Origin: an uncultured Christensenella sp. | GTDB taxonomy: Bacteria > Bacillota > Clostridia > Christensenellales > CAG-917 | DNA: 64,000 bases | Direction: 5' to 3' | Assembly (NCBI GenBank): GCA_910577815.1 | Contig: CAJTNO010000001.1 | Coordinates: forward strand, 284,557 to 348,556 | Part shown: in pieces, positions 1 through 64,000 of the stretch | Position numbering within the stretch: position 1 is the stretch's first letter | How the letters are laid out: every line of letters begins with the position of its first letter | Notes under the pieces: generated by a model | Told to the model about the DNA's origin: nothing | The model's input: the letters and a program-made list of their open reading frames with translations, nothing else | Database searches by the model: none | Position numbers and translations under genes: made by a program

Positions 1-70
1 ATAGGTCGTTTTCGGCTTCGCTGTCGCCGCCTTGCGCTTTTAATATCAGATTGTTTTCTTCTGTTTTCAT
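1..70 (-). CDS. First 23 codons of a sigma-70 family factor (SigH-like); gene runs off the left edge
   Basis: Reverse strand has ATG at 68-70 and reads MKTEENNLILKAQGGDSEAENDL. Its position downstream of mrnC-rlmB matches the common Firmicute mrnC-rlmB-(yacP)-sigH order. The fragment is too short for certainty. Confidence 0.35.
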   Translation of the reverse strand, partial: MKTEENNLILKAQGGDSEAENDL

Positions 71-105
71 AAACGCTCCCGCATCCGGATATCTGAGAGG
101 TGTGA

Positions 106-837
106 TTATTTTGCCCGCGGACACTGCCTTACCGCTTCGTACAGTACAATCCCCGCCGCTACAGACGCGTTAAGACTGTTTACCTCTCCGTATTGGGGAA
201 TGGTCAACGTATCGTCGCAAAGCTGTTTTGTAAGTCGGTGTATTCCCTCGCCCTCGCTGCCTATCACTATCGCTATATCGCCGCTCAAATTTACCGCATT
301 TGGCGCTTTGCCGTCGAAATCGGTAGCGTATACCCAGACGTTTTGTTCCTTAAGGTCGCGAATGACGTCGTTTATATTGGTTACCTTTGCTATAGGCATA
401 TACTCCGTTGCGCCGCTTGCTACCTTTACTACCGTGTCGTTTACGCTTACGCTTCTGTGCTTGGGAATTACTATGCCGTGCGCGCCGAAGCATTCCGCGC
501 TTCTGATTATCGCGCCGAGATTGTGCGGGTCGGTGATTCCGTCAAGCAGGAGTATCAACAGAGGCTCGTTCTTTGCGCGCGCTCCGTCTATTATGTCCTG
601 TACCGTACAGTAGCTGAAATCCGTTACGGCCGCTACCACTCCTTGATGATTGCCTCCGCCTGCAAGCTTGTCGAGCATTGCTCTGTCGCCGTAGCTTATG
701 ACCGTGCGCGCTTCCTTTGCAAGACTTCGTATGCTGTTTAGCGTGACGTCAAATTCGCCCTTTAGCATATAAAGCTTATCTATCGTTTTGCCTGCGCGAT
801 ACGCTTCTTTTACGGGATTTCTGCCGAATATGTACAT
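106..837 (-). CDS. rlmB: 23S rRNA (guanosine-2'-O)-methyltransferase RlmB, SpoU/TrmH family
   Basis: 243 aa. N-terminal substrate-binding region (FGRNPVKEA) and SpoU motifs (NLGAIIRSAE, IVIGSEGEGI, SLNASVAAGIVLYE). Sits next to mrnC. Confidence 0.85.
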   Translation of the reverse strand: MYIFGRNPVKEAYRAGKTIDKLYMLKGEFDVTLNSIRSLAKEARTVISYGDRAMLDKLAGGGNHQGVVAAVTDFSYCTVQDIIDGARAKNEPLLILLLDGITDPHNLGAIIRSAECFGAHGIVIPKHRSVSVNDTVVKVASGATEYMPIAKVTNINDVIRDLKEQNVWVYATDFDGKAPNAVNLSGDIAIVIGSEGEGIHRLTKQLCDDTLTIPQYGEVNSLNASVAAGIVLYEAVRQCPRAK

Positions 838-896
838 ATGGTGTCCTTTATGTCGTTTTGCAGCTTCCCCGACAGGGAAAGCTATATTTGATTTGT

Positions 897-1337
897 TTAT
901 TTGTTATCTGACGGTTGCAGGGTGTCGGAGTATGCCGCGGATAAAAATTCAAACAGTCGCTCCGTATTGCCTGTAAGATACAGATATCCTATCACCGCTT
1001 CGAAGCCGCTCGCTTTTCTGTATTCCGCAGGTTCCGCGTGCTTCGCGGACGTCTGTATTTTGCAGTTGCGCGCCCGACGGAATATATCCTGCTCCTCCTC
1101 GGTGAACAGCGGCATAAGCCTTTCAGCCTCGGCTGCCTGCGATACCGCCTTTACGACTCGGGTGACCTCCTTGTGAAGCGCGCCCGTTTTCTTTAAGGTT
1201 TCGCCTACGGTCACGCGCGTACGCGTATATAAGGATTGTACTGCGTCGCCTATAAACGCCAACGACATCGGATGTAGCGCAAGGGCGTCCTGTCGCGATA
1301 TAGGTTCTTTAAGCTCGAATACGGATAAATGTGCCAT
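897..1337 (-). CDS. mrnC: Mini-ribonuclease 3
   Basis: 146 aa with the RNase III-like signature LAFIGDAV and the later FEAVIGYLYL. Size and synteny with rlmB fit. Confidence 0.85.
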   Translation of the reverse strand: MAHLSVFELKEPISRQDALALHPMSLAFIGDAVQSLYTRTRVTVGETLKKTGALHKEVTRVVKAVSQAAEAERLMPLFTEEEQDIFRRARNCKIQTSAKHAEPAEYRKASGFEAVIGYLYLTGNTERLFEFLSAAYSDTLQPSDNK

Positions 1338-1369
1338 AAATTCAGTTTAGCACAATAGTCGGGCGATGA

Positions 1370-1404
1370 CAATTAAATAATGACCGCATATTCTGCGGTC
1401 ATTA
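1370..1404 (-). terminator. Rho-independent terminator after the 1424-1840 gene
   Basis: Inverted repeat TAATGACCGCA / TGCGGTCATTA (1378-1388 / 1394-1404) with a 5-nt loop. On the minus strand it is followed by a T-rich run. Confidence 0.6.
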
Positions 1405-1423
1405 CCGTGCGATTTAATTTCTT

Positions 1424-1840
1424 TTACAGGTACGCTCTCAGCGCTTTTATGTTTTTGTCGTAGGTTTTCATCAGGTCGCTTGCAAGCTCGGGAATCTCTA
1501 CGCCGTCGCGGGTGAGCCCGTTGATGCACTTCTGTACGCTGGTTATGCCCATATTGTAGCCGTCGATAAGCATACTTGCAAGGTGAGTATTGCTGTTGTC
1601 GAAGCTTGCGTTTACCTTTACGCCCGCCTTGAGCATTGCGCGCTGAATGGGATTGGTCTGAGCGTCCTCGAGCTCCTGCTCGCCAAGCTCGGATTTGGCT
1701 TTCTCGTAAAAGTCCTCCATAACCTCTTTTTGCGCAAGCACGAGATTTTTGAGCTTGTCGCACTCGATGTAATTGAGAATATTGTCGATGGATTGCGCTC
1801 CCATTGCGGTGTTGCGCACGATTTCTCTAAAAATTTTCAT
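1424..1840 (-). CDS. Hypothetical helical protein (138 aa)
   Basis: Clean ORF with AGGAGG upstream of the ATG and its own terminator. The sequence looks all-helical. No family was recognised with confidence. Confidence 0.55.
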   Translation of the reverse strand: MKIFREIVRNTAMGAQSIDNILNYIECDKLKNLVLAQKEVMEDFYEKAKSELGEQELEDAQTNPIQRAMLKAGVKVNASFDNSNTHLASMLIDGYNMGITSVQKCINGLTRDGVEIPELASDLMKTYDKNIKALRAYL

Positions 1841-1940
1841 AGTTTTCGCCTCCTATGCTTAGAGTGCGGGAAATTTATGTTTTTATACGGGGGAAATTGA
1901 AAATATCCTGCGTAGGCTCGCGCGGGATATTATTTTAAAA

Positions 1941-2498
1941 TCAGTTAAATATTTTATCTAAAAATTCTTTTATCCAGGATTTGTATACTACCTTTTCGCC
2001 GCCATCGGAGTCGGGCACGAAGCAGAGAGGGGGAAACGCCACGCACCACCAGTTGTCGCCGCTGCCGCTGCCCAGATTTATTACTACTGCATCGTAATTG
2101 CCTGCGGGGAATTCGTAGCCGTCGTAGACGCGGTCGGGAAAGTATTCGTTGTCTATACGTATAGATGATTTATAGGAATATCCGTGCGTTTTAAGCGTGC
2201 TGTCGGCGATTGCCGTAAGGCGCGAGCGCTCGCGGGAAAGAACTGCCGCCGCCTCGCTTTTGGTGCGGCACTCCGATAGCGCAAGCTCTAAAAATTCGGT
2301 AATTCTGTCGCGCACCGCAAGCTTTACCGATTGGTCCGCCTCGCTGTTGGAGTTGGCGCGTATATGTATTCTTATGCAGCTTTCGGCAAGCTGTTTCCGG
2401 TCAGCCGTCCTCAGGTCGCAGGCGCACATCGACAGCAGGGCGAGTGCGAGCAGTATCAGCGCAAAAAATGAAGCTATAATGATTTTTCTTGTTTTCAT
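1941..2498 (-). CDS. spoIIR: Stage II sporulation protein R
   Basis: IRIHIRANSNSEADQ, then DNWWCVAFPPLCF near the C-terminus, typical of SpoIIR. Start moved to the internal ATG at 2498 (MKTRKIIIASFF...), which gives a signal/TM segment. Confidence 0.85.
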   Translation of the reverse strand: MKTRKIIIASFFALILLALALLSMCACDLRTADRKQLAESCIRIHIRANSNSEADQSVKLAVRDRITEFLELALSECRTKSEAAAVLSRERSRLTAIADSTLKTHGYSYKSSIRIDNEYFPDRVYDGYEFPAGNYDAVVINLGSGSGDNWWCVAFPPLCFVPDSDGGEKVVYKSWIKEFLDKIFN

Positions 2499-2588
2499 AC
2501 GCCTATTATTGCCACTTGTCCGAGCTTTAAACGGGTGCGCTTGCATAAAAACGCTGTCTATAAACAAACTACCCGAAAGAGGTGAAAA

Positions 2589-3308
2589 ATGCAAATTCAA
2601 AAAAACACTACGGCGGCTACAAAGATTTTGCTTATTCTGCTTGCTATGATTTTGCTTGCGGGATTGCTTGCGTACTTTCTGCCGACCGATAACGGAGTAG
2701 CCGACGCTGCGGTTTTAAAGCAGGGCTCGTCGGGCGCTACCGTTAAAACGATGCAAACAAAATTGATTAACTGGGGCTATCTGACAGGTAAGGCGGACGG
2801 AATATTCGGCTCCAAAACCAAGGCGGCGGTCATCAGGTTTCAGAGAAACAACGGACTGAGCGCGGACGGCATAGTAGGTACCAAGACCGCTCAGGCTATG
2901 GGTCTTAAGCTGTCGGGCTCGTCAAGCTCGGGTAATAACTCGGGAGGCGGAAGCTCCTCGTCTACGGACCTTAACCTGCTTGCGAGAGTTGTGTACGGAG
3001 AGGCGAGAGGAGAGCCCTATACCGGTCAGGTTGCGGTTGCGGCAGTCGTGCTCAACAGAGTCAGAAGCTCGTCCTTCCCCAATACCATTGCGGGCGTTAT
3101 TTATCAGTCGGGAGCCTTCGACTGCGTGCCTGACGGACAGATAAATCTTACTCCCAATCAGAGCGCTTACAATGCCGCGCGCGACGCGCTGAACGGCTGG
3201 GACCCGTCCTACGGTTGTCTGTTTTACTACAATCCCCGTACCGCGACGAGTAAATGGATGCTTTCGCGTACGGTTAAGCTCAATATAGGAAATCACGCGT
3301 TTTGTTAA
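2589..3308 (+). CDS. sleB: Spore cortex-lytic enzyme SleB (PG-binding domain plus cell-wall hydrolase domain)
   Basis: Signal/TM segment, peptidoglycan-binding repeat (GSSGATVKTMQTKLINWGYL...DGIFGSKT) and SleB hydrolase core (ARVVYGEARGEPY...AVAAVVLNRV...FYYNP). Followed by ypeB. Confidence 0.85.
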   Translation: MQIQKNTTAATKILLILLAMILLAGLLAYFLPTDNGVADAAVLKQGSSGATVKTMQTKLINWGYLTGKADGIFGSKTKAAVIRFQRNNGLSADGIVGTKTAQAMGLKLSGSSSSGNNSGGGSSSSTDLNLLARVVYGEARGEPYTGQVAVAAVVLNRVRSSSFPNTIAGVIYQSGAFDCVPDGQINLTPNQSAYNAARDALNGWDPSYGCLFYYNPRTATSKWMLSRTVKLNIGNHAFC

Positions 3309-3329
3309 ATCCGCGTTTAAGAGGTGTAT

Positions 3330-4748
3330 ATGAAAAAGAATAATAAACAGGTCTGCGTGAACGAGTGTCCGCAGGAAAACAGAAGAAACAAAAAACCAAG
3401 CAAAAATAAGGTTATCAAAACCGCGGTTTTCGGGACTGCGTTCGGATTGTGCGCAAGCGCGATAGTTGGCTTATCCGTTGCGCTGTACTTTGCGGATAAG
3501 ACCGTTACCACCCACGAGACGTATCAGCGTCAGATGGACGCGGTTTACTCGAGAGCCTATTACGATTTGCTTGACGGCGCAAGCGACCTCGGCATAAATC
3601 TGCGTAAAATAGGAGTTTCCAACTCGCCCAGAATGCAGCAGTCGCTGCTGTACGAGGTGTGGAGCTCCGCAAATCTTGCCGAGAACAGCCTCGCTATGTT
3701 CGAGAGCAACGACGACGGGCTTTTGCAGGCGCAGAAGTTTGTAAATCAGCTCGGCGATTACTCGCATACGCTCGCCCGCAGAGTGGCTAACGGCGAATCG
3801 CTCTCCGCAGAGGAGCGCAGTAAGCTCATTAAAATGGGAGATATGGCGGACGTGTATATGAAGGCACTGCGACAGGTTCAGACCAATCTCGAGGACGGAC
3901 GTATGTTCGTCGGCGAGGGCGGCGCGCTCGAGGGCTTTGCGGACGCATTCGCTCCCTTCGCCGAGCCGAGCTTCGAATATCCCGAAATGATTTACGACGG
4001 TCCGTTTTCTGACTCGATGGAGAACAGAGAGCCTATCGCGCTTAAGGGCGAGATTATTAACGAGCTTAAGGGCGCGGAGATTGTCGTCGATTATCTCGGC
4101 GGATTGGGCGCAAAAAATATCAAATTTATAGGCGAGGGCAACGGCGATATTCCTACGCTCAACTACTCGCTTACCATAGAGGGTATGGAAGCCTTTGCGC
4201 AGCTGAGCAAGCAGGGCGGCAGGCTTGTGCTGTTCAATATGGCTACCGCCTCCGACTCCGAGCCTGCCGTCAGACAGGACGCAGGTCCTACCTGTCAGCA
4301 GAACGCGCTGTCCTTTGCGCGCAAGCTCGGCTTTGACAATATGCAGGTGGTCTGGTCCTCCTCTATGGACGGCGAGTGCTATATCAACCTCGCTCCCGTG
4401 GACAACGACGTGATTCTCTATTCCGATTTGGTTAAGGTCAAGGTGCGCGAGCGCGACAGTCACGTCATCGGCTTTGACGCAACTCACTATGCCTACAATC
4501 ATCGCGAAAGAACGATTCCCGCTCCCGCGATAAGCGCGGAACAGGCGGAAAAGACGCTGTCAATTCCCGCAGTGACGGAGGGCAGACTTGCGCTCATTCC
4601 TCTAAACGGCGCGCGCGAGGTGCTGACATATGAGTTCGAGTGCGAGCGAGACGGAACGTACTTCGTATATATCGACGCGCTGACCGGCGACGAGGCAAAT
4701 ATACTCTACGTTGTGGACGACGCCGACCTTGGTTCTCAGACAATGTAA
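3330..4748 (+). CDS. ypeB: Germination protein YpeB
   Basis: About 470 aa with an N-terminal TM segment and C-terminal PepSY-like repeats. It lies immediately downstream of sleB, the conserved sleB-ypeB pair. ATG at 3330 is preceded by AAGAGG. Confidence 0.8.
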   Translation: MKKNNKQVCVNECPQENRRNKKPSKNKVIKTAVFGTAFGLCASAIVGLSVALYFADKTVTTHETYQRQMDAVYSRAYYDLLDGASDLGINLRKIGVSNSPRMQQSLLYEVWSSANLAENSLAMFESNDDGLLQAQKFVNQLGDYSHTLARRVANGESLSAEERSKLIKMGDMADVYMKALRQVQTNLEDGRMFVGEGGALEGFADAFAPFAEPSFEYPEMIYDGPFSDSMENREPIALKGEIINELKGAEIVVDYLGGLGAKNIKFIGEGNGDIPTLNYSLTIEGMEAFAQLSKQGGRLVLFNMATASDSEPAVRQDAGPTCQQNALSFARKLGFDNMQVVWSSSMDGECYINLAPVDNDVILYSDLVKVKVRERDSHVIGFDATHYAYNHRERTIPAPAISAEQAEKTLSIPAVTEGRLALIPLNGAREVLTYEFECERDGTYFVYIDALTGDEANILYVVDDADLGSQTM

Positions 4749-4767
4749 AAATAAAGAGTAAAAAAAT

Positions 4768-4796
4768 AAAGCTCCGTCCTTGCGACGGAGCTTTTA
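4768..4796. terminator. Bidirectional terminator hairpin between convergent ypeB and the 4800-5978 gene
   Basis: AAAGCTCCGTC-cttgc-GACGGAGCTTT, with A-run and T-run flanks. Confidence 0.75.
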
Positions 4797-4799
4797 AGC

Positions 4800-5978
4800 T
4801 TATCTGCGTTTTGAATTTTTAGCGTTGTTTTTGCCCGATTTGGAATTGGATTTTTTTGAGCTCGCGGCCTTGCCCCTTCCTTTCCCTCCGCGTTCGGGCT
4901 CAGGCTCCTTTCTTACAAGGCTCTTGATAAAGCACAGAGAAATTATAAATTGCAATACGCCCCATATCGCGCCTGCGATGGCAAGATAGCCCTTTGCGCC
5001 TATTACGTCTACCAGATAGCCGATAACGTCGCCGTCCGTCTTGATGAGATAGGGCGCAAACAGCGCGGTTGCCGCAAGTCCGCCTATTATAAGGCTGAAT
5101 ATCACGTTGAACGCTCTGCCGTACTTTCTGCCGCACATAGAGATAAATGCGACTATAAAGTTTATGCAGGACAGCGTGAACAGCAGCAGAGGAACGAGTA
5201 TCGCAAAGCCGCCGAGCGCGCCTGCCGCAGCCATAGTGCCTTTAAACAGCTCGAAGCTGTTTATCATATGAGCCCATACGGTAATGCCGTCGAAGTACGA
5301 AGCCGCCTTTACCCATACGAAGGATTCGGGCAGGGTAATAGTGCCGTTTGCCGTAAGATAGCTTACCGCCGCGAGCGCAATGAATACGGCTGAGAATACC
5401 ATCATTATGAGGTTTCTTAAGGTGCCGTTCTTCTTGTCGGAACGTTGCTCCGCCTTAGCGTTTTGCCGAGCCTGTGCATTTTTGTTGCTTACGGGCGCGG
5501 CTTTCGTCGCCTTTTTGCTTTGCTTTACGGGCTGCTCGTACATCTCCTGCGGCTCGTCGTCATACATATCCGCGCGTGAGTTTGCGTATGCGCTGTTCCT
5601 CGGAGCGTTGTATTGATTTGTGCGCGTCGCGCCGTAATTGTTGGTTTTTTGAGCGCCGTATCCTGCGTTGCGTTGATTGCCGTAGGCTCCCGTAGCTCTC
5701 TGTCCGCCGTAGGTGTTTGCCCTCGGCGCAGAGTACGCGTTTGTCCTTTGCGTAGCCTGTCTTTGCGGCGCGGTGTTTCTCGCTCCCGGAGGCGCGGCAA
5801 GCGCAGGTCTGGACATAGGTTGCGAAAGTATCTGCGGGTTCTGGTTTATTTTTACGCCTATAGTCACACCGCAGCTCGGACATTTTATGCGGTGTCTGTA
5901 ATTTTCGGGGAGTGAATCTTTATTCGCAGGTGGGTCAAAGCTGATTTCTGAACGACAACTCGGACATCTTGTATACAT
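4800..5978 (-). CDS. Zinc-ribbon protein with a low-complexity linker and a polytopic membrane domain
   Basis: N-terminal CPSC...CPSC zinc ribbon. About 100 aa of degenerate N/Q/R/Y/A/G-rich repeats, several hydrophobic helices, and a Lys/Ser/Gly-rich tail. Confidence 0.6.
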   Translation of the reverse strand: MYTRCPSCRSEISFDPPANKDSLPENYRHRIKCPSCGVTIGVKINQNPQILSQPMSRPALAAPPGARNTAPQRQATQRTNAYSAPRANTYGGQRATGAYGNQRNAGYGAQKTNNYGATRTNQYNAPRNSAYANSRADMYDDEPQEMYEQPVKQSKKATKAAPVSNKNAQARQNAKAEQRSDKKNGTLRNLIMMVFSAVFIALAAVSYLTANGTITLPESFVWVKAASYFDGITVWAHMINSFELFKGTMAAAGALGGFAILVPLLLFTLSCINFIVAFISMCGRKYGRAFNVIFSLIIGGLAATALFAPYLIKTDGDVIGYLVDVIGAKGYLAIAGAIWGVLQFIISLCFIKSLVRKEPEPERGGKGRGKAASSKKSNSKSGKNNAKNSKRR

Positions 5979-6283
5979 AATGCGTCAACTCCTTTCCTTA
6001 TAGTATAAATCAATCACTATTATATTATCATAAAGCGATAAAGTCAATGATATTTTAATTTCCAAAAGCTTACAAATACTCATAAGTCGGCATATATGCT
6101 TTGTAAAAATCGGTTTTTATTCTATTAGTATGCTTTAAAGGCTGAGCTTGGCAATACCGTTTTTTTACCCGTCTTTTACTAAACTATGCGTTTATATGAT
6201 TGAAAATACCATATAAAATGCCCTTTTATAAATTTTGTGTGCATTTTATTCGCTTGCGCCCGGAGAGGATTGGGATAAAAGGG

Positions 6284-6312
6284 TTGCAAAAATCCGCCGT
6301 CGGGGCTATAAT
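6284..6312 (+). promoter_or_regulatory. Sigma-A type promoter for the riboswitch-controlled operon
   Basis: TTGCAA (6284-6289), 17-nt spacer, TATAAT (6307-6312). Confidence 0.6.
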
Positions 6313-6319
6313 CGAGTAA

Positions 6320-6498
6320 ATGAATACCGCGCAGGCTGCACGGCGAAAGTATGTGCATTAAACGGGGAATACGGTGAAAATCCGTAGCTGTTCCGCAACG
6401 GTAACCTAAGGGAAGCCCGAATGCCAGACCTGCGAGAGGGGTTTCGTTTGGTTCGAGTTAAGCCGAGCGCGTCGGACACGTTTGGCGTGTCCTTTTTT
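6320..6498 (+). promoter_or_regulatory. Cobalamin (B12) riboswitch with intrinsic terminator
   Basis: Conserved core GGGGAAUACGGUGAAAAUCCGUAGCUGUUCCGCAACGGUAA and B12 box GGGAAGCCCGAAUGCCAGACCUGC. Expression platform hairpin GGACACG-tttgg-CGTGTCC plus T6 (6474-6498) lies just before the first gene. Confidence 0.85.
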
Positions 6499-6538
6499 AT
6501 TGAAAACGTAAATGCGGATAAATTTATAAGGAGTGCTT

Positions 6539-7096
6539 ATGAAATTAAAAAAAAGAATTGCGCTTTGCGCGCTTATGCTTGCGCTGGTAGCGGTGCTGAG
6601 CTTTACGCTTGTTGCGTGCAACGGCTCGCTTGAGCAACAGATACGCGATTTGCAGGATAAGGTGAACGGCTTCGAGCAGGATTTTGCGGAAAAGTCCATA
6701 ACCGTGTATATCGGGGAGAAGGAATTTGCGGTTACTACGCGCAAGTCCTTTCTGCACGACGTGCTTAAGGATTTGAAGGCAGGAGGGAAAATATCCGCGT
6801 ACGCTTACAGCGGCGGAGAGCTCAGCCCGTTTTTCACCCGGATAGACGACCTTGAGCAGGATACGGCAAATTATAAGTATTATACCGTCTGGCACACAGT
6901 GGATGAGTTTTCGCTGAAAAGCGTTTATGCGGGCTTTATGCCCGGGCGCGGCGAAAAGCTGACGGAGGGAGAGGGCGAGTACGCAACGGTATTTGTTGCT
7001 ACCTCTTATAAGCAGAGGACGATGTTTTATTCTAACGTAGGCGTGGGACTCCTGCCCGTTGTGGACGGAGCCGCATATGCCGTGCTTGTGGACTGA
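6539..7096 (+). CDS. Lipoprotein, DUF4430/transcobalamin-like (putative surface B12-binding protein)
   Basis: Lipobox LVAC after a signal peptide, with AAGGAG 6 nt upstream of ATG 6539. It lies directly under the B12 riboswitch. The family call comes from context and general sequence character only. Confidence 0.5.
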   Translation: MKLKKRIALCALMLALVAVLSFTLVACNGSLEQQIRDLQDKVNGFEQDFAEKSITVYIGEKEFAVTTRKSFLHDVLKDLKAGGKISAYAYSGGELSPFFTRIDDLEQDTANYKYYTVWHTVDEFSLKSVYAGFMPGRGEKLTEGEGEYATVFVATSYKQRTMFYSNVGVGLLPVVDGAAYAVLVD

Positions 7097-7183
7097 CCTG
7101 AGGTCGGCATAAATCTAAACCTTTTGAATAAACGGAGTTTGAAGCAAACCGAAGTTTAAATAATTAAATCGATAATATAAAGT

Positions 7184-7798
7184 ATGCTTACGGCAAGAAA
7201 CAAATCCAATAAAACGGCGACCTTGTACGTGGTGCGAGTGGCGTTTATGGCGGCGACGCTAACGGCGTTTAAGCTGGCACTGTCCTTTGTGCCCAACGTG
7301 GAGGCGGTTACGCTGATTATATGCGTGTACGGCTCGGCTATGGGCGTTGCGTACGCTTTGCCCGCCGCGCTGATTTTCTGCACGGCGGAGCTTGCAATTT
7401 ACGGGTTTGGAAGCTGGGCGCTGTTGTACTACGTTTATTGGAGCTTGCTTGCCATAGTATCGGGATTGCTTTTGAAGGGCGGAAGAATTCCGCTTGCGGT
7501 TATTACAAGTATTGTCGGAAGCGCGTTGTTCGGAGTGCTGTCGGCTTGCTGCGATACGCTGTTTATCGTGACGAGCCTTGCGCCTTCAAGGCTCGGGGAT
7601 TACTGGATTGCCTATTATATCCGCGGTCTTTACTTCGACGTTGTGCATATCATTTCCAATGCGGTTATTATGTCCGTACTCTACGCGCCGTTGATTGCGG
7701 TGATTAAACGGGCGGCGCCGAGCGCGTACGGACGAACCCGCGCGCCGAGGCTTATGCGCCGTCTTGTGTTTTTGGAATACTCAAGAGAATGCGATTAA
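7184..7798 (+). CDS. ECF-transporter S-component-like membrane protein (putative cobalamin-specific, CbrT-like)
   Basis: 204 aa with about 6 TM helices, typical in size and hydrophobic pattern for ECF substrate-capture subunits. Second gene of the B12-riboswitch operon. Confidence 0.55.
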   Translation: MLTARNKSNKTATLYVVRVAFMAATLTAFKLALSFVPNVEAVTLIICVYGSAMGVAYALPAALIFCTAELAIYGFGSWALLYYVYWSLLAIVSGLLLKGGRIPLAVITSIVGSALFGVLSACCDTLFIVTSLAPSRLGDYWIAYYIRGLYFDVVHIISNAVIMSVLYAPLIAVIKRAAPSAYGRTRAPRLMRRLVFLEYSRECD

Positions 7799-7831
7799 AT
7801 CGGTTATCTAAATCGCTCGATTTTGTTTAAG

Positions 7832-8143
7832 CTACGCCTTTGCGTCGTCAAGCGCGGCGCGCATAGAGATGTAATCCGAGCAAAGCTGTATTATGTAGCG
7901 CTGTCTGTCGTCGTGGGACATCTCCTTTAATTTTTGCTCGTCCGCAAACTCCGATATTGGATTGTCTATGTTCTTTCCGCTCTGCCGCAGCTCGAATAGC
8001 TTTATGTATATTTCGCGCTGCCGCGGCGTCGCGCTCTTGGGTACGGAGGGATAGGGTTGCTTATAATCGTTGTTCATAAGCCGCGCCTTCGCCTGGTTGG
8101 CAAGGTCGCGCATAGGACATTTATTGTGTTTTACATTACTCAT
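7832..8143 (-). CDS. Hypothetical small protein (103 aa)
   Basis: ORF with GGAGG upstream of the ATG. No recognised family. Confidence 0.5.
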   Translation of the reverse strand: MSNVKHNKCPMRDLANQAKARLMNNDYKQPYPSVPKSATPRQREIYIKLFELRQSGKNIDNPISEFADEQKLKEMSHDDRQRYIIQLCSDYISMRAALDDAKA

Positions 8144-8224
8144 ATCAGCCTCCGCCGTTATGATAACATAATCGGAGAGGAAAAGAATACTATACGCAAA
8201 ATAAGACAGAATTCGACAAATTTT

Positions 8225-8587
8225 TTAATTTTTATCCTCGGGTATATTGTCGTCGGTTTTCCTTTGAGCGTCCTTGACCTTTGTTCTTTTGGACATTATT
8301 TTTCTTGTTGTCAGCGGAATGGGTAGCACTCCCGCTACGAAGGCGGCAAACCCGTATAGCTCGAATTTTCCGTCTAAAAAGAATTCGAGACAGACGGCGA
8401 ACAGCGCGCCTATGCACACCGTTGCGAAAAAGTCGGTTAAAGCGCGCTCGGCGGGGCGCGCTTTTCGCAGATACAAAAGCGCAATTACGCCCGCCGCAAG
8501 TCCGAGCGCAAGGCAGAGGGCAAAGCGGACGAGCTGTACCCTCGCGTTTGCGCCGAGATAGAAGGTTTGTGACAGTAGCACCGTCAT
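8225..8587 (-). CDS. yabQ: Spore cortex biosynthesis protein YabQ-like membrane protein
   Basis: 120 aa, hydrophobic with a basic tail. The start overlaps the yabP stop (ATGA), the conserved yabP-yabQ pair. Confidence 0.6.
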   Translation of the reverse strand: MTVLLSQTFYLGANARVQLVRFALCLALGLAAGVIALLYLRKARPAERALTDFFATVCIGALFAVCLEFFLDGKFELYGFAAFVAGVLPIPLTTRKIMSKRTKVKDAQRKTDDNIPEDKN

Positions 8588-8982
8588 TTGAATATGCGTT
8601 TGATTATTGACGTAGGCGCCGCCTGAGAGGTGTAGCGCAGAGAAAATACTCTGCCCGTGACCTGAAGCTTGCCGTTTTCGATGTCCAAGGTCTTTACCGC
8701 AAGGTTCTGTCCTGTTACCAGAAGCGTTTCGTTTTCAAGGCGGACGGTTATGTTTTTGTCCGTAAACACGGGGACGTCCTTTACTCCGGTCATACTCATT
8801 GCGCGCTCGTGGTCAAGCTCGAGCTTGTGTCCCGTTCTTTCCGCGGGAGAGGAGTTCGGTTTCGCCGCGGCGACCGTGCTTGTCGGCTTCGTTCCCGAAA
8901 AGGACAGCGAGCGGGTGTTTACCGCTCCCGTCGGTTTTTGTCCGTTTTTGTTTATTGTGCTGTCAGAGTTTGAAAATTCCAT
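8584..8982 (-). CDS. yabP: Sporulation protein YabP
   Basis: C-terminal HKLELDHERAMSMTGVKDVPVFTDKNITVRLENETLLVTGQNLAVKTLDIENGKLQVTGRVFSLRY is the YabP pattern. Start set at ATG 8982, preceded by AAGGAG. Confidence 0.85.
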   Translation of the reverse strand: MEFSNSDSTINKNGQKPTGAVNTRSLSFSGTKPTSTVAAAKPNSSPAERTGHKLELDHERAMSMTGVKDVPVFTDKNITVRLENETLLVTGQNLAVKTLDIENGKLQVTGRVFSLRYTSQAAPTSIIKRIFK

Positions 8983-9086
8983 ATAGATTACTCCTTTGCG
9001 GCGGGCGCATTTCATTGACAATAATATTAAAAGAGAATAAAATATATGAGTATTTTTAAAAAACAGCTGAGGTTTTAAGCGATATA

Positions 9087-10448
9087 ATGAACGAAAATAA
9101 AAAAAATAAGCCCGTAAAATTTGCGCTCGACAGCTCCGCGGCATTCTATCCGTACTTCACTACGAGAAAGGCTCAGAGTATGTATTGCGTGGGCGCAGTG
9201 CTGGACGGGGATATCGACAGGGAGGTCTTAAAACGCGCCGTCAACGACGCGCTGAACAGGTTTCCTCTTTACAAAACCAAGGTCATAAGGGGCTACGGCT
9301 CTTATATGCTGAAAAGCAACGACGCGGAAGCCGAGGTGTTCGACCTCGACGGCAAGGTGCTTAAGCCCATCGATACCAAGCTTACGCACGGCTATCAGTT
9401 CAGGCTTGCGTGCAGGCGCGACAGACTCACGCTCGAGATGTTCCACGCGCTGACCGACGCAAACGGCGCTATCGCTTTTCTTACCGCTATCATACGCAGA
9501 TACAGGGAGCTTTGCGGCGTCGAGTTTGACGGGAATTGCGGCGTAGAGGCGTGGAACGCCGCTCCCAAAGCGGGCGAGCTGGAGGACGGCTTTAAGAAAT
9601 ATTATAAACGCATATCCTTGAGAGAACTGAATTTAAAGGGAATGGCAGGCGGAGTTCCGCACAGAATTAAGGGCACGCTTCTTAAGGACGGATATATCCT
9701 TGAGGACGGCGTTATGGACGCCGATAAGCTTCTTGAAAACGCAAGAGCTATGGGCGTGTCGCTTACGGCGTACGTTGCGGGCGCGGTTGCGTACGGAATT
9801 ATCAGAACGTCGGAAGTGAAACGTCCTATCGTCATTATGGTTCCCGTAAATCTGAGAAAGCTGTTTCCCACCGAGTCGCTGAGCAACTTCGTCACCTTTG
9901 TGCGGCTTATCGTTAAAAAAGAGGAGTGCGCAAGCTTTGAGGATTGCGTTAAAACCTGCGCCGCGCAGCTTAAGGAAAAGGCTGCCAAGGATAAGATGCA
10001 GGCTTTTATTTCCACAACGGTACGCGCTCAGCGTAATTTTATATTCCGCGCCGTGCCCCTCTTTTTAAAGTGGATTCTGATAAGACTCGGCAGACTGTTT
10101 ATGAAGTCCCGTCAGACTATAATTATAAGCAATCTCGGCGGCTTCGACCTTCCCGAGCAGATGGGCGTGGACGAGCTGCTTGTAAATCTCAACGTGTCTG
10201 CCAATAACGTCCAAAACCTCGGCATAGTCTCCTATCGCGGAAGGTGTAAGCTGACCTTTACAAGCGCTATCGCCGAGCTCGATATGCCGCGCGCTACGTT
10301 TGAAATTCTCTCCGAGCAGGGCGTGAACGTCGCAAAAACGGGTTTTATACGCAATAAGGATACGGATAACGCTCCGATTACGAATATACAAGAGGATAAA
10401 CAATATGAAAAAGCTAAATTCAGAACAACTGAGAAAACTCTATCTTGA
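9087..10448 (+). CDS. HxxxD-motif acyltransferase-like protein (condensation / alcohol acetyltransferase superfamily)
   Basis: 453 aa with FHALTDANG (HxxxD). Size and layout resemble stand-alone condensation-type acyltransferases. The 3' end overlaps the alaS start by 44 nt. Confidence 0.5.
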   Translation: MNENKKNKPVKFALDSSAAFYPYFTTRKAQSMYCVGAVLDGDIDREVLKRAVNDALNRFPLYKTKVIRGYGSYMLKSNDAEAEVFDLDGKVLKPIDTKLTHGYQFRLACRRDRLTLEMFHALTDANGAIAFLTAIIRRYRELCGVEFDGNCGVEAWNAAPKAGELEDGFKKYYKRISLRELNLKGMAGGVPHRIKGTLLKDGYILEDGVMDADKLLENARAMGVSLTAYVAGAVAYGIIRTSEVKRPIVIMVPVNLRKLFPTESLSNFVTFVRLIVKKEECASFEDCVKTCAAQLKEKAAKDKMQAFISTTVRAQRNFIFRAVPLFLKWILIRLGRLFMKSRQTIIISNLGGFDLPEQMGVDELLVNLNVSANNVQNLGIVSYRGRCKLTFTSAIAELDMPRATFEILSEQGVNVAKTGFIRNKDTDNAPITNIQEDKQYEKAKFRTTEKTLS

Positions 10449-12192
10449 CTTTTACAATTCCAAGGCGCACGCCGTTATAGAATCGGCGTCGCTTATTCCC
10501 GAGAACGACCCGACCGTGCTCTTTACTACTGCCGGTATGCATCCGCTCGTTCCCTATCTCCTGGGTGAAAAGCATCCCGCGGGCAAGCGTCTTACCGACG
10601 TTCAGGTCTGCGTGCGTACGGGAGATATCGAATCGGTAGGCGACGCAAGCCACTGCACCTTCTTCGAGATGCTCGGCAGCTGGTCGCTGGGCGATTATTT
10701 CAAGCGCGACGCCATAGCCTGGTCGTACGAGCTTCTGCTCGAGAAACTCGAGTTCGATAAGGACAGATTCGCCGTTACCGTTTTTGCGGGCGACGAGAAC
10801 TGCCCCCGCGACGACGAAAGCGCTAAGCGTTGGGAGGAGCTTGGAATATCCAAGGACAACATTTTCTACCTCGATAAAAAGCACAACTGGTGGGGTCCTG
10901 CGGGTATGACCGGTCCCTGCGGTCCCGATACCGAGATGTTTATAGATACGGGCAAGCCCAAATGCTCGGAGAATTGCTCGCCCGCCTGCGACTGCGGCAA
11001 GTATATGGAGATTGGCAACGACGTATTTATGCAATACTTTAAAAACGCGGACGGAAGCTTCGAGCCGCTCAAGAACAAGAACGTCGACCAAGGTATGGGT
11101 CTCGAAAGAATGCTGTGCATCCTCAACGGTTATAAATCTGTGTTCGAAACGGACCTTTTCAGCTTTGCAATAGAAAAGCTCGAGCAGCTTAGCGGAAAGC
11201 GCTACGGCGAGGATGACGACGTTACAAAGGCTATGCGCATTATTGCGGACCATACGAGAACGTCAACCTTCCTGCTCGGCGACAGAAACGGAGTTTCTCC
11301 GTCCAACGTGGACCAAGGCTACGTTTTGCGCCGCCTCATCCGCCGCGCTATGAGATATTGCCGCGCCATCGGCGTGGACGACGGCGCGCTTGCGGAGCTT
11401 GCAAGGCTGTACGTCGATAAGTATAAAAACGCATATCCCTATATCAAGGAGAACGAGGAGAGAATCGTGCTCGAGCTTAATTCCGAAAGGGATAAGTTTG
11501 CAAAGACTATAGAACAGGGGCTTAAGGAGTTTGACAAGGTGCTTTCGCACCTGCCGCAGGGAATGACCGTATTCCCCGGCAAGACGGCGTTCAGACTTTA
11601 CGATACGTTCGGCTTCCCCATCGAGATGACGGAGGAGCTTGCAAAGGAAAAGGGCTTCGTACTCGATACCGAGGGCTATAAGAAGGCGTTTGCCGACCAT
11701 CAGGCTTTGAGTAAGGCGGGCGCGGAGCAGAAGTTTAAGGGAGGACTCGCCGATAACGGCGTTCAGACCGCAAGACTGCACAGCGCGACTCATCTGCTCA
11801 ACGCCGCGCTTAAGACTGTGCTTAACGATAATTCCATTCAGCAAAAGGGAAGCAATATCACGGCGGAAAGATTGCGCTTCGATTTCAATTTTCCGCGTCC
11901 GCTTACCAAGGAGGAGCTTGAAAGAGTGGAACAGCTTGTAAACGGCGAAATTGCAAAGGACGTTCCCGTTAAGCTGGAGGAGATGACCGTTGAGCAGGCT
12001 AAGGCGGCGGGAGCGATTGGCGTTTTCTCAAGCAAGTACGGCGAGGTCGTAAAGGTTTACACCATAGGCTTTTCAAAGGAGATTTGCGGAGGTCCGCACG
12101 CGGCAACCACGGGAGAACTCGGCAAATTCCGCATAGTTAAGGAGCAGAGCTCGTCCGCGGGCGTAAGACGTATAAAAGCCGTTTTGGAATAA
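10405..12192 (+). CDS. alaS: Alanine--tRNA ligase, short form lacking the C-Ala domain
   Basis: Class II catalytic core (NDPTVLFTTAGMHPLVPY, FFEMLGSWSLGDYFK, WGPAGMTGPCGPDTEMF). Editing domain (HSATHLLNAAL, CGGPHA). Ends ...GVRRIKAVLE at 595 aa. Confidence 0.9.
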   Translation: MKKLNSEQLRKLYLDFYNSKAHAVIESASLIPENDPTVLFTTAGMHPLVPYLLGEKHPAGKRLTDVQVCVRTGDIESVGDASHCTFFEMLGSWSLGDYFKRDAIAWSYELLLEKLEFDKDRFAVTVFAGDENCPRDDESAKRWEELGISKDNIFYLDKKHNWWGPAGMTGPCGPDTEMFIDTGKPKCSENCSPACDCGKYMEIGNDVFMQYFKNADGSFEPLKNKNVDQGMGLERMLCILNGYKSVFETDLFSFAIEKLEQLSGKRYGEDDDVTKAMRIIADHTRTSTFLLGDRNGVSPSNVDQGYVLRRLIRRAMRYCRAIGVDDGALAELARLYVDKYKNAYPYIKENEERIVLELNSERDKFAKTIEQGLKEFDKVLSHLPQGMTVFPGKTAFRLYDTFGFPIEMTEELAKEKGFVLDTEGYKKAFADHQALSKAGAEQKFKGGLADNGVQTARLHSATHLLNAALKTVLNDNSIQQKGSNITAERLRFDFNFPRPLTKEELERVEQLVNGEIAKDVPVKLEEMTVEQAKAAGAIGVFSSKYGEVVKVYTIGFSKEICGGPHAATTGELGKFRIVKEQSSSAGVRRIKAVLE

Positions 12193-12375
12193 TATCCGAT
12201 AAAATCGCTTGCGTATAGCCTGACGGAAGTAAGCACTATATGCGAAGCGGTCGGCTGCGCGGCAAGAAGCGCGCCTAAAATGTTGACTATTGGATATAAT
12301 TAGTTTATATTATATAAACAAAACTGCAATCGCGCGTATACTATAGTTGTAGCTTACGCGACAAGGAGGTTTGAT

Positions 12376-13137
12376 ATGAAAAAGAATCTTGAAAAGATAT
12401 TTGCGTCCGCCAGTATTATCGTTGCGGTCATTATGATTATGATTTTGATTGTGACGGCGTTTGGCGGCATCAACGTGAAGGAGTTTGAAAGCGAGCTCGT
12501 CCGCGGTCTGCTAATCACGCTTGCGATACTCTACTTTGTGCTTGCAAGCGTTGCGCTTGTGCTTATGTTTGTAAACAGCGACGTCATAAAGGACGTTGTT
12601 ATCCGCACCGAAACCGGCGGCTCGGTCAGGGTGTCATCTAAGGTCATCAACAAGTTTGTTAAGAAGGCTTGCGCCGAGATTGAGGGCTTGAAATGCAAAA
12701 AGGTCGTTCTTGTGCAGGACGATTACGGCGTGCGCCTTAAGGTCAACGTCAAGATTGTAGACAAGGACGTCGTAGAGGTGGAAACCTATCTGCGTACCTT
12801 GCTCGAGGATATGTTCTTCGGCGAGTTCGGCTTTAAGTTCGAGTCCATTGAAATTAAGGTTATGGTGCTTACGCCTACCTATAAGTCCGACAAGGCGGCG
12901 ATAGAGGCGATTGTTGCCGAGAAGGTTGCCGAGATACGCGCCGAGCAGCCCGAGGAGCTTAAGCCCGAAGCCGTGGCGGCAGAGAAGCCCGCAGAGAATA
13001 CGGCTGTCGCAGAGGCGGCGGAGCCGCAGACGGTTGCTGCGGAGAGCGTTGCGGAGCAGTCGGCGGTCGCGCCCGAGAGTAACGACGCGTCCGAGGAAAT
13101 AGTCGCAGACGCAGCCGCGCAGGATATAACCGAATAA
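12376..13137 (+). CDS. Membrane protein with an Asp23/Gls24-like core and an acidic Ala/Glu/Pro-rich tail
   Basis: Two N-terminal TM helices, a central segment resembling alkaline-shock (Asp23) family proteins, and a low-complexity C-terminus. Confidence 0.5.
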   Translation: MKKNLEKIFASASIIVAVIMIMILIVTAFGGINVKEFESELVRGLLITLAILYFVLASVALVLMFVNSDVIKDVVIRTETGGSVRVSSKVINKFVKKACAEIEGLKCKKVVLVQDDYGVRLKVNVKIVDKDVVEVETYLRTLLEDMFFGEFGFKFESIEIKVMVLTPTYKSDKAAIEAIVAEKVAEIRAEQPEELKPEAVAAEKPAENTAVAEAAEPQTVAAESVAEQSAVAPESNDASEEIVADAAAQDITE

Positions 13138-13196
13138 AAAAGAGAAAAGCCGTGCTGACCGCCCTCAGGGGCGGTTGCACTTGTTAAGGAGTATAT

Positions 13197-13676
13197 ATGA
13201 AAGAAGTAATTTTAACCCAAGAAGGTCTTGAAGAACTTAAAAAGCGTCTGGATTATCTTATCGTTTATCTGCGCGACGACGTTGCAAAGAAGCTTCAGCA
13301 CGCAAGAGAGCTGGGCGACCTCAGCGAGAATGCCGAGTATGACGCCGCCAAGCAGGAGGAGGGGCAGGTAGCGCAGGAGATTAAGGACCTAGAAGAACGC
13401 ATTAAAAACGCCAAGATTATTGAGAAGGCGGCGACGGGCAAGGTGTCCGTGGGACATACCATAAAGGTAGAGTATCTCGGCGAGGTGGACGAGGACGAGG
13501 AAAGCATCCTCACCGTTCAGCTTGTGGGCGAGACCGAGGCGGATTTTGCAAAGGGCAAGATTAGCAACGAATCTCCTCTCGGCAAGGCGCTTATAGGCAA
13601 AAAGGCGGGAGAAAAGGTTAAGTTTGCCAATATCCACGGCGGAATCGAGGAATACAAGGTTATTTCTATAAAATAA
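13197..13676 (+). CDS. greA: Transcription elongation factor GreA
   Basis: 159 aa. Coiled-coil N-terminus with GDLSENAEYDAAK and a C-terminal FKBP-like domain with SPLGKALIGKKAGE. Confidence 0.92.
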   Translation: MKEVILTQEGLEELKKRLDYLIVYLRDDVAKKLQHARELGDLSENAEYDAAKQEEGQVAQEIKDLEERIKNAKIIEKAATGKVSVGHTIKVEYLGEVDEDEESILTVQLVGETEADFAKGKISNESPLGKALIGKKAGEKVKFANIHGGIEEYKVISIK

Positions 13677-13716
13677 TTACATTACATAACGCTCTTTGGG
13701 CGCAGGATTTGAAGTT

Positions 13717-15216
13717 ATGAGCGAACAGCAAATGAATACACCCGAGCTCCGTCCCGAGGCGGACGCCAACGAGGTGCGCAAGGTCAGAATAGAAAAGCTA
13801 AGGGAGCTTAGCGAAAACGGAAAAAATCCTTTTGAGATTACGTCCTTTGACAGGACTGCTACCGCCGCGGAGGTCAACGGCGATTACGACCGTCTCGAGG
13901 GTCAGTCCGTCCGCGTTGCGGGCAGACTCGTATCCAAGAGAATTATGGGCAAGGCGAGCTTTGGTCATATCCTCGACAGCGACGGCAAATTGCAGGGCTA
14001 TTTCAGCCGCGACGATATGGGCACAGAGGAATATCAGGCGTTTAAGAAATGGGACGTCGGCGATATTATCGGCATAGAGGGCGAGGTGTTTAAGACCAAG
14101 ACCGGCGAGATTTCCGTACACGTAAAGAGGGCGGAGCTACTTGCCAAATCACTGCTTCCGCTCCCCGAAAAATACCACGGTCTTAAGGATACGGAGCTGA
14201 GATACCGTCAGCGCTACGTCGACCTTATTGCAAATCCCGAGGTCAAGGACGTGTTTTTAAAGCGCAGCAGGATAATTTCCACCATTCGCGAGGTTCTTGA
14301 CAAAAAGGGCTTTGTAGAGGTTGAAACTCCTATACTCAATACCCTTGCCGGCGGCGCAAACGCGCGTCCGTTTATTACCCACCACAATACGCTGGATATC
14401 GATATGTATATGCGTATCGCTACCGAGCTGCACCTAAAGCGCTGTATAGTCGGCGGCTTCGATAAGGTTTACGAGATAGGCAGACAGTTCCGCAACGAGG
14501 GAATGGACCCTAAGCATAATCCCGAATTTACCACTATCGAGCTTTATCAGGCGTACTCCGATTACAAGGATATGATGGATATTACCGAGGAGCTGTACAG
14601 CACCGCCTGTATGCGCGTGCGCGGCACTCTGGATATAGAGTATCAGGGACAGCCGCTTTGCTTTAAAACTCCGTGGGCGAGGCTTTCTATGGTGGAGGCT
14701 GTAAAAAAATATACGGGACTGGATTTCGATACGCAGTCGCTTGACGAGCTTATCGCACAGGCTAACGCCAAGGGTCTCGAGCTTGCAAAGAATACGTCCT
14801 GGGGCACTGCGCTCTACGAGGTGTTTGACCGATTTGTAGAGGAAAAGTTGGTCGGACCTATCTTTATATACGATTATCCCGTTGAAGTGAGTCCGCTTGC
14901 AAAACGCAAGCCCTCCGACCCGCGCCTTACCGAAAGATTTGAGTTTTTCGTTTGCGCAAGCGAGGGCGGAAATGCGTTCAGCGAGCTTAACGACCCAATC
15001 GACCAGCGTTCGCGCTTCGAGCAGCAGATGCTTGCCAAGGCAAACGGCGACGAGGAGGCTCAGCCCTATGACGAGGATTTCTGCAACGCTCTCGAGTACG
15101 GAATGCCTCCGACAGGCGGCGTGGGCATAGGAATAGACAGAATGGTTATGGTGCTTACGGATTCGGCTTCTATACGTGATGTGTTACTTTTTCCCACAAT
15201 GCGCCCAATAAAATAA
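13717..15216 (+). CDS. lysS: Lysine--tRNA ligase (class II)
   Basis: OB-fold N-terminus and class II motifs (FVEVETPIL, YEIGRQFRNEG, GGVGIGIDRMVMVLT). ATG 13717 was chosen over the upstream TTG. Confidence 0.92.
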   Translation: MSEQQMNTPELRPEADANEVRKVRIEKLRELSENGKNPFEITSFDRTATAAEVNGDYDRLEGQSVRVAGRLVSKRIMGKASFGHILDSDGKLQGYFSRDDMGTEEYQAFKKWDVGDIIGIEGEVFKTKTGEISVHVKRAELLAKSLLPLPEKYHGLKDTELRYRQRYVDLIANPEVKDVFLKRSRIISTIREVLDKKGFVEVETPILNTLAGGANARPFITHHNTLDIDMYMRIATELHLKRCIVGGFDKVYEIGRQFRNEGMDPKHNPEFTTIELYQAYSDYKDMMDITEELYSTACMRVRGTLDIEYQGQPLCFKTPWARLSMVEAVKKYTGLDFDTQSLDELIAQANAKGLELAKNTSWGTALYEVFDRFVEEKLVGPIFIYDYPVEVSPLAKRKPSDPRLTERFEFFVCASEGGNAFSELNDPIDQRSRFEQQMLAKANGDEEAQPYDEDFCNALEYGMPPTGGVGIGIDRMVMVLTDSASIRDVLLFPTMRPIK

Positions 15217-15467
15217 TTGCGCCGACTGTCACACCTTGTGTGCCTGTCACAAATAATTTTGTGTGCCTATCACGCGTTATCTGAGTGAAGGCACACTGTG
15301 GTACGCACACTTGCGAGAATGCGAAATTTATAGTCATTTAAAGTAAACTCGCAAGATGTGCTGTGAGCGCAATCGTTTAAGGTGCAAAAGAGGCAAGTGA
15401 ATTGCCACTTTTGCGGAATGAAATTATTTGTAGGTGTACATCGCTCGTTACGAAGTTTAGAACACGA

Positions 15468-15760
15468 CGCGCAGGGCGCGGAGCTATTGAGCGCCGAAGT
15501 GCGATGATAGTACAAGTGAGCGCGGACTTCGTCCGTTTAAACACCAAGCAAAAGGTTATGCGGAGTGTAGCAGGAGTTTATAACGTCGGAGAAAGTGAAC
15601 AGCAAATAATCTTTTGCGCGGTAGTACAGATAAAATCGAACTATCATAATAACAATGATTACATCGTAAGCGTTGTTATGTGATATGTGCCGATTTTAGC
15701 TGTTGAGTGGTGGGAGCGGCGAGACCGGAAAGAGGGGGCTATTCTATTTATGTACACGAC
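15468..15760 (+). repeat. Modular intergenic element, copy A (candidate structured RNA or BOX-like repeat)
   Basis: 5' block 15471-15521 and 3' block 15705-15757 are near-identical to 61070-61121 and 61242-61304. The interior is unrelated in sequence but contains hairpins at equivalent positions. Confidence 0.6.
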
Positions 15761-15792
15761 ATACAGCATTAAAAAGTGACTTGAGCGTACTT

Positions 15793-16077
15793 TTATTGTA
15801 ATTTGCACAGCCCAAGTTCTAACGCCAGTTTAAAGCCAGATTTGAAACCATAATAATATATGTTATCTTCAACCTCACTGTAATACTCTCCGATAGCTTC
15901 GTCTAATTTATTATAGAGGTCTATTATTTGAGGTTGATTTTCAATAGCTTCAAACAATTTATGCTCCAAATCAACAATCACATTAAGTGCATCTGTAATC
16001 TTTTGTGTATTTTTTATTATTTTATAGTCGTCTCTTTGAGCATAAAGCAGCATTGTTATTATATTTAGTTCATTCAT
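15793..16077 (-). CDS. Hypothetical small protein (94 aa) in an AT-rich island, divergent from an XRE regulator
   Basis: ORF with GAGGT upstream of the ATG and AT-rich codon usage. It shares the palindrome-containing intergenic region with the 16171 gene. Confidence 0.5.
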   Translation of the reverse strand: MNELNIITMLLYAQRDDYKIIKNTQKITDALNVIVDLEHKLFEAIENQPQIIDLYNKLDEAIGEYYSEVEDNIYYYGFKSGFKLALELGLCKLQ

Positions 16078-16114
16078 TACAGTAACCTCAAAAAATGATT
16101 GTATCTACATTCTA

Positions 16115-16149
16115 ATACCCATTTTGGGTATTGTCAACCCAAAATGGGT
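16115..16149. promoter_or_regulatory. Two adjacent palindromic operator-like sites in a divergent promoter region
   Basis: ATACCCATTTTGGGTAT (16115-16131) and ACCCAAAATGGGT (16137-16149). TATAAT at 16159-16164 lies only 6 nt before ATG 16171. Confidence 0.55.
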
Positions 16150-16170
16150 ATTTGCGCGTATAATTTTACT

Positions 16171-16389
16171 ATGACTGATTTTAATTTTGGAAAAAACCTT
16201 AAAGAAATAAGAAAAGCAAACCATTTAACTCAAGCACAAGTGGCGGAGTTGCTTCATTGTAGCATAAATAAATATGCGAGCTGGGAACAAGGTCGTACTG
16301 AACCTGATATAGAAAGCTTGTGGGAATTATGCAAAATTTTTAATGTGAACTATAACGATTTGCTTATTCCTATAAATTCCCAATATTAA
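16171..16389 (+). CDS. XRE-family helix-turn-helix regulator (72 aa)
   Basis: LKEIRKANHLTQAQVAELLHCSINKYASWEQGRTEPD is the Cro/C1-type HTH pattern. Start set at the internal ATG just after the -10 box. Confidence 0.75.
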   Translation: MTDFNFGKNLKEIRKANHLTQAQVAELLHCSINKYASWEQGRTEPDIESLWELCKIFNVNYNDLLIPINSQY

Positions 16390-16445
16390 AATTTATTTAG
16401 TTTTCATAACGCCTTCATATAACACTCTTGTGGTAAATAATTTTT

Positions 16446-16661
16446 ATGAGAAAAATACTTTTTGCAGAAAGATTAAAAGAATTACGTAAAGAAGAAAATT
16501 TAACGCAGTTGGAACTTGCAAAATCCACAGGGTTAAGTCAAAGCGCAATAACTGCTTGGGAAGTTGGCACAAACTCTCCGACAGCAACGGCAATCGTACT
16601 TCTTGCGGAATATTTTGACGTTACAACAGATTACATACTTGGCGTAAGTAATATCAGATGA
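16446..16661 (+). CDS. XRE-family helix-turn-helix regulator (71 aa)
   Basis: LKELRKEENLTQLELAKSTGLSQSAITAWEVGTNSP HTH pattern. Confidence 0.75.
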   Translation: MRKILFAERLKELRKEENLTQLELAKSTGLSQSAITAWEVGTNSPTATAIVLLAEYFDVTTDYILGVSNIR

Positions 16662-16797
16662 TTTTAATTTGCATTATTAAGTTATTAAATGTTTTAAACC
16701 ATATAAAAAATAAAGCCGATTCAATTTACTTATTTGTATATTTGATGGTATTATAAAACATATCACTTTTAGATATAATTTTTTTAAAGGTGAAAAT

Positions 16798-17025
16798 ATG
16801 GATTTAAAAATAGAAGTAGGTAAAAGATTGGCGTACTGTAGAAAGCAAGCGGGTTATACGCAGAAACAGGCAGGCGAAGCGGTGAATATGACGCAGCCTA
16901 ATTATGCAAGATATGAGAGAGGAGTTTATGAATTAAACTACTATCAAATAAAAACCCTTTGCGCTTTATTTGATGTATCCTCTGATTATTTATTTGGTCT
17001 TTCAAAAGACATCGGCAGAAACTAA
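16798..17025 (+). CDS. XRE-family helix-turn-helix regulator (75 aa)
   Basis: LAYCRKQAGYTQKQAGEAVNMTQPNYARYERGVYE HTH pattern. The stop is 3 nt before the ispE start. Confidence 0.75.
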   Translation: MDLKIEVGKRLAYCRKQAGYTQKQAGEAVNMTQPNYARYERGVYELNYYQIKTLCALFDVSSDYLFGLSKDIGRN

Positions 17026-17028
17026 ACA

Positions 17029-17850
17029 ATGACCATTAAAAGCGTTTATAAATCCGAAATACCTGCAAAAATAAATCTCAGCCTTGAAATTACGGGAAGG
17101 GCGGACAATTTGCATACGCTCAAAATGCTTGTTTGTCCATATCGGGGTTATAGCGATATTGTGGAATTTTATCCAAATACCGATAAGACCGATATAGAGA
17201 TTGAAATTGCAGAGGCTTATATCGGCTTCGATAAGGCGCGATTCTTGAATTTTTTTAATCCTAAAATAAAGGCTATCGGGCAGAAGCTCGGCATAGGCGG
17301 CAGGCTGGTAGTAAAAAAGGGCGTTCAGTTGGGCGCGGGCTTGGGCGGCTCCTCGGCGAGCATTGCGGGCGCGCTGTCCGCAATATGCGACTGTGCGCGG
17401 GAGCTTGGGAAATATACCCCGTTAGATACCTCCTTTCTGCTTGCGCTCGGCAGCGACGTGCCGTGTATGCTATTTTCCAAGCCGTGCATTGTGACGGGTG
17501 TGGGGGAGATTGTTTTGCCTGTGGATTTGCCCTTCGAGACAGACAATTTTAATGTTGAAATTGCCGAGGGCGGCTCGGATACCGCCGCTTGCTACGCTCT
17601 TTACGACAGGCTGAAGGAGACGGGGGCGGATACCTCCGCTTGCACTGACAATGCGGACGGCGCAAATTGTTATGAGCATTTAAATATTTGCGGCGAGGAG
17701 ATTGCTTTGTTTAAAAACGATTTGACCTTGCCCGCCTGTAGGCTCAACAAAAACATACAGACGTTGATTATTGCGTTAAAAGAAAAGCATAATTGTGTGT
17801 TTTTAAGCGGCAGCGGCAGCGCGGTGGTGTTCAAAGCCGACAAATTTTAG
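17029..17850 (+). CDS. ispE: 4-(cytidine 5'-diphospho)-2-C-methyl-D-erythritol kinase
   Basis: GHMP kinase: PAKINLSLEITG near the N-terminus and GAGLGGSSASIAGAL as the ATP-binding motif. Confidence 0.8.
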   Translation: MTIKSVYKSEIPAKINLSLEITGRADNLHTLKMLVCPYRGYSDIVEFYPNTDKTDIEIEIAEAYIGFDKARFLNFFNPKIKAIGQKLGIGGRLVVKKGVQLGAGLGGSSASIAGALSAICDCARELGKYTPLDTSFLLALGSDVPCMLFSKPCIVTGVGEIVLPVDLPFETDNFNVEIAEGGSDTAACYALYDRLKETGADTSACTDNADGANCYEHLNICGEEIALFKNDLTLPACRLNKNIQTLIIALKEKHNCVFLSGSGSAVVFKADKF

Positions 17851-18047
17851 ATTTATTTTTTATTATTTTTGCGGTTTTTGACATTTTTTGAAAATTTGCG
17901 ATTGCAAATTCTTTATTTTTGTAAAAATGTTATTTTGCTATTGTGCTTATATTTATAATTTGTTACAATAATATTAAAGTATATAGATATACAATACGTC
18001 TTGAGTGAGCTGTCACGACTTAACAAAAGAGTATTGCGGAGAGAATT

Positions 18048-19940
18048 ATGAAAAGAGTCAAGGACAGTTACGCTTGTTATCTGTTTCACGAAGGCACTAA
18101 TTATCAGGCGTATAAAATGTTTGCGCCGGTCAAGGGCGTGGAGAACTGCGTTGACGGCTGGTATTTTTCCGTTTGGGCGCCAAACGCCAAGGCGGTTTCG
18201 GTCGTGGGCGATTTCAATAACTGGGACGCGGGTAAAACTCCTATGACTCCGTCGGACGACGGCATCTGGATGACCTTTGTGCCCAATCTCAAGCAGTACG
18301 ACGTTTATAAGTACGCCGTCACCGACAAGTACGGCAAGACGGTTTTTAAGTGCGACCCCTACGGCTTGCATTTCGAGACCGCGCCCGCAAACGCGTCCAA
18401 GCTGTACGACCTGTCCGGCTATCGCTGGAAGGACAGAAAGTGGATGAAGGACAGGGAAAATTACAATCCCTACGGCAGTCCTATGAATATCTACGAGATG
18501 CATTTCGGAAGCTGGCGCAGATACGACGACGGAAATTTTATCAATTATACCGCTATGGCGGACGAGGTTATCCCCTACGTCAAAAAGATGGGCTATACGC
18601 ATATAGAGATTATGCCGCTTACGGAGTATCCGTTTGAGGGCAGCTGGGGCTATCAGGTCACCGGTATGTTTGCGCCTACCTCGCGCTACGGCACTCCCAA
18701 GGACCTTATGGAATTTATCGACCGCTGTCACAGGGCGGGGATAGGCGTCATCCTCGACTGGGTGCTTGCGCATTTCCCGCGCGACGAACACGGTCTGAGC
18801 AATTTTGACGGCACGCCTCTTTACGAGTACGCCGACCCGCGCAAGGGCGAGCATAAGGAGTGGGGTACCAAAATTTACGATTTCGGCAAAAACGAGGTCA
18901 AATCCTATCTCATATCCGCGGCTATGTTCTGGTTTGACATCTATCACATCGACGGCATTCGCTGCGACGCAGTAGCAAGTATGCTCTATCTCGATTACGG
19001 CAGAAAGGACGGCGAATGGGTGCCCAATCAGTACGGCGGCAACTACAACCTCGAGGCAAGGGATTTCTTGCGTCAGATGAATACCGCTATCCTTTCCAAA
19101 TATCACGGCGCGCTGACTATCGCGGAGGAATCCACCGCGTATCCTATGATTACAAAGCCCGCTTACGACGGCGGTCTCGGCTTCAACTTCAAGTGGAATA
19201 TGGGCTGGATGAACGACAGCCTGCACTATATTTCGACGGACCCCTTCTTCAGAAAGGACAATCATAACGACCTTACCTTTGCCATTACCTACGCGTACAG
19301 CGAAAACTATATCCTGCCTATCTCCCACGACGAGGTGGTGCACGGCAAGTGCAGTATGATAAATAAATTCCCCGGCGACTACGACCAGAAGTTTGAGGAT
19401 TTAAAGGCGTTTTACGGCTTTATGATTGGTCATCCCGGCAAAAAGCTCAACTTTATGGGCAACGAGTTTGCTCAGTTTATAGAGTGGAATTATTCGCAGC
19501 CGCTCGACTGGTTTTTGCTGAATTATCCGCGACATAAGTCGTTTCAGAAATTTATCAAGGATTTGAACGCGTTTTATCTCGAGAACAAGTCGCTCTGGCA
19601 GCTCGATTGCAGCTACGACGGCTTTAAGTGGATTGTCGTTGACGACAATACTCAGAACATCGTGTCCTTTATGCGCCGCGCCGCGGACGGCGAGTACGTT
19701 ATTTGTATAGTCAATTTCTCGCCCGTCGAGCGCAATAAGTACGTTATGGGCGTGCCCGAGGGTGTAACCTATAAGGCGGATTTGTATTCCGCGCTCAAAA
19801 AATACGGCGGTGAGGAGGAAAGACGTCCCTCCTTCCGCGCCACTGCCAAGCCCTCGCACGGCTATCCGTATTCAATCAAGGTCAACATTCCCAAAAATTC
19901 GGTTATGTTTTTAAAGCCCGAATATAAGGAAAGTAAATAA
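18048..19940 (+). CDS. glgB: 1,4-alpha-glucan branching enzyme
   Basis: 630 aa GH13 enzyme: WGYQVTGMFAPTSRYGTP, GVILDWVLAHFP, IDGIRCDAVASMLY, TIAEESTAYP, LPISHDEVVHGK. Confidence 0.93.
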   Translation: MKRVKDSYACYLFHEGTNYQAYKMFAPVKGVENCVDGWYFSVWAPNAKAVSVVGDFNNWDAGKTPMTPSDDGIWMTFVPNLKQYDVYKYAVTDKYGKTVFKCDPYGLHFETAPANASKLYDLSGYRWKDRKWMKDRENYNPYGSPMNIYEMHFGSWRRYDDGNFINYTAMADEVIPYVKKMGYTHIEIMPLTEYPFEGSWGYQVTGMFAPTSRYGTPKDLMEFIDRCHRAGIGVILDWVLAHFPRDEHGLSNFDGTPLYEYADPRKGEHKEWGTKIYDFGKNEVKSYLISAAMFWFDIYHIDGIRCDAVASMLYLDYGRKDGEWVPNQYGGNYNLEARDFLRQMNTAILSKYHGALTIAEESTAYPMITKPAYDGGLGFNFKWNMGWMNDSLHYISTDPFFRKDNHNDLTFAITYAYSENYILPISHDEVVHGKCSMINKFPGDYDQKFEDLKAFYGFMIGHPGKKLNFMGNEFAQFIEWNYSQPLDWFLLNYPRHKSFQKFIKDLNAFYLENKSLWQLDCSYDGFKWIVVDDNTQNIVSFMRRAADGEYVICIVNFSPVERNKYVMGVPEGVTYKADLYSALKKYGGEEERRPSFRATAKPSHGYPYSIKVNIPKNSVMFLKPEYKESK

Positions 19941-20002
19941 ATTCCGCCGTCGCCCGGGACGGCGGCTATCACAATTTTTCCCGACTGTAAGGAGGATAGA
20001 TA

Positions 20003-21199
20003 ATGAGCAAAACTTCTAAAAAGGAATGTATCGCAATGCTGCTCGCCGGCGGTCAGGGTACGCGCCTTGGCGTTCTCACCGCTAACGTGGCAAAGCCTGC
20101 CGTTCCCTTCGGCGCGAAATACCGTATAATCGATTTTCCGCTGTCCAACAGCATTAACAGCGGCATAGACACCATCGGCGTTCTCACGCAGTACAGACCC
20201 TTCGAGCTGCATCAGTACATCGGAAACGGTCAGCCCTGGGACCTCGACAGATTAAGCGGCGGCATTTACGTTCTGCCTCCCTATATGGGCGCGAAGTCCG
20301 GCGAGTGGTATAAGGGTACCGCCAACGCCATTTATCAGAATATCGATTTTATAGATAACTACGACCCCGAATACGTCGTTATCCTGAGCGGCGACCACAT
20401 CTATAAGATGGATTACCACGATATGCTCAAGGACCATAAGAAAAACAACGCCGACTGCACTATAGCCGTGCGCGACGTGCCTATCGAGGAGGCGAGCCGC
20501 TTCGGTATCCTCAACCTCAGGCGCAACTCCCGTCAGATAGAGGAGTTTGAGGAAAAGCCGAAGCAGCCGAGAAGCACCAAGGCTTCTATGGGTATTTATA
20601 TATTTACCTGGTCCAAGCTCCGTCAGTACCTCGTGGACGACGAGAACGACAAGACGAGCGAAAACGATTTCGGTAAAAATATAATACCCAAGATGCTGAA
20701 CGACAATCAGAGACTGTTTGCCTATCAGTTTGACGGATATTGGAAGGACGTGGGAACGATATCCTCGCTGTGGGAGGCCAATATGGACATCCTGCGCGGA
20801 AGCGAGCTCAATCTCGACGACGACAAGTGGAAGATTTACGCGCGTAACAACGCCGAGCCGCCGCAGTTTATAACGCCTACGGGCAAGGTTTCCAACTGCC
20901 TTGTGTCCGAGGGTACCGTTATCAAGGGCACCGCTAAAGACAGCATTGTTTCGCACTCCGTCACGATAGGCGAGGGCGCGTATGTGGAGGCGTCCATTAT
21001 TATGCCCGGCGCGGTTATAGAGGACGGCGCAGACGTAAGATATTCCATTATCGGCTGGAACGCCGTTGTGGGTAAAAACGCTATGGTCGGCGAAACTCTC
21101 GACCAGTGCCGCCCCGGCGAGTGGAAGATTAGCGTCATCGGTCCTAAATACGAGCTGCCCGCCGACTCCGTCGTGGGCGCAAACGAAATGTTGGGTTAA
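20003..21199 (+). CDS. glgC: Glucose-1-phosphate adenylyltransferase
   Basis: [40 protein letters not shown], and a C-terminal left-handed beta-helix. Confidence 0.93.
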
Positions 21200-21213
21200 G
21201 GAGGAAATTATCT

Positions 21214-22329
21214 ATGAAAAATCATACTATGAGCGTACTGTTTGCATCCGACGCCGAGAGCCATCTCAACGACCTGACTATTCACCGTACCACCGCGTCG
21301 CTCCCATTCGGCGGTCGTTACCGTCTTATCGACTTTGCGCTGTCCAATCTGGTCAGCTCCAATATCACTACTATAGGTATCATAACGCGCAATAACTATA
21401 ACTCGCTTATGGACCATATCCGTATGGGGCGCGACTGGGACCTCAACAGAAAAAACAGCGGTATAACCGTTTTCCCGCCCTTCGTTTTCAACAGCGCGCA
21501 CGAGGTCTATAAGGGTAAAATTGAAGCTCTTTACACGCTGCGCGGCTTTATGATGAGCAATAACGAGGAGTACGTTGTCATTGCAAATACCAATATCGCC
21601 TGCAATATCGATTTCGAGGAGGTGGAAAAATTCCACATCGAAAAGGGCGCGGATATTACCGTCCTCACCCATTACACCGACGATACCAATCCGCGTAAGA
21701 TTATTATTTCCTCGGACAAAAACAACCGTATAACCGATATGCGCTATCCCGTTGCAAGCGATACCGGCAAGCAGAGATGTAACCTCAATATCTACTATAT
21801 CAAAAAGGATTTGCTTATTTCGCTTGTGGATAACGCTTATGCTCACGGCGCGTACGACTTTGAAAAGGATATCCTGCAAAAGAAGCTGGACGAGCTCTAT
21901 ATTATGAACTACGAGGTGAAGGATTACGTAGCCGTTATCGACCGTATTCCCACCTATTTCAAGCGCAGTATGGAGCTGCTCGACCCCGCCGTGCGCGAGG
22001 AGCTGTTCTATAAGCATTCTACCATTCTCACAAAGGTTAAGGACAGCGTTCCCGTCAAGTACAAGGAGGGCGCAGACGTCAAAAACTCAATTATCGCCGA
22101 CGGCTGCGTTATTGACGGCACCGTGGAAAACTCCATTCTGTTCCGTAGCGTCAAGGTCGGCAAGGGCGCAGTTATCAGAAATTCAATCATAATGGAGGAT
22201 TCCATCATTATGGACGGCGCGTCGCTTGATTACACAATTACCGATAAGGACGTTATAATTCAGTCCGGACGTACTCTCAGCGGCTATGAGAGCTATCCTA
22301 TGGTGGTGGTAAAGGGCAAAGTCATATAA
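21214..22329 (+). CDS. glgD: Glucose-1-phosphate adenylyltransferase regulatory subunit GlgD
   Basis: Paralogue of GlgC lacking the GGxGxR motif (RTTASLPFGGRYRLIDFALSN). Position right after glgC is typical for Firmicutes. Confidence 0.88.
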   Translation: MKNHTMSVLFASDAESHLNDLTIHRTTASLPFGGRYRLIDFALSNLVSSNITTIGIITRNNYNSLMDHIRMGRDWDLNRKNSGITVFPPFVFNSAHEVYKGKIEALYTLRGFMMSNNEEYVVIANTNIACNIDFEEVEKFHIEKGADITVLTHYTDDTNPRKIIISSDKNNRITDMRYPVASDTGKQRCNLNIYYIKKDLLISLVDNAYAHGAYDFEKDILQKKLDELYIMNYEVKDYVAVIDRIPTYFKRSMELLDPAVREELFYKHSTILTKVKDSVPVKYKEGADVKNSIIADGCVIDGTVENSILFRSVKVGKGAVIRNSIIMEDSIIMDGASLDYTITDKDVIIQSGRTLSGYESYPMVVVKGKVI

Positions 22330-22334
22330 AATCA

Positions 22335-22690
22335 GCGCAAATCACAGCGCAACACCCGCAAAGCGGTTATTGCGCGAGTGAAAGCTTGATTTTATATCGG
22401 CTACCGCGTAAAAGTTTGTTGTACTGTACACTTTAACCGACGTTGTAAACACTTGCAACGCTCCGTACAAACTTTTACTTGGTTGATGCAAGCGGAATAA
22501 ATATATAAAACGGCGCAAATCACGGCGCAACACCCGCAAAGCGGTTATTGCGCGAGTGAAAGCTTGATTTTATATCGGCTACCGCGTAAAAGTTTGTTGT
22601 ACTGTACACTTTAACCGACGTTGTAAACACCTGCAACGCTCCGTACAAACATTGTATAAACGGAAAAATTATATAAGGAGAAATCAATAT
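22335..22690 (+). repeat. Tandem duplication, period 178 nt, two copies
   Basis: 138-nt cores at 22335-22472 and 22513-22650 differ at only two positions (A22346/G22524, T22453/C22631). The 40-nt tails are only loosely similar. Confidence 0.95.
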
Positions 22691-22693
22691 CGA

Positions 22694-23362
22694 ATGAACA
22701 TAGACGAAAAGTATTTTAACGAGTCGCAGATGCAAGCCAACACCGTAGAGGATGTCCTCGACGGTGGCGAGTCCGTTCTTTGGCGCGGTAAGCCCGATAA
22801 AAAGGCGCATATCGCCGCCGCTGTGTTCAGAGCGTTGCCTATTACGATAATTTGGATGATTTTCGACTTCGGATTTATAATAGGTATTTCCATAGGTATG
22901 TCGCGCGGCGGAATTCCGCTTGCTCTGCTCGGCTTTATTATTCCGTTTTTCCTTGTGCATCTCGCTCCCGTGTGGATTTGGGTTGCAAATATTTTAAGGT
23001 CCGTTACGGAAATCAAAAATATGGAGTACGTTTTGACCGATAAACGCGTATTAGTACGCTCGGGCGTAATCGGCATAGATTTTAAGTCTATATATTATAA
23101 CGAGGTGGAAAGCGTAAACGTAAAGGTCGGTCTGACTGATAGAATATTTAAGGTCGGCGATATTTACATCAATGCCAAGTCCTCCGCCGCGGTGCTGTAT
23201 GATTTGCATAATCCATACATTCTCGGCGGAAAAATCCAGAAGGTCGTCAGGGATATCGCTACGGATATAAATTATCCCAACGCGCTTCGCCCCGATTATA
23301 ACCCCGGATATAATACTCAATATTCGGACAGTCCTTTTGAAAGTCAACCGTTCGACAATTAA
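22694..23362 (+). CDS. Bacterial PH-domain (YdbS/YdbT-like) membrane protein
   Basis: ESVLWRGKPDKK, then two TM helices, then YVLTDKRVLVRSGVIGIDFKSIYYNEVESV, the bPH_2 pattern. ATG 22694 follows AAGGAG. Confidence 0.7.
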   Translation: MNIDEKYFNESQMQANTVEDVLDGGESVLWRGKPDKKAHIAAAVFRALPITIIWMIFDFGFIIGISIGMSRGGIPLALLGFIIPFFLVHLAPVWIWVANILRSVTEIKNMEYVLTDKRVLVRSGVIGIDFKSIYYNEVESVNVKVGLTDRIFKVGDIYINAKSSAAVLYDLHNPYILGGKIQKVVRDIATDINYPNALRPDYNPGYNTQYSDSPFESQPFDN

Positions 23363-23393
23363 GAGAACGTTTGTATATTTACGAGGTGGAATT

Positions 23394-24818
23394 ATGAAAA
23401 TTTTGTTTGTAACATCAGAGGCCGCGCCCTTTGCAAGGTCCGGCGGTCTCGGCGACGTCGCGGGCGCGCTTCCGCAGGCGTTTAACAAGGCGGGTAACGA
23501 TTGCAGAGTTATTATGCCTTTCTATAAGGATGAAATAAATGCGGATTTTCAACATAATTTCCGCTACGTTGCCTCTACCTACGTCGATTTGAGCTGGAGA
23601 CGTCAGTACTGCGGTATATTCGAGGCGGTCTACGGCGGCGTTACCTATTATCTGATTGACAACGAGTATTACTTTAAGCGCAGAGGCTTATACGGTCATT
23701 TCGACGACGGCGAGAGATTTGCGTTCTTCTCAAAAGCCGTTCTCGAGGTGCTTCCGCTTATTGATTTCTTCCCCGACGTTCTGCACGCAAACGACTGGCA
23801 TACCGCGCTTACTCCCGTGTTCCTCGACGTGTTCTATCGCTTCTCCGAGGAGTATCAGCATATCAAAACCGTGTTTACCATCCATAACATAGAGTTTCAG
23901 GGTAAGTACGGCGACAGCCTTATAGGCGATATCCTCGGCTTGCCGGACTGGGCGCGCTCCATTGTTATGAACGGCGACTGCGTGAACTTTATGAAGGGCG
24001 GCATCGAGGCGTCCAACGCCGTCACCACCGTCAGCGAAACCTATGCGGGAGAGATACTCGACCCATTCTATTCCTACGGACTGGAGGGTATCCTTTCTCA
24101 GCGCCGCTTTAAGCTGCACGGAGTTGTCAACGGCATCGACCAGAAGGAATACGACCCCAAGCACGATAAGCGTTTGTTTGCTCAGTACGGCGTAAAGGAT
24201 TTTGCCAAGGGTAAGGCGGAAAATAAAAAGGCGCTTTGCGAAATGATAAACCTCGGCTTCGACGAAAACCGTCCGATTGTCGCTATGGTTACAAGACTCA
24301 CCGAGCAGAAGGGTATGGACCTCGTAAGCGCAGTTATCGACGACATTATGCGCGCCGATATCCAGATGGTCATTCTCGGCACGGGAGATTGGAAATATGA
24401 AAATATGATAAAGTCCGTGGAAGGCAGATATCCCAATAAGTTCAGAGCGATACTTGCTTTCTCGCAGGACCTCGCAAGCAAGCTTTATGCCGCAAGCGAC
24501 CTGTTCCTTATGCCAAGCAAATTCGAGCCTTGCGGACTTTCTCAGCTTATTGCTATGCGCTACGGCTCAATTCCCATCGTGCGCGAGACGGGCGGGCTTA
24601 AGGATACCGTGCCTGCTTATAACTGCGAGACGGGCGAGGGCAAGGGCTTTACCTTTAAGACCTACAACGCTTACGATATGCTCGACGCAGTATGGCGCGC
24701 ATATGCCTGTTTCCACGATAAGCCGCAGTGGAATAACGTCGTTAAAAATGCTATGAAATCCGATTTCGGTTGGGATGTGTCGGCACAGCGTTATCTTGAA
24801 ATATTCAAAAACCTGTAA
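23394..24818 (+). CDS. glgA: Glycogen synthase (ADP-glucose type)
   Basis: MKILFVTSEAAPFARSGGLGDV, HANDWHTAL, MPSKFEPCGLSQLIAMRYG. Start at ATG 23394 after GAGGTGGA. Confidence 0.93.
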   Translation: MKILFVTSEAAPFARSGGLGDVAGALPQAFNKAGNDCRVIMPFYKDEINADFQHNFRYVASTYVDLSWRRQYCGIFEAVYGGVTYYLIDNEYYFKRRGLYGHFDDGERFAFFSKAVLEVLPLIDFFPDVLHANDWHTALTPVFLDVFYRFSEEYQHIKTVFTIHNIEFQGKYGDSLIGDILGLPDWARSIVMNGDCVNFMKGGIEASNAVTTVSETYAGEILDPFYSYGLEGILSQRRFKLHGVVNGIDQKEYDPKHDKRLFAQYGVKDFAKGKAENKKALCEMINLGFDENRPIVAMVTRLTEQKGMDLVSAVIDDIMRADIQMVILGTGDWKYENMIKSVEGRYPNKFRAILAFSQDLASKLYAASDLFLMPSKFEPCGLSQLIAMRYGSIPIVRETGGLKDTVPAYNCETGEGKGFTFKTYNAYDMLDAVWRAYACFHDKPQWNNVVKNAMKSDFGWDVSAQRYLEIFKNL

Positions 24819-24835
24819 TTTAGTTTATATATTAT

Positions 24836-24900
24836 AAAAACACTTTTGCTTACAGTCGCGTACGTTTATTTGCGTTATGTCGTTAGCGAAAGTGTTTTTT
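24836..24900. terminator. Long hairpin terminator after glgA, shared with the convergent orphan gene
   Basis: AAAAACACTTT (24836-24846) pairs with AAAGTGTTTTT (24889-24899) around a partly self-complementary interior. Confidence 0.5.
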
Positions 24901-24932
24901 ATTAACCGAATTATAGATTTTTGACTGACTAA

Positions 24933-26105
24933 TTAAATTTTATTGAGTTTATAATAATTCTCAAAATTAGCTGTGCTTCGGCTATCGTATTGAGTTAACA
25001 GATTGTTAAAGTCTGTTTCTAATTTATTTATAATATCTATATTGTTAATATTGGTATCGGTTTTTAACCTGCTACATAAGATAATATAGGTATTTGCAAT
25101 CGTATAATATAGCATTATAGATATTTCAAAATAATGTAATAAGGGATATTTGGCTACGGAAGTTGTTCCGTGTGTGTATCCGTTACATATTTTGTATAAT
25201 GAATACAAATAATCGAAATGCGTCGAATGTTGATTGTTATACTTCTTTTTTAAATATTTTATAATTCCGTTTAGCGTATAGGATTGTGCTCCGCATACCC
25301 CAAAATCATCAATTAAATCCAGCCATCCAAAATGCAAATAGTCTATTTTATTTTTACACTTTTTATTTTTTCTGTTCTCAAATAAATCATTGAATTCTTT
25401 GGGATAATTTTGATTGCAGCAAGATTGCATCAATTCATATTCAGTAAATTTATAATAAGCATTAGTTACTGTTTCTGGACAGTTTAATAATAATAGCAAC
25501 TTTATGTATAATTCTATTATACCTCTACAAATTGGGTAGGCATTATCTAAAAAATTATCTTCAAGTAGAGAAAGTGCTGCCGTTCCTTTATTGGAGATTG
25601 TTGTAAAAATAGTATAATAAATATCTTTTGTTGTATACGATGTAAGCAATTCGTTCATTCTTAAACATAGAACAAATATATTATAAGGTATATGGAAGAA
25701 TATAAAACTTTCACCTTCTACTATAGCTTGTTTACGGAAATATGCACTTCCATAATCTCTTAGTTTGATATTTTCTATAACTTGATTTATCAATAAATTT
25801 TTATATTCTTCGTCACTTTCTTTCTTTATTCGCTCATCTTCTGTTTCAAAAACGAGATTAGAACGGTGTAAACCTACTATGTGACGGCAAATATCGTAAA
25901 ACGGCAATTCTATATTAGCAGAAACTAATTTTTTATTATCGGGCAATTCTAAATCATAGTACTTGGAAATTTTGTTGCCGAGATTATCGATTACTTTATA
26001 CATTATCTCTAAAAGAAAATTGCCTTTGATTTTGCCGCTGAAAAGTTGTCGTAGTGATTTATTTAATACCTTTTTATAATTTTCGGGACAATTAAAATCA
26101 AACAT
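24933..26105 (-). CDS. Orphan AT-rich hypothetical protein (390 aa)
   Basis: Long uninterrupted ORF whose composition is sharply AT-richer than its neighbours. The start is 3 nt after the dut stop. Predicted all-helical. No family recognised. Confidence 0.6.
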   Translation of the reverse strand: MFDFNCPENYKKVLNKSLRQLFSGKIKGNFLLEIMYKVIDNLGNKISKYYDLELPDNKKLVSANIELPFYDICRHIVGLHRSNLVFETEDERIKKESDEEYKNLLINQVIENIKLRDYGSAYFRKQAIVEGESFIFFHIPYNIFVLCLRMNELLTSYTTKDIYYTIFTTISNKGTAALSLLEDNFLDNAYPICRGIIELYIKLLLLLNCPETVTNAYYKFTEYELMQSCCNQNYPKEFNDLFENRKNKKCKNKIDYLHFGWLDLIDDFGVCGAQSYTLNGIIKYLKKKYNNQHSTHFDYLYSLYKICNGYTHGTTSVAKYPLLHYFEISIMLYYTIANTYIILCSRLKTDTNINNIDIINKLETDFNNLLTQYDSRSTANFENYYKLNKI

Positions 26106-26108
26106 ATT

Positions 26109-26552
26109 TTATTTTCCTGTAGAGCCGAAGCCGCCTGCACCTCGGACTGTGTCGTCAAGCGTTTCGCTTTCAATGAGATTTGCAGTTACGTAGGGCGCGA
26201 ATACTATCTGCGCTATGCGCTCGCCGTTTTCGACCGTCTTTGCAGAGCTTGAATGATTGTGCATTGCAACCATAATCTCGCCGCGGTAGTCGCTGTCTAT
26301 TACTCCCACCTTGTTTGCGGGGGCAAGTCCTTGCTTGCAGGCAAGTCCGCTGCGGGCGTATACAAGTCCTACAAGCCCGTCGGGTATTTCGACCGCTATT
26401 CCCGTTTTTATAAATACAGTTTCGCCTGCGTTTATGCTTACGCTGTCGCAGTCAAGACACGCGTATAAATCCGCGCCCGCCGCTCTTTCGCTGCCGTATC
26501 TGGGGAGCTGTGCGTTTTCGTTTAGTTTTTTAACTCTCACTGTAGCTTGCAT
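26109..26552 (-). CDS. dut: dUTP diphosphatase
   Basis: 147 aa trimeric dUTPase motifs: AGADLYA, RSGLA, GVIDSDYRGEI, RGAGGFGSTG. Confidence 0.92.
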   Translation of the reverse strand: MQATVRVKKLNENAQLPRYGSERAAGADLYACLDCDSVSINAGETVFIKTGIAVEIPDGLVGLVYARSGLACKQGLAPANKVGVIDSDYRGEIMVAMHNHSSSAKTVENGERIAQIVFAPYVTANLIESETLDDTVRGAGGFGSTGK

Positions 26553-26637
26553 ACGTTTTTCCTCCGCATTTCATAATCGGATTATATACTAAAAGCGTTG
26601 CGGTTGCAACGCTTTTTGCGTATTGGGAATATCAAGC

Positions 26638-29232
26638 TTAAAGCTCGCGGATTTCCTCTACTTCGTAGCCGGCTTCTATAATAGCGGCTTTTACCGCTTC
26701 GGCGTCTATGGGGCTTTCGCAGGTGATTTCCGTCGTTCCGCTTTCGTGCGAGGAGGTGACGTCGGATATCTCAGCCGCTTTTCGTACAGCCGCATTTACG
26801 TGCTTTTCGCACATTCCGCACATCATTCCGTTGACCTTTAACAAATATTTTTTCATTGCTTTATTCTCCTTTTCGGTTTTCTTGTTTTCATTATTGCAAC
26901 CGCTGCCTTCGGCGGGTTGTTGCGCGTCGGGATTGCTCTTGGTTGATTTGTCCGCCTTTTTTGCGCGCTTTATCTTAAAGAAGTTTATCGTCAGCGCGTT
27001 GAGTACTACCGATACGCTGGATACGCTCATTGCAAGCGCGCCTATCATTGGATTTATTTTAAAGCCGCTGATATAGTAGAACGCGCCCGTAGCGATGATT
27101 ACGCAGACAAAGTTGTAAAAGAATGCCCAGAACAGTCCGAGTCGAATAGTGTTGAGTACTCTGCGGCTCAGCGAGATTACGTTTAGAACGTCCATAAGGT
27201 CGTTGCGCAGAAGCACGATGTCGCTGCATTCCATAGCTACGTCGCTTCCTCCGCCGATTGCTATTCCGAGGTCCGCGGCGGTGAGGGCGGGGGCGTCGTT
27301 TACTCCGTCGCCAACCATTGCAACGAGATGCTTGCCGTCCGTCTTCAGCGACTCGATAACACGCTGCTTGTCTGCGGGATATACGTCTGCAATAACTTCG
27401 CTGACTCCTACCTCCTTGGCTATCGCACTCGCCGTAGCCGAGTTGTCGCCCGTGAGCATTACTACCTTTATTCCGCGCGCCGTCAGCTCCTTGACCGCCT
27501 CGACAGAGCCTGTCTTGACTTTGTCCTTTACCGCTATAAGGGCGGCGAGCTTGCCGTTGCATATTACAAGCAGGGGAGTTTTGCCCGCGCTTGAAAGCTC
27601 GTTTACCTTGTCGAAGGCTTGAGAGATGTCCGCGCCCTTGTCCTGAGCAAATTTTAAGTTGCCTATAGAATAAGATATTCCGTCGATTTCGCCCTCTATG
27701 CCGCGTCCCTCTACCGAGCGATAGCCTTGGACGTCGAGTAGGCGCGCGTTTTTCGACCTTGCGTATTCCACTATGGATTGCGCGAGCGGATGCTCGGATT
27801 TATGCTCCAAGGAATAGATTGCGTCCGTTATGCCGTCGGCGTAGGATATGAAATCCGTTACGGTGGGCTTTCCCTCCGTTATAGTTCCCGTCTTGTCAAG
27901 CACTACAGTTTTTATAAGGTGCGCTTTTTCGAGAATTTCCGCATTTTTTATAAGCAGTCCGCATTGCGCGCCCTTGCCGGTGCCCGCCATTATCGATACG
28001 GGTGTTGCAAGCCCTAAAGCGCAGGGGCAGGCTATTACCACTACGGATATGGCAAAATTCAGCGAAAGCTCGAAGGAGGACCCTGCTATCAGATTTGCCG
28101 CAAGCGTGACTATCGCGATTGCGAGAATTATAGGCACGAATATTCCCGATATTTTATCCGCAAGCTTGGATATGGGCGCCTTGGAGTTGCTTGCCTCGTC
28201 TACAAGTCTGATAATCGAGGCGATAGACGTATCGTCGCCCACCTTGCTTGCGCGCATTTTGAAGAAGCCTGCTGTTACGGTTGTCGAGGAAAATACCTCG
28301 TCGCCTTCGGCTTTGAATACGGGCATTGATTCTCCCGTTATATTGGACTGGTTGAGCGACGCGCTGCCTTCGGTTATAACTCCGTCAACGGGAACGCCCG
28401 CGCCGTTGCGCACTATCAGTATATCTCCGACGCGTACCTCCTCGGCGGCAATGTCCGTTTCCTCGCCGCCGCGGATAACCGTTGCGCGCTTGGGAGCCAA
28501 ATCCATAAGCTTGGTTACTGCCGCGGTCGTTTTCTTTTTGGAGAGTCCCTCCAGATACTTGCCGAGGCTCACAAGCGTGAGTATCATTCCCGCAGACTCG
28601 AAATACAGACTGTCGTGATAGGTTGATAGCACCGTCTGCCAATGCGCCGCGTTATCGCCCGACGCTATCATTGCCTGCGCGTAGCTAATCATAAACAGCG
28701 CGAATATGCCGTATATCAAGGACGCGGTTGCGCCTACGGCTATCAGTGAATCCATATTCGGCTTCAGCCTGAACAGCTTTTTAAAGCCGCTTGAAAAATA
28801 GCGGCGATATATAAAGAGTACGGGAAGCACAAGCAGAAACTGTAGGAGCGCAAAGCCCATAGGGTTTGCCATATGGTCGAATACGGCGGGTGCGGGGAAG
28901 CCCCACATCATATTTCCCATCGAGAAATACATAAGGATTAAAAGTAGTCCTATGCAAACGGCAAGCTTTGCAAGCTCGTAGTCCTTTTTGGCGAGAGGGA
29001 CGGGCTTGGATTTTTCTGCCGATATGTCGGTTATCAGTTTATAGCCCGCGCCGTCTACTGCGCGCTCGAGCTTTCCGACGGTGCAAACCTGCTCGTCGTA
29101 GACGACCTCCGCATTGTTTTTAAGCAGATTTACGTTGACGGAGCTTACTCCGTCCACCTTTTCGAGCGCCTTCTGCACGTGCGCCTGACACGCGGAGCAG
29201 GTCATACCCTGTACTTCGAATTTTTTCTTCAC
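26638..29232 (-). CDS. copA: Copper-translocating P1B-type ATPase with N-terminal and C-terminal HMA domains
   Basis: GMTCSACQ N-terminal HMA, CPC motif (ACPCALGLATP), DKTGT, GDGVNDAP. An extra C-terminal HMA domain carries GMMCGMCEKHV. GTG start overlaps the csoR stop by 1 nt. Confidence 0.9.
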   Translation of the reverse strand: MKKKFEVQGMTCSACQAHVQKALEKVDGVSSVNVNLLKNNAEVVYDEQVCTVGKLERAVDGAGYKLITDISAEKSKPVPLAKKDYELAKLAVCIGLLLILMYFSMGNMMWGFPAPAVFDHMANPMGFALLQFLLVLPVLFIYRRYFSSGFKKLFRLKPNMDSLIAVGATASLIYGIFALFMISYAQAMIASGDNAAHWQTVLSTYHDSLYFESAGMILTLVSLGKYLEGLSKKKTTAAVTKLMDLAPKRATVIRGGEETDIAAEEVRVGDILIVRNGAGVPVDGVITEGSASLNQSNITGESMPVFKAEGDEVFSSTTVTAGFFKMRASKVGDDTSIASIIRLVDEASNSKAPISKLADKISGIFVPIILAIAIVTLAANLIAGSSFELSLNFAISVVVIACPCALGLATPVSIMAGTGKGAQCGLLIKNAEILEKAHLIKTVVLDKTGTITEGKPTVTDFISYADGITDAIYSLEHKSEHPLAQSIVEYARSKNARLLDVQGYRSVEGRGIEGEIDGISYSIGNLKFAQDKGADISQAFDKVNELSSAGKTPLLVICNGKLAALIAVKDKVKTGSVEAVKELTARGIKVVMLTGDNSATASAIAKEVGVSEVIADVYPADKQRVIESLKTDGKHLVAMVGDGVNDAPALTAADLGIAIGGGSDVAMECSDIVLLRNDLMDVLNVISLSRRVLNTIRLGLFWAFFYNFVCVIIATGAFYYISGFKINPMIGALAMSVSSVSVVLNALTINFFKIKRAKKADKSTKSNPDAQQPAEGSGCNNENKKTEKENKAMKKYLLKVNGMMCGMCEKHVNAAVRKAAEISDVTSSHESGTTEITCESPIDAEAVKAAIIEAGYEVEEIREL

Positions 29233-29531
29233 TATTGAAACCTCTTGAATAAATCTACGATTTCGTCCACAACCTCTATGTTTCCGGACTGTATGTTTTC
29301 CACAAGACAGGTGTGCATATGCGCGTCGAGTATGAGATTGCTAAGGCTCTTTACCGACTTGTCTACCGCGCTGAGCTGTACAAGAATGTCGTCGCAATAC
29401 CTGTCCTCTGCAACCATATTCTTGATGCCGTTAAGCTGACCTATAATTTTGTTCAGTCTTATTTCAAGCGCGCGTTTTTCCTCGTCCGAGCGCACCTTGG
29501 TGCGGGTTTTGCAGCAGCATTTTTCGTTCAT
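29232..29531 (-). CDS. csoR: CsoR-family copper-sensing repressor
   Basis: LNKIIGQLNGIKNMVAEDRYCDDILVQLSAVDKSVKSL...HMHTC is the CsoR/DUF156 pattern. Start chosen at ATG 29531, preceded by GGAGAGAG; two other in-frame ATGs lie upstream. Confidence 0.85.
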   Translation of the reverse strand: MNEKCCCKTRTKVRSDEEKRALEIRLNKIIGQLNGIKNMVAEDRYCDDILVQLSAVDKSVKSLSNLILDAHMHTCLVENIQSGNIEVVDEIVDLFKRFQ

Positions 29532-29610
29532 TTCTCTCTCCATTATGTCCATTTGGAATCTGACAAATACTTTATTATCCAATAGACACCTTTTATTTTG
29601 ATATAAAAAC

Positions 29611-29639
29611 AATATACCCCCATCGGGTATATTGTCAAG
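29611..29639 (-). promoter_or_regulatory. CsoR operator overlapping the csoR-copA promoter
   Basis: Inverted repeat AATATACCC-ccatc-GGGTATATT (29611-29633) resembles known CsoR boxes (TACCC...GGGTA). On the minus strand it reads TTGACA-N16-TATATT. Confidence 0.75.
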
Positions 29640-29739
29640 AGCTAACTTGAATATTTTTAAAATATCATAAAGCAAAACGTAAAACCGCAGACAGTCTGCG
29701 GTTTTATATCTGCATTTTTCATTTTGCGTAAGATACGTA

Positions 29740-30441
29740 TTATCTCGTTTCTTTATAATGCACGGTGAATGTATCCGTTTTTTCGTCGTATACCGCGAGT
29801 ATTATGTTTTTTAAATCCTCCTCGTTTTTAAGCTGTAGCTTTTCAAACAGCCATTCCTCGGTTTTTGCCGCTTCGCTTAGTCCCGATTTGGAGATTGCTC
29901 CATCTACTATTATCACGTTGGACAGCGAGGATTGCTCGATAGCCTCGCGGTTGACGTCCTCGATTACCACGGGCTTCTGATTTCCCTTGGGAAGCACGGA
30001 CAGCTTTCCGCTCGGCTCGAATATGGCGTACGCTACGTCGTTGATGTCGAAATAGTTCTTTTCGCGCAGCATAGAGAGCAAATCGTTGACGTCGATGTTG
30101 CATTTTACAAGCTGCTTATAGTCTATCTTTCCCTCGTATATGAGCGTGGACGGCTTGCCCTTGAATATGCGCTTGAGCGCGGAATTCTTTCTGCCGATAA
30201 GCGATACCAACAGCGCAAGCACAAGGAATATGGTCATCGCTATAAGATAGTAATAAAACGGCGTTTCCGAATCTGTGGACATTTCCGCCGCTATAGAGCC
30301 GAGCGAAATGCCTACCGCGTAGTCGATAAATTCAAGCTGGGCTATCTGCTTTTTGCCGAGTATCTTGGATATGATAAACAGATATGCAAAAGATACCACG
30401 GCGTTGATTAACACCCAAAAGATAGGTTTTATACCAAACAT
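29740..30441 (-). CDS. DUF421 (YetF-like) membrane protein
   Basis: 233 aa with N-terminal TM helices and a soluble C-terminal domain, as in the Firmicute YetF/YdfS family. Called by pattern only. Confidence 0.55.
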   Translation of the reverse strand: MFGIKPIFWVLINAVVSFAYLFIISKILGKKQIAQLEFIDYAVGISLGSIAAEMSTDSETPFYYYLIAMTIFLVLALLVSLIGRKNSALKRIFKGKPSTLIYEGKIDYKQLVKCNIDVNDLLSMLREKNYFDINDVAYAIFEPSGKLSVLPKGNQKPVVIEDVNREAIEQSSLSNVIIVDGAISKSGLSEAAKTEEWLFEKLQLKNEEDLKNIILAVYDEKTDTFTVHYKETR

Positions 30442-30597
30442 TATGTTCTCCTGTGCGCAACGCGTCTATTTGTACAATTATTGACGTTGCGGGCGCAGTT
30501 TATACTTTGCGGTCCGATACGCTTGAAACCGCAAGCGGCGCGCTTGCCAAGCCGCGAAAAATTTGTTAATATATACAAAAAGTATAAGGAGCGCAAA

Positions 30598-31029
30598 GTG
30601 GAAAACAGGCGTAAGACCGTGCTTGTCATAGACGGACAGGGCGGCGGAATCGGCAGAAGCTTGATAGCCGCGCTTAAGGAGCGGAATATAGACGCATCGC
30701 TGATATGCGCAGGCACAAACGCGTTTGCGGCAGGTCGGATGCAATCGGCGGGCGCGGACGTTTCCGTGTACGGAGAGGAGAGCGTTATTGCCGCCGCGAC
30801 GCGCGCAGATATTATAAGCGGTCCTATCGGCATAATAATTCCCGGGGCGCTCAAGGGAGAGATTTCGCCTGAAGTAGCGTTTACGGTTGCGAAAAGCGAC
30901 GCGGTTAAAATACTCGTTCCGCTAAACAAGTGCAATATAATAGTTGCCGGTGTGCACGATAATACTCTTGCCCAAAATATAGACGAGACGGTTAGTCGTA
31001 TAATACTTGCATCGAATGCTGATAACTAA
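30598..31029 (+). CDS. DUF3842-like protein
   Basis: VLVIDGQGGGIGRSLI...ISGPIGIIIPGALKGEISP pattern. GTG 30598 lies 6 nt after AAGGAG. Confidence 0.5.
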   Translation: MENRRKTVLVIDGQGGGIGRSLIAALKERNIDASLICAGTNAFAAGRMQSAGADVSVYGEESVIAAATRADIISGPIGIIIPGALKGEISPEVAFTVAKSDAVKILVPLNKCNIIVAGVHDNTLAQNIDETVSRIILASNADN

Positions 31030-31201
31030 AGTCTATAGCGATTTGCGCGTGACTGCGTATATGTTTGTGATATAAAATCATTTTAGTTTGTTGACTAATT
31101 TATAATTATACTTTATCTTATAAGTATGCCGTGCGGACGTCAAGAAGGCGTTTATGAAAGCGCGGCGCGATTACAAAAATAGAATAATCGAAAAAATCAA
31201 G

Positions 31202-31239
31202 AGGATTTATCCGCATAGGCGGATAAATCCTGTTTTTTT
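31202..31239 (+). terminator. Strong intrinsic terminator/attenuator 11 nt upstream of the ABC-lar operon start
   Basis: AGGATTTATCCGC-atag-GCGGATAAATCCT (13-bp stem), then GTTTTTTT. The RBS AGGAG and ATG 31250 follow directly. Confidence 0.7.
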
Positions 31240-31249
31240 AGGAGATTAA

Positions 31250-32092
31250 ATGCTTTTGCAGGTTAAGGACTTGACAGTGACGGCGCAGCTTGCGCGCTCG
31301 AGGCAGACTTTGTTGGAGGGAGTCGGCTTTTGCGTGCGGTCGGGCGAGCCGCTTGCGATAATCGGAGAAAGCGGCAGCGGAAAGACTATGCTTGCGCTTG
31401 CTCTGCTCGGATTGCTTCCCGACAACTGCGAGGCGACGGGAAGCGCGGAGCTTTGTAAAAGCGAAGACGGTTCGGATATTCAAGCCGATGCCGCAAATAG
31501 CGATTTAACGCGTACTAAGCGAATAGAGCTTATCGGAATGAAGGACGGCAAAAAGAACGCTATGCGCGGACGGGAGATTGTTTACGTTCCGCAAAGCGGA
31601 GGAGAGTTTTTAAATCCCGCGCTTAAGATAAAATCGCAGATGTTCGAGAGCCTGAAGAAATGCGGAATAAAGGGAAAGCCGCGACTTTATTCGGCGGCCC
31701 AGGAAAGACTGGAAAGAGCGGACTTGGACGCCTGCGTGCTCGACAGCTATCCGTCGGAGCTTAGCGGAGGTCAGGCGCAGAGAGTGACTATAGCTTTGTC
31801 CTTAAGTCCTTTTGCGGGTCTTGCGATAGCCGACGAGCCGACCAAGGGAATTGACGCGCAGACGGCAAAGCTGTTTGAGGACGGGTTAAAGGATTTTTAT
31901 CCCAACGCGTGCGTTATAGTGATAACGCACAGCCTCGAGCTTGCCGCAAAATGCAGTAGCGTGCTTGTTTTAAAGGACGGCAGAGTTATGGAATACGGAA
32001 GCGTTAAGAAGGTGTTTAACGCGCCCGAGTCGGAGTATACAGCACGACTTATCGAGGATATGCCGCGCACGGACGGAGAGGAATATGCTTGA
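31250..32092 (+). CDS. ABC transporter ATP-binding protein (Dpp/Opp/Nik D-type)
   Basis: Walker A GESGSGKT, signature LSGGQAQR, Walker B AIADEPT. It has an insertion after Walker A. Confidence 0.85.
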   Translation: MLLQVKDLTVTAQLARSRQTLLEGVGFCVRSGEPLAIIGESGSGKTMLALALLGLLPDNCEATGSAELCKSEDGSDIQADAANSDLTRTKRIELIGMKDGKKNAMRGREIVYVPQSGGEFLNPALKIKSQMFESLKKCGIKGKPRLYSAAQERLERADLDACVLDSYPSELSGGQAQRVTIALSLSPFAGLAIADEPTKGIDAQTAKLFEDGLKDFYPNACVIVITHSLELAAKCSSVLVLKDGRVMEYGSVKKVFNAPESEYTARLIEDMPRTDGEEYA

Positions 32093-32801
32093 GGCTGTTG
32101 ATTTATATAAGACCTTTAAAAACGGAAACAGAGAGGTCTATCCGTTGTCGGGCGCAAGTCTTTGCGTTGAGGAGGGCGACAGGATAGGCATATTCGGAAA
32201 AAGCGGAGAGGGCAAAAGTACTTTTGCGAATATAGCTTGCGGACTGGCAAAGCCCGATAGCGGAAATGTGTATCTTGACGAACGTCCTTTATTTGACGAA
32301 AGCAAATCCTATGATTTCAGGGCGGGCAAGAGAATACAGCTTATTCCGCAACAGCCGTATCTGTCCTTTGACCCTGCGCAGCGTATAGGCTCCGCCGTAG
32401 CGGAGGCTGTACGCGTAAACGGGAGGGGTATCGGTCGCGCGGAGGCGCGCAGCAAGGTTGCGGAGCTGTTTGACAGAGTTCTGTTAAATCCTTCGCTTAT
32501 GGACAGGCTTCCGTCACAGCTGAGCGGAGGTCAGGTGCAGAGAGCCGCTATCGCCCGCGCGCTTGCTATGAATCCCGAGGCGATTATATCCGACGAAGCG
32601 ACGTCGATGCTCGACGCGTCCTCGCAGGCGCAGATAATCCGTATATTTTGCGACCTCGCCAATAAAGACGGGATTGCGATAATTCTTATTTCGCACGATA
32701 TGAAGCTTTTAAGGTCCTTTGCGGACAGAATTTACAGGCTGGATAAGGGCGTATTTCAGATAGTTTGCGATAAATCGGCAGAGGGAACGGAAGATGTTTA
32801 A
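32085..32801 (+). CDS. ABC transporter ATP-binding protein (Dpp/Opp/Nik F-type)
   Basis: GKSGEGKST, LSGGQVQR, IISDEATSMLD. Overlaps the previous gene by 8 nt. Confidence 0.85.
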   Translation: MLEAVDLYKTFKNGNREVYPLSGASLCVEEGDRIGIFGKSGEGKSTFANIACGLAKPDSGNVYLDERPLFDESKSYDFRAGKRIQLIPQQPYLSFDPAQRIGSAVAEAVRVNGRGIGRAEARSKVAELFDRVLLNPSLMDRLPSQLSGGQVQRAAIARALAMNPEAIISDEATSMLDASSQAQIIRIFCDLANKDGIAIILISHDMKLLRSFADRIYRLDKGVFQIVCDKSAEGTEDV

Positions 32802-34404
32802 AAGGAAATTTATTACGGTTTTATTGATTATATCCGTTGCGGCGCTTATTTTATCGGGAGCGGTATGTCTTGCGGCGTGCAATGCCCAGATTTCGGACGG
32901 AACTTTGATAGTCGGCACAACGACAGTTGTCGATACTCTCAACAGACTGGACGCGGGAGGCGGCAAGCCGGGATACGCTTATACGATGCTTTCCTCTACG
33001 CTTGCGCAGGTTCCGCTTGTGTATAGAAGCCGGGGGGAATTCCTTTCGGTGCTGTGCGATATCGATTGCAGCGATGACGGTCTTAGCTGGACGTTTAAGC
33101 TTAAGGACGGTTTTATCTGGCACGACGGAGTAGCCGTTTGCGCGGAGGACTTGAGCTATACGCTAAAAAATTCGCTTTCCGAAAATGATATAAACGACAT
33201 TTGCGAGAAGGACGGCAGAGTGACGGTAAGGCTGAAGCAGGCAAAGGCGTCCTTTCTAAACGGACTTGTGAGCGTGACTTTACAGCCTAAGCATATCCTC
33301 GAGGGCGTCACAAAGGACACAATAACCGACGGGCAGTCCGTTATAGGCTGCGGACCGTTTTGTTTTGTAAAGCGCGATACGGCGGCGGGGACTATTGAGT
33401 TCAGAAAATTCGAGGATTATCCCTACGCCGAGAGCATAGAGATTGAGCGTGTTATTTTCAAACAGTTCGGCTCGGAGGATTCTATGCGGCTTGCGCTCAA
33501 GGCGGGCGAGCTGGATATGCTTTGGGATTACGGCGGAGGGCTTGACGCCAATGCGTATTCGGAGCTTAACGGAAATTCCAAGCTTAAATTTATATCTTAT
33601 CCGACCGACGCGATACCCAAGGTGCTTTTTTTCAACAACGGAAAGCTTACGGACGTCAAGGTTAAGGAGGCGATAAAACGCGCGATTGATTACGGGAAGA
33701 TAGCGCGGATATTCGGCACTCCGCACTCCGCGCTTCCTCGCGAGGGCTTTGTTGCGCCGCACGTATTCGGATATAAGCAGACCGCGGAGCTTAAAAGAGA
33801 TTTGACGGAGGCGAAAAGGCTGTTAAGAGAGGCGGGCTATAGCGAGAGAAATAAGTTTGATTTCGAGCTGCTTGTGAGGGCGAGCGGAGATGACTCGCAA
33901 TACGCGGACCTTATAAAGACAGACCTCGAGGAAACGGGAATGATAGCCGTAAGGCTCATTGTAAAGGGCGGCGACTGGCAGAGCTATTATCAGAGCGGAG
34001 CGCATACGGCAAGCCTTGCGGGAATAACGGCGGCGGGCTACAGCTTTGAAGCGGGCTACGGCACGCGCTATATGCTCACTACTCAGAATTCCGTTATGCA
34101 GGAGGCGGGATTTATTAAAAATCCCGTGGGACACGGACAAATCGCCATTGACGACGGCTTTGGCAAGCTTACGGAGTTTGGAGAAATAAGGCAAGCATTA
34201 GCCGACGCGCAGAGAGCGGACGGCACGTTAGAGGCGGCGGTTGAAAGATATCAGGACTATTTTGTAAAATATACTCCCGCAATCGCGTTGATGTACGACA
34301 GTAAAATACAGGTTATGTCCGATAAACTGACGGGCGCAGGCGTTGACGATACGTTTGGGATATTAAACGTACAATCCTTTGTTTCGCTCAAAAAGAAGGT
34401 TTAA
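32794..34404 (+). CDS. ABC substrate-binding lipoprotein, family 5 (peptide/nickel)
   Basis: Lipobox LAAC. 536 aa, the typical size and pattern of SBP family 5 (WHDG..., FKLK...). Nickel specificity is inferred from the adjacent lar genes. Confidence 0.75.
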   Translation: MFKRKFITVLLIISVAALILSGAVCLAACNAQISDGTLIVGTTTVVDTLNRLDAGGGKPGYAYTMLSSTLAQVPLVYRSRGEFLSVLCDIDCSDDGLSWTFKLKDGFIWHDGVAVCAEDLSYTLKNSLSENDINDICEKDGRVTVRLKQAKASFLNGLVSVTLQPKHILEGVTKDTITDGQSVIGCGPFCFVKRDTAAGTIEFRKFEDYPYAESIEIERVIFKQFGSEDSMRLALKAGELDMLWDYGGGLDANAYSELNGNSKLKFISYPTDAIPKVLFFNNGKLTDVKVKEAIKRAIDYGKIARIFGTPHSALPREGFVAPHVFGYKQTAELKRDLTEAKRLLREAGYSERNKFDFELLVRASGDDSQYADLIKTDLEETGMIAVRLIVKGGDWQSYYQSGAHTASLAGITAAGYSFEAGYGTRYMLTTQNSVMQEAGFIKNPVGHGQIAIDDGFGKLTEFGEIRQALADAQRADGTLEAAVERYQDYFVKYTPAIALMYDSKIQVMSDKLTGAGVDDTFGILNVQSFVSLKKKV

Positions 34405-34473
34405 TATGTCAAATATGTTGTATAAACGCGCTACAATAAAATAAATCGAATAAAACGGCAGGAAGCAAAGGAA

Positions 34474-35454
34474 ATGATAAGAAAAAAGCTGACAGGAAGC
34501 ATAGCGTTTTCAATCGTCGCGCTGACGCTTATTTTGCTTGTCAATTTTTTTCTCCCGCGTCTTATGCCGGGCGACCCTCTCGCCTTTTTGATAGGCTCGG
34601 ACGAGGGGATTTCCGAGGAGGAATATAACGAGTATTACCACGCTATGGGCTTGGATAAGCCTATCGGCGAGCAGTTTGCGGATTATTTGGATAATCTTTT
34701 TCACGGCAGATTGGGCTATTCCTATCACCACGGGCGCGACGTGGGGGAGGTGCTTAAGGAAAAGCTTCCGCGCACCCTTCTGATTGCCTTTCCCGCCTGG
34801 ATTATAAGCGCGCTTATCGCGTTGCTTTTAGGTATCTATGCCGGTTACAGGCGGCGCGGACTGTTTGACAGGCTTACGTCCGGAGCAATGGTTGTTGCCG
34901 ATACGGCGCCTACATTTTTGATGGCTATGCTGCTTTTGATAGTTTTTGCGTATGAGTTGAACTGGCTGCCGTTCGGCGCGCTCAACTCCGCGATAGCTCC
35001 CGAAGGCGCGCTTAGCGCGTTTGCGGACAGGCTCAGACATCTGGTGCTTCCCGTGCTTACCATAGTGCTTGCGTCTACGCCTAAAAAATATCTGCTTATG
35101 CGCTCGGCGGCGGCAAAAGCCGCGGACGAAAAATATATAGTTTACGCGCGCGCCCGCGGACTTTCTACTCCCGCAGTTTTGTTCAGGCACGTGTTTCCAA
35201 ACGTCGGACAGCCCTTTATAGCTATGCTCGGCACGGGGTTCGGAAAAATTCTGTCCGGCTCTATAGTCGTTGAAATGATTTTTTCCATTGACGGAATGGG
35301 GACGCTTGTTTCACGAGCAATAACCGATTTGGATTATCCCGTGCTTCAGGCGGCGTTTATGATTATCGCGCTGTCCGTGATTGCGTCAAATCTGATTGCC
35401 GATTTGATATGTCTGCTTATAGGACCGAGACAGGGAGGCGCAGAGAGTTTATGA
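34474..35454 (+). CDS. ABC transporter permease (DppB/NikB-like)
   Basis: 326 aa polytopic protein with the binding-protein-dependent transport inner-membrane component pattern. Confidence 0.8.
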   Translation: MIRKKLTGSIAFSIVALTLILLVNFFLPRLMPGDPLAFLIGSDEGISEEEYNEYYHAMGLDKPIGEQFADYLDNLFHGRLGYSYHHGRDVGEVLKEKLPRTLLIAFPAWIISALIALLLGIYAGYRRRGLFDRLTSGAMVVADTAPTFLMAMLLLIVFAYELNWLPFGALNSAIAPEGALSAFADRLRHLVLPVLTIVLASTPKKYLLMRSAAAKAADEKYIVYARARGLSTPAVLFRHVFPNVGQPFIAMLGTGFGKILSGSIVVEMIFSIDGMGTLVSRAITDLDYPVLQAAFMIIALSVIASNLIADLICLLIGPRQGGAESL

Positions 35455-36365
35455 AAAAGTCCGCATCCCTCAAGCTTAACAGAGTGTTGTCGGCGGTTCT
35501 GTTTGCGCTGGGCATAGCCGTGCTTGCGGTATTTATACTGTTTGCGATAGCTCCCGACGCTATTGCGCCTTATAATCCCAAACTCAGCTTCGATACCTTT
35601 CTTGAGCCGTCCGCCGAGCATATCCTCGGCACAAATAACCTCGGCTACGATATTTTATCCGAGCTGATTCACGCCTCGCGTACGACTCTTACGGTGGGGC
35701 TGCTGTCCGCGCTCGTTTGTACGTTTATAGGTACGATAGCGGGTGTTGTAGCAGGCTGCGCAAAGGGGCTGACGGGCGAAATCTTAAACGGATTTATAAA
35801 TTTCTTTATAATTATTCCGATGCTTCCGCTTGCTATAGTCATCGGCGCTTATCTGAGCGGAGGAGCCTTAGATACCGTGCTTACGATATCTCTCATCGGA
35901 TGGTGCGGCACAGCCCGCGCGGTTAAGGCAAAGACGGAAAAGGTGAAAAATTCGCCTTATATAAGGCTGATGAGGGGACTTGGGTTTTCGCGTATGCGTA
36001 TTCTGTTCAGACACGTTCTGCCAAACGTTTTGGACGTGGCGGCGGCAAGATATATAACGTCTGTCGCAAGCTGTATTCTTTTGGAATCCACCCTCGGATT
36101 TTTGGGAGTGGGCGCGGCAGGCTCTATGTCCTGGGGAGTTATGATAAACTACGCTTACAAGTTCGGCGGACTCGCGCGAGGCGCGTATAATTGGCTGCTC
36201 GCCCCCGGCGTGTGTATTATGCTGCTCGAGCTGGCGTTCCACTTTATAAGCCGATTTATAGAGGACAGACTGTCCGCCGTGCGGGACGGAAGGTCGAAAA
36301 AAGCCTCGGGCGGAGCTATAGGAGCGGACGGCTATGCCGTCGCAGGTGAAAATAGTAAGGGATAA
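35451..36365 (+). CDS. ABC transporter permease (DppC/NikC-like)
   Basis: Start ATG 35451 overlaps the preceding stop (ATGA). Contains GTNNLGYDILSE and the EAA-loop region. Confidence 0.8.
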   Translation: MKKSASLKLNRVLSAVLFALGIAVLAVFILFAIAPDAIAPYNPKLSFDTFLEPSAEHILGTNNLGYDILSELIHASRTTLTVGLLSALVCTFIGTIAGVVAGCAKGLTGEILNGFINFFIIIPMLPLAIVIGAYLSGGALDTVLTISLIGWCGTARAVKAKTEKVKNSPYIRLMRGLGFSRMRILFRHVLPNVLDVAAARYITSVASCILLESTLGFLGVGAAGSMSWGVMINYAYKFGGLARGAYNWLLAPGVCIMLLELAFHFISRFIEDRLSAVRDGRSKKASGGAIGADGYAVAGENSKG

Positions 36366-36378
36366 GCAAGGAGTAGAT

Positions 36379-37932
36379 ATGTGTAAAAATCACGGACACG
36401 GACGGCTGATAAGCGATATCCGGTCTACGGCGCAAAGAGAGCTTTGCCGCAGACCGGATATTCCCGTTCAAGACGACGGGAGCGTGCGCTCAAGGAGAGC
36501 GGAGCTGAATGAGAAGGACAAAGACAGCCTGCTTGCGCTCGGCGACGCGCTTGCGTATCAGATGAGATATAACGAGGCGCTCGAATATTATGAAAAAGCA
36601 AGGAACGCTTTTCCTAACGATTACGTATGTCACAGAAAATGCGGCGCAAGATATTTATCCGTGCTCGATATAAGCTCGGCGCAAAGAGAATTCCTGTGGT
36701 GCCTGAAACGTACAGATGACGAGCTCGATATACGCTACAGGCTTGCGCTGTGCGCATATTATTCGGGCGATTACGATACTGCGCTCTTGCGCTTCGAGGA
36801 GTGTTACGCACTTTGCAAAAGTAACGGAGAGATGTATGTAGCCGTGCTTTACTGGCATATTCAATGCCTTGTCCGCCTCGGCAGAAGCGTAAAGCCTGCG
36901 CTTGAGATGTGTTGCGACAGGCTTGACTGCGGTCATCATATCGGATATATGCAAACGGTCAGACTGTTTATCTCGGGCGAGGAAAATATCGAAAGCGTCA
37001 TAGAGAATGACGACGAGCTTAATTTAAGCATCTATCGCTATGGATATTATGCGTATCTGCTCTATAACGGACGTAAGGACGAGGCGGCGCGTGAGCTTGA
37101 CGCCGTGCTTGAGCTGAATACCTATTTTTCATCGTTTGCATATCTCGGAGCATATGCCGAAAAGCAAAGACTGTTGAAGCGCGCGACGGAAAAGCTTCGC
37201 ACTTTTTTCAAGGAGCAGAAAAGAATAGCTCTGGCTTTTTCGGGCGGAACGGATTCGGCGTATCTGCTTAGCGAGGCGGTTGACGTAGGCGCGGACTTCA
37301 AAGCTTATTTTGTGCGTACGGGCTTTCAGCCGCAATTTGAATTGGACGACGCAATAAGACTGGCGAAAGAGCTGAAGGCTGATTTTGAAATTATAGAAGT
37401 AAATGCTTTGTCCGATAAGCTGATAACCGCAAACGACGGTGAAAGATGTTATCGCTGTAAGCGCGCAATGCTTGCCGCACTTAAGCAACGGGCGGCTAAT
37501 GACGGATACGAAGTAATTATAGACGGGACAAACGCAAGCGACGATATAAGCGACAGACCCGGATATCGCGCGCTATGCGAGATGGGCGTTTGCTCGCCGC
37601 TACGCGAATGCGGTCTTTCTAAATCCGACGTGCGCGAGCTGTCGAGGAGGCGCGGTCTTTTTACCCGGGATAAGCCCTCGTACTCCTGTCTTGCAACGAG
37701 AATATGCAGGGGGGAGGAGATTACCGCCGAGGCTCTTGAAAGGATAGAGCGCGCAGAAACATTTTTAAATGATATGGGATATTACGATTTTCGGGTAAGA
37801 TATGCGGATAGATGTGCGAAAATCGAAATTAAAAGAGGTCAGAACAATAAATTTCAGACTGAAAAACATAAAATATTCGCCGCCTTGTCGCAGTATTTCG
37901 ACAGAGTGGAGCAAAGCGATATTTTGAGGTGA
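36379..37932 (+). CDS. larE: LarE (ATP-dependent sulfur transferase for the nickel-pincer cofactor) fused to an N-terminal TPR-like domain of about 260 aa
   Basis: C-terminal half has the PP-loop ALAFSGGTDSAYL, ERCYRCK, IIDGTNASD, SYSCLATR. The N-terminal half is made of repeated helical hairpins (ALAYQMRYNEALEYYEKA...). Confidence 0.8.
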   Translation: MCKNHGHGRLISDIRSTAQRELCRRPDIPVQDDGSVRSRRAELNEKDKDSLLALGDALAYQMRYNEALEYYEKARNAFPNDYVCHRKCGARYLSVLDISSAQREFLWCLKRTDDELDIRYRLALCAYYSGDYDTALLRFEECYALCKSNGEMYVAVLYWHIQCLVRLGRSVKPALEMCCDRLDCGHHIGYMQTVRLFISGEENIESVIENDDELNLSIYRYGYYAYLLYNGRKDEAARELDAVLELNTYFSSFAYLGAYAEKQRLLKRATEKLRTFFKEQKRIALAFSGGTDSAYLLSEAVDVGADFKAYFVRTGFQPQFELDDAIRLAKELKADFEIIEVNALSDKLITANDGERCYRCKRAMLAALKQRAANDGYEVIIDGTNASDDISDRPGYRALCEMGVCSPLRECGLSKSDVRELSRRRGLFTRDKPSYSCLATRICRGEEITAEALERIERAETFLNDMGYYDFRVRYADRCAKIEIKRGQNNKFQTEKHKIFAALSQYFDRVEQSDILR

Positions 37933-37935
37933 ATT

Positions 37936-38697
37936 ATGGACGTAAAGGAGCTGCTTAATAAGTATAAGGACGGAAAGATAACGGAGGAGCAGGCGATTAG
38001 CGCGCTGAAAGCCAAGCCGTTTGAGGATTTGGGCTTTGCAAAGCCCGATTATCACAGGCATTTAAGACAGGGCGAGAACGAGGTCATATACGGCGAAGGC
38101 AAAACAGCTGCGCAGATTGCGGGTATCGTACAAAATATGACCGCTCACGGTATTAAAAATATCCTTATCACAAGAGTTTCCCCGGAAAAATATGCGGAGA
38201 TTTCAGACAGTATAAACGCCGTTTATTATGATACGGCGCGGATTGCGGTTGCGAATCCCGAAAACGTCGAGCGTATCGGCAGCGTTGCAATAGTCAGCGG
38301 AGGGACAAGCGATATTCCCGTTTGCGAGGAGGCCGCCGTTACTCTCGAAGTCCTGGGAAATAACGTATCGAGAATATACGACGTAGGAGTGAGCGGACTG
38401 CACCGTCTTTTAGCAAGGCTGGACGCGCTTAACGCCGCGGACGTGATTATTGCGGTTGCCGGAATGGAGGGCGCGCTTGCAAGCGTTGTGGGCGGACTTG
38501 CGGATTGCCCCGTTATTGCGGTGCCTACAAGCGTGGGCTACGGAGCTAATTTCGAGGGACTGTCCGCGCTACTTGCTATGCTCAATTCCTGCGCTTCGGG
38601 AGTGTCGGCTGTAAATATAGACAACGGCTTCGGCGCGGGATACCTCGCATCTATGATAAACAAAGCCGTAAACGGAAGAGGGAGGACACGCGCTTGA
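37936..38697 (+). CDS. larB: LarB (pyridinium-3,5-biscarboxylic acid mononucleotide synthase)
   Basis: PurE-like core VAIVSGGTSDIPVCEEA...AGMEGALASVVGGL...VIAVPTSVGYG, with the characteristic N-terminal extension. Confidence 0.85.
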   Translation: MDVKELLNKYKDGKITEEQAISALKAKPFEDLGFAKPDYHRHLRQGENEVIYGEGKTAAQIAGIVQNMTAHGIKNILITRVSPEKYAEISDSINAVYYDTARIAVANPENVERIGSVAIVSGGTSDIPVCEEAAVTLEVLGNNVSRIYDVGVSGLHRLLARLDALNAADVIIAVAGMEGALASVVGGLADCPVIAVPTSVGYGANFEGLSALLAMLNSCASGVSAVNIDNGFGAGYLASMINKAVNGRGRTRA

Positions 38698-39476
38698 AAA
38701 CAGTTATGTACGTTGATTGTACACGGGGTATAGCCTCCGATATGTTTGTTGCGGCGCTTCTCGACTGCTTTGAAGATAAGGAGGCGGTTTTGCGCGAATT
38801 GCAGCTTAATATATGCAATAATATGAGTTTAACGGTCGAATGTGCCAAGAGTTATGAAAGGACGGGCTTATTGTTTACGGCAAAAGATAATACATATAAG
38901 AGCGTAAACGGGATAAATGCGCATTGCGCTCACTCGCACAGCGATTTAACGGACGTGCATAGCTTTATTGACGGAACGACCTTTTCACAGAATGTAAAGA
39001 ATGCCGCTAAAGGTGTGTATGATATTATCGCTCAAGCCGAGGCGGAGGCGCACGGAGCTACGGTTGACAGTGTACATTTTCACGAGGTCGGACAAAAGCG
39101 CGCGGTTGCGTGCATAGTCTGCGCGTGCGCTTTGGTCGATAAGTTGAACGCGGACAGAGTTGTTTTCTCGGGCATAAACGCGGGCTACGGAAAGGTCATC
39201 TGCGCGCACGGGGAGGTTGACGTTCCCGCGCCTGCTACGGCGGCCATTTTGAAAAGAGGTATTCCGCATTTTTATATTGACGCGGTCGGCGGAGAGCTTT
39301 GCACGCCTACCGGCGCGGCGCTGGCAAAATATTTTGCTTCGTCGTTTGTTGCGCAAACGGGACTCTCGGAGTTTGCGGATATGCTTCCGACTGCCGCGGT
39401 CGCGCGCGGCGTAGGTCTCGGACGTAGAGATATCGGTATCGCAAACGGCGTTACCGTCACTCTCGCGGGGGAGTGA
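38694..39476 (+). CDS. larC: LarC N-terminal (LarC1-like) nickel-insertion protein, 260 aa
   Basis: DUF111 pattern: MYVDCTRGIASDMFVAALLD, HFHEVG, ELCTPTGAALAKYF. Ends after about 260 aa and is followed by a hairpin at 39509-39537. Confidence 0.75.
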   Translation: MKTVMYVDCTRGIASDMFVAALLDCFEDKEAVLRELQLNICNNMSLTVECAKSYERTGLLFTAKDNTYKSVNGINAHCAHSHSDLTDVHSFIDGTTFSQNVKNAAKGVYDIIAQAEAEAHGATVDSVHFHEVGQKRAVACIVCACALVDKLNADRVVFSGINAGYGKVICAHGEVDVPAPATAAILKRGIPHFYIDAVGGELCTPTGAALAKYFASSFVAQTGLSEFADMLPTAAVARGVGLGRRDIGIANGVTVTLAGE

Positions 39477-39679
39477 GATATGTTTTAATGCGGTAACTGC
39501 GCGAGTTCAAAATCCGTCGGATTATCGGCGGATTTTGTCGTTTTATTTATTTGAGCGGCGTTCGGGGAGGTGATGTGCGTCTTAATTCAGACCGTAAGTA
39601 AGTTTAAATAAATATTTATAGAGGAAATGAACAAAATATCGTGTATGCTATTAGCAATACTCAAAAGAAGGTGAATTTT

Positions 39680-40582
39680 ATGAAAGTACAAGATTGGGCT
39701 AACGAGTGGCTTGCCGTTTACATCAAAAATAGGGTGAAAAACAGAACCTATCAGAAGTATCAGCAGGTCCTTACTTCACACGTTTTGCCGCAAATCGGCG
39801 ATAAGGAGCTGAATAACGTCAGAGCGCACGATATTCAGCAGCTTATATACGTCGAACTGCTGGAAAACAAGAAACTCGCCGGAAATACCATAAACATCGC
39901 GCTTGCGGTGTGTAAGGGCTTATTCTCAAGCGCGGAGGACGCCGAGATTATCCCCAAAAATCCCTGCGCAAGAATTAAAAGGGTGTCCGTCGAGGAAAAA
40001 AATATCGAGGTCTTTACCGTCCGCGAACAGCATAGGCTTGAATGCGGCGTAAGAGAGGACGGCAGACTCAGAATGTTCGGAATTTTAATCAGTCTTTATA
40101 CCGGACTGCGTCTGGGCGAGCTGCTTGCTCTTACCTGGGACGACGTCGATTTTCAGCGAGGTACGCTTACCGTCAATAAAACCAAGGTGTCGCAATCGGA
40201 CGCGGAAACAGGCTACACCTCGCCTAAGACAAAGGCGTCTACAAGAACTATTCCCATTCCTCCAAACGTCATAGCTTTGCTTAAGCTTATGAAAAGGCAC
40301 AGCACCTGCAAATGGGTTGTGGAGTACAACGGAAAACCCATTCACGAGAGGGGCTATCAGGCGCTGTTCGAGAGGCTTCAAAGACGTCTGAATATGCGTC
40401 CGCGCGGATTTCACGCGCTCAGACATACGTTTGCTACACGCGCTATGGAGTGCGGCACCGACTGTAAAACCCTAAGCGAGCTGATGGGGCACTCCAATGC
40501 TATGATTACAATCAACCGCTATACGCACAGTCTTATGGAAACAAAACGCAAGGCAATAAATAAAATCGCGCGCCGCGACTAA
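39680..40582 (+). CDS. Tyrosine recombinase / phage-type integrase
   Basis: N-terminal SAM-like core-binding domain. Catalytic residues in GLRLGELLALTWDDVD, HALRHTFATRA, LMGHSNAMITINRYTH. No partner mobile genes are seen. Confidence 0.85.
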   Translation: MKVQDWANEWLAVYIKNRVKNRTYQKYQQVLTSHVLPQIGDKELNNVRAHDIQQLIYVELLENKKLAGNTINIALAVCKGLFSSAEDAEIIPKNPCARIKRVSVEEKNIEVFTVREQHRLECGVREDGRLRMFGILISLYTGLRLGELLALTWDDVDFQRGTLTVNKTKVSQSDAETGYTSPKTKASTRTIPIPPNVIALLKLMKRHSTCKWVVEYNGKPIHERGYQALFERLQRRLNMRPRGFHALRHTFATRAMECGTDCKTLSELMGHSNAMITINRYTHSLMETKRKAINKIARRD

Positions 40583-40713
40583 GGCGTTGGGATAATGCAA
40601 ATTAGCTATACTCGGGATATGCGGTTATCCCGCCTTTAAGCTCGGCTTAAATTACATCATAAATGAAAAATCCGCGCCGAATATCGGTTAAATTGTCTTT
40701 TACATAAAGCGTG

Positions 40714-40742
40714 TTGCAAATATTTTTACCTTGTATTATAAT
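40714..40742 (+). promoter_or_regulatory. Sigma-A type promoter for nfeD-SPFH
   Basis: TTGCAA (40714-40719), 17 nt, TATAAT (40737-40742). Confidence 0.55.
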
Positions 40743-40759
40743 ATACTTGAGGTGAAGAT

Positions 40760-41215
40760 ATGGAAAACATTATGGTTTGGATTTGGCTTGCCGTAACTGT
40801 TATAGCTATCGTCGTCGAGATTATCACTCCCGAGCTCGTTTCGTTATGGTTTGCAATCGGCGGAATTGTAGGGATTGCTTTTTCATTCATTCCCGGCTTG
40901 CCCTGGTGGGGCGAGATTATTATTTTCGCCGTGCTGTCTATGATACTCCTGCTTTCGCTGCGCCCGGTGCTGTCCAAGTACTTAAAGCGCAAAAGCCTCG
41001 CAACCAACGTCGACAGGCTGATTGGTCAGGATATACGTATGATTACGCAGGCGGATTTCGATAACCTCGGTTCTGCTAAAATCGGCGACGTCGTATGGAG
41101 CGTCAAGTCCGAAAATCAAAGCTCGCTTTTGGCGGACGAGATTGTAAGAATTGTAGCCGTTGACGGAAATAAACTCATTGCCCGTCATATCGAAAACGCG
41201 CAAACAGAAGGTTAA
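40760..41215 (+). CDS. NfeD-family membrane protein
   Basis: 151 aa with N-terminal TM helices and a C-terminal OB-like domain (GDVVWSVKSEN...IVRIVAVDGNKLIA). Precedes an SPFH gene. Confidence 0.8.
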   Translation: MENIMVWIWLAVTVIAIVVEIITPELVSLWFAIGGIVGIAFSFIPGLPWWGEIIIFAVLSMILLLSLRPVLSKYLKRKSLATNVDRLIGQDIRMITQADFDNLGSAKIGDVVWSVKSENQSSLLADEIVRIVAVDGNKLIARHIENAQTEG

Positions 41216-41268
41216 TCGTTCGATTAGAACGCTAGTATACCTATATTTATATTTGGAGGATTATAAAT

Positions 41269-42237
41269 ATGTTAGCAACTATGCTATGCCTTTCGGGCGG
41301 AGCAATCTTCGGAATCGTAATTTCGATTGTAATTTTGGTTCTGATTATCATACTTGCGACCTGTATCAAGGTCGTACGTCAGTCCACTGCCGTCATCGTG
41401 GAAAGATTGGGTAAGTATCACCGTACGCTTACTACCGGCTTCCACGTCATTGCTCCATTTGTGGACCGTACAAGCAAGCCTATCAGCCTTAAGGAAATCG
41501 TCGCGGATTTCAGACCGCAGCCCGTTATCACTAAGGATAACGTCACAATGCAAATAGATACCGTCGTTTATTTTTCGATAACCGACCCCAAGCTCTATAC
41601 TTATGGCGTGGACCGTCCTATCAGTGCAATCGAAAACCTTACCGCTACTACTTTGCGTAACATTGTCGGCGAGCTCGAGCTCGACGAAACGCTGACCTCG
41701 CGCGATACCGTAAACAGCAAGATGCGTATCATCCTCGACGAAGCTACCGACCCGTGGGGAATAAAAATCAACCGCGTCGAGCTTAAGAACATTCTGCCTC
41801 CTAAAGATATTCAGGAAGCAATGGAAAAGCAGATGCGCGCAGAGCGTGAACGCCGTGAAAGCATTCTGAAGGCGGAAGGCGAAAAGAAATCTTCCATTCT
41901 TATTGCGGAAGGCGAAAAGGAAAGTCAAATTCTCCGCGCTCAGGCAGATAAGGAGGCTAAAATTCTTGCGGCAGACGCGGAAAAGCAAGCGCGTATTATG
42001 GCGGCGGAAGCAGAGAAGGCGGCGCTCATTGCAGAGGGCGAAGGTCGCGCTCTGGCAATCGAGCTTATCAACAATGCCAATCCTAACACTCAATACGTAA
42101 CTCTCGAAGGCTTCGAAGCGCTCAAGGTGCTTGCAAACGGACGTTCTACGAAAATTGTGGTTCCCACAGAGATTTCAAACGTCACGGGATTGCTTTCAAG
42201 TCTCAAAGAAACTGTTACGGACGACGCAAATAAATAA
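41269..42237 (+). CDS. SPFH/band-7 (stomatin-like) protein
   Basis: TM anchor, VVRQSTAVIVERLGKYHRTL, ITKDNVTMQIDTVVYF, and a C-terminal Ala/Glu/Lys coiled coil. Confidence 0.88.
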   Translation: MLATMLCLSGGAIFGIVISIVILVLIIILATCIKVVRQSTAVIVERLGKYHRTLTTGFHVIAPFVDRTSKPISLKEIVADFRPQPVITKDNVTMQIDTVVYFSITDPKLYTYGVDRPISAIENLTATTLRNIVGELELDETLTSRDTVNSKMRIILDEATDPWGIKINRVELKNILPPKDIQEAMEKQMRAERERRESILKAEGEKKSSILIAEGEKESQILRAQADKEAKILAADAEKQARIMAAEAEKAALIAEGEGRALAIELINNANPNTQYVTLEGFEALKVLANGRSTKIVVPTEISNVTGLLSSLKETVTDDANK

Positions 42238-42270
42238 GCAAAATTTAATTTGTTTATAATGCAACTATTA

Positions 42271-42299
42271 AAAATCCCAGTTTTACTACTGGGATTTTT
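42271..42299 (+). terminator. Rho-independent terminator after the SPFH gene
   Basis: AAAATCCCAG-ttttacta-CTGGGATTTT followed by T. Confidence 0.8.
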
Positions 42300-42416
42300 A
42301 TATAATTTAATAATAAAAAATTAGCAAATGACGGTTGATAAATTTTAAATTATTCTATTGACATATTTTTGGATTTTGTGTAAATTTAACCTATAAAATC
42401 ATATCTAAGGACTACT

Positions 42417-43575
42417 ATGGCAAAGCTAAAGTATTATTTAAGCGCGACGATTTTAACAGTGTTTGTAACGCTGTTATTTAGCGCGTGTGACGCGTCATCG
42501 TCACAATCGACTTTTACCCCCCCCCCCCCGATATTTTTCATATGATGACTATTTAGGCGCGTTAGAGAACGGTTATAACGGTTCATTTTCGGATTTTTTT
42601 ATTCAGCATAATCAAATTGAACGTATTGAGATTGTCGATGGCAATATTTATGCTTACATAAGAGGAGACGTCGTTGTTAATTTAGGAGAAGCTAATATAA
42701 ATCCGCCGCAGGGTTCTATCTCCGATACGTATTATCTTCATTTATCATTTGACGATACGATGAATTGTTTAAAAAACTTAACATCTTCGGCACCTTATGA
42801 AAGTGTTTTTGAGGAGCCTTTTTTTGCTTACTTAAACGATTTACATAAAAATTACGGTGCTAAGTTCAGTCTATATACCTATCTGGATGTTTTGGAAAAT
42901 GTTACCGATAAATATCAGAAAGAATTAGGTTTGGCAAGCAGTTGGTTAAAATTCGGGATGCATTCTACTTCACATTCCGAAAGATTTAATAAAGCTACAT
43001 ACGAAGACGGATTTAATGCCTGGACTAAATTTGCAAAAAACATTTTTAGAATTACCGGGACATTCCGGTCTATAGACAGAATGCCAAGATTGCACTATTG
43101 GGAGGGGACGGAGGCAGCATTGCAGGGTATGCGCGACGCATTGTGCGGACCTATAGGATTTCTGTCGTCTGAACACGAATGGCCGTCTTATTATCTAACT
43201 CGTGAACAGCATATGTATGCATATAATCACGACCATATAATCGATTATAAAAACGGTTTGACTTTCGTGGCAACCGATATGAGAATTGATTGGTTTATGA
43301 AAGATTATACTTCAAATAACGTGTATAGGAAACCAATTAAATCAAATATTTATGATGAACTTGAGTATCGTTTTTCTAATGTAAATTATGCAAGCACGTT
43401 ATCTTCATATTTAGTTTTCGGTCACGAATGGATGTATTATGACGGTAAAAAAATCACAGAAGAAAGTAAGGTTTGGATAGAAGATATCTGTAGATTTGCC
43501 TACGACCAAAAAATACCTTTTGATTATCCTCAAAATAAGTCTTTTGGCCCGACACCGTATGATATTCATCAATAA
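42417..43575 (+). pseudogene. Lipoprotein with CE4-like (polysaccharide deacetylase-type) motifs, frame-disrupted at a C13 tract (phase-OFF as assembled)
   Basis: ATG 42417 (AAGGA 6 nt upstream) encodes MAKLKYYLSATILTVFVTLLFSAC (lipobox). That frame stops at 42543-42545. The 362-aa body is in the +1 frame and has no credible start of its own. It carries LSFDD (42748-42756) and HSTSH (42961-42975). Confidence 0.7.
42517..42529 (+). repeat. Homopolymeric C13 tract inside a coding region
   Basis: Thirteen consecutive C residues counted in the sequence. 12 or 15 C would join the signal peptide to the body of the protein. Confidence 0.95.
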
Positions 43576-43623
43576 ATTAGGATTAAAAAATTTAGTAATA
43601 AGTTTATGAATGGAGGAAGGATT

Positions 43624-45567
43624 ATGAGAAAGACATTTAGATTATTTATGGCTATTTTATTTGTTCTGTGCTTTTCTTGTTTAACGGTAGCCTGCAACGA
43701 CACTAACAACACAGATGTATCATTCACCTTACGGTTTGACGCAAACGGTGGTATCGGGAGTATGCAGGATTTGATATTTAAAAAAAATGAAGAAAAGACT
43801 TTGCCGGTTAATTCGTTTGAGAGAGCTAACTATTCTTTTGCAGGCTGGGCTACTTCGGAAAACGGAGATGCGGAATATTCGGACGGGGATAAAATTTCTT
43901 TGAACTCCAATACTACGCTGTTTGCCATATGGACTAGAAATAATATTTCAGCTACTGTGACTGTTGTACAGAGGGAGAACGAGCAGAGCATAAGAGTAGG
44001 TTGGTCTAATCCCTCCGAAGCTTTGAGTAAAATTGAAGTAAGCGCATATCACGGAAATGATTTAGTTGATGCAAAGACAATTACAAATGCAGCAGATATA
44101 CAGGCGGGACATTCGGATTTGAATGTCTATTGGGGCAAGTATGATGTGAAAGTCAAAATTTACGGAGAGAATGATAACGTTAATGCTCAGTATAATCATA
44201 AGGTTAATATAAGTACAGATTCTTACAGAATTGCGTATATGTATGGAACATTCCCAGTATCCATATTCACACTGCAAATGATGGATAAAGATAATGCCGA
44301 CATAGATAGTGTAAACGAAACTTTTGTTCATTTGAGTGGAAGATATAAGGCGTATGATTGGGAAAAACTCCCTCCAAATATGAAGCCGTTACCCGTTGCT
44401 TTACCGGGGACCGATGGAACAGTACCGCATAATGATACGGCTAAGTGGATAAAAGAATTATATGAAATGAACAATGAAGCGCATTTTACCTTTTATTTTA
44501 ATGATGTATACATAGAAATGATTTGTTCGTTCTTTATTGATAACGATATTCCCGTCGATAACTGGGACGCAATTATGTACTCTGACGGTGTTGCAACAGC
44601 AGGCTATATTAAAGAAGCGTTCGATTGTCAAAATCCTCAGGTGAAATATGCTGAAATGGCAACGGCGTGGAATGCTTATGTTGATGGTAATAAAGATAAT
44701 AGAAATGAATTGCCTTACGGCGGGGGATGGAATCTACCTAATTATGCTTATGTCGTTTGCAACGAAATGAGCAATGTAAAGTGGTATACCGGTAGATTGC
44801 GTACAACGGAAAACGTTATCTTACAAAACACAGAATTCGCCAATGCTGTTGTTAACGGTTCTAAGGAGAAAGGCAGAAAAGAATTCTATCTAAATAATCT
44901 TCTTGCTGCTTTATCGCTTGAAGAAAAAGCAACTTTCAAATCTTTATATCATATAGATGAAAGCACTTTTGCTGCTGCTACAGAAGCAAATAAAAAGGTA
45001 ATGATGATATTAGGCACCGATTGGGATACCGAAAAAGGGTCTATTGAAGATTATCTTAGAATAACTATGGAAGTGTATGGCGACGAGTACGTGTATTATT
45101 ATAAAGGACATCCCGGTTTTCCTACCAGCAGTTACACGGAAAGAGCGGAAATTTTAAATAATCTTACAAAAGAAGGTTATAATCTTTATGAACTAGATAA
45201 TTCAGTTGCTGCAGAGTTTTTCTTGTTCTTTTTCGATGACATAGAAATGATAGGTTATCCCTCCACGACTTTTGAAAGCGGCTTGGACACTAATGCTGAC
45301 GGCGTATTCGGACAGAATATAGATAGCGGTTATTATTCCGATTTGTTAGAAACATATATAAGTAAAATAACAGATATTGACGGTTTTAATACTGAGTATT
45401 CCGACAAGAATATAACGCTTGATACACAAAAGGAGTATTACTTGATTGAATTTCAAAAAGAAATGGCAATAGATAAGAGTATAGCTATTTATGATGTAAC
45501 CGAGAAATCTATAGTCTTGTATAAACTTATTGACGGGAATTATCAGATTGTTACAATAAATCAGTAA
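43624..45567 (+). CDS. Surface lipoprotein: Listeria-Bacteroides repeat domain plus a GT80 sialyltransferase-like C-terminal region
   Basis: Lipobox LTVAC. FTLRFDANGG...YSFAGWATSENGDAEYSDGDKI...LFAIW repeat domain. Later YSDG (44578-44589), VMMILGTDWD, YYYKGHPG (KGHP at 45103-45114) and IGYPSTTF. Confidence 0.6.
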   Translation: MRKTFRLFMAILFVLCFSCLTVACNDTNNTDVSFTLRFDANGGIGSMQDLIFKKNEEKTLPVNSFERANYSFAGWATSENGDAEYSDGDKISLNSNTTLFAIWTRNNISATVTVVQRENEQSIRVGWSNPSEALSKIEVSAYHGNDLVDAKTITNAADIQAGHSDLNVYWGKYDVKVKIYGENDNVNAQYNHKVNISTDSYRIAYMYGTFPVSIFTLQMMDKDNADIDSVNETFVHLSGRYKAYDWEKLPPNMKPLPVALPGTDGTVPHNDTAKWIKELYEMNNEAHFTFYFNDVYIEMICSFFIDNDIPVDNWDAIMYSDGVATAGYIKEAFDCQNPQVKYAEMATAWNAYVDGNKDNRNELPYGGGWNLPNYAYVVCNEMSNVKWYTGRLRTTENVILQNTEFANAVVNGSKEKGRKEFYLNNLLAALSLEEKATFKSLYHIDESTFAAATEANKKVMMILGTDWDTEKGSIEDYLRITMEVYGDEYVYYYKGHPGFPTSSYTERAEILNNLTKEGYNLYELDNSVAAEFFLFFFDDIEMIGYPSTTFESGLDTNADGVFGQNIDSGYYSDLLETYISKITDIDGFNTEYSDKNITLDTQKEYYLIEFQKEMAIDKSIAIYDVTEKSIVLYKLIDGNYQIVTINQ

Positions 45568-45579
45568 TAAAATATTTTT

Positions 45580-45610
45580 AAACGGTGCGGAGAATCCGCA
45601 CCGTTTTTTT
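45580..45610 (+). terminator. Rho-independent terminator
   Basis: AAACGGTGCGG-agaat-CCGCACCGTTT followed by a T-run. Confidence 0.85.
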
Positions 45611-45656
45611 AATTATATCATAATACAAATTTAAATACTAAAATTATTTTAGTTAT

Positions 45657-45731
45657 TGGTACTCCCGGCGGGAATCGAACCCACAACGGCCCCTTAGGAG
45701 GGGGCTGTTATATCCATTTAACTACGGAAGC
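45657..45731 (-). tRNA. tRNA-Arg (anticodon CCU)
   Basis: The reverse strand folds as a cloverleaf: acceptor GCTTCCG/CGGGAGT, D-arm GTTA-AATGGATA-TAAC, anticodon arm GCCCC-CTCCTAA-GGGGC, T-arm GTGGG-TTCGATT-CCCGC, encoded ACCA end. TTGTCA-N17-TATAAT lies upstream. Confidence 0.85.
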
Positions 45732-46053
45732 AAAGTGTAGTATTTATTATACAGCAATGTTTGTATTTTGACAAGTTGTAATAAGCCTTTTATGATAATT
45801 GTCGCTTGCTATTTAAAAGCTATTATTTAAATGTTTAATAGTCACATTTAGTTTAATTATGTAAAAGATGCGTTAGATATCTCAAAATGAACAGTCGCTT
45901 ACGAAATGTTGAAAAATATTACGGCTTAAACCGATAATTTGTAGTTTGTCGATAAATTGGGGTTAAACGTTGGACAAACCGCTGTAAGTTGCTTATAATA
46001 ATATAGGATTTTATGAAAAGTGGTATTCTAACACCGTAAACGGAGGAGAGTGA

Positions 46054-46692
46054 ATGAATAAGGTTCAATTACAGGGGATGATAGACCTTAAAAAATGGTA
46101 TGACAGCGAGACGCACGGTCGCGATATGTGCGGCAGTTATGATTTTTGTGCGTTCTGCGATAAGTCGGTGTCTTTGCCTTGCGCCATCGCGTATGAAAAA
46201 GCTCATATGCAGGCGGGCGAGAAGCCTGCGCCTAAAAAGAAGCCTGCGGTAAAAGAAGTAAAAGAGCAGAATACCTCGCTTGGCAAGAAGTTTGATTATG
46301 ATAAGGTTATGACTAAAAAGGCTAACCGCAAGAGCTTGACATTTGCCGAGAAATACGCGTTGGCAAGCGACGTCATAAAGGAGAGATATGCAAAGCTTCA
46401 GGCTGCGCTTACGGATACCGAAAAGGGCGCGCCCAAAATTAAGAGCCGAATAAGCAAGCAATGTGATACATATCGCAGAAACGGCGTTATAGTTGCAAAG
46501 ATAACCATTATCGGCACCTCCTTGCGTATAAATCTTCCGCTCGATTGCAACGCGCCTCAGTTCAACGACGGAAAAACTCCTCACGTTGACACCTCTAATA
46601 AAAGAGTGTATGAGGAGGTTCCGTTCCAGTTTAAGGTAAACAGTAAGCTTGGTCTTAAGCGCGCGCTTGCCCTTATCGAATTGATTAAATAA
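46054..46692 (+). CDS. Hypothetical protein with a Cys-rich N-terminus (212 aa)
   Basis: GGAGGAG upstream of the ATG. CGSYDFCAFCDKSVSLPC cluster, a Lys-rich linker, and a terminator at about 46707-46745. No family recognised. Confidence 0.5.
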   Translation: MNKVQLQGMIDLKKWYDSETHGRDMCGSYDFCAFCDKSVSLPCAIAYEKAHMQAGEKPAPKKKPAVKEVKEQNTSLGKKFDYDKVMTKKANRKSLTFAEKYALASDVIKERYAKLQAALTDTEKGAPKIKSRISKQCDTYRRNGVIVAKITIIGTSLRINLPLDCNAPQFNDGKTPHVDTSNKRVYEEVPFQFKVNSKLGLKRALALIELIK

Positions 46693-46766
46693 ATCGTTTA
46701 AAATATAAAAGCCGTACCGTGAATTATATAGGTACGGCTTTTTTTATTTAATATAGTAATAAGAAT

Positions 46767-47453
46767 TCATACAAAACTCGATAGCTCAGACAGCTTTGAA
46801 ATTTGTATATCTATCGCTACGTTTTCGATGTTGGGTTGTTTGCTTGGATTAAACCAACAGGTATGTATTTCGCAGGACGCCGCGCCGAGCATATCGGCGT
46901 GCAGGTCGTCGCCTATCATAAGCGTTTCAGATGGAAGATATTTAAGGTGTTTGAAGCATTCCTTGAAAAAAGCGGAGCTTGGCTTTTGCGCTCCGAGCTG
47001 TTCGGACACAAACATTTTATCTATATAATTCAGCATACCCGTAAGCTCAAGGCGATGACGCTGTTGCTTAAAAGAGGCGTTGCTTGCAGTGCATACCTGA
47101 TATTTTGAGTGTAAATATTTGAGCGCTTCGAGGGCGCCGTTTATCGGAACGGCGCAGTCCTGTAGATATCTGTGAAATTCCGCTTCGAAGTGCGGTCCGT
47201 CCGCGGTTATGCCTGATATATTGAAAATCTTATTCCAACGGGTTTGCCAAAGCTGTTCTTTTGTAAGCGCGCCGTCCTGTATCTGCCGCCACATTTCGTT
47301 GTTTACCTTTAGAAATACTGCGAGCAATTCAGACGAATAGGGTATCTTAAAATCCTCGCAGGTGCGAATGATTGCCGTCTGCGAGGATTTTTCAAAATCG
47401 AGTAGAGTGTTGTCTACGTCTATAAGTATACACTTTAATCCATTTAAAGCCAT
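46767..47453 (-). CDS. HAD-IA family hydrolase (YjjG-type nucleotidase-like)
   Basis: Motif I ILIDVDNTLLDF, motif II TASNA, motif IV MIGDDLHADM. Confidence 0.7.
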   Translation of the reverse strand: MALNGLKCILIDVDNTLLDFEKSSQTAIIRTCEDFKIPYSSELLAVFLKVNNEMWRQIQDGALTKEQLWQTRWNKIFNISGITADGPHFEAEFHRYLQDCAVPINGALEALKYLHSKYQVCTASNASFKQQRHRLELTGMLNYIDKMFVSEQLGAQKPSSAFFKECFKHLKYLPSETLMIGDDLHADMLGAASCEIHTCWFNPSKQPNIENVAIDIQISKLSELSSFV

Positions 47454-47463
47454 ATGCGTTGCG

Positions 47464-48393
47464 TTAACCGCGCAGGGCGCGCAAGGTGTCTACGTACTTG
47501 CAAGCATTGAATGCCGCAACCGCTCCGTCGCTTGACGCCGTTACGAGCTGTCTTATATGCTTCGTGCGGCAGTCGCCTGCGGCGAATATGCCTTCGCAGG
47601 AGGTTACGCAGGTTTCGTCTGCGATTATATAGCCCGTTTTGTCAAGCTCTACTATATCTGCAAACGCCTTGTTGTTTGGAAGCTGTCCTATGCATACGAA
47701 CGCGCATTTGCAGTTTATGTTTACCTGCGCGTGCGTTTCGGTGTCCTCGAAGCGAAGTCCTTTAAGCTCCTCGTCGGCGATAAATTCCTTTAAGGACAGA
47801 TGATATCTTACGCTTACGTTTTCGCGGGAATTGAGTATGTCTATCAGCGCCTTGTCCGCAAAGAGTCTGCCGAACAGCGCGCATACGTGGACGTGCTTGC
47901 AATAGCCGCTCAAAAGAATGGCGTACTGTATGGCGGTGTTTGCGTCGCCTATCACGGCTACGTCCTCGCCCGAGTAGAATGCGCCGTCGCAGAGCGCGCA
48001 GTAGCTTACACCGTTGCCTATGAGCTCCTCTTCGCGCTCGACTCCTATATGGCGGGGCTTTACGCCCGTTGCAAGAATGACGGAATAGCTTTCATATTTG
48101 CCGTAATCCGTTGTAACGATAAAGCAATCCTGGTTTTTTTCAATCTTCTGCACGCATTCGAGCTCGACGCGTGCGCCCCATTCGGTTATCTGCTCATAGA
48201 GCTTGTCCATAAGCTCCGCGCCGCTTATCTTCTGATAGGTGGGGAAGTTTTCAACGCGCGGGGAGAATGCTATCTGTCCGCCGAAGCTTTCGCTTTCAAG
48301 CACTAACACCGATTTGCCTGCGCGAAGGCAGTTGAGCGCGGAAGTCATTCCTGCCGGTCCTGCGCCTATTACTATAATATCGAATCTTTCCAT
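47464..48393 (-). CDS. trxB: Thioredoxin-disulfide reductase-like flavoprotein
   Basis: FAD motif IIVIGAGPAGMTSA, redox-active CALCDG, C-terminal GIFAAGDC. Confidence 0.75.
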   Translation of the reverse strand: MERFDIIVIGAGPAGMTSALNCLRAGKSVLVLESESFGGQIAFSPRVENFPTYQKISGAELMDKLYEQITEWGARVELECVQKIEKNQDCFIVTTDYGKYESYSVILATGVKPRHIGVEREEELIGNGVSYCALCDGAFYSGEDVAVIGDANTAIQYAILLSGYCKHVHVCALFGRLFADKALIDILNSRENVSVRYHLSLKEFIADEELKGLRFEDTETHAQVNINCKCAFVCIGQLPNNKAFADIVELDKTGYIIADETCVTSCEGIFAAGDCRTKHIRQLVTASSDGAVAAFNACKYVDTLRALRG

Positions 48394-48479
48394 AGCCTTT
48401 TAATATTTCCGCCAAAAACGGTGTTTTTGGCGGAATAATGATAGGATAAAACCTGTTTTGTGTAAATTACTTAATTCTA

Positions 48480-50885
48480 TTATGCGCGTACGCTTTCGAT
48501 ATAGCCCTTTATTTTGCTTGCGTTGTCGTACACGTCATATCCGTCGCCGTTGGGAACGAGGAGGGTGGGAGCCTTTTTAACTCCGAACGATACGGTTGTG
48601 TCCTTGTTGTCCTCGGCGTCGATGACGGTGTAGACGATTCCCGCTTTTTCAAGCATACTCTTTGCCATTTTGCAGTTGGGGCAGGTCTTGGTTGTAAAGA
48701 TGAGTATGTCGTTTTTGTTTATTGAGGTTACATTCTCTTTTTTTGGCGTCGCGGCTACCATAGGCGCGGTGTCCGTGCAGACGAATTCGCTTATCTCCTT
48801 GCCGTGGTACTGCGAGGTTGCGATGTCGTAAACCTTGCGCTCCTTGAACTCGGCTATCTTGCCGTCGTTCCAGTTCTGAACAGGACGGTAGTAGCCTGTT
48901 ATACGGCTGTATACCTCTGTCTTGCGTCCGCAGATGGGGCAGGTGTACTGCTCGCCCTCGAGATAGCCGTGGTCGGCGCAGATGGAGTATGTGGGGGACA
49001 GTGTGTAATACGGAAGCTTGTAGTTTTCGGCTATCTTTCTTACGAGGTTTGCCGCAGCCTGCCAGCTGTCCAGCTTCTGTCCGAGGAAGGCGTGGAATAC
49101 CGTGCCCGAGGTGTACAGAGTTTGCAGGTCGTCCTGTATGTCGAGAGCGGAGAAGATATCCGCGGTGTATCCGACGGGCAGGTGCGAGCTGTTGGTGTAG
49201 TAGGGAATGTTGTCCATACTCTTTGCGCAGATGATGTTGGGATATTTAGCTCTGTCGTGCTTTGCAAGTCTGTAGGAGGTGGATTCCGCGGGAGTTGCCT
49301 CGAGGTTGTACAAATCGCCGTACTCCTCCTGATAGTCGGAAAGCTTGTTGCGCATAAAGTTGAGTACCTTTTGCGTGAACTCCTGAGCTTCCTTGTGGGT
49401 TAAATCCTTGCCAACCCAACGCGCGTTGAGGCAAGCCTCGTTCATACCTACAAGTCCGATTGTCGAGAAGTGGTTGCTGAATGAGCCAAGATATCTCTTT
49501 GTGTAGGGATAAAGTCCTTCGTCGAGCAGCTTTGTTATGACGTTGCGCTTGATTTTGAGCGAGCGCGCCGCGATGTTCATAAGTCTTTCAAGCTCCTTGA
49601 AGAACTCCTGCTCCGTTGTCGCTACATATGCTATGCGCGGTATGTTTATCGTTACGACGCCGACCGAGCCGGTGGATTCGCCGCTTCCGAAGAAGCCGCC
49701 CGACTTTTTGCGAAGCTCGCGCAGGTCGAGGCGCAGACGGCAGCACATACTGCGTACGTCGCTCGGCTCCATATCGCTGTTGATGTAGTTGGAGAAATAC
49801 GGCGTGCCGTATTTTGACGTCATTGTGAACAGCAGACGGTTGTTTTCGGTATCAGACCAATCGAAATCTCTGGTAATTGAGTAGGTGGGAATAGGATACT
49901 GGAAGCCTCTGCCGTTGGCGTCGCCCTCTATCATAATCTCGATAAACGCCTTGTTTACCATTCGCATTTCCTCGACGCAGTCCTTGTACTTGAAGTCCAT
50001 ATCCTTGCCGCCTACGATTGCGGGAAGCTCGGCGAGGTCGTTAGGCACTACCCAGTCGAGTGTGATGTTGGTAAACGGAGCCTGCGTACCCCAACGCGAG
50101 GGAGTGTTTACGCCGTATATAAAGGATTGTATGCATTGCTTTACTTCCTTATATGTAAGGTTGTCTACCTTAACAAAGGGAGCAAGATAGGTGTCGAAGG
50201 AGGAAAACGCCTGCGCGCCAGCCCATTCGTTTTGCATTATTCCGAGGAAATTGACCATCTGATTGCAGAGAGTGGAGAGGTGAGACGCGGGAGAGGACGT
50301 TATTTTGCCGGGAATTCCGCCGAGTCCTTCTCTTATCAGCTGCTTGAGCGACCAGCCCGCGCAGTAGCCCGTGAGCATACTGAGGTCGTGCAGGTGTATC
50401 TGCGCCTCGCGGTGCGCCTTTGCAATCTCCTCGTCGTATATCTCGCTCAGCCAGTAGTTGGCGGTGACTGCGCCCGAGTTGGACAGGATAAGTCCGCCTA
50501 CCGAATAGGATACGGTGGAGTTCTCCTTTACGCGCCAGTCGTTGACCTTAAGATAGTTGTCTACGGTGTTTTTGTAGTCCAGAGTGGTCGCGCTTATGTC
50601 ACGGAGCTTCTGGTGCTGCTTTCTATATAGAATGTAAGCCTTTGCAACCTCGACGTAGCTTGTCTGTATAAGGACTACTTCTACTGCGTCCTGTACGTCC
50701 TCAACCGTTACGACGTCGTCCCTGACCTTGTCGTTGAAGGCGGCTGTGACGCGCAGCGCGAGCATATCGAGTATGTCGTCGCTGTAGCTTTTGCCTACTG
50801 CGGCAAACGCCTTTTCAATAGCTATTTTGATTTTGTTCAGATTGAACGGGACAATGTTGCCGTCCCTTTTTTTCACGTTTAGCAT
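48480..50885 (-). CDS. nrdD: Anaerobic ribonucleoside-triphosphate reductase (class III) with a fused C-terminal glutaredoxin/NrdH-like domain
   Basis: N-terminal ATP-cone (VKKRDGNIVPFNLNKI), NrdD core, zinc site CPICGRKTE, glycyl-radical motif SRITGYYRPV. About 110 extra residues follow, including ILIFTTKTCPNCKMAK...APTLLV. Confidence 0.9.
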   Translation of the reverse strand: MLNVKKRDGNIVPFNLNKIKIAIEKAFAAVGKSYSDDILDMLALRVTAAFNDKVRDDVVTVEDVQDAVEVVLIQTSYVEVAKAYILYRKQHQKLRDISATTLDYKNTVDNYLKVNDWRVKENSTVSYSVGGLILSNSGAVTANYWLSEIYDEEIAKAHREAQIHLHDLSMLTGYCAGWSLKQLIREGLGGIPGKITSSPASHLSTLCNQMVNFLGIMQNEWAGAQAFSSFDTYLAPFVKVDNLTYKEVKQCIQSFIYGVNTPSRWGTQAPFTNITLDWVVPNDLAELPAIVGGKDMDFKYKDCVEEMRMVNKAFIEIMIEGDANGRGFQYPIPTYSITRDFDWSDTENNRLLFTMTSKYGTPYFSNYINSDMEPSDVRSMCCRLRLDLRELRKKSGGFFGSGESTGSVGVVTINIPRIAYVATTEQEFFKELERLMNIAARSLKIKRNVITKLLDEGLYPYTKRYLGSFSNHFSTIGLVGMNEACLNARWVGKDLTHKEAQEFTQKVLNFMRNKLSDYQEEYGDLYNLEATPAESTSYRLAKHDRAKYPNIICAKSMDNIPYYTNSSHLPVGYTADIFSALDIQDDLQTLYTSGTVFHAFLGQKLDSWQAAANLVRKIAENYKLPYYTLSPTYSICADHGYLEGEQYTCPICGRKTEVYSRITGYYRPVQNWNDGKIAEFKERKVYDIATSQYHGKEISEFVCTDTAPMVAATPKKENVTSINKNDILIFTTKTCPNCKMAKSMLEKAGIVYTVIDAEDNKDTTVSFGVKKAPTLLVPNGDGYDVYDNASKIKGYIESVRA

Positions 50886-50953
50886 ACTGTGAACCCCTTT
50901 AATGAAAATTTGCTTTCTCATTATAGCAAGTGGGCAGAATAAGTCAAGGGAAA

Positions 50954-51002
50954 TCACAAAATAAAGTGTGAAACATTTTTGAGAAACACCATATATAGTG
51001 GT
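50954..51002. promoter_or_regulatory. Two NrdR boxes upstream of nrdD
   Basis: TCACAAAATAAAGTGTGA (50954-50971) and ACACCATATATAGTGGT (50986-51002). Both resemble the ACACnATATATnGTGT consensus, with centres about 31-32 bp apart. Confidence 0.75.
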
Positions 51003-51205
51003 TTTGTTGAAAATTGGAAAATTTTGTAAAATTATGCGAAGCGCGCGTTCCGGCGTTTTAAACGGACGGTTTACGGGTTTTCGGCTATCTAAACGGTGCA
51101 GTGCGTTAAGTACCGTATCAAGCGTCGCAGCGATGTATTGACAATGTATTATTGTTTATTTATAATATATACATATTGTTATTATTATATAACTGAGGGT
51201 AAATT

Positions 51206-52057
51206 ATGGATGAGATGACAAAAGACGAGATTTTATCCGTCGAAGCCGCGCCCGAAAAAACGGCGGAGCCGACGGAAAACGACAAAGTTACGGATTTAAC
51301 CGCAGAGCAATGCGATAGCTCGGCAGTTGAAAAAAGCGAAGCCGCTGACGCGGGAAGCGGCGAAGCGGAAACGACGGACGCCGATACCTCAAAGCCCGCA
51401 AAGACCAAAAAGCCTTTGCCTGCCAAGCTACAGAAGATAGTAGATTATCTTAACGCTCACGAGGACGTAAGACAGATGGCGTTTTTCCTGATGTTCAGCG
51501 TTCTGTGCGGCGCTTCGCAGATGATTGTCACTTATGCGCTGTCCGCGGGACTTAAGCTTGCCCCCTCTCTTTCGGGTGCATTCAGTTGGTTTGTATTTAA
51601 GTTTGCTACCACAGCAGAGTTCATCGGCTTCTTAATCGGTTCTATTGTAGGTCAGGCGCTGACGTTTATCCTTAACCGCAAAAAGACGTTTAATACCACG
51701 GACCATATTGTTATCCGCGCCGTTATGTACGCGATTATGGCTATAATCATAATCATTATGCAGACATATCTTGGCGGCGTTGTGACGTCTGCCTGCTATT
51801 CGGCGCAGCCCGCCGCGGACGGTTTCCTTGCGCTTGTGTTCAACCTTACGGGACAGGCGGTTGCCGGTATCGCGGCTGTTATAGTAAACTTCCTGGGCAA
51901 TAAGTTCTTTATAATGCGTGATTGGGGTAAGAAAAAACAGGCTGCTCAAGCTAATGCCGATGTCGTGGCTTCGGAGGGCGAAGCGGCTGCGGAAGCACAG
52001 ACAACTGTTGAAGCGGACGTTCAGAGCACGGAAAACGATACGCAAGCCGAGGTTTAA
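51206..52057 (+). CDS. GtrA-family membrane protein with acidic N- and C-terminal extensions
   Basis: Four-TM core with the GtrA-like pattern (FFLMFSVLCGASQMIVTYAL ... NFLGNKFFIM), flanked by Glu/Ala/Thr-rich tails. Confidence 0.65.
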   Translation: MDEMTKDEILSVEAAPEKTAEPTENDKVTDLTAEQCDSSAVEKSEAADAGSGEAETTDADTSKPAKTKKPLPAKLQKIVDYLNAHEDVRQMAFFLMFSVLCGASQMIVTYALSAGLKLAPSLSGAFSWFVFKFATTAEFIGFLIGSIVGQALTFILNRKKTFNTTDHIVIRAVMYAIMAIIIIIMQTYLGGVVTSACYSAQPAADGFLALVFNLTGQAVAGIAAVIVNFLGNKFFIMRDWGKKKQAAQANADVVASEGEAAAEAQTTVEADVQSTENDTQAEV

Positions 52058-52060
52058 GCA

Positions 52061-54343
52061 TTGCAGGATAAAATCACAAGGCTGAATAAAAAAATTACGA
52101 CTCCCGCGGATTATGAGCTGCTTGCTCCCGCGGGAGATATTTACAGCTTCGATACCGCTATAGCGTGCGGCGCGGACGCAGTTTATTTGGGCTTGTCCGA
52201 TTTCAACGCTCGCAGGAAGGCGGAAAATTTCGGTATAGATAACTTAAGAGAGTGCGTTAAAAAGGCGCACTTTTTCGGTGTTAAGGTTTACGTTACCGTA
52301 AATACTCTTGTCGGCGACGGCGAGATGGGTGAACTTCTATCGCTTGTGCGCTCGGCGGCGGAGGCGAAAGCCGACGCGTTTATAGTACAGGATTTGGGCG
52401 TTGCCGTATGCTTGAAAAAGGCTTTTCCCGGAATAGTACTGCACGCAAGCACTCAGCTTGGAGTACACAATCTGTACGGCGCAAGACAGGCGGAAAAATT
52501 CGGCTTTAAAAGAGTGGTGTTATCCCGCGAAACCAAGCTGGAGGATATTATAGCAATCCGAGAGGGAACGGCGCTCGAGCTTGAGTATTTTGTGCAGGGC
52601 GCGCTGTGCGTTGCGTTCAGCGGAAGCTGTTATCTGAGCGCAAAGGAGTGCGGCGCAAGCGGAAACAGAGGGCTTTGCAAGCAGCTTTGCCGTCTGCCCT
52701 ATAAAGCCGAGTTGAACGGCGAAATAAAAGAAGGATACCTGCTAAGCGCAAAGGATTTATGCCTTGCAAACAGTCTTAAGGATTTGACAGACGCCGGCGT
52801 GACCTCCTTTAAGATAGAGGGACGTATGCGCAGGTCGGAATACGTGGGAAGCGCGGTTTCCGTCTACCGTAAATTGCTTGACGAGGTTATAAATAACAAC
52901 TCTGCCGCCCGACTGTCAAAGCAGGCGGAAAGGGATTTGCGAATTGCGTATTCGCGCGGGGACGGATACTTAGAGCGAGCCTACCTCGATGACGGGACGC
53001 CGTTTGTAATTCAAAAGCAGTTTAACAATCATACCGGCATAAAAGCAGGGTTTATCAGACGTGTTAAGAGCTTTAAGTACGATTTGTACGAAGTAACGGT
53101 TCAATCGGATGTAGAGTTAAAGAAAGGCGACGGATTAAAATTCTTTCGCGCAAACAGGGCGGACGCTTTTAATGAAGGTCGTCTGACCGAAGCCGCAAGC
53201 GCGGGCATAGGCGACGTAAAACGGATTGGCGCGGACTTGTATTCGTTTGTAACCAAAGCCGAGTTAAAGGAAGGCTGGCAGGTAAATATTATCTCGTCCG
53301 GCGAGCAGAGCGAAAGAATAAACGGCATTGTGCGTAAGGTGGATATAGACCTTGGCGTGCGCGCATTAGCCGACGAAGCGCTTACCGTTACGGCGCACTG
53401 CGATTATAAGGGTAAAGCAGTAAATGATTTAAATATTCCCGAGGGTTGCAAAGTATTATTTGACGATAACGGCATTACCTTGGAGCTTAAGGGCGATATA
53501 TGCACTCGGGCAATCAGCGCGCCCGCGGATGAGGACACTCTTGTAGCGCAGCTTATAAAGGTTGGCGACAGCGGATTTGCCGTACGCAAAGCAAGCGCGT
53601 GCACGGACAACGCGTTTGTTGCAAAATCGGCTGTTAACGCATTGCGCCGTAAAGCTGTTGAAATAATGACCGAGGTTCTGATTTGCGCAAGGGAGCAGGA
53701 CTGCGCGCGGACGGACGAAATGGCTTTTGATAAAATACTGAATGAAACGGGAAAGGCGGAGTTTAATACAAGCCGCAGATTACGTTTTATAAGCGGTTGC
53801 GAGCTTAAAAACGGTGACGGAGGCGCGGATATAAGGACGCTTACTGTTTTGCGCCCGGAGGTATACGCCGTAAAGAATATAAGGGATATGCTGAGCGCGT
53901 TGCGACTTACCGAGGATAAAATAGCTTTGCAGCTTCCCGTTATGGCGAACGGCAGGGATTTGCGCGTAATAGATAATCTGCTTGGCGAGCTTAAGGGAAT
54001 AAAGACATTGGTAAGCGAAAATATTTACGGACCGGAATTTGCAGGCAGGGGATATAAGGTAATTGCGGGCGCGGGGCATAACGCGTATAACAGGTATGCC
54101 TGCGAGGCGTTAAAGTCGGCGGGCGCCTGCGAGGTTTTGCCGTCCTTGGAATTGGGTTTGCCGACGGCTAAGGATGAAATCCCGCTTATGACTTTTGCGC
54201 ACTGTCCTTATAAAACTCTGTTTGAAAACGACTGCGCGCAATGCTCGTATAAGGACGGACTGACGCTGTCGCGCGGAAAGCGCAAATACCGCATAGAGCG
54301 CACAAAGCTTCATAACTGTTATTTCGGGATGTTTGAGGAATAA
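52061..54343 (+). CDS. Peptidase U32 family protein (long form)
   Basis: ELLAPAG, GADAVYLG, RVVLSRE, CLANSLKDL...SFKIEGRMR. TTG start after GAGGT. Confidence 0.8.
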   Translation: MQDKITRLNKKITTPADYELLAPAGDIYSFDTAIACGADAVYLGLSDFNARRKAENFGIDNLRECVKKAHFFGVKVYVTVNTLVGDGEMGELLSLVRSAAEAKADAFIVQDLGVAVCLKKAFPGIVLHASTQLGVHNLYGARQAEKFGFKRVVLSRETKLEDIIAIREGTALELEYFVQGALCVAFSGSCYLSAKECGASGNRGLCKQLCRLPYKAELNGEIKEGYLLSAKDLCLANSLKDLTDAGVTSFKIEGRMRRSEYVGSAVSVYRKLLDEVINNNSAARLSKQAERDLRIAYSRGDGYLERAYLDDGTPFVIQKQFNNHTGIKAGFIRRVKSFKYDLYEVTVQSDVELKKGDGLKFFRANRADAFNEGRLTEAASAGIGDVKRIGADLYSFVTKAELKEGWQVNIISSGEQSERINGIVRKVDIDLGVRALADEALTVTAHCDYKGKAVNDLNIPEGCKVLFDDNGITLELKGDICTRAISAPADEDTLVAQLIKVGDSGFAVRKASACTDNAFVAKSAVNALRRKAVEIMTEVLICAREQDCARTDEMAFDKILNETGKAEFNTSRRLRFISGCELKNGDGGADIRTLTVLRPEVYAVKNIRDMLSALRLTEDKIALQLPVMANGRDLRVIDNLLGELKGIKTLVSENIYGPEFAGRGYKVIAGAGHNAYNRYACEALKSAGACEVLPSLELGLPTAKDEIPLMTFAHCPYKTLFENDCAQCSYKDGLTLSRGKRKYRIERTKLHNCYFGMFEE

Positions 54344-54394
54344 GAAAAGGACGCTCTAAGAGCGTCTTTTCTTCATTTGTTTAATCTTTTGCTA

Positions 54395-54565
54395 TTATGC
54401 CTCAGAAATTGCACCTACGGGGCAACCGTCTTCGCAAGCACCGCAATCGATGCACGCATCGGGGTCAACAACGTATTTTCCGTCGCCCTCAGCTATAGCA
54501 CCTACGGGGCAGGTGTCTGCGCACGCGCCGCAAGAAATGCATTCGTCACTTATAACTCTTGCCAT
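54395..54565 (-). CDS. 2x[4Fe-4S] ferredoxin
   Basis: 56 aa with CISCGACADTCP and CIDCGACEDGCP. Confidence 0.9.
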   Translation of the reverse strand: MARVISDECISCGACADTCPVGAIAEGDGKYVVDPDACIDCGACEDGCPVGAISEA

Positions 54566-54691
54566 AGTTCTCTCTCCTTTTAAAGTGGTTGTCATTATAA
54601 TAGCATACCGTTTTAAATTTGTACAGTGATTTTGTAACTTATACCTTTATTGTAATTTGTATTGTGTTATTAAATTTGTAATAACCACAGA

Positions 54692-55546
54692 TTACTCTTC
54701 GTCGGATATGCTATCGATTTCGGCGGTGGATTGTCTTTCGCCGATGTGCATATCGTCTAAGGCGTATGTGCGTACGTCAAAAGTTCCGTCTTTAAGCATT
54801 ACCTTGACGCGGGCGGTCTGCTTGATAAGGTCGTTGGATTCCACCGTTCCCTCGCCGTCGGGAGTTTTTACCTTGCTGCCTACCTTAGGCATAAGCTTAT
54901 ATACCTCGGTGTAATATGAGTTTTCATATTTAAGACAGCACATAAGCCGTCCGCAAACTCCGCTTATCTTTTGCGGATTGAGCGAAAGTCCCTGTACCTT
55001 TGCCATCTTAATGGATACCTTTTCAAAGTCGGGCAGGTGGGCGGTGCAGCAGCAGGCTCTGCCGCAGGGCGCAAGCGCGCCGCGCATCTTTGTATCGTCG
55101 CGCTCGTAAATCTGTCTAAGCTCGATGCGGATTTTGAAAATCGAGGCAAGCACTCGCACAAGCTCGCGGAAGTCTACTCTGCCGTCGGCGGTGAAATAGA
55201 ATATCAGCTTGGAGCGGTCGAAGGTGTATTCGGCGTCTACAAGCTTCATATTCAGCTTCATTTCCGTCACCTTTTCGCGTATAACTCTGAGCGCCTCCGC
55301 CTTATCCTCCTGATTTTTCTTTACTCTTTCCAAATCCTCGTCGGTCGCCTTGCGCTGTACGGATTTTAAGGGCTGTACAATCTCGCTGTCGTCCACCGTC
55401 TTGTTGGCTACGGCTACGACGGCGTATTCGAGTCCGCGGGCGGTTTCGACAATTACGCCGTCGCCCTCCGCATATACTCCGCCTTCGGGATTGAAATAAT
55501 ATATTTTGTTGCTGTTTTTGTATCTTATTCCTATGATTTCGGGCAT
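54692..55546 (-). CDS. yaaT: PSP1-domain protein YaaT/RicT (stage 0 sporulation)
   Basis: GDGVIVETARGLEYA..., the Cys cluster GRACCCTAHL and CGRLMCCLKYE. Synteny tmk-holB-yaaT. Confidence 0.85.
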   Translation of the reverse strand: MPEIIGIRYKNSNKIYYFNPEGGVYAEGDGVIVETARGLEYAVVAVANKTVDDSEIVQPLKSVQRKATDEDLERVKKNQEDKAEALRVIREKVTEMKLNMKLVDAEYTFDRSKLIFYFTADGRVDFRELVRVLASIFKIRIELRQIYERDDTKMRGALAPCGRACCCTAHLPDFEKVSIKMAKVQGLSLNPQKISGVCGRLMCCLKYENSYYTEVYKLMPKVGSKVKTPDGEGTVESNDLIKQTARVKVMLKDGTFDVRTYALDDMHIGERQSTAEIDSISDEE

Positions 55547-56514
55547 TTGTGCCTTACCTCCAATATCGAAAATAACAGGTTGTCTATCGCCGACAGCGCG
55601 CCGACGTTTAAGGATAGCTGCCTGCGCGTATCGTTTATGATAGCAAGTATTTTTGCAAGCGCAAGCGGCGAATAGCCTTCGGCAAGCGCGGCTATCTCGC
55701 CCGTCACGTGCTTGGACAGCAGCATTTCGGGGCGGGACTGTATTACGAGCATATCGCGTATTATTATGGACAGCACGTCCAAAAATGCGCCTATATTGCT
55801 TTCGTTTGCAACGGAGCCGTCGTATTTAAGCACGTCCGAGCTTCTGTTCAGCCCGCGCATAAGATTGAGCGCGGAGCGGTACAGCTCGGCGTACTCGGGC
55901 GACGTGGCGATTTTGCGCGCCTTTCCCAGCATACCCTCGCTGCAGGCGGCGGCTACCGCGCTTAGCTCCCCGTCGCAGCCGAGCGCAAGCATTGCCGAGT
56001 AAACCGTTTCCTTGTCGAAAACGTCTATGTGTATCGTTCTTGCGCGGGATTTTACGGTGTCCAGCATAGCGGACTCGTTTGCCACTCCCAAAAATACCGT
56101 AACGTTTGCGGGCGGCTCCTCAAAGGTCTTGAGCAGCTTATTCTGCGCCTGTGCGTTCATAAGGTCGGCGCGGTGTATAAAATAAAGCTTCCGTCCCGAG
56201 AGCGCCTTGATATATACCGAGGACAGCATATTGTTGACGTCCTCTACCTTTATCTTTTCGCGCTTTACGTTTATGTGAAATACGTCCGAGTGATTGCCGT
56301 GCAGTATCTTTCGGCACTCGGGGCATTCAAGACAGGCGGAATTACTGTTCTCGCAATGTATCGCGCAGGCGGCGAGCGTAAAAAATTCGTCGACTACGTC
56401 GTCGTCGCCCGAGCTTATTATATATGCGTGCGAAAGCCCCGATTTTATATCGTTTTGTATAAGCGAGTAAGCACGCGAAGCCTTAAGAGCCTTTTCAAAT
56501 ACGAGTCCGCTCAC
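55531..56514 (-). CDS. holB: DNA polymerase III subunit delta'
   Basis: SHAYIISSGDD, zinc module CLECPECRKI, KLLKTFEEPP. Confidence 0.85.
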   Translation of the reverse strand: MSGLVFEKALKASRAYSLIQNDIKSGLSHAYIISSGDDDVVDEFFTLAACAIHCENSNSACLECPECRKILHGNHSDVFHINVKREKIKVEDVNNMLSSVYIKALSGRKLYFIHRADLMNAQAQNKLLKTFEEPPANVTVFLGVANESAMLDTVKSRARTIHIDVFDKETVYSAMLALGCDGELSAVAAACSEGMLGKARKIATSPEYAELYRSALNLMRGLNRSSDVLKYDGSVANESNIGAFLDVLSIIIRDMLVIQSRPEMLLSKHVTGEIAALAEGYSPLALAKILAIINDTRRQLSLNVGALSAIDNLLFSILEVRHKCPKS

Positions 56515-57119
56515 TTGATTATACCTCTTTCTCTCATAACCGAAATTATTTTGGCGGAGGTGACGTTTTTGTCGAAATCGGGCTTTATAGGCACAATTCT
56601 GCCGTCAGAAGTGCCGATTTCGTTTATAAAGCCTTTGTAGACCTTTTCAAAAAATTCGTTGGATTCCTGCTCCAGTCTGTCCTCCGTGCGGTAGGTGCGC
56701 CAGGAATGCTCGGGGCTTAAATCTATAAATACTGTAAGGTCGGGCATACAGCCGTCAACGGCGGGGGCGTTAATTCGCTTTATAAGCTCCGCGCCCATTT
56801 CGCGCCCGTAGCCCTGATAGGCGACCGAGCTGTCTATGTATCTGTCGCATATTATCAATTCGCCGCGCTCGAGGGCGGGCTTTATCACCTCGCGCACAAG
56901 CTGCGCGCGGCTTGCCGCATACAAAAGCGCTTCGGTCATATCCGTCATTGCGGTGTTTGCGGTATCCAGAATTACGCGGCGTATCTGCTCCGAGATTTCC
57001 GTGCTGCCCGGCTCGCGCACGTACACCGCGCGCTGTCCCGTTTTTTCAAGATATTCCTTTAAAAGTCGCAGCTGCGTGGATTTTCCCACTCCCTCGCAGC
57101 CCTCGAACGATACGAACAT
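56511..57119 (-). CDS. tmk: dTMP (thymidylate) kinase
   Basis: MFVSFEGCEGVGKSTQ P-loop, DRYIDSSVAYQG. Confidence 0.92.
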   Translation of the reverse strand: MFVSFEGCEGVGKSTQLRLLKEYLEKTGQRAVYVREPGSTEISEQIRRVILDTANTAMTDMTEALLYAASRAQLVREVIKPALERGELIICDRYIDSSVAYQGYGREMGAELIKRINAPAVDGCMPDLTVFIDLSPEHSWRTYRTEDRLEQESNEFFEKVYKGFINEIGTSDGRIVPIKPDFDKNVTSAKIISVMRERGIIK

Positions 57120-57300
57120 ATTTTTATCCTCTTGAGTGATTTACTTAGTATATCACGCTTTTAGGATTTTTACAACTTTATTATCCATATCTATAACCCC
57201 GTCCGCAACTTTACTCCGATTTTATCGTTGACTTTTAAACAACTAAGTATTAGACTAACTATTATTATATATACAATATAAATACTCCTTCGAGGTAGAT

Positions 57301-59718
57301 ATGGACTATAAGCAGATTGAAGCCAAATGGCAGAAAAAGTGGGCGGAAAGCGGACTGTATAAGTTTAATCGCGACAACGTAGACAAAAAGTATTACTGTC
57401 TTGAGATGTTTTCCTATCCGTCGGGCGCAAAGCTCCACGCGGGACACTGGTACAACTACGGACCTGCCGATACCTTTGCGCGCTTTAAGCGTATGCAGGG
57501 CTACGAGGTGTTTCAGCCGATGGGCTTTGACGCCTTCGGTCTGCCCGCCGAAAACTATGCCATAAAGACGGGTATCCACCCCGAGGAAAGCACCCTCAAA
57601 AATATTGAAACTATGGAGGGACAGCTCCGCAGAATCGGCGCGACCTACGATTGGGATTACGAGGTTAAAACCTGTACGCCCGATTACTACAGGTGGACGC
57701 AATGGATGTTTTTGCAGCTCTATAAGCGCGGTCTTGCATACAGAAAGGAGGCTCCCGTCAACTGGTGTCCGTCCTGTAATACGGTGCTTGCAAACGAGCA
57801 GGCGCAGGGCGGGGTGTGCGAGAGATGCGGCAGTCAGGTCACGCACAAGAACCTTAATCAGTGGTTTTTTAAGATAACCGAGTATGCCGACGAGCTGCTT
57901 GAAGGACTGGACAAGCTGGATTGGCCCGAAAAGACCAAGCTTATGCAGAAGAACTGGATTGGCAGAAGCTACGGCGGAGAGATAGAGTTTGCCGTTAAGG
58001 GCTCGGACGTAAAATTCAGAGTGTTTACGACAAGAGCGGATACGGCTTTCGGCGTGACTTACGTGGTGCTTGCGCCCGAAAGTCCGCTTGTGGACAGGAT
58101 TGTAACCCCCGAGCAGCGCGCCGCCGTCGAGGAATACAGGGAGAGGAGCGCCGCCGTTACCGAAATAGACCGTATGTCCTCCACCCGTGAAAAGACGGGA
58201 GTGCTTACGGGCGCGTATGCGATAAATCCCGTAAACGGCAGAGAGGTCCCCATTCTCGTTGCGGATTACGTTATCGCAAGCTACGGCACCGGCGCGGTTA
58301 TGGGTGTTGCCGCGCACGACGACAGAGATTTCGTCTTTGCAAAAAAGCTCGGCCTGCCGATAGAGCGCGTTATAAAGGGAAAGGAAGGTCAGGACGATAC
58401 GCTTCCGTTTACCGAGTACGGCGTGCTTACCAACAGCGCGGAGTTTGACGGAATGACCTCCGAGGACGCAAAGCTTGCTATACTCAAGAAGCTGGAAAAG
58501 GAGGGCAAGGGCTGTCTTAAGACAAACTACCGTCTGCGCGACTGGCTTGTAAGCCGTCAGCGTTATTGGGGCGCGCCTATTCCCGTTATCCACTGCGAGC
58601 ATTGCGGAGCCGTTCCCGTGCCCGAAAAGGATTTGCCCGTGCGACTTCCGCACAACGTGAACTTTACTCCCGACGGAGAATCGCCTCTTAAAAAGTGCGA
58701 CGAGTTTATAAATACGGCTTGTCCCGTTTGCGGACGTCCCGCAAAGCGCGACGCGGATACTCTCGATACCTTTGTATGCTCAAGCTGGTATTTCCTGCGC
58801 TATCCCGACAACCGCAACGGCGAAAAGCCCTTCGATACCGAGTGGATAGACAAAATGCTGCCCGTAGATAAGTATATCGGCGGCGCGGAGCACGCCTGTA
58901 TGCATCTGCTTTACGCGCGATTCTTCACCAAGGCGTTGCGCGATATGGGCTATCTGCACTTCGACGAGCCGTTTTTGTCGCTTGTGCATCAGGGTACTAT
59001 CCTCGGCACGGACGGCAATAAAATGAGCAAATCCCGCGGCAACGTGGTATCTCCCGACGACAGCATCGTAAAGTTCGGCGCGGACGTTTTCAGAGTATAT
59101 CTGATGTTCGGGTTCAACTATGTGGAGGGCGGTCCCTGGAACGAAAGCGGTCTTGAATCCGTCAACCGATTCTTTGAGAGAATAGAGCGTATAGTCAAAA
59201 AATGCTACGAGGTGGATTTTACGGACGCGCCCTACGGCAAGGCGGAAAAGGAGCTTAACCGCATACGTCACAACACAATAAAGAGCGTGACAAACGACCT
59301 CGGCACCTTCTCGTTTAATACTGCTATAGCAAGACTTATGGAGTTTGTAAACGCTATATATGCCTACGACGGGGCGGCGGAGCATAAAAACTCGCTGTAT
59401 AAGGATTGCGCAAAGGATTTGGTGCTGCTGTTCGCTCCGTTTGCTCCGCATTTTTCCGAGGAGCTTTGGGAGATGACGGGCGGCGGATATTCGATATTCA
59501 ATCAGTCCTATCCGCAGTATGACGAAAAAGCTACGGTGCTTGACGAAATAGAGCTGGCGGTGCAGATAAATTCCAAGCTGCGCGGAAGAATAAACGTGGC
59601 AAACGGCGCGCCTAAGGAGGATATCGAAAACGCCGCGCTCGGTGCGCTGGGGCTCGAGCGCTCCGCCGTGAAAAAGATTATCATTGTGCCTAACAGGCTT
59701 GTAAATATTATAGCCTAA
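57301..59718 (+). CDS. leuS: Leucine--tRNA ligase
   Basis: 805 aa. HAGHWYNY (HIGH region), a CP1 editing domain, KMSKSRGN. Confidence 0.95.
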
Positions 59719-59758
59719 TCAAACAACAATTTTAAAATCAACTGACAGGAGATTCGGT

Positions 59759-61042
59759 ATGTTAGATTTAATAAGAATAAGAAACAATCCGCAGGCAGTG
59801 GCAGACGCTCTGGCAAAAAAGGGCTTTAAGGCTGATTTCGACGAGGTTATCGCGTGGGACGATATGCGCAAGGCGCTTATAACCGACGTGGAGCAGTTGA
59901 AGGCGCAGAAAAATAAGGTGTCGGCGCAGATACCCGTGCTTAAAAAGGCAGGTCAGTCCGTCGAGCCTATTTTTGAGGAGATGAGAAAGCTCGGCGACGA
60001 GATTGCCGCGAGCGACGCTAAGATTGCGGAGCTGATTGCAAATATAAACGACACTCTTGCCTGTATGCCCAATATCCCCGACGACGACCTGCTCGCGGGA
60101 GAAAAGGAAAACAATCAGGTAGTTAAGACGGGCGGCAAAAAGCCGGAGTTTGACTTTACTCCCAAAAACCACGTTGACCTTTGCACCGACCTCGGGCTTA
60201 TCGACTACGAGCGCGGAGTAAAGCTGAGCGGCAACGGCTTCTGGATTTACAGAGGCGTCGGCGCAAGACTGGAATGGGCGTTGCTCAATTATTTTGTGGA
60301 CGAGCATTTACAGGACGGCTACGAATTTATTCTGCCGCCCTATCAGCTTGGATATAACTGCGGCTTCGGAGCGGGGCAGTTTCCAAAATTCAGCGACGAG
60401 GTTTACTGGCTGGATTGCGACGAGGATAAAAAACGCAACCGCTTTATGCTTCCCACCGCCGAAACCGCGCTTGTAAATATGTATGCGGGCGAAATTATAG
60501 ACGAAAGCAGGCTTCCTATGAAATTCTTTGCGTACTCGCCCTGCTTCAGAAAGGAGGCGGGCTCTGCACGCACGGAGGAGCGCGGAATGATTAGAGGACA
60601 TCAGTTCAACAAGATTGAGATGGTGCAGTACGCGCATCCCGACCGCAGTATGGAGGCTTTTGAGGAGCTTGTAGAAAAGGCGGCGAGACTTGTCGAAAAG
60701 CTTGGACTTCACTATCGCGTGAGCAAGCTTGCGGCGGGCGACTGCTCGGCTTCTATGGCGAGAACCTACGACGTGGAGCTGTGGATTCCGTCTATGGGAA
60801 TTTATAAGGAGTGTTCGTCCGTAAGCAACGCAAACGATTATCAGGCGCGCAGAAATAATACTCGTTTCCGTGATTCCAAGACGGGCAAGCCGCAGTTTGT
60901 GCATACTCTTAACGGCAGCGGTCTTGCAACGTCGCGACTTATCCCCGCAATCGTCGAGCAGTATCAGAATGCGGACGGAAGCGTTACCGTGCCCGAAGTT
61001 TTACGTAAGTATTTAAATATAGATTGTATATCTAATAAATAA
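59759..61042 (+). CDS. serS: Serine--tRNA ligase
   Basis: N-terminal coiled-coil arm and class II motifs (FRKEAGSAR, RGHQFNKIEM, TLNGSGLATSR). Confidence 0.95.
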   Translation: MLDLIRIRNNPQAVADALAKKGFKADFDEVIAWDDMRKALITDVEQLKAQKNKVSAQIPVLKKAGQSVEPIFEEMRKLGDEIAASDAKIAELIANINDTLACMPNIPDDDLLAGEKENNQVVKTGGKKPEFDFTPKNHVDLCTDLGLIDYERGVKLSGNGFWIYRGVGARLEWALLNYFVDEHLQDGYEFILPPYQLGYNCGFGAGQFPKFSDEVYWLDCDEDKKRNRFMLPTAETALVNMYAGEIIDESRLPMKFFAYSPCFRKEAGSARTEERGMIRGHQFNKIEMVQYAHPDRSMEAFEELVEKAARLVEKLGLHYRVSKLAAGDCSASMARTYDVELWIPSMGIYKECSSVSNANDYQARRNNTRFRDSKTGKPQFVHTLNGSGLATSRLIPAIVEQYQNADGSVTVPEVLRKYLNIDCISNK

Positions 61043-61063
61043 AAGCTTAGTTGAAAGTAACAA

Positions 61064-61306
61064 GCGCGTGCAGGGCGCGCGCCAAATTGAGTGCCGAAGT
61101 GCGATGATAGTACAAGTGAGCGGACAAATGCAGTTTGACTGTCCGCGAACGAGTGGCATAATAAAGCGACGGTGGTTGTTCACGAGTGCCGTCTGTCTCC
61201 CCCGCGAGCGATGTGCAGTTAAATAGTGAAATCACTATTTCGAGTGGTGGGAGAAATACCGGCGAGACCGGAAAGAGGGGGCTATTCTATTTATAGTTCA
61301 CGACGG
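61064..61306 (+). repeat. Modular intergenic element, copy B (candidate structured RNA or BOX-like repeat)
   Basis: Shares the 5' block (61070-61121) and 3' block (61242-61304) with copy A at 15468-15760. It fills almost the whole serS-nrdG spacer. Confidence 0.6.
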
Positions 61307-61321
61307 GGTATTATTTAACAT

Positions 61322-62017
61322 ATGAAAATCAACGGTTACGAAAAGTTTTCAATGGTCGATTTCGAGGGCAAAATCGCTTGCACCGTTTTTACGGGCGGCT
61401 GCAACCTGCGTTGTCCCTTTTGTCATAACGGCTCGCTTGTGATAGGCGACGTAAAGGCAAATCAGATTGACGACGGCGAGGTTATGGAATATCTCGAGAA
61501 ACGCCGCGGGCTTGTGGACGCGGTCAGCGTTACGGGCGGCGAAGCTACGCTTCAGCCCGACCTTGCGGATTTTCTCAGGCGCGTGCGCGCGCTTGGATAT
61601 ATCACCAAGCTTGACACAAACGGATTACGTCCCGACGTGCTTAAAAATCTGCTTGACGAGGGACTTGTCGATTATGTGGCTATGGATATTAAAAACAGCC
61701 CCGAAAAGTACGCGTTTACTACGGGGCTTAAGTGCGTTGACCTCGATAAAATCAACGAGAGTATGCGCATTATAAAGGAAAGCGGAGTTAATCACGAATA
61801 CCGCACGACGATAATCAAGGAGTTTCACACCGCAGAGGATATGGAAAGAATTGCGCAGTGGGTTAGCGGCGCAAACGCATATTATATGCAGAAATACAGC
61901 GACAGCGAGGGCTGTATATCCCACGGCTATCACGAAATCGAAAAAGCGCAGGCGGAGGAATTTGCCAAGCTATTTGAAAATAAAGTAGTAAAGGTTGGCT
62001 TACGCGGATACAACTAA
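61322..62017 (+). CDS. nrdG: Anaerobic ribonucleotide reductase activating protein (radical SAM)
   Basis: FSMVDFEGKIACTVFTGGCNLRCPFCHN and GGEATLQPDL, typical of the NrdG2 class. It lies about 10 kb from nrdD. Confidence 0.8.
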   Translation: MKINGYEKFSMVDFEGKIACTVFTGGCNLRCPFCHNGSLVIGDVKANQIDDGEVMEYLEKRRGLVDAVSVTGGEATLQPDLADFLRRVRALGYITKLDTNGLRPDVLKNLLDEGLVDYVAMDIKNSPEKYAFTTGLKCVDLDKINESMRIIKESGVNHEYRTTIIKEFHTAEDMERIAQWVSGANAYYMQKYSDSEGCISHGYHEIEKAQAEEFAKLFENKVVKVGLRGYN

Positions 62018-62053
62018 CGATAAAATTCGGCATAAAGCGCAGAACAGTATTTG

Positions 62054-62257
62054 CTAAACGTCGTTTAAAGCATCGCCGAGAAGTTCGTTTATAGAAACAT
62101 TATATAAATTTGCAAGCATAGCTAACTTATCGGCGCGTATAGTTAGAGGTTTTTGTTCATACCGCCTATATGTGTTGTCGCTGATATGTAATATCTCCGC
62201 TACCTGCTTACAGCTATATCCGCGTCTTTTTCTTAATTTTTTTAATTTCGACCACAT
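62054..62257 (-). CDS. XRE-family helix-turn-helix regulator (67 aa)
   Basis: LRKRRGYSCKQVAEILHISDNTYRRYEQ HTH pattern, in an AT-rich stretch. Confidence 0.7.
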   Translation of the reverse strand: MWSKLKKLRKRRGYSCKQVAEILHISDNTYRRYEQKPLTIRADKLAMLANLYNVSINELLGDALNDV

Positions 62258-62618
62258 TTTTTTCTCCTGCTTAAGTGAATTTGTATATGAGTAAACTTAT
62301 ACCTGAAGCTTTTTATTTTAGTGTATATATCTCAAGTTGTGATAAGGTTTTTTATAATCATAGCATTAAAAAACCGTGCTGTGCGCAAATATGAGTATTC
62401 TCATTTTATAAATCAAAATTGTGTATTAAGTTATAAGTAAAATTATCAAATAAGCAAAAAGCGGGGATTTACTCCTCGCTTTTTGCACCTTGTTAGTTTG
62501 CGCTAACAGCAAAACTCATTGCTGATTATATATTGATTATTACTAAGTTAGTGCAATGATTTTGCGTACACGTAGCACGTTGGCGTGCGCAGTGTGTTAC
62601 GTTTGGCGCAAATATAAA

Positions 62619-63212
62619 TTAGCATACTCCGTCCTGCAGCTTAAGCATTACAAAGCCTTGCTTTGCTTTGCACAGCGGGCAGGTGTCCCAAGCCTCCTTG
62701 CCTTCCGCCTCGTAGCCGCAGCCCGCACATTTCCATTTTACCGCCTTCGGCTTTTTGTAGAGCGTGCCCGTGGACATCTGATTGTGCAAATCCTCAAACA
62801 GCATTTTGTGACAGTTCTCTACGTCGCCTATCATCTTAAACAGATTTGCAATTTCCTCAAAGCCTTCCTCGCGCGCGGTCTTTTCAAATTCCTTGTAGAT
62901 TTTTATTTCCGCCGCTTCGTCCTCCGCCGCAAGCTTAAGGTTTTCTATAAGATTCCATTTCTCCTTAAACGGATATCCCGTTGCAATATCGATATTGTCT
63001 ATCGTCTTGTTGCTCGCCTGCTGTATTGCCGTGTAGAGCATACGCGCGTGATTGAATTCGTTAAATACGATTTTGTCTATCACCTCCGAAAGGGCGTTGT
63101 AGCCCTCGTTGCGCGCGCCGTACTCTATAAACTTGTAGCGCGTGTATGCTTGGGTTTCGCCTGCGTACGCTTTTGCAAGGTTGAGCAGAGTTTTACTGTC
63201 GATAAGTTTCAT
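62619..63212 (-). CDS. rbr: Rubrerythrin
   Basis: Ferritin-like diiron domain (EFNHARMLY, EDEAAE..) plus a C-terminal rubredoxin-like CAGCG...CPLC. Confidence 0.9.
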   Translation of the reverse strand: MKLIDSKTLLNLAKAYAGETQAYTRYKFIEYGARNEGYNALSEVIDKIVFNEFNHARMLYTAIQQASNKTIDNIDIATGYPFKEKWNLIENLKLAAEDEAAEIKIYKEFEKTAREEGFEEIANLFKMIGDVENCHKMLFEDLHNQMSTGTLYKKPKAVKWKCAGCGYEAEGKEAWDTCPLCKAKQGFVMLKLQDGVC

Positions 63213-63400
63213 AATTGTTCTCCTTAAGGTTTGATTTACTGATTATTGCCTAAAATGCCGCGATTATACCAAAGCGGCTTTTTATAGCGTTGTCGGCTTT
63301 GAATATATTCATTTAAATTTCCTTTTGCGCTTTTGCTTGAAAGTAGTTATATATGGTGATATTATTTATAGGACATAACGTTTCAAAAGGAGAAAATTTT

Positions 63401-64000
63401 ATGGGCGATTGCACTCACGATTGCGGAAGCTGCTCGCAGAATTGCGAAAGCAGAATAACATACGATAAGCCTCACGAGCTGTCGCGTATCAAGCGCGTTA
63501 TAGGCGTTGTAAGCGGAAAGGGCGGCGTAGGCAAGTCCTTGGTGACCTCCCTGCTTGCCGTGGGCGCGGCAAAGGCGGGTAATACGGTAGGAATTCTGGA
63601 CGCGGACATTACGGGTCCGTCCATTCCTCGCGCGTTCGGAATATCCGGCGGAGTGGAGGGCGATAATATGGGTATCTATCCGCGCAGAAGCGCGTCGGGT
63701 ATTAAGGTTATATCCTCCAATCTCCTGCTCGAACACGAAAACGACCCCGTTATCTGGCGCGGTCCCGTTATTGCGGGTATGGTGAAGCAGTTCTGGTCGG
63801 AGGTCATCTGGGGCGACGTGGATTTTATGTTTGTCGATATGCCTCCGGGGACGGGAGACGTTCCGCTGACCGTGTATCAGTCCATAAAGCTGGACGGAAT
63901 TATAATCGTTACATCGCCGCAGGAGCTTGTTTCTATGATTGTCGAAAAGGCTGTCAAGATGGCAAATAAAATGAATATCAAAATCTACGGCGTGGTTGAG
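63401..64000 (+). CDS. Mrp/NBP35 (ApbC-like) Fe-S cluster carrier ATPase, 3'-truncated by the window edge
   Basis: MGDCTHDCGSCSQNC Cys-rich N-terminus, deviant Walker A VVSGKGGVGKS, and DMPPGTGD. ATG follows AAGGAG. Confidence 0.85.
   Translation, partial: MGDCTHDCGSCSQNCESRITYDKPHELSRIKRVIGVVSGKGGVGKSLVTSLLAVGAAKAGNTVGILDADITGPSIPRAFGISGGVEGDNMGIYPRRSASGIKVISSNLLLEHENDPVIWRGPVIAGMVKQFWSEVIWGDVDFMFVDMPPGTGDVPLTVYQSIKLDGIIIVTSPQELVSMIVEKAVKMANKMNIKIYGVVE

Follow-up and report, generated by a model that had tools for sequence, protein, structure and literature searches.

The pneumococcal BOX elements have the arrangement boxA-boxB(n)-boxC, in which tandem boxB units lie between mutually complementary ends, boxA and boxC. 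ERIC is a single long imperfect palindrome, and bcr1, one of the bcr repeats of the Bacillus cereus group, has terminal inverted repeats with a TTTAT duplication. The STAB-SD 5' mRNA stabilisers of Bacillus are a short motif, GAAAGGAGG, in the untranslated leader. Here, we analyzed a stretch of 64,000 nucleotides from an uncultured Christensenella sp. (the window) in which an intergenic element downstream of lysS (copy A) has the same ends as a second element downstream of serS (copy B). Both belong to an interspersed family that we call R1.

Like BOX, R1 is short, non-coding, intergenic, multi-copy, strain-variable and modular in length, has a predicted RNA fold and carries no gene of its own. 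A preliminary description of the locus had loosely likened it to BOX, and the interspersed, strain-variable behavior of the family fits that comparison. However, the architecture differs from that of BOX as described: the ends of R1 are not mutually complementary and instead pair with interior strands of helices P3 and P5, canonical copies contain no tandem unit, and between the ends lies a unique multi-helix core that is conserved. R1 occurs in Clostridia, BOX in streptococci. With ERIC/IRU and the bcr repeats, R1 has in common conservation across species, intergenic location, either orientation, variants with internal insertions and compensatory changes suggesting selection at the RNA level. 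Unlike ERIC and bcr1, it is asymmetric, with a long-range helix, tandem G.A motifs and flanking boxes that are direct rather than inverted.

The non-autonomous elements of the IS200/IS605 group (PATEs, and the HEARO or omega RNA of IscB and TnpB) resemble R1 in lacking terminal inverted repeats and target duplication, in their strand-specific structure and many ORF-less copies, and in the presence of a conserved structured RNA on a mobile element. However, the Rfam HEARO model did not match R1 even at E = 10, no variable guide segment was evident in the alignments read, and no TnpA, TnpB or IscB gene was found within ~4 kb of 12 R1 copies. Nor do hairpins H1 (GCGC-AGG-GCGC) and H6 (CCGG-CGAGA-CCGG) form the similar pair of subterminal hairpins, recognized by one TnpA, that IS200/IS605 elements have: they share neither sequence nor distance from the ends. 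The structured RNAs raiA, ROOL, GOLLD and OLE share with R1 a multi-helix fold, invariant junctions, optional peripheral domains and occurrence in Bacillota; R1 differs in matching no Rfam family, being shorter and multi-copy, and being polymorphic for presence within species. Finally, R1 and STAB-SD both have a strong Shine-Dalgarno-like purine tract (in R1, GGAAAGAGGGGG) that no conserved start codon follows. STAB-SD is a short motif and R1 a fold of ~250 nt, and the likeness would be one of functional analogy, with ribosome binding putative.

Results

Two copies with identical ends in one window

The 30-mer GCCGAAGTGCGATGATAGTACAAGTGAGCG from the 5' block matched the window exactly twice, at 15493-15522 and 61093-61122, and so did the 31-mer GAGACCGGAAAGAGGGGGCTATTCTATTTAT from the 3' block, at 15721-15751 and 61264-61294. 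No match of either kind is expected by chance, and both pairs place copies A and B on the same strand. The blocks common to the two copies, as first described, are thus exact and occur nowhere else in the window. Pairwise alignment reproduced the single C/T difference in the 5' block and the CGGC versus AAATACCGGC indel that had been read from the sequence, and also showed GCAGGGCGCG upstream; all four hairpins quoted for the two copies are present. The interiors, 183 nt in copy A (15523-15705) and 119 nt in copy B (61123-61241), have no alignable similarity.

Both copies had been placed directly 3' of an aminoacyl-tRNA synthetase gene. This is true of copy B, which starts 1 nt past the stop codon of serS (59759-61042) and precedes a radical-SAM gene starting at 61322. 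It is not true of copy A, which starts ~250 nt past the stop codon of lysS (13696-15216, stop at 15216) with a terminator-like hairpin in between. Comparison of filled and empty sites gave an element at locus B that is larger than the segment quoted at first. The features of both copies are collected in Table 1.

Table 1 Features of the two R1 copies and of the R3 array in the window
Feature	Coordinates	Strand	Remarks
Terminator-like hairpin R4, GCAAAAG-N4-AAGTNAATT-N4-CTTTTGC	15384..15414	+	upstream of copy A
Copy A leader, M-box CGCTCGTTACGAAGTTTAGAAC	15442..15463	+	
Copy A H1, GC-rich 5' hairpin CGCGC-AGG-GCGCG	15468..15480	+	stem covaries across homologues
Copy A H2 hairpin region ATTGAGCGCCGAAGTGCGATGA	15486..15507	+	contains the C/T difference that turns C-G into U-G
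Copy A conserved TAGTAC and orphan P3 5' strand TACAAGTGAGCG	15508..15522	+	
Copy A, one R3 unit	15523..15703	+	replaces R1 profile positions 60-179; nhmmer 15519-15698, E = 1.4e-52
Copy A orphan P5 3' strand GAGTGGTGGGAG	15705..15716	+	C-rich partner missing from copy A
Copy A H6, 3' hairpin CGG-CGAGA-CCG	15717..15727	+	helix 98% paired in family test
Copy A invariant purine-rich tract GGAAAGAGGGGGCTAT	15727..15742	+	Shine-Dalgarno-like; outside all helices of the tested model
Copy A AT-rich tail	15743..15760	+	conserved CACGAC at end
Two tandem R3 units	22327..22678	-	between glgD and bPH_2 gene; source family of copy A interior
Copy B, complete canonical R1	61044..61318	+	275-bp insertion, serS stop codon to radical-SAM gene start
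Copy B H1	61064-61082	+	
Copy B H2	61086-61107	+	
Copy B P3	61111-61155	+	
Copy B P4	61168-61193	+	
Copy B P5	61197-61205 with 61241-61253	+	
Copy B H5	61221-61240	+	
Copy B H6	61259-61271	+	
Copy B purine tract	61270-61285	+	
Copy B CACGAC	61299-61304	+	

A repeat family in Christensenella-like genomes

Metagenome contigs and genomes were probed with an 18-mer from the 3' block and by profile search. These searches recovered ~14 homologues in five lineages of Christensenella-like metagenome-assembled genomes, with up to five or more copies per genome, establishing that the repeat is a real family; the invariance of the 3' block is partly due to the search, as the 18-mer lay within it. An earlier scan of genomes, using a 20-mer of the 5' block, had returned no match. 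MGBC124771 ("uncultured Christensenella sp.") accounts for five loci and Christensenella sp. UBA7588 for two; a further one comes from a Hadza Clostridia MAG, and metagenome contigs carry several more. A partial copy was present in a bin labelled Butyrivibrio crossotus, and the profile search added a divergent long copy (L015:8840-9410). R1 measures ~240-300 bp; optional domains extend it to as much as ~570 bp. Copies from the same genome are almost identical, while between species the stems differ. The neighbors are unrelated housekeeping genes to which R1 has mixed orientation.

Every homologue has the interior of copy B, recognizable by GAACGAGTGGCATAATAAG, GAGTGCCG..GTCNCCCCCRCGAGCGATG, TGTAGAGAAAT and CGAGTGGTGGGAG, indicating that R1 is conserved throughout and does not consist of conserved ends and a free middle. 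No ORF is conserved across the homologues, and a small ORF (a type I toxin, or a RiPP leader, MIVQVS, by the radical-SAM gene) was rejected because it is not conserved between lineages.

The family has no counterpart in the collections searched. With Rfam 15 at the gathering score, only tRNA and a cobalamin riboswitch matched in the window; nothing relevant matched copies A and B at E up to 10, and there was no match on R1 at 12 homologous loci. This agrees with the earlier statement that the element could not be matched to the signatures of known RNAs considered there. The T-box leader model (RF00230) gave no match at E up to 10, and R1 lies downstream of the synthetase genes. Four R1 probes yielded only chance matches in IMG/VR, a BLAST search of phages and plasmids in distant mode yielded none, and a literature search found no described Christensenella repeat or large ncRNA class.

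Copy A combines R1 ends with a unit of another repeat

The R1 profile matched copy A only at 15466-15522 (positions 2-59) and 15703-15760 (positions 180-245). When the interior of copy A was compared by BLAST with the window, two related stretches turned up near 22.4 kb, on the minus strand. Together with the interior itself, they served to build a profile of this second repeat, which we call R3; the profile matched at 15519-15698, 22327-22508 and 22507-22678 with E values of 1e-52 to 1e-59, and also matched a distant relative in MGBC124771. The R3 unit is ~178 nt long and has two long hairpins, the first of which shows compensatory differences between copies; in copy A it consists of a short hairpin, a 70-nt hairpin, GCGGTAG and a 78-nt hairpin. 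Strains with identical GlgD differ in the number of R3 copies, having 1, 2, 3 or at least 4. One contig in this comparison (L093) has a scaffold gap. An R3 probe had only chance matches in IMG/VR.

Copy A is therefore composed of R1 positions 1-59, one R3 unit and R1 positions 180-245. The 3' partner of its P3 strand, GAACGAGTG, is missing, as are the 5' strand of P5, all of P4 and H5. Having lost these parts, copy A cannot adopt the fold of the R1 family. On another contig (L020), the right flank of copy A, with a few SNPs, adjoins a complete B-type interior. This intact copy at the same locus, together with the R3 profile match, indicates that the center of R1 was replaced by an R3 unit in copy A, which is thus a derived allele. 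We found no empty site for copy A: R1-less strains have a different small-gene cassette between lysS and the GHMP-kinase gene, and a look-up by the 94-aa neighbor of copy A returned only the same arrangement.

The locus had been described as conserved ends around a variable structured middle, with hairpins at the same relative places in both copies. This description does not hold, as all other homologues share the interior of copy B and that of copy A is R3; the hairpins compared belong to different repeats and are not homologous. Collectively, these data make it very probable that copy A belongs, as a chimera with a disabled structure, to an uncatalogued interspersed family that has a conserved RNA-type fold and varies in presence between strains. 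Copy A itself is most likely a decayed copy of R1 and is probably dead.

R1 clusters with other repeats, namely R2, R3 and R4. The R4 motif, with a compensated stem, also occurs ~210 nt upstream of R1 at two loci of another species. Inverted repeats flanking R1 in MGBC124771 were considered as terminal inverted repeats of R1 and rejected, because they are copies of the independent repeat R2.

A plus-strand fold with compensatory changes

From 5' to 3', the R1 fold comprises H1, H2, TAGTAC, P3, GGCAUAAUAAG, P4, P5, H5, H6, GGAAAGAGGGGGCUAU and an AU-rich tail ending in ACGAC. P3 is a long hairpin with tandem G.A pairs (UAC-AA-GU-GA-[7-9-bp stem]-GA-AC-GA-GUG); its shape is kept with five different stem sequences, and the stems are unrelated in 9 homologues. 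In the UBA7588 lineage, the internal loops of P3 are turned into Watson-Crick pairs. P5 is a long-range helix in which CCC(N)CRC pairs with GUG(N)GGG over a distance of ~40-100 nt, followed by tandem G.A and then by a covarying pair, for which six sequences have G-C and five have A-U. In the second copy on L015, CAC/GUG of P5 has become UGC/GCA, as read from the raw sequence, since MAFFT gapped this row. The C-run of P5 pairs with GUGGUGGG, leaving the purine tract outside every helix tested. H1 is 100% paired with three of its five pairs changed on both sides; H2 is a hairpin in every homologue, in differing registers.

We tested the fold on a MAFFT alignment of 14 sequences (A4) that was not fitted to structure and spans only about five lineages. 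Standard pairs formed in 89.2% of cells, compared to 32-44% when partners were slid by 1-3 columns, a comparison somewhat favorable to the structure because the latter was derived from copy B. With the same proviso, 15 of 31 pairs were changed on both sides (3-6 when slid) and the covariation score was 0.19 (0.02-0.07 when slid). None of 500 shuffles reached the observed pairing and covariation values. Of five measures, one did not exceed the shuffles: the number of further standard pair types was 21, against a shuffled mean of 20.5. Thus, R1 shows compensatory changes above controls, as expected of a structured RNA in general, and the earlier proposal of a structured RNA has gained support from compensatory changes across the family. 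A long-range pairing of GAGYGCC with GGGGGCU suggested by RNAalifold was rejected, because its 5' strand is taken by H2 in most lineages.

Length variation in R1 comes from optional domains inserted at helix tips. They occupy the same insertion points in different lineages and contain G-C to A-U swaps. One, after GCCGTA, is common to the second copy on L015 and to L037/L043 (GCGAUUG/CAAUCGC versus GCAAUUG/CAAUUGC), and an extended 3' domain is common to the second copy on L015, L044 and L025.

In all ten sequences folded, the minimum free energy of the plus strand was below that of the reverse complement, in agreement with the strand clue taken earlier from the C-G to U-G change. The alignment has 21 G.U cells versus 11 A.C cells.

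R1 enters and leaves loci as a discrete segment

Among strains with identical SerS, the distance from serS to the start of the radical-SAM gene is 279 nt in most and 4 nt in two independent assemblies (L002 and L008). Filled and empty sites have identical flanks and differ cleanly by 275 bp, AGCTTAGTTGAAAG...GGGGTATTATTTAA (window 61044-61318); this one filled/empty pair, at the serS locus, defines the ends of R1. At this locus the ends of the insert are not reverse complements of each other, and a target duplication would be at most an ambiguous AA (2 bp). At the one locus compared, therefore, R1 has neither the terminal inverted repeats nor the fixed target-site duplication of a classical MITE. 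We found no transposase, recombinase or reverse transcriptase near any R1 copy and none among the 18 window proteins scanned.

Group I introns have a U before the 5' splice site and a terminal G, and group II introns begin with GUGYG and end with AY. Given the 2-nt ambiguity of its boundary, the R1 insert starts with AGCUU, AAGCU or AAAGC and ends with A or U, which fits neither set of boundaries, and Rfam intron models gave no match to R1.

Fragments and breaks were also seen. On L016, a fragment of the R1 3' end adjoins a full copy. Synteny appears to be lost right after GGCTAT on L005 and L027, and right before H1 on L020. R1 copies may have recombined with each other in these three cases, or assemblers of metagenomes may have made chimeric joins at a repeat, and the breaks are given no weight here.

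Flanking boxes and transcription signals

Most R1 copies have on both sides related boxes of 15-20 nt in direct orientation (ACACTCNTTNCGAAG, M-boxes), sometimes two or three in tandem upstream. Copy B has no left M-box and a degenerate right one. In the sequence examined, M-boxes were found only beside R1. The M-box may resemble boxA antitermination sites; a literature search for a Gram-positive boxA sequence to compare with it found none. We know of no transposition chemistry that direct repeats of this kind would fit. Site-specific integration into an M-box target was rejected, because no M-box is present at the empty serS site.

No conserved sigma-70 promoter or terminator was seen in R1. 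A sigma-70 promoter at GTGGCATAAT was rejected, as three lineages have C in place of the final T of the -10 box. Weak terminator-like matches are present on the minus strand at H1 and H6. The purine tract is predicted to pair with the anti-Shine-Dalgarno sequence of a generic 16S rRNA, with energies of -12.6 to -18.8 kcal/mol, and no start codon follows it consistently across homologues. Complementarity of GUUACGAC to 16S rRNA positions 1494-1501 was treated as coincidence, because only ACGAC is conserved. From its position inside an operon, we infer that copy B must be transcribed with that operon.

Discussion

R1 enters and leaves loci as a discrete DNA segment without a gene of its own. The clean indel at serS, the near-identity of copies from one genome, the occurrence of fragments, and the absence of a conserved promoter and terminator together suggest that R1 is probably not a stand-alone ncRNA gene but a mobile element of the selfish, non-autonomous kind. 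Its plus-strand transcript would usually be made by read-through from neighboring genes. The RNA would then be the product under selection, either for the spread or retention of the element itself or for an action in cis on the host transcript; in the latter role, by analogy with STAB-SD in Bacillus, the Shine-Dalgarno-like tract might bind 30S subunits. We propose, with low confidence, that R1 RNA serves the spread of the element or acts in cis as a ribosome-binding stabilizer. A conserved fold of this elaboration is needless for a plain mobile DNA repeat, which speaks against the mobile-element reading. The failure to find a transposase, recombinase or reverse transcriptase near the copies, the missing left M-box of copy B, the poor fit of direct M-boxes to transposition and the single filled/empty pair behind the ends weigh on the same side.

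A possible but doubtful alternative is that R1 is a family of stand-alone, trans-acting structured ncRNA genes of a mid-sized class like raiA or ROOL, duplicated in the genome and exchanged between strains, with copy A as a pseudogene. Such genes would account for a fold conserved with covariation, conserved single-stranded junctions, optional peripheral domains at fixed points, independence of orientation from the neighbors, the terminator-like hairpin that often lies just upstream of R1, and the lack of an Rfam match. However, R1 has neither a conserved sigma-70-type promoter nor a conserved terminator, and copy B sits in what is otherwise a 4-nt operon spacer, with no room for signals of its own. 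Strains without a copy are otherwise identical, and near-identical copies within a genome accompanied by fragments are what mobile repeats show.

Less probable still, R1 may be a small mobile element of a new kind whose conserved RNA is part of the mobility mechanism. It could be a SINE-like retroelement using a reverse transcriptase in trans, or the RNA could be a new ribozyme or a cofactor for a recombinase. There are several hints of this, none of them decisive: an elaborate fold kept across species by an insertion without genes, terminal boxes in direct orientation, a polypurine tract close to the 3' end, and a copy B that lacks the first box, like a 5'-truncated retro-copy.

It is also improbable that R1 is a repeat at the DNA level only, comparable to a MITE or to REP/BIME-like sequences, with hairpins that serve a transposase or act as terminators or insulators and an RNA fold that is a by-product. 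Its presence/absence polymorphism, its intergenic clustering with R2, R3 and R4, and the weak minus-strand terminator-like matches would suit such a repeat. However, duplex DNA cannot form P5, the long-range helix that has a tandem G.A and a covarying pair, nor is any role for it at the DNA level evident; P5 and the tandem G.A motifs make the DNA-only reading unlikely. The non-palindromic conserved junctions, the optional domains with compensatory changes, the absence of terminal inverted repeats and target duplication, and the better folding of the plus strand argue in the same direction.

The reading in the preliminary description by which A and B are both functional forms of a single modular RNA, with ends that clamp an interchangeable structured middle, is very improbable. 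The ends are identical, both interiors are rich in hairpins, and R3 itself has covarying hairpins. However, a foreign interior is present only in copy A among ~15 copies, the ends pair with the interior (the P3 and P5 strands) rather than with each other and are left unpaired in copy A, and R3 also stands alone as a tandem array without R1 ends. Finally, a cis-regulatory or 3'-UTR element specific to aminoacyl-tRNA synthetase genes can be practically dismissed: the link drawn earlier stands for the sense copies after lysS, serS and proS and for one after a T-box leader (~4 of 14 loci versus ~0.3 expected, by a rough estimate), but it fails at nine loci that adjoin unrelated genes (ispDF, dnaE/pfkA, rlmB/sigH, lepB, rimP, fumarase and others), several copies run antisense to the genes on either side, serS works without the element in empty-site strains, the window itself is dense in synthetase genes (alaS, lysS, leuS, serS), and the Rfam T-box model does not match R1.

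The history of copy A illustrates that identical ends around an unrelated middle can be simply one repeat nested in another. As nearly identical repeats of 180-300 bp, R1 and R3 give rise to indels between strains and probably cause breaks or wrong joins in metagenome assemblies. Spurious gene calls are a further result, such as a 59-aa "gene" across copy A. If the fold of R1 is functional, R1 would be a family of structured RNAs missing from current catalogues, in Christensenellales, a gut lineage that is of interest for health and has seen little genetic study. Tied to a mobile insertion that has no genes, terminal inverted repeats or target duplication, it would then offer a tractable way into a new mechanism of mobility or a new RNA module acting in cis.

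Variation and possible rearrangement of R1 copies

Among R1 copies that are otherwise near-identical within one genome, about half of the positions in the 5' strand of P4, one hairpin of the R1 plus-strand fold, were found to vary. The 3' strand of P4 is constant across those copies, and pairing is retained in shifted registers. At L016, a complete copy is followed immediately, on its downstream side, by a fragment (GGGGAAACTTGCATTAAAAGAGTTACGACTACACTCTATT) that looks like the 3' end of a long-form R1 with an internal deletion. At L020, a T-box-like leader (GTACGGTGGTACCGC, then a terminator) faces into an R1 copy that is intact, and no gene follows in the leader's direction; either the DNA was rearranged at R1 or the assembly is chimeric here. 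No T-box leader was detectable at the four synthetase genes of the window (alaS, lysS, leuS and serS). Rfam matches in the window are confined to one cobalamin riboswitch and one tRNA gene. The 59-aa gene that a public assembly calls across copy A, the R1 chimera 3' of lysS, is almost certainly spurious, and its reading frame is conserved in no other R1 copy.

Location of R1-associated features and of Rfam matches
Feature	Location	Strand	Remark
Terminator-like hairpin	window 15384-15414; L037:1755-1785; L045:1042-1072		GCAAAAG-N4-AAGTNAATT-N4-CTTTTGC
R3 tandem units	window 22327-22678	-	between glgD and bPH_2 gene
Variable P4 5' strand	A4 (MAFFT alignment, 14 R1 sequences) columns 110-123; copy B, window 61165-61178		
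59-aa gene call	window 15504-15683 = L011:4788-4967		
R1 3'-end-like fragment	L016:5640-5720		
T-box-like leader	L020:1-340		
Distant R3 relative	L037:1805-1907		MGBC124771
Xre-type HTH cassettes	window 16099-17025; 62054-62257		
lysS-copy A spacer repeats	window 15236-15273; 15293-15299		direct repeats; inverted GGCACAC
Cobalamin riboswitch	window 6316-6447	+	Rfam
tRNA gene	window 45660-45731	-	Rfam

Genes and repeats adjoining R1

Cassettes of tiny Xre-type HTH genes neighbour both R1 loci in the window and are present, absent or swapped among strains with identical flanking housekeeping proteins (loci L001-L013); an HTH gene with DUF6809 forms one alternative cassette, at L012. In the spacer between lysS and copy A, TTGTGTGCCT(G/A)TCAC occurs twice as a direct repeat, along with GGCACAC in inverted orientation; L012 instead has a canonical terminator at this place.

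A terminator-like hairpin, GCAAAAG...CTTTTGC, is kept in two species at non-orthologous loci, its stem compensated, and at each of these sites (window, L037 and L045) an R1 copy with matching orientation follows downstream of it. Strains without R1 (L012, L013) also carry this hairpin. R1 is often abutted by R2, a third dispersed repeat of the form GGCTCCCCTTAGTAAGGGGAGCT-hairpin-GGTGAGGGGATTGT found in the uncultured Christensenella sp. MAG MGBC124771 (L035, L037, L043 and L045); L037 alone has at least four R2 copies, and in L035 R2 flanks R1 on both sides in inverted orientation. In the same MAG, a distant relative of R3 adjoins R1. R3 is a structured repeat with a unit of ~178 nt and no match in Rfam. 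The glycogen operon hosts an array of R3 units antisense to the operon, and strains with identical GlgD carry one, two, three or at least four copies (loci L090-L094).

Follow-up and report, generated by a model that had tools for sequence, protein, structure and literature searches.

What occupies the spacer between serS and nrdG, and does it serve either gene? In the window, the 64,000-nt stretch of DNA analysed here, the serS stop codon is at 61040-61042 and the nrdG ATG at 61322, the nrdG product matching NCBIfam NrdG2 with 217.6 bits (cut-off 131). The original prediction placed here, at 61064-61306, the second copy (copy B) of a modular intergenic element with conserved ends and a free interior, a potential serS 3′-UTR or nrdG 5′ leader. 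All features described for copy B were found where they had been placed. The element is real, but the unit is wider than proposed: strains lacking it miss exactly 275 bp, which set its limits at 61043-61317 (+ strand, outer letters AAGCTTAGTTG...GGGGTATTATTTA). The element takes up the spacer and has the same orientation as both genes. Homology with two other copies (L022 and L019) began at (A)AGCTT, immediately 3′ of the stop codon of the upstream gene. A 30-nt 5′ block (at 15493 and 61093) and a 35-nt 3′ block (at 15717 and 61260) each occurred exactly twice in the window, and such matches in none of 100 shuffles. The two sites belong to copy A and copy B (Table 1); no third copy of the element was found within the 64 kb.

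Copy B was recognized as a canonical member of a family of non-coding elements of ~260-380 nt, and the family HMM matched it at 61052-61305 (E = 1.5e-73). The copies came from four species: species 1 is that of the window, species 2 is a sister species represented by the MAG MGBC124771 ("uncultured Christensenella sp."), and species 3 and 4 were reached through the HMM. In 185,579 species-representative genomes, the 3′ 19-mer of the element (GAGACCGGAAAGAGGGGGC, which contains the invariant AAAGAGGGGGCU) had nine sites, all in the single MAG MGBC124771, and the 5′ 24-mer had no match. The 19-mer had no match in viral contigs either. A scan of JGI metagenomes added two copies, D (L022), upstream of the acyl-carrier-protein gene acpP, and C (L023), upstream of a PALP-family gene. 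Searching the contigs of SerS homologues with the family HMM gave more divergent copies in two more species. In species 3 (SerS 90% identical) there was one copy between amylase and chromate-transporter genes and one or two tandem copies upstream of nrdG, all on the opposite strand to the flanking genes. In species 4 (SerS 90% identical) a single copy preceded the leuS promoter. Within 20 kb of serS, no copy was present in four further relatives (SerS 94%, 91%, 88% and 86% identical). With copies in four species and none near serS in four others, the family is, as far as these genomes tell, patchy and confined to a narrow clade of uncultured Clostridia. The dispersed family suspected in the original prediction thus comprises at least 20 copies in four related species, at a low copy number of about 4-9 per genome.

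The genes adjoining the copies were functionally unrelated (nrdG, acpP, PALP, carB, ogt, rpsO/pnp, the nusA operon, leuS, ABC-2 and others). An element beside nrdG was found in three species. For most copies in species 1 and 2 the upstream gene was co-oriented. For several copies a same-strand ATG followed after 60-100 nt (nrdG, acpP, PALP, carB, ogt, pnp), and four or five faced a convergent gene. The species-3 copies were antisense to both neighbours, nrdG included. Because the neighbours are unrelated and the species-3 copies antisense, a dedicated leader or 3′-UTR role, specific for serS or nrdG, lost its support. The leuS upstream spacers of the different species (L034, L035, L036) were too divergent in alignment to place insertion boundaries. 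In species 3, same-orientation copies flanked a ~4-kb segment between serS and nrdG, in a composite-transposon-like arrangement (L032 13169-18129); the bracketed segment carried two chromate-transporter genes and an MFS gene.

Table 1 Parts of the two element copies in the window
Feature	Position	Strand	Remark
Copy B, 5′ leader, starts AAGCTTAG	61043-61063	+	Left end common to copy D and the sister-species copies
Copy B, helix P1, GCGCGUGC-AGG-GCGCGCGC	61064-61082	+	Covarying stem
Copy B, closing helix, 5′ strand UGAGUGCC	61088-61095	+	Partner GGGGGCU 61277-61283; RNAalifold
Copy B, helix P3, GUACAAGUGA-GCGGACA...UGUCCGC-GAACGAGUG	61111-61155	+	Tandem G-A internal loop; best-supported helix
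Copy B, unpaired conserved block GAGUGGCAUAAUAA	61151-61164	+	Near-invariant in species 1 and 2
Copy B, helix P4, GACGGUG...UGCCGUC	61168-61193	+	Present in the MFE fold of copy B
Copy B, helix P5, UCUCCCCCGC with GUGGUGGGAGA	61196-61254 (61196-205 with 61244-54)	+	Long C-run/G-run helix; P6 inside
Copy B, variable hairpin P6, AAATAGTG-aaat-CACTATTT	61221-61240	+	Enclosed by P5
Copy B, hairpin P7, CCGG-CGAGA-CCGG	61259-61271	+	Exchanged as a whole hairpin between species
Copy B, invariant AAAGAGGGGGCU, closing helix 3′ strand	61272-61283	+	Unchanged across species 1 and 2
Copy B, 3′ tail, AUUCUAUUUAUAGUUCACGACG then 12 nt	61284-61317	+	Homology with tails elsewhere in the family (UAUUUCAUUUAAAGUGCACGACG...)
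Copy A, 5′ part (leader, P1, 5′ block)	15440-15522	+	Family HMM positions 2-76
Copy A, interior, F2 unit replacing the central domain	15523-15699	+	Related to the F2 repeats
Copy A, 3′ part, GAGUGGUGGGAG...GGGGGCUAUUCUAUUUAU...	15700-15764	+	Family HMM positions 193-262

Folded alone, copy B was modestly better than its shuffles (z = -2.3). From the alignments, RNAalifold predicted about seven helices (P1, P3, P4, P5, P6, P7 and the closing helix). In an alignment of 12 sequences from four species, 97.5% of the cells were paired, compared with 33-53% when the 3′ partners were slid by 1-3 columns. Both sides were altered in eight pairs, amounting to 30 cells, and the observed covariation score was reached by none of 500 shuffles; a 10-sequence set behaved similarly. 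P1 and P3 held most of the double changes. The P1 stem occurred as GCGCUCGC/GCGAGCGC, GCGUUCGC/GCGAACGC, GCCUCGC/GCGAGGC and ACCGC/GCGGU, and 6 of the 12 pairs in P3 were changed on both sides across the four species. The inner stem of P3 is the GCGGACA-N13-TGTCCGC at 61120-61146, and its tandem G-A motif is kink-turn-like. The outer stem of P4 covaried by eye (CGG/CCG, UCG/CGA, GGU/ACC), and P7 became CCC-GAA-GGG in species 3 and CCGG-CGUGU-CCGG in species 4. P5 had nine pairs, with 98-99% of the cells paired and an A-U to G-U exchange. The closing helix was predicted in all three alignments, with one-sided changes only (C-G to U-G, G-C to G-U). Because the pairs of P5 and of the closing helix were either unchanged or altered on one side, both helices fit the data and are unproven.

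The helices were kept by compensatory changes on one strand, as in structured RNAs generally. Frequent G-U pairs in the helices indicate the + strand as the folded one, because they would be A-C mismatches on the opposite strand. This suggests an RNA, and less likely a single-stranded DNA. No conserved ORF was seen by eye on either strand, and the indels were not multiples of three. In the alignments the element was conserved over the whole body, not at the ends alone; the appearance of conserved ends with a free interior had arisen from comparing the canonical copy B with a chimeric copy A (see below). The AAATAC that had been described as an insertion in copy B is present, but it is the normal state of the family, found in most canonical copies and absent from one species-3 copy and from copies A and C (L023). 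At P4, an optional ~50-nt two-hairpin module was carried by some of the copies in species 2 and 3, and subsets of copies in two species had an optional ~40-nt module, whose position differed between copies. The latter, a double hairpin (ACGGGGTCCCCG...CCCCTGTTTGATGGGG; L016 1240-1290, L017 1660-1700, L032 17960-18010), looks like a tiny mobile palindrome of its own.

Contigs encoding an identical SerS protein were numerous in mouse-gut metagenomes and MAGs. Copy B was present at full length, with 99.3-100% identity, in six of the contigs compared (L001, L003, L004, L006, L007 and L024). Two strains (L002 and L008), with identical SerS, had instead serS-TAA-ACAT-ATG-nrdG. Empty and filled sites differed by exactly the 275 bp of the unit, with a junction ambiguity of 2 nt (AA). 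The flanking genes were ~99% identical among filled and empty strains, and nrdG was intact in the empty ones. Because these two strains live without it, copy B is dispensable at serS-nrdG. Both empty strains carried the same SNP haplotype, which was nested within those of the filled strains, and the surroundings of the junction were free of foreign tracts. Copy B and the sister-species copy on L019 shared the left junction (AAGCTTAGTTGAAAG and AAGCTTATTGAAAAG, right after the serS stop) and the tail variant, from which the serS-nrdG copy probably predates the split of the two species, the empty allele probably being a secondary clean loss. This is the only event of excision or deletion seen, and an illegitimate deletion could account for it.

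Among the filled strains the element had 0-1 SNP per 275 nt, compared with 1.4-2.7% at third codon positions of leuS, serS and nrdG. The sole strain-level SNP in the element was at 61232, in the P6 loop, and the nearest flanking SNPs were at 61000 and 61387. This low diversity fits purifying selection, with the strains not being independent samples. Downstream of nrdG, the region 62018-63400 was strain-variable (compared with L001-L008), with small XRE-type HTH genes present or absent; one strain had a sigma-70-family gene and unknown genes in their place.

Copy A has a different build, and its interior does not align with that of copy B. This interior was 71% identical over 83 nt (E = 1e-5) to units of another repeat family, F2, found next to the elements of species 3, and it also resembled a tandem F2 pair in the window. 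This pair (22329-22653, minus strand) has two 147-nt units at a spacing of 178 nt, with 97% identity between them, and had no Rfam match at the gathering threshold. F2 adjoined elements in species 2 and 3 and is a second structured repeat family. By the homologies of its parts, copy A is a chimera of an element 5′ part, an F2 unit and an element 3′ part, and the modular look of A versus B came from this. The lysS-ispE spacer that holds copy A (15417-17028, compared with L010 4668-5449) is a strain-variable island. In the window, copy A is accompanied there by three XRE-type HTH genes and, on the minus strand, by a DUF6809-like gene. In other strains it had one HTH gene (minus), one DUF6809 gene (plus) and no copy A. 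Another disrupted copy was found on L035.

Further signs of recombination came from comparing the copies. Paralogues of one genome resembled each other more than copies at orthologous sites did, with 88% identity between B and D, which share a genome, and 74% between B and L019; the type-1 paralogues of MGBC124771 were 89-96% identical, and the flanking coding DNA of the window species and MGBC124771 was 83% identical. The nrdG-proximal locus of species 3 had three strain forms, namely a single copy, a tandem pair and a copy extended by the 50-nt module. The first of these is a recombinant, with the 5′ part of one pair member and the 3′ part of the other. On L005 (4285-4610), a B-type body ran up to GGGGGCTAT, where the copy C tail took over, followed by the PALP gene. 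Copy C thus explains this hybrid contig, which would be either an ectopic recombination product or an assembly chimera at the repeat.

In MGBC124771, the element was preceded and followed by the same ~25-45 nt sequence (...GTGCACGACGAACACTCATTGCG|AAGCTTAGAAC... and ...ACGAACACTCATTGCG|AAGCTTAGAAC...). The same junction bounded F2 and a palindromic repeat, P, and partial leaders were stacked at L019. Copies B and D were without the upstream half of the junction and started exactly at AAGCTT, which defines the left end. The P repeat (GGCTCCCCTTAGTAAGGGGAGC, a hairpin, and GGTGAGGGGATTGTCAACTAA) and a 33-nt repeat (CGTCATTGCGAGGCTATGCCGAAGCAATCCAGA) each had many copies in the MGBC124771 contigs L015-L020. 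Together with the element and F2 they formed mosaics in long intergenic regions (e.g., L016 1565-1640, 3417-3625 and 4344-4370).

We then asked which known class of element or RNA might accommodate the family. With cmscan against Rfam 15 at the gathering threshold, the sole matches of the window were a tRNA (45660-45731) and a cobalamin riboswitch (6316-6447), and scans of copies B, A, L017 and L032 at E <= 10 gave scattered, inconsistent hits of <= 25 bits. Distant blastn searches against plasmid and phage collections gave no match. Neither result named in the original prediction as refuting it was obtained, because no known family matched and the whole element, not its terminal blocks alone, recurred with a structure supported by covariation. 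The cobalamin riboswitch (+ strand, 50.8 bits, E = 1e-9) was upstream of two ORFs (6533-7096 and 7184-7798), both without a Pfam family. A T-box or riboswitch identity was rejected for the element, with no matches and no consistent gene context. The same was the case for a group II intron, as the GUGCG of the 5′ block was absent in type-1 copies and no domain-V-like hairpin was seen by eye. An apparent internal promoter of copy B, of the extended -10 type (TTGACT-16-TGgCATAAT), lost the -10 T in L021, species 3 and species 4, the variants being CAUAAC, CAUAAA and CAUAGA. It overlaps the conserved unpaired block GAGUGGCAUAAUAA. Because the -10 degenerates in other species, we take this block for a probable RNA motif and not for a promoter.

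Being small, non-coding, multi-copy and polymorphic in insertion, the element has the general traits of a MITE. Two marks of a classical MITE were nevertheless missing. The ends (AAGCTTAG... and ...CACGACG(AACACTCATTGCG)) had no inverted complementarity, and there was no fixed-length target-site duplication, the filled and empty B sites showing the 2-nt AA ambiguity alone. Direct repeats around other copies were element-derived or locus-variable, and the inverted ~60-nt sequences beside some MGBC copies were the separate P repeat, which also occurred solitary. For an IS200/IS605-derived PATE with a TnpB omega-RNA, the left end had no constant 4-5 nt target on its 5′ side; left flanks tended to finish with TAA or TAG, and the start of homology differed among copies. 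Similar subterminal hairpins were also missing, P1 and P7 being unrelated in sequence. No autonomous relative with tnpA, tnpB or iscB was found among the window ORFs scanned, no transposase among the larger window ORFs scanned with Pfam, and no transposase, recombinase or reverse transcriptase beside the copies in the ~0.5 Mb examined. A generic tyrosine recombinase of 313 aa (39641-40582, +), far below the Xer and IntI cut-offs, was encoded 20 kb away from copy B and ~5 kb from the tRNA gene, which is on the minus strand; no connection between this recombinase and the repeats emerged.

Several explanations can be set against these results. We favour, with confidence slightly above even, that copy B is a member of a lineage-restricted, selfish or semi-domesticated family of structured non-coding repeats, moved by putative trans-acting machinery and reshuffled by recombination, which at this locus acts as a dispensable intercistronic spacer. 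The machinery would multiply and relocate the elements within genomes, probably recognizing the shared ends (left AAGCTTAG..., right ...CACGACG/...CAUUGCG), and homologous recombination between copies would reshuffle the family. Here the element would be co-transcribed with serS and nrdG as a structured spacer, replacing the tight serS-nrdG translational coupling seen in strains without it. Different loci in different species and both orientations speak for mobility. Against it stand the missing terminal inverted repeats, the inconsistent target-site duplications and the low copy number; persistence beside nrdG in three species and low within-species diversity would also fit a useful cellular RNA. 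The latter leads to the main rival, a family of trans-acting or protein-binding structured ncRNA genes, with paralogues arising by duplication and gene conversion rather than transposition. The complex fold with its covariation in four species, the kink-turn-like tandem G-A, the invariant unpaired blocks, extra hairpins tolerated only at loop positions, the low strain diversity and the retention of the nrdG-adjacent copy in three species would all suit such a family. We consider it possible but rather unlikely, as no conserved promoter or terminator was found, some strains lacked copy B and others copy A, chimeric or disrupted copies persist (copy A, L035), relatives at 94% and 91% SerS identity had no copy within 20 kb of serS, and the ends are common to other repeat families.

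A cis-acting RNA, that is, a serS 3′-UTR or an nrdG 5′ leader controlling nrdG expression, would account for an element that fills the spacer in the orientation of both genes, for the several copies shortly upstream of a same-strand ATG and for the repeated neighbourhood of nrdG. It appears quite improbable, with downstream genes sharing no function, four or five copies facing a convergent gene, antisense copies beside nrdG and other genes in species 3, the leuS promoter between element and gene in species 4, and an intact, 99% identical nrdG in strains without the element. To the narrower idea of an NrdR operator for nrdG at the 3′ end we give practically no credence. NrdR boxes are 16-bp palindromes (acaCwAtATaTwGtgt) that usually come as tandem pairs with a distance of about 31-32 bp. 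The AT-rich, partly palindromic look of CTATTTATAG was the sole support for the NrdR-box-like end noted originally; the tail had no match to ACACWATATWTWGTGT at <= 3 mismatches, and it is common to copies without a nearby nrd gene. Two boxes with 2 mismatches each and the typical 32-bp spacing were found instead directly upstream of nrdD (50954-50969 and 50986-51001; nrdD 48480-50957, minus strand), 10 kb from nrdG, and by match and spacing these are the real NrdR operator of the region. A weak NrdR-box-like palindrome between lysS and copy A (ACAAATAATTTTGTGT, 15249-15264, 3 mismatches) is probably due to chance. An orphan guide-type RNA (IscB/TnpB omega-RNA, IS110 bridge RNA or retroelement template), mobilized by a protein encoded elsewhere, would fit the size and structural complexity, the stand-alone dispersed copies, the precise loss of copy B, and the RE-LE-like junctions (...CATTGCG|AAGCTTAG...) that recur up- and downstream of copies. 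This seems very unlikely: Rfam, including the HEARO (IscB omega-RNA) motif, gave no match even at E <= 10, in 15 copies no copy-specific 9-mer linked interior to flank above shuffle expectation, the scaffold ends adjoined conserved and not hypervariable sequence, and no such protein was found in the window.

Among known systems, the small transcribed, structure-conserving repeats of Firmicutes of the bcr1 type appear to be the closest kind. The bcr1 and other interspersed repeats of the Bacillus cereus group (Group A) are small, mobile and transcribed, with a fold kept by compensatory changes (PMC3184786). Like them, the element is short, intergenic, non-coding, strain-variable and without a transposase of its own, with a structure maintained by compensatory changes. 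It differs in size and fold (~270 nt and ~seven helices, versus ~155 bp and a two-hairpin cruciform with 5-bp direct repeats in bcr1; PMC3184786), in having no consistent target duplication, in its low copy number and in the lack of Rfam similarity. With the modular BOX elements of streptococci and with RUP, Correia/nemis and ERIC repeats (PMC3184786) it shares a mosaic build, intergenic location, possible co-transcription and presence/absence polymorphism. Unlike BOX and MITE-like repeats, it has no terminal inverted repeats, its ends forming a direct repeat, and its whole body is conserved, with covariation across species. The HEARO/IscB omega-RNA and IS605-orfB (TnpB) motifs are reportedly structured RNAs of mobile elements that also occur stand-alone. 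The element resembles them in its ornate, RNA-like fold of 200-300 nt and in being multi-copy, probably mobile and without an ORF at many loci, and differs by the absence of an Rfam match, of an adjacent IscB or TnpB and of a variable guide-like segment at either end.

The recurring junction that strings together element, F2 and P bodies in MGBC124771, with partial leaders at L019, also recalls integron cassettes. Compared with integron attC sites, the junction of ~25-45 bp lacks the imperfect-palindrome architecture, and no IntI was nearby. We regard it as unlikely that the element, F2 and P, which share this junction, travel as non-coding cargo in a mobility system, cassette-type or RNA-mediated, that would be new for uncultured Christensenellales-like Clostridia. 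Such cargo, of unit length and with defined ends, would be excised precisely and re-integrated at the ~25-45 bp junction (...CATTGCG|AAGCTTAG...), with the fold as the RNA or single-strand form recognized by the machinery.

Read as the repeat family that we favour, the element adds to a poorly studied gut lineage a structured RNA-like family that is absent from Rfam, is found in four species, and has ~seven helices with covariation. Its position upstream of nrdG cautions against reading a repeat as an nrd regulator, the true NrdR operator being at nrdD. The element may be one more lineage-specific intergenic repeat, and even then it can break assemblies and mislead annotation, as in the L005 hybrid and with the copy at the end of contig L013. 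If instead the families sharing the junction are mobile cassettes, or if the RNA has a protein partner, they would be a new system for study.
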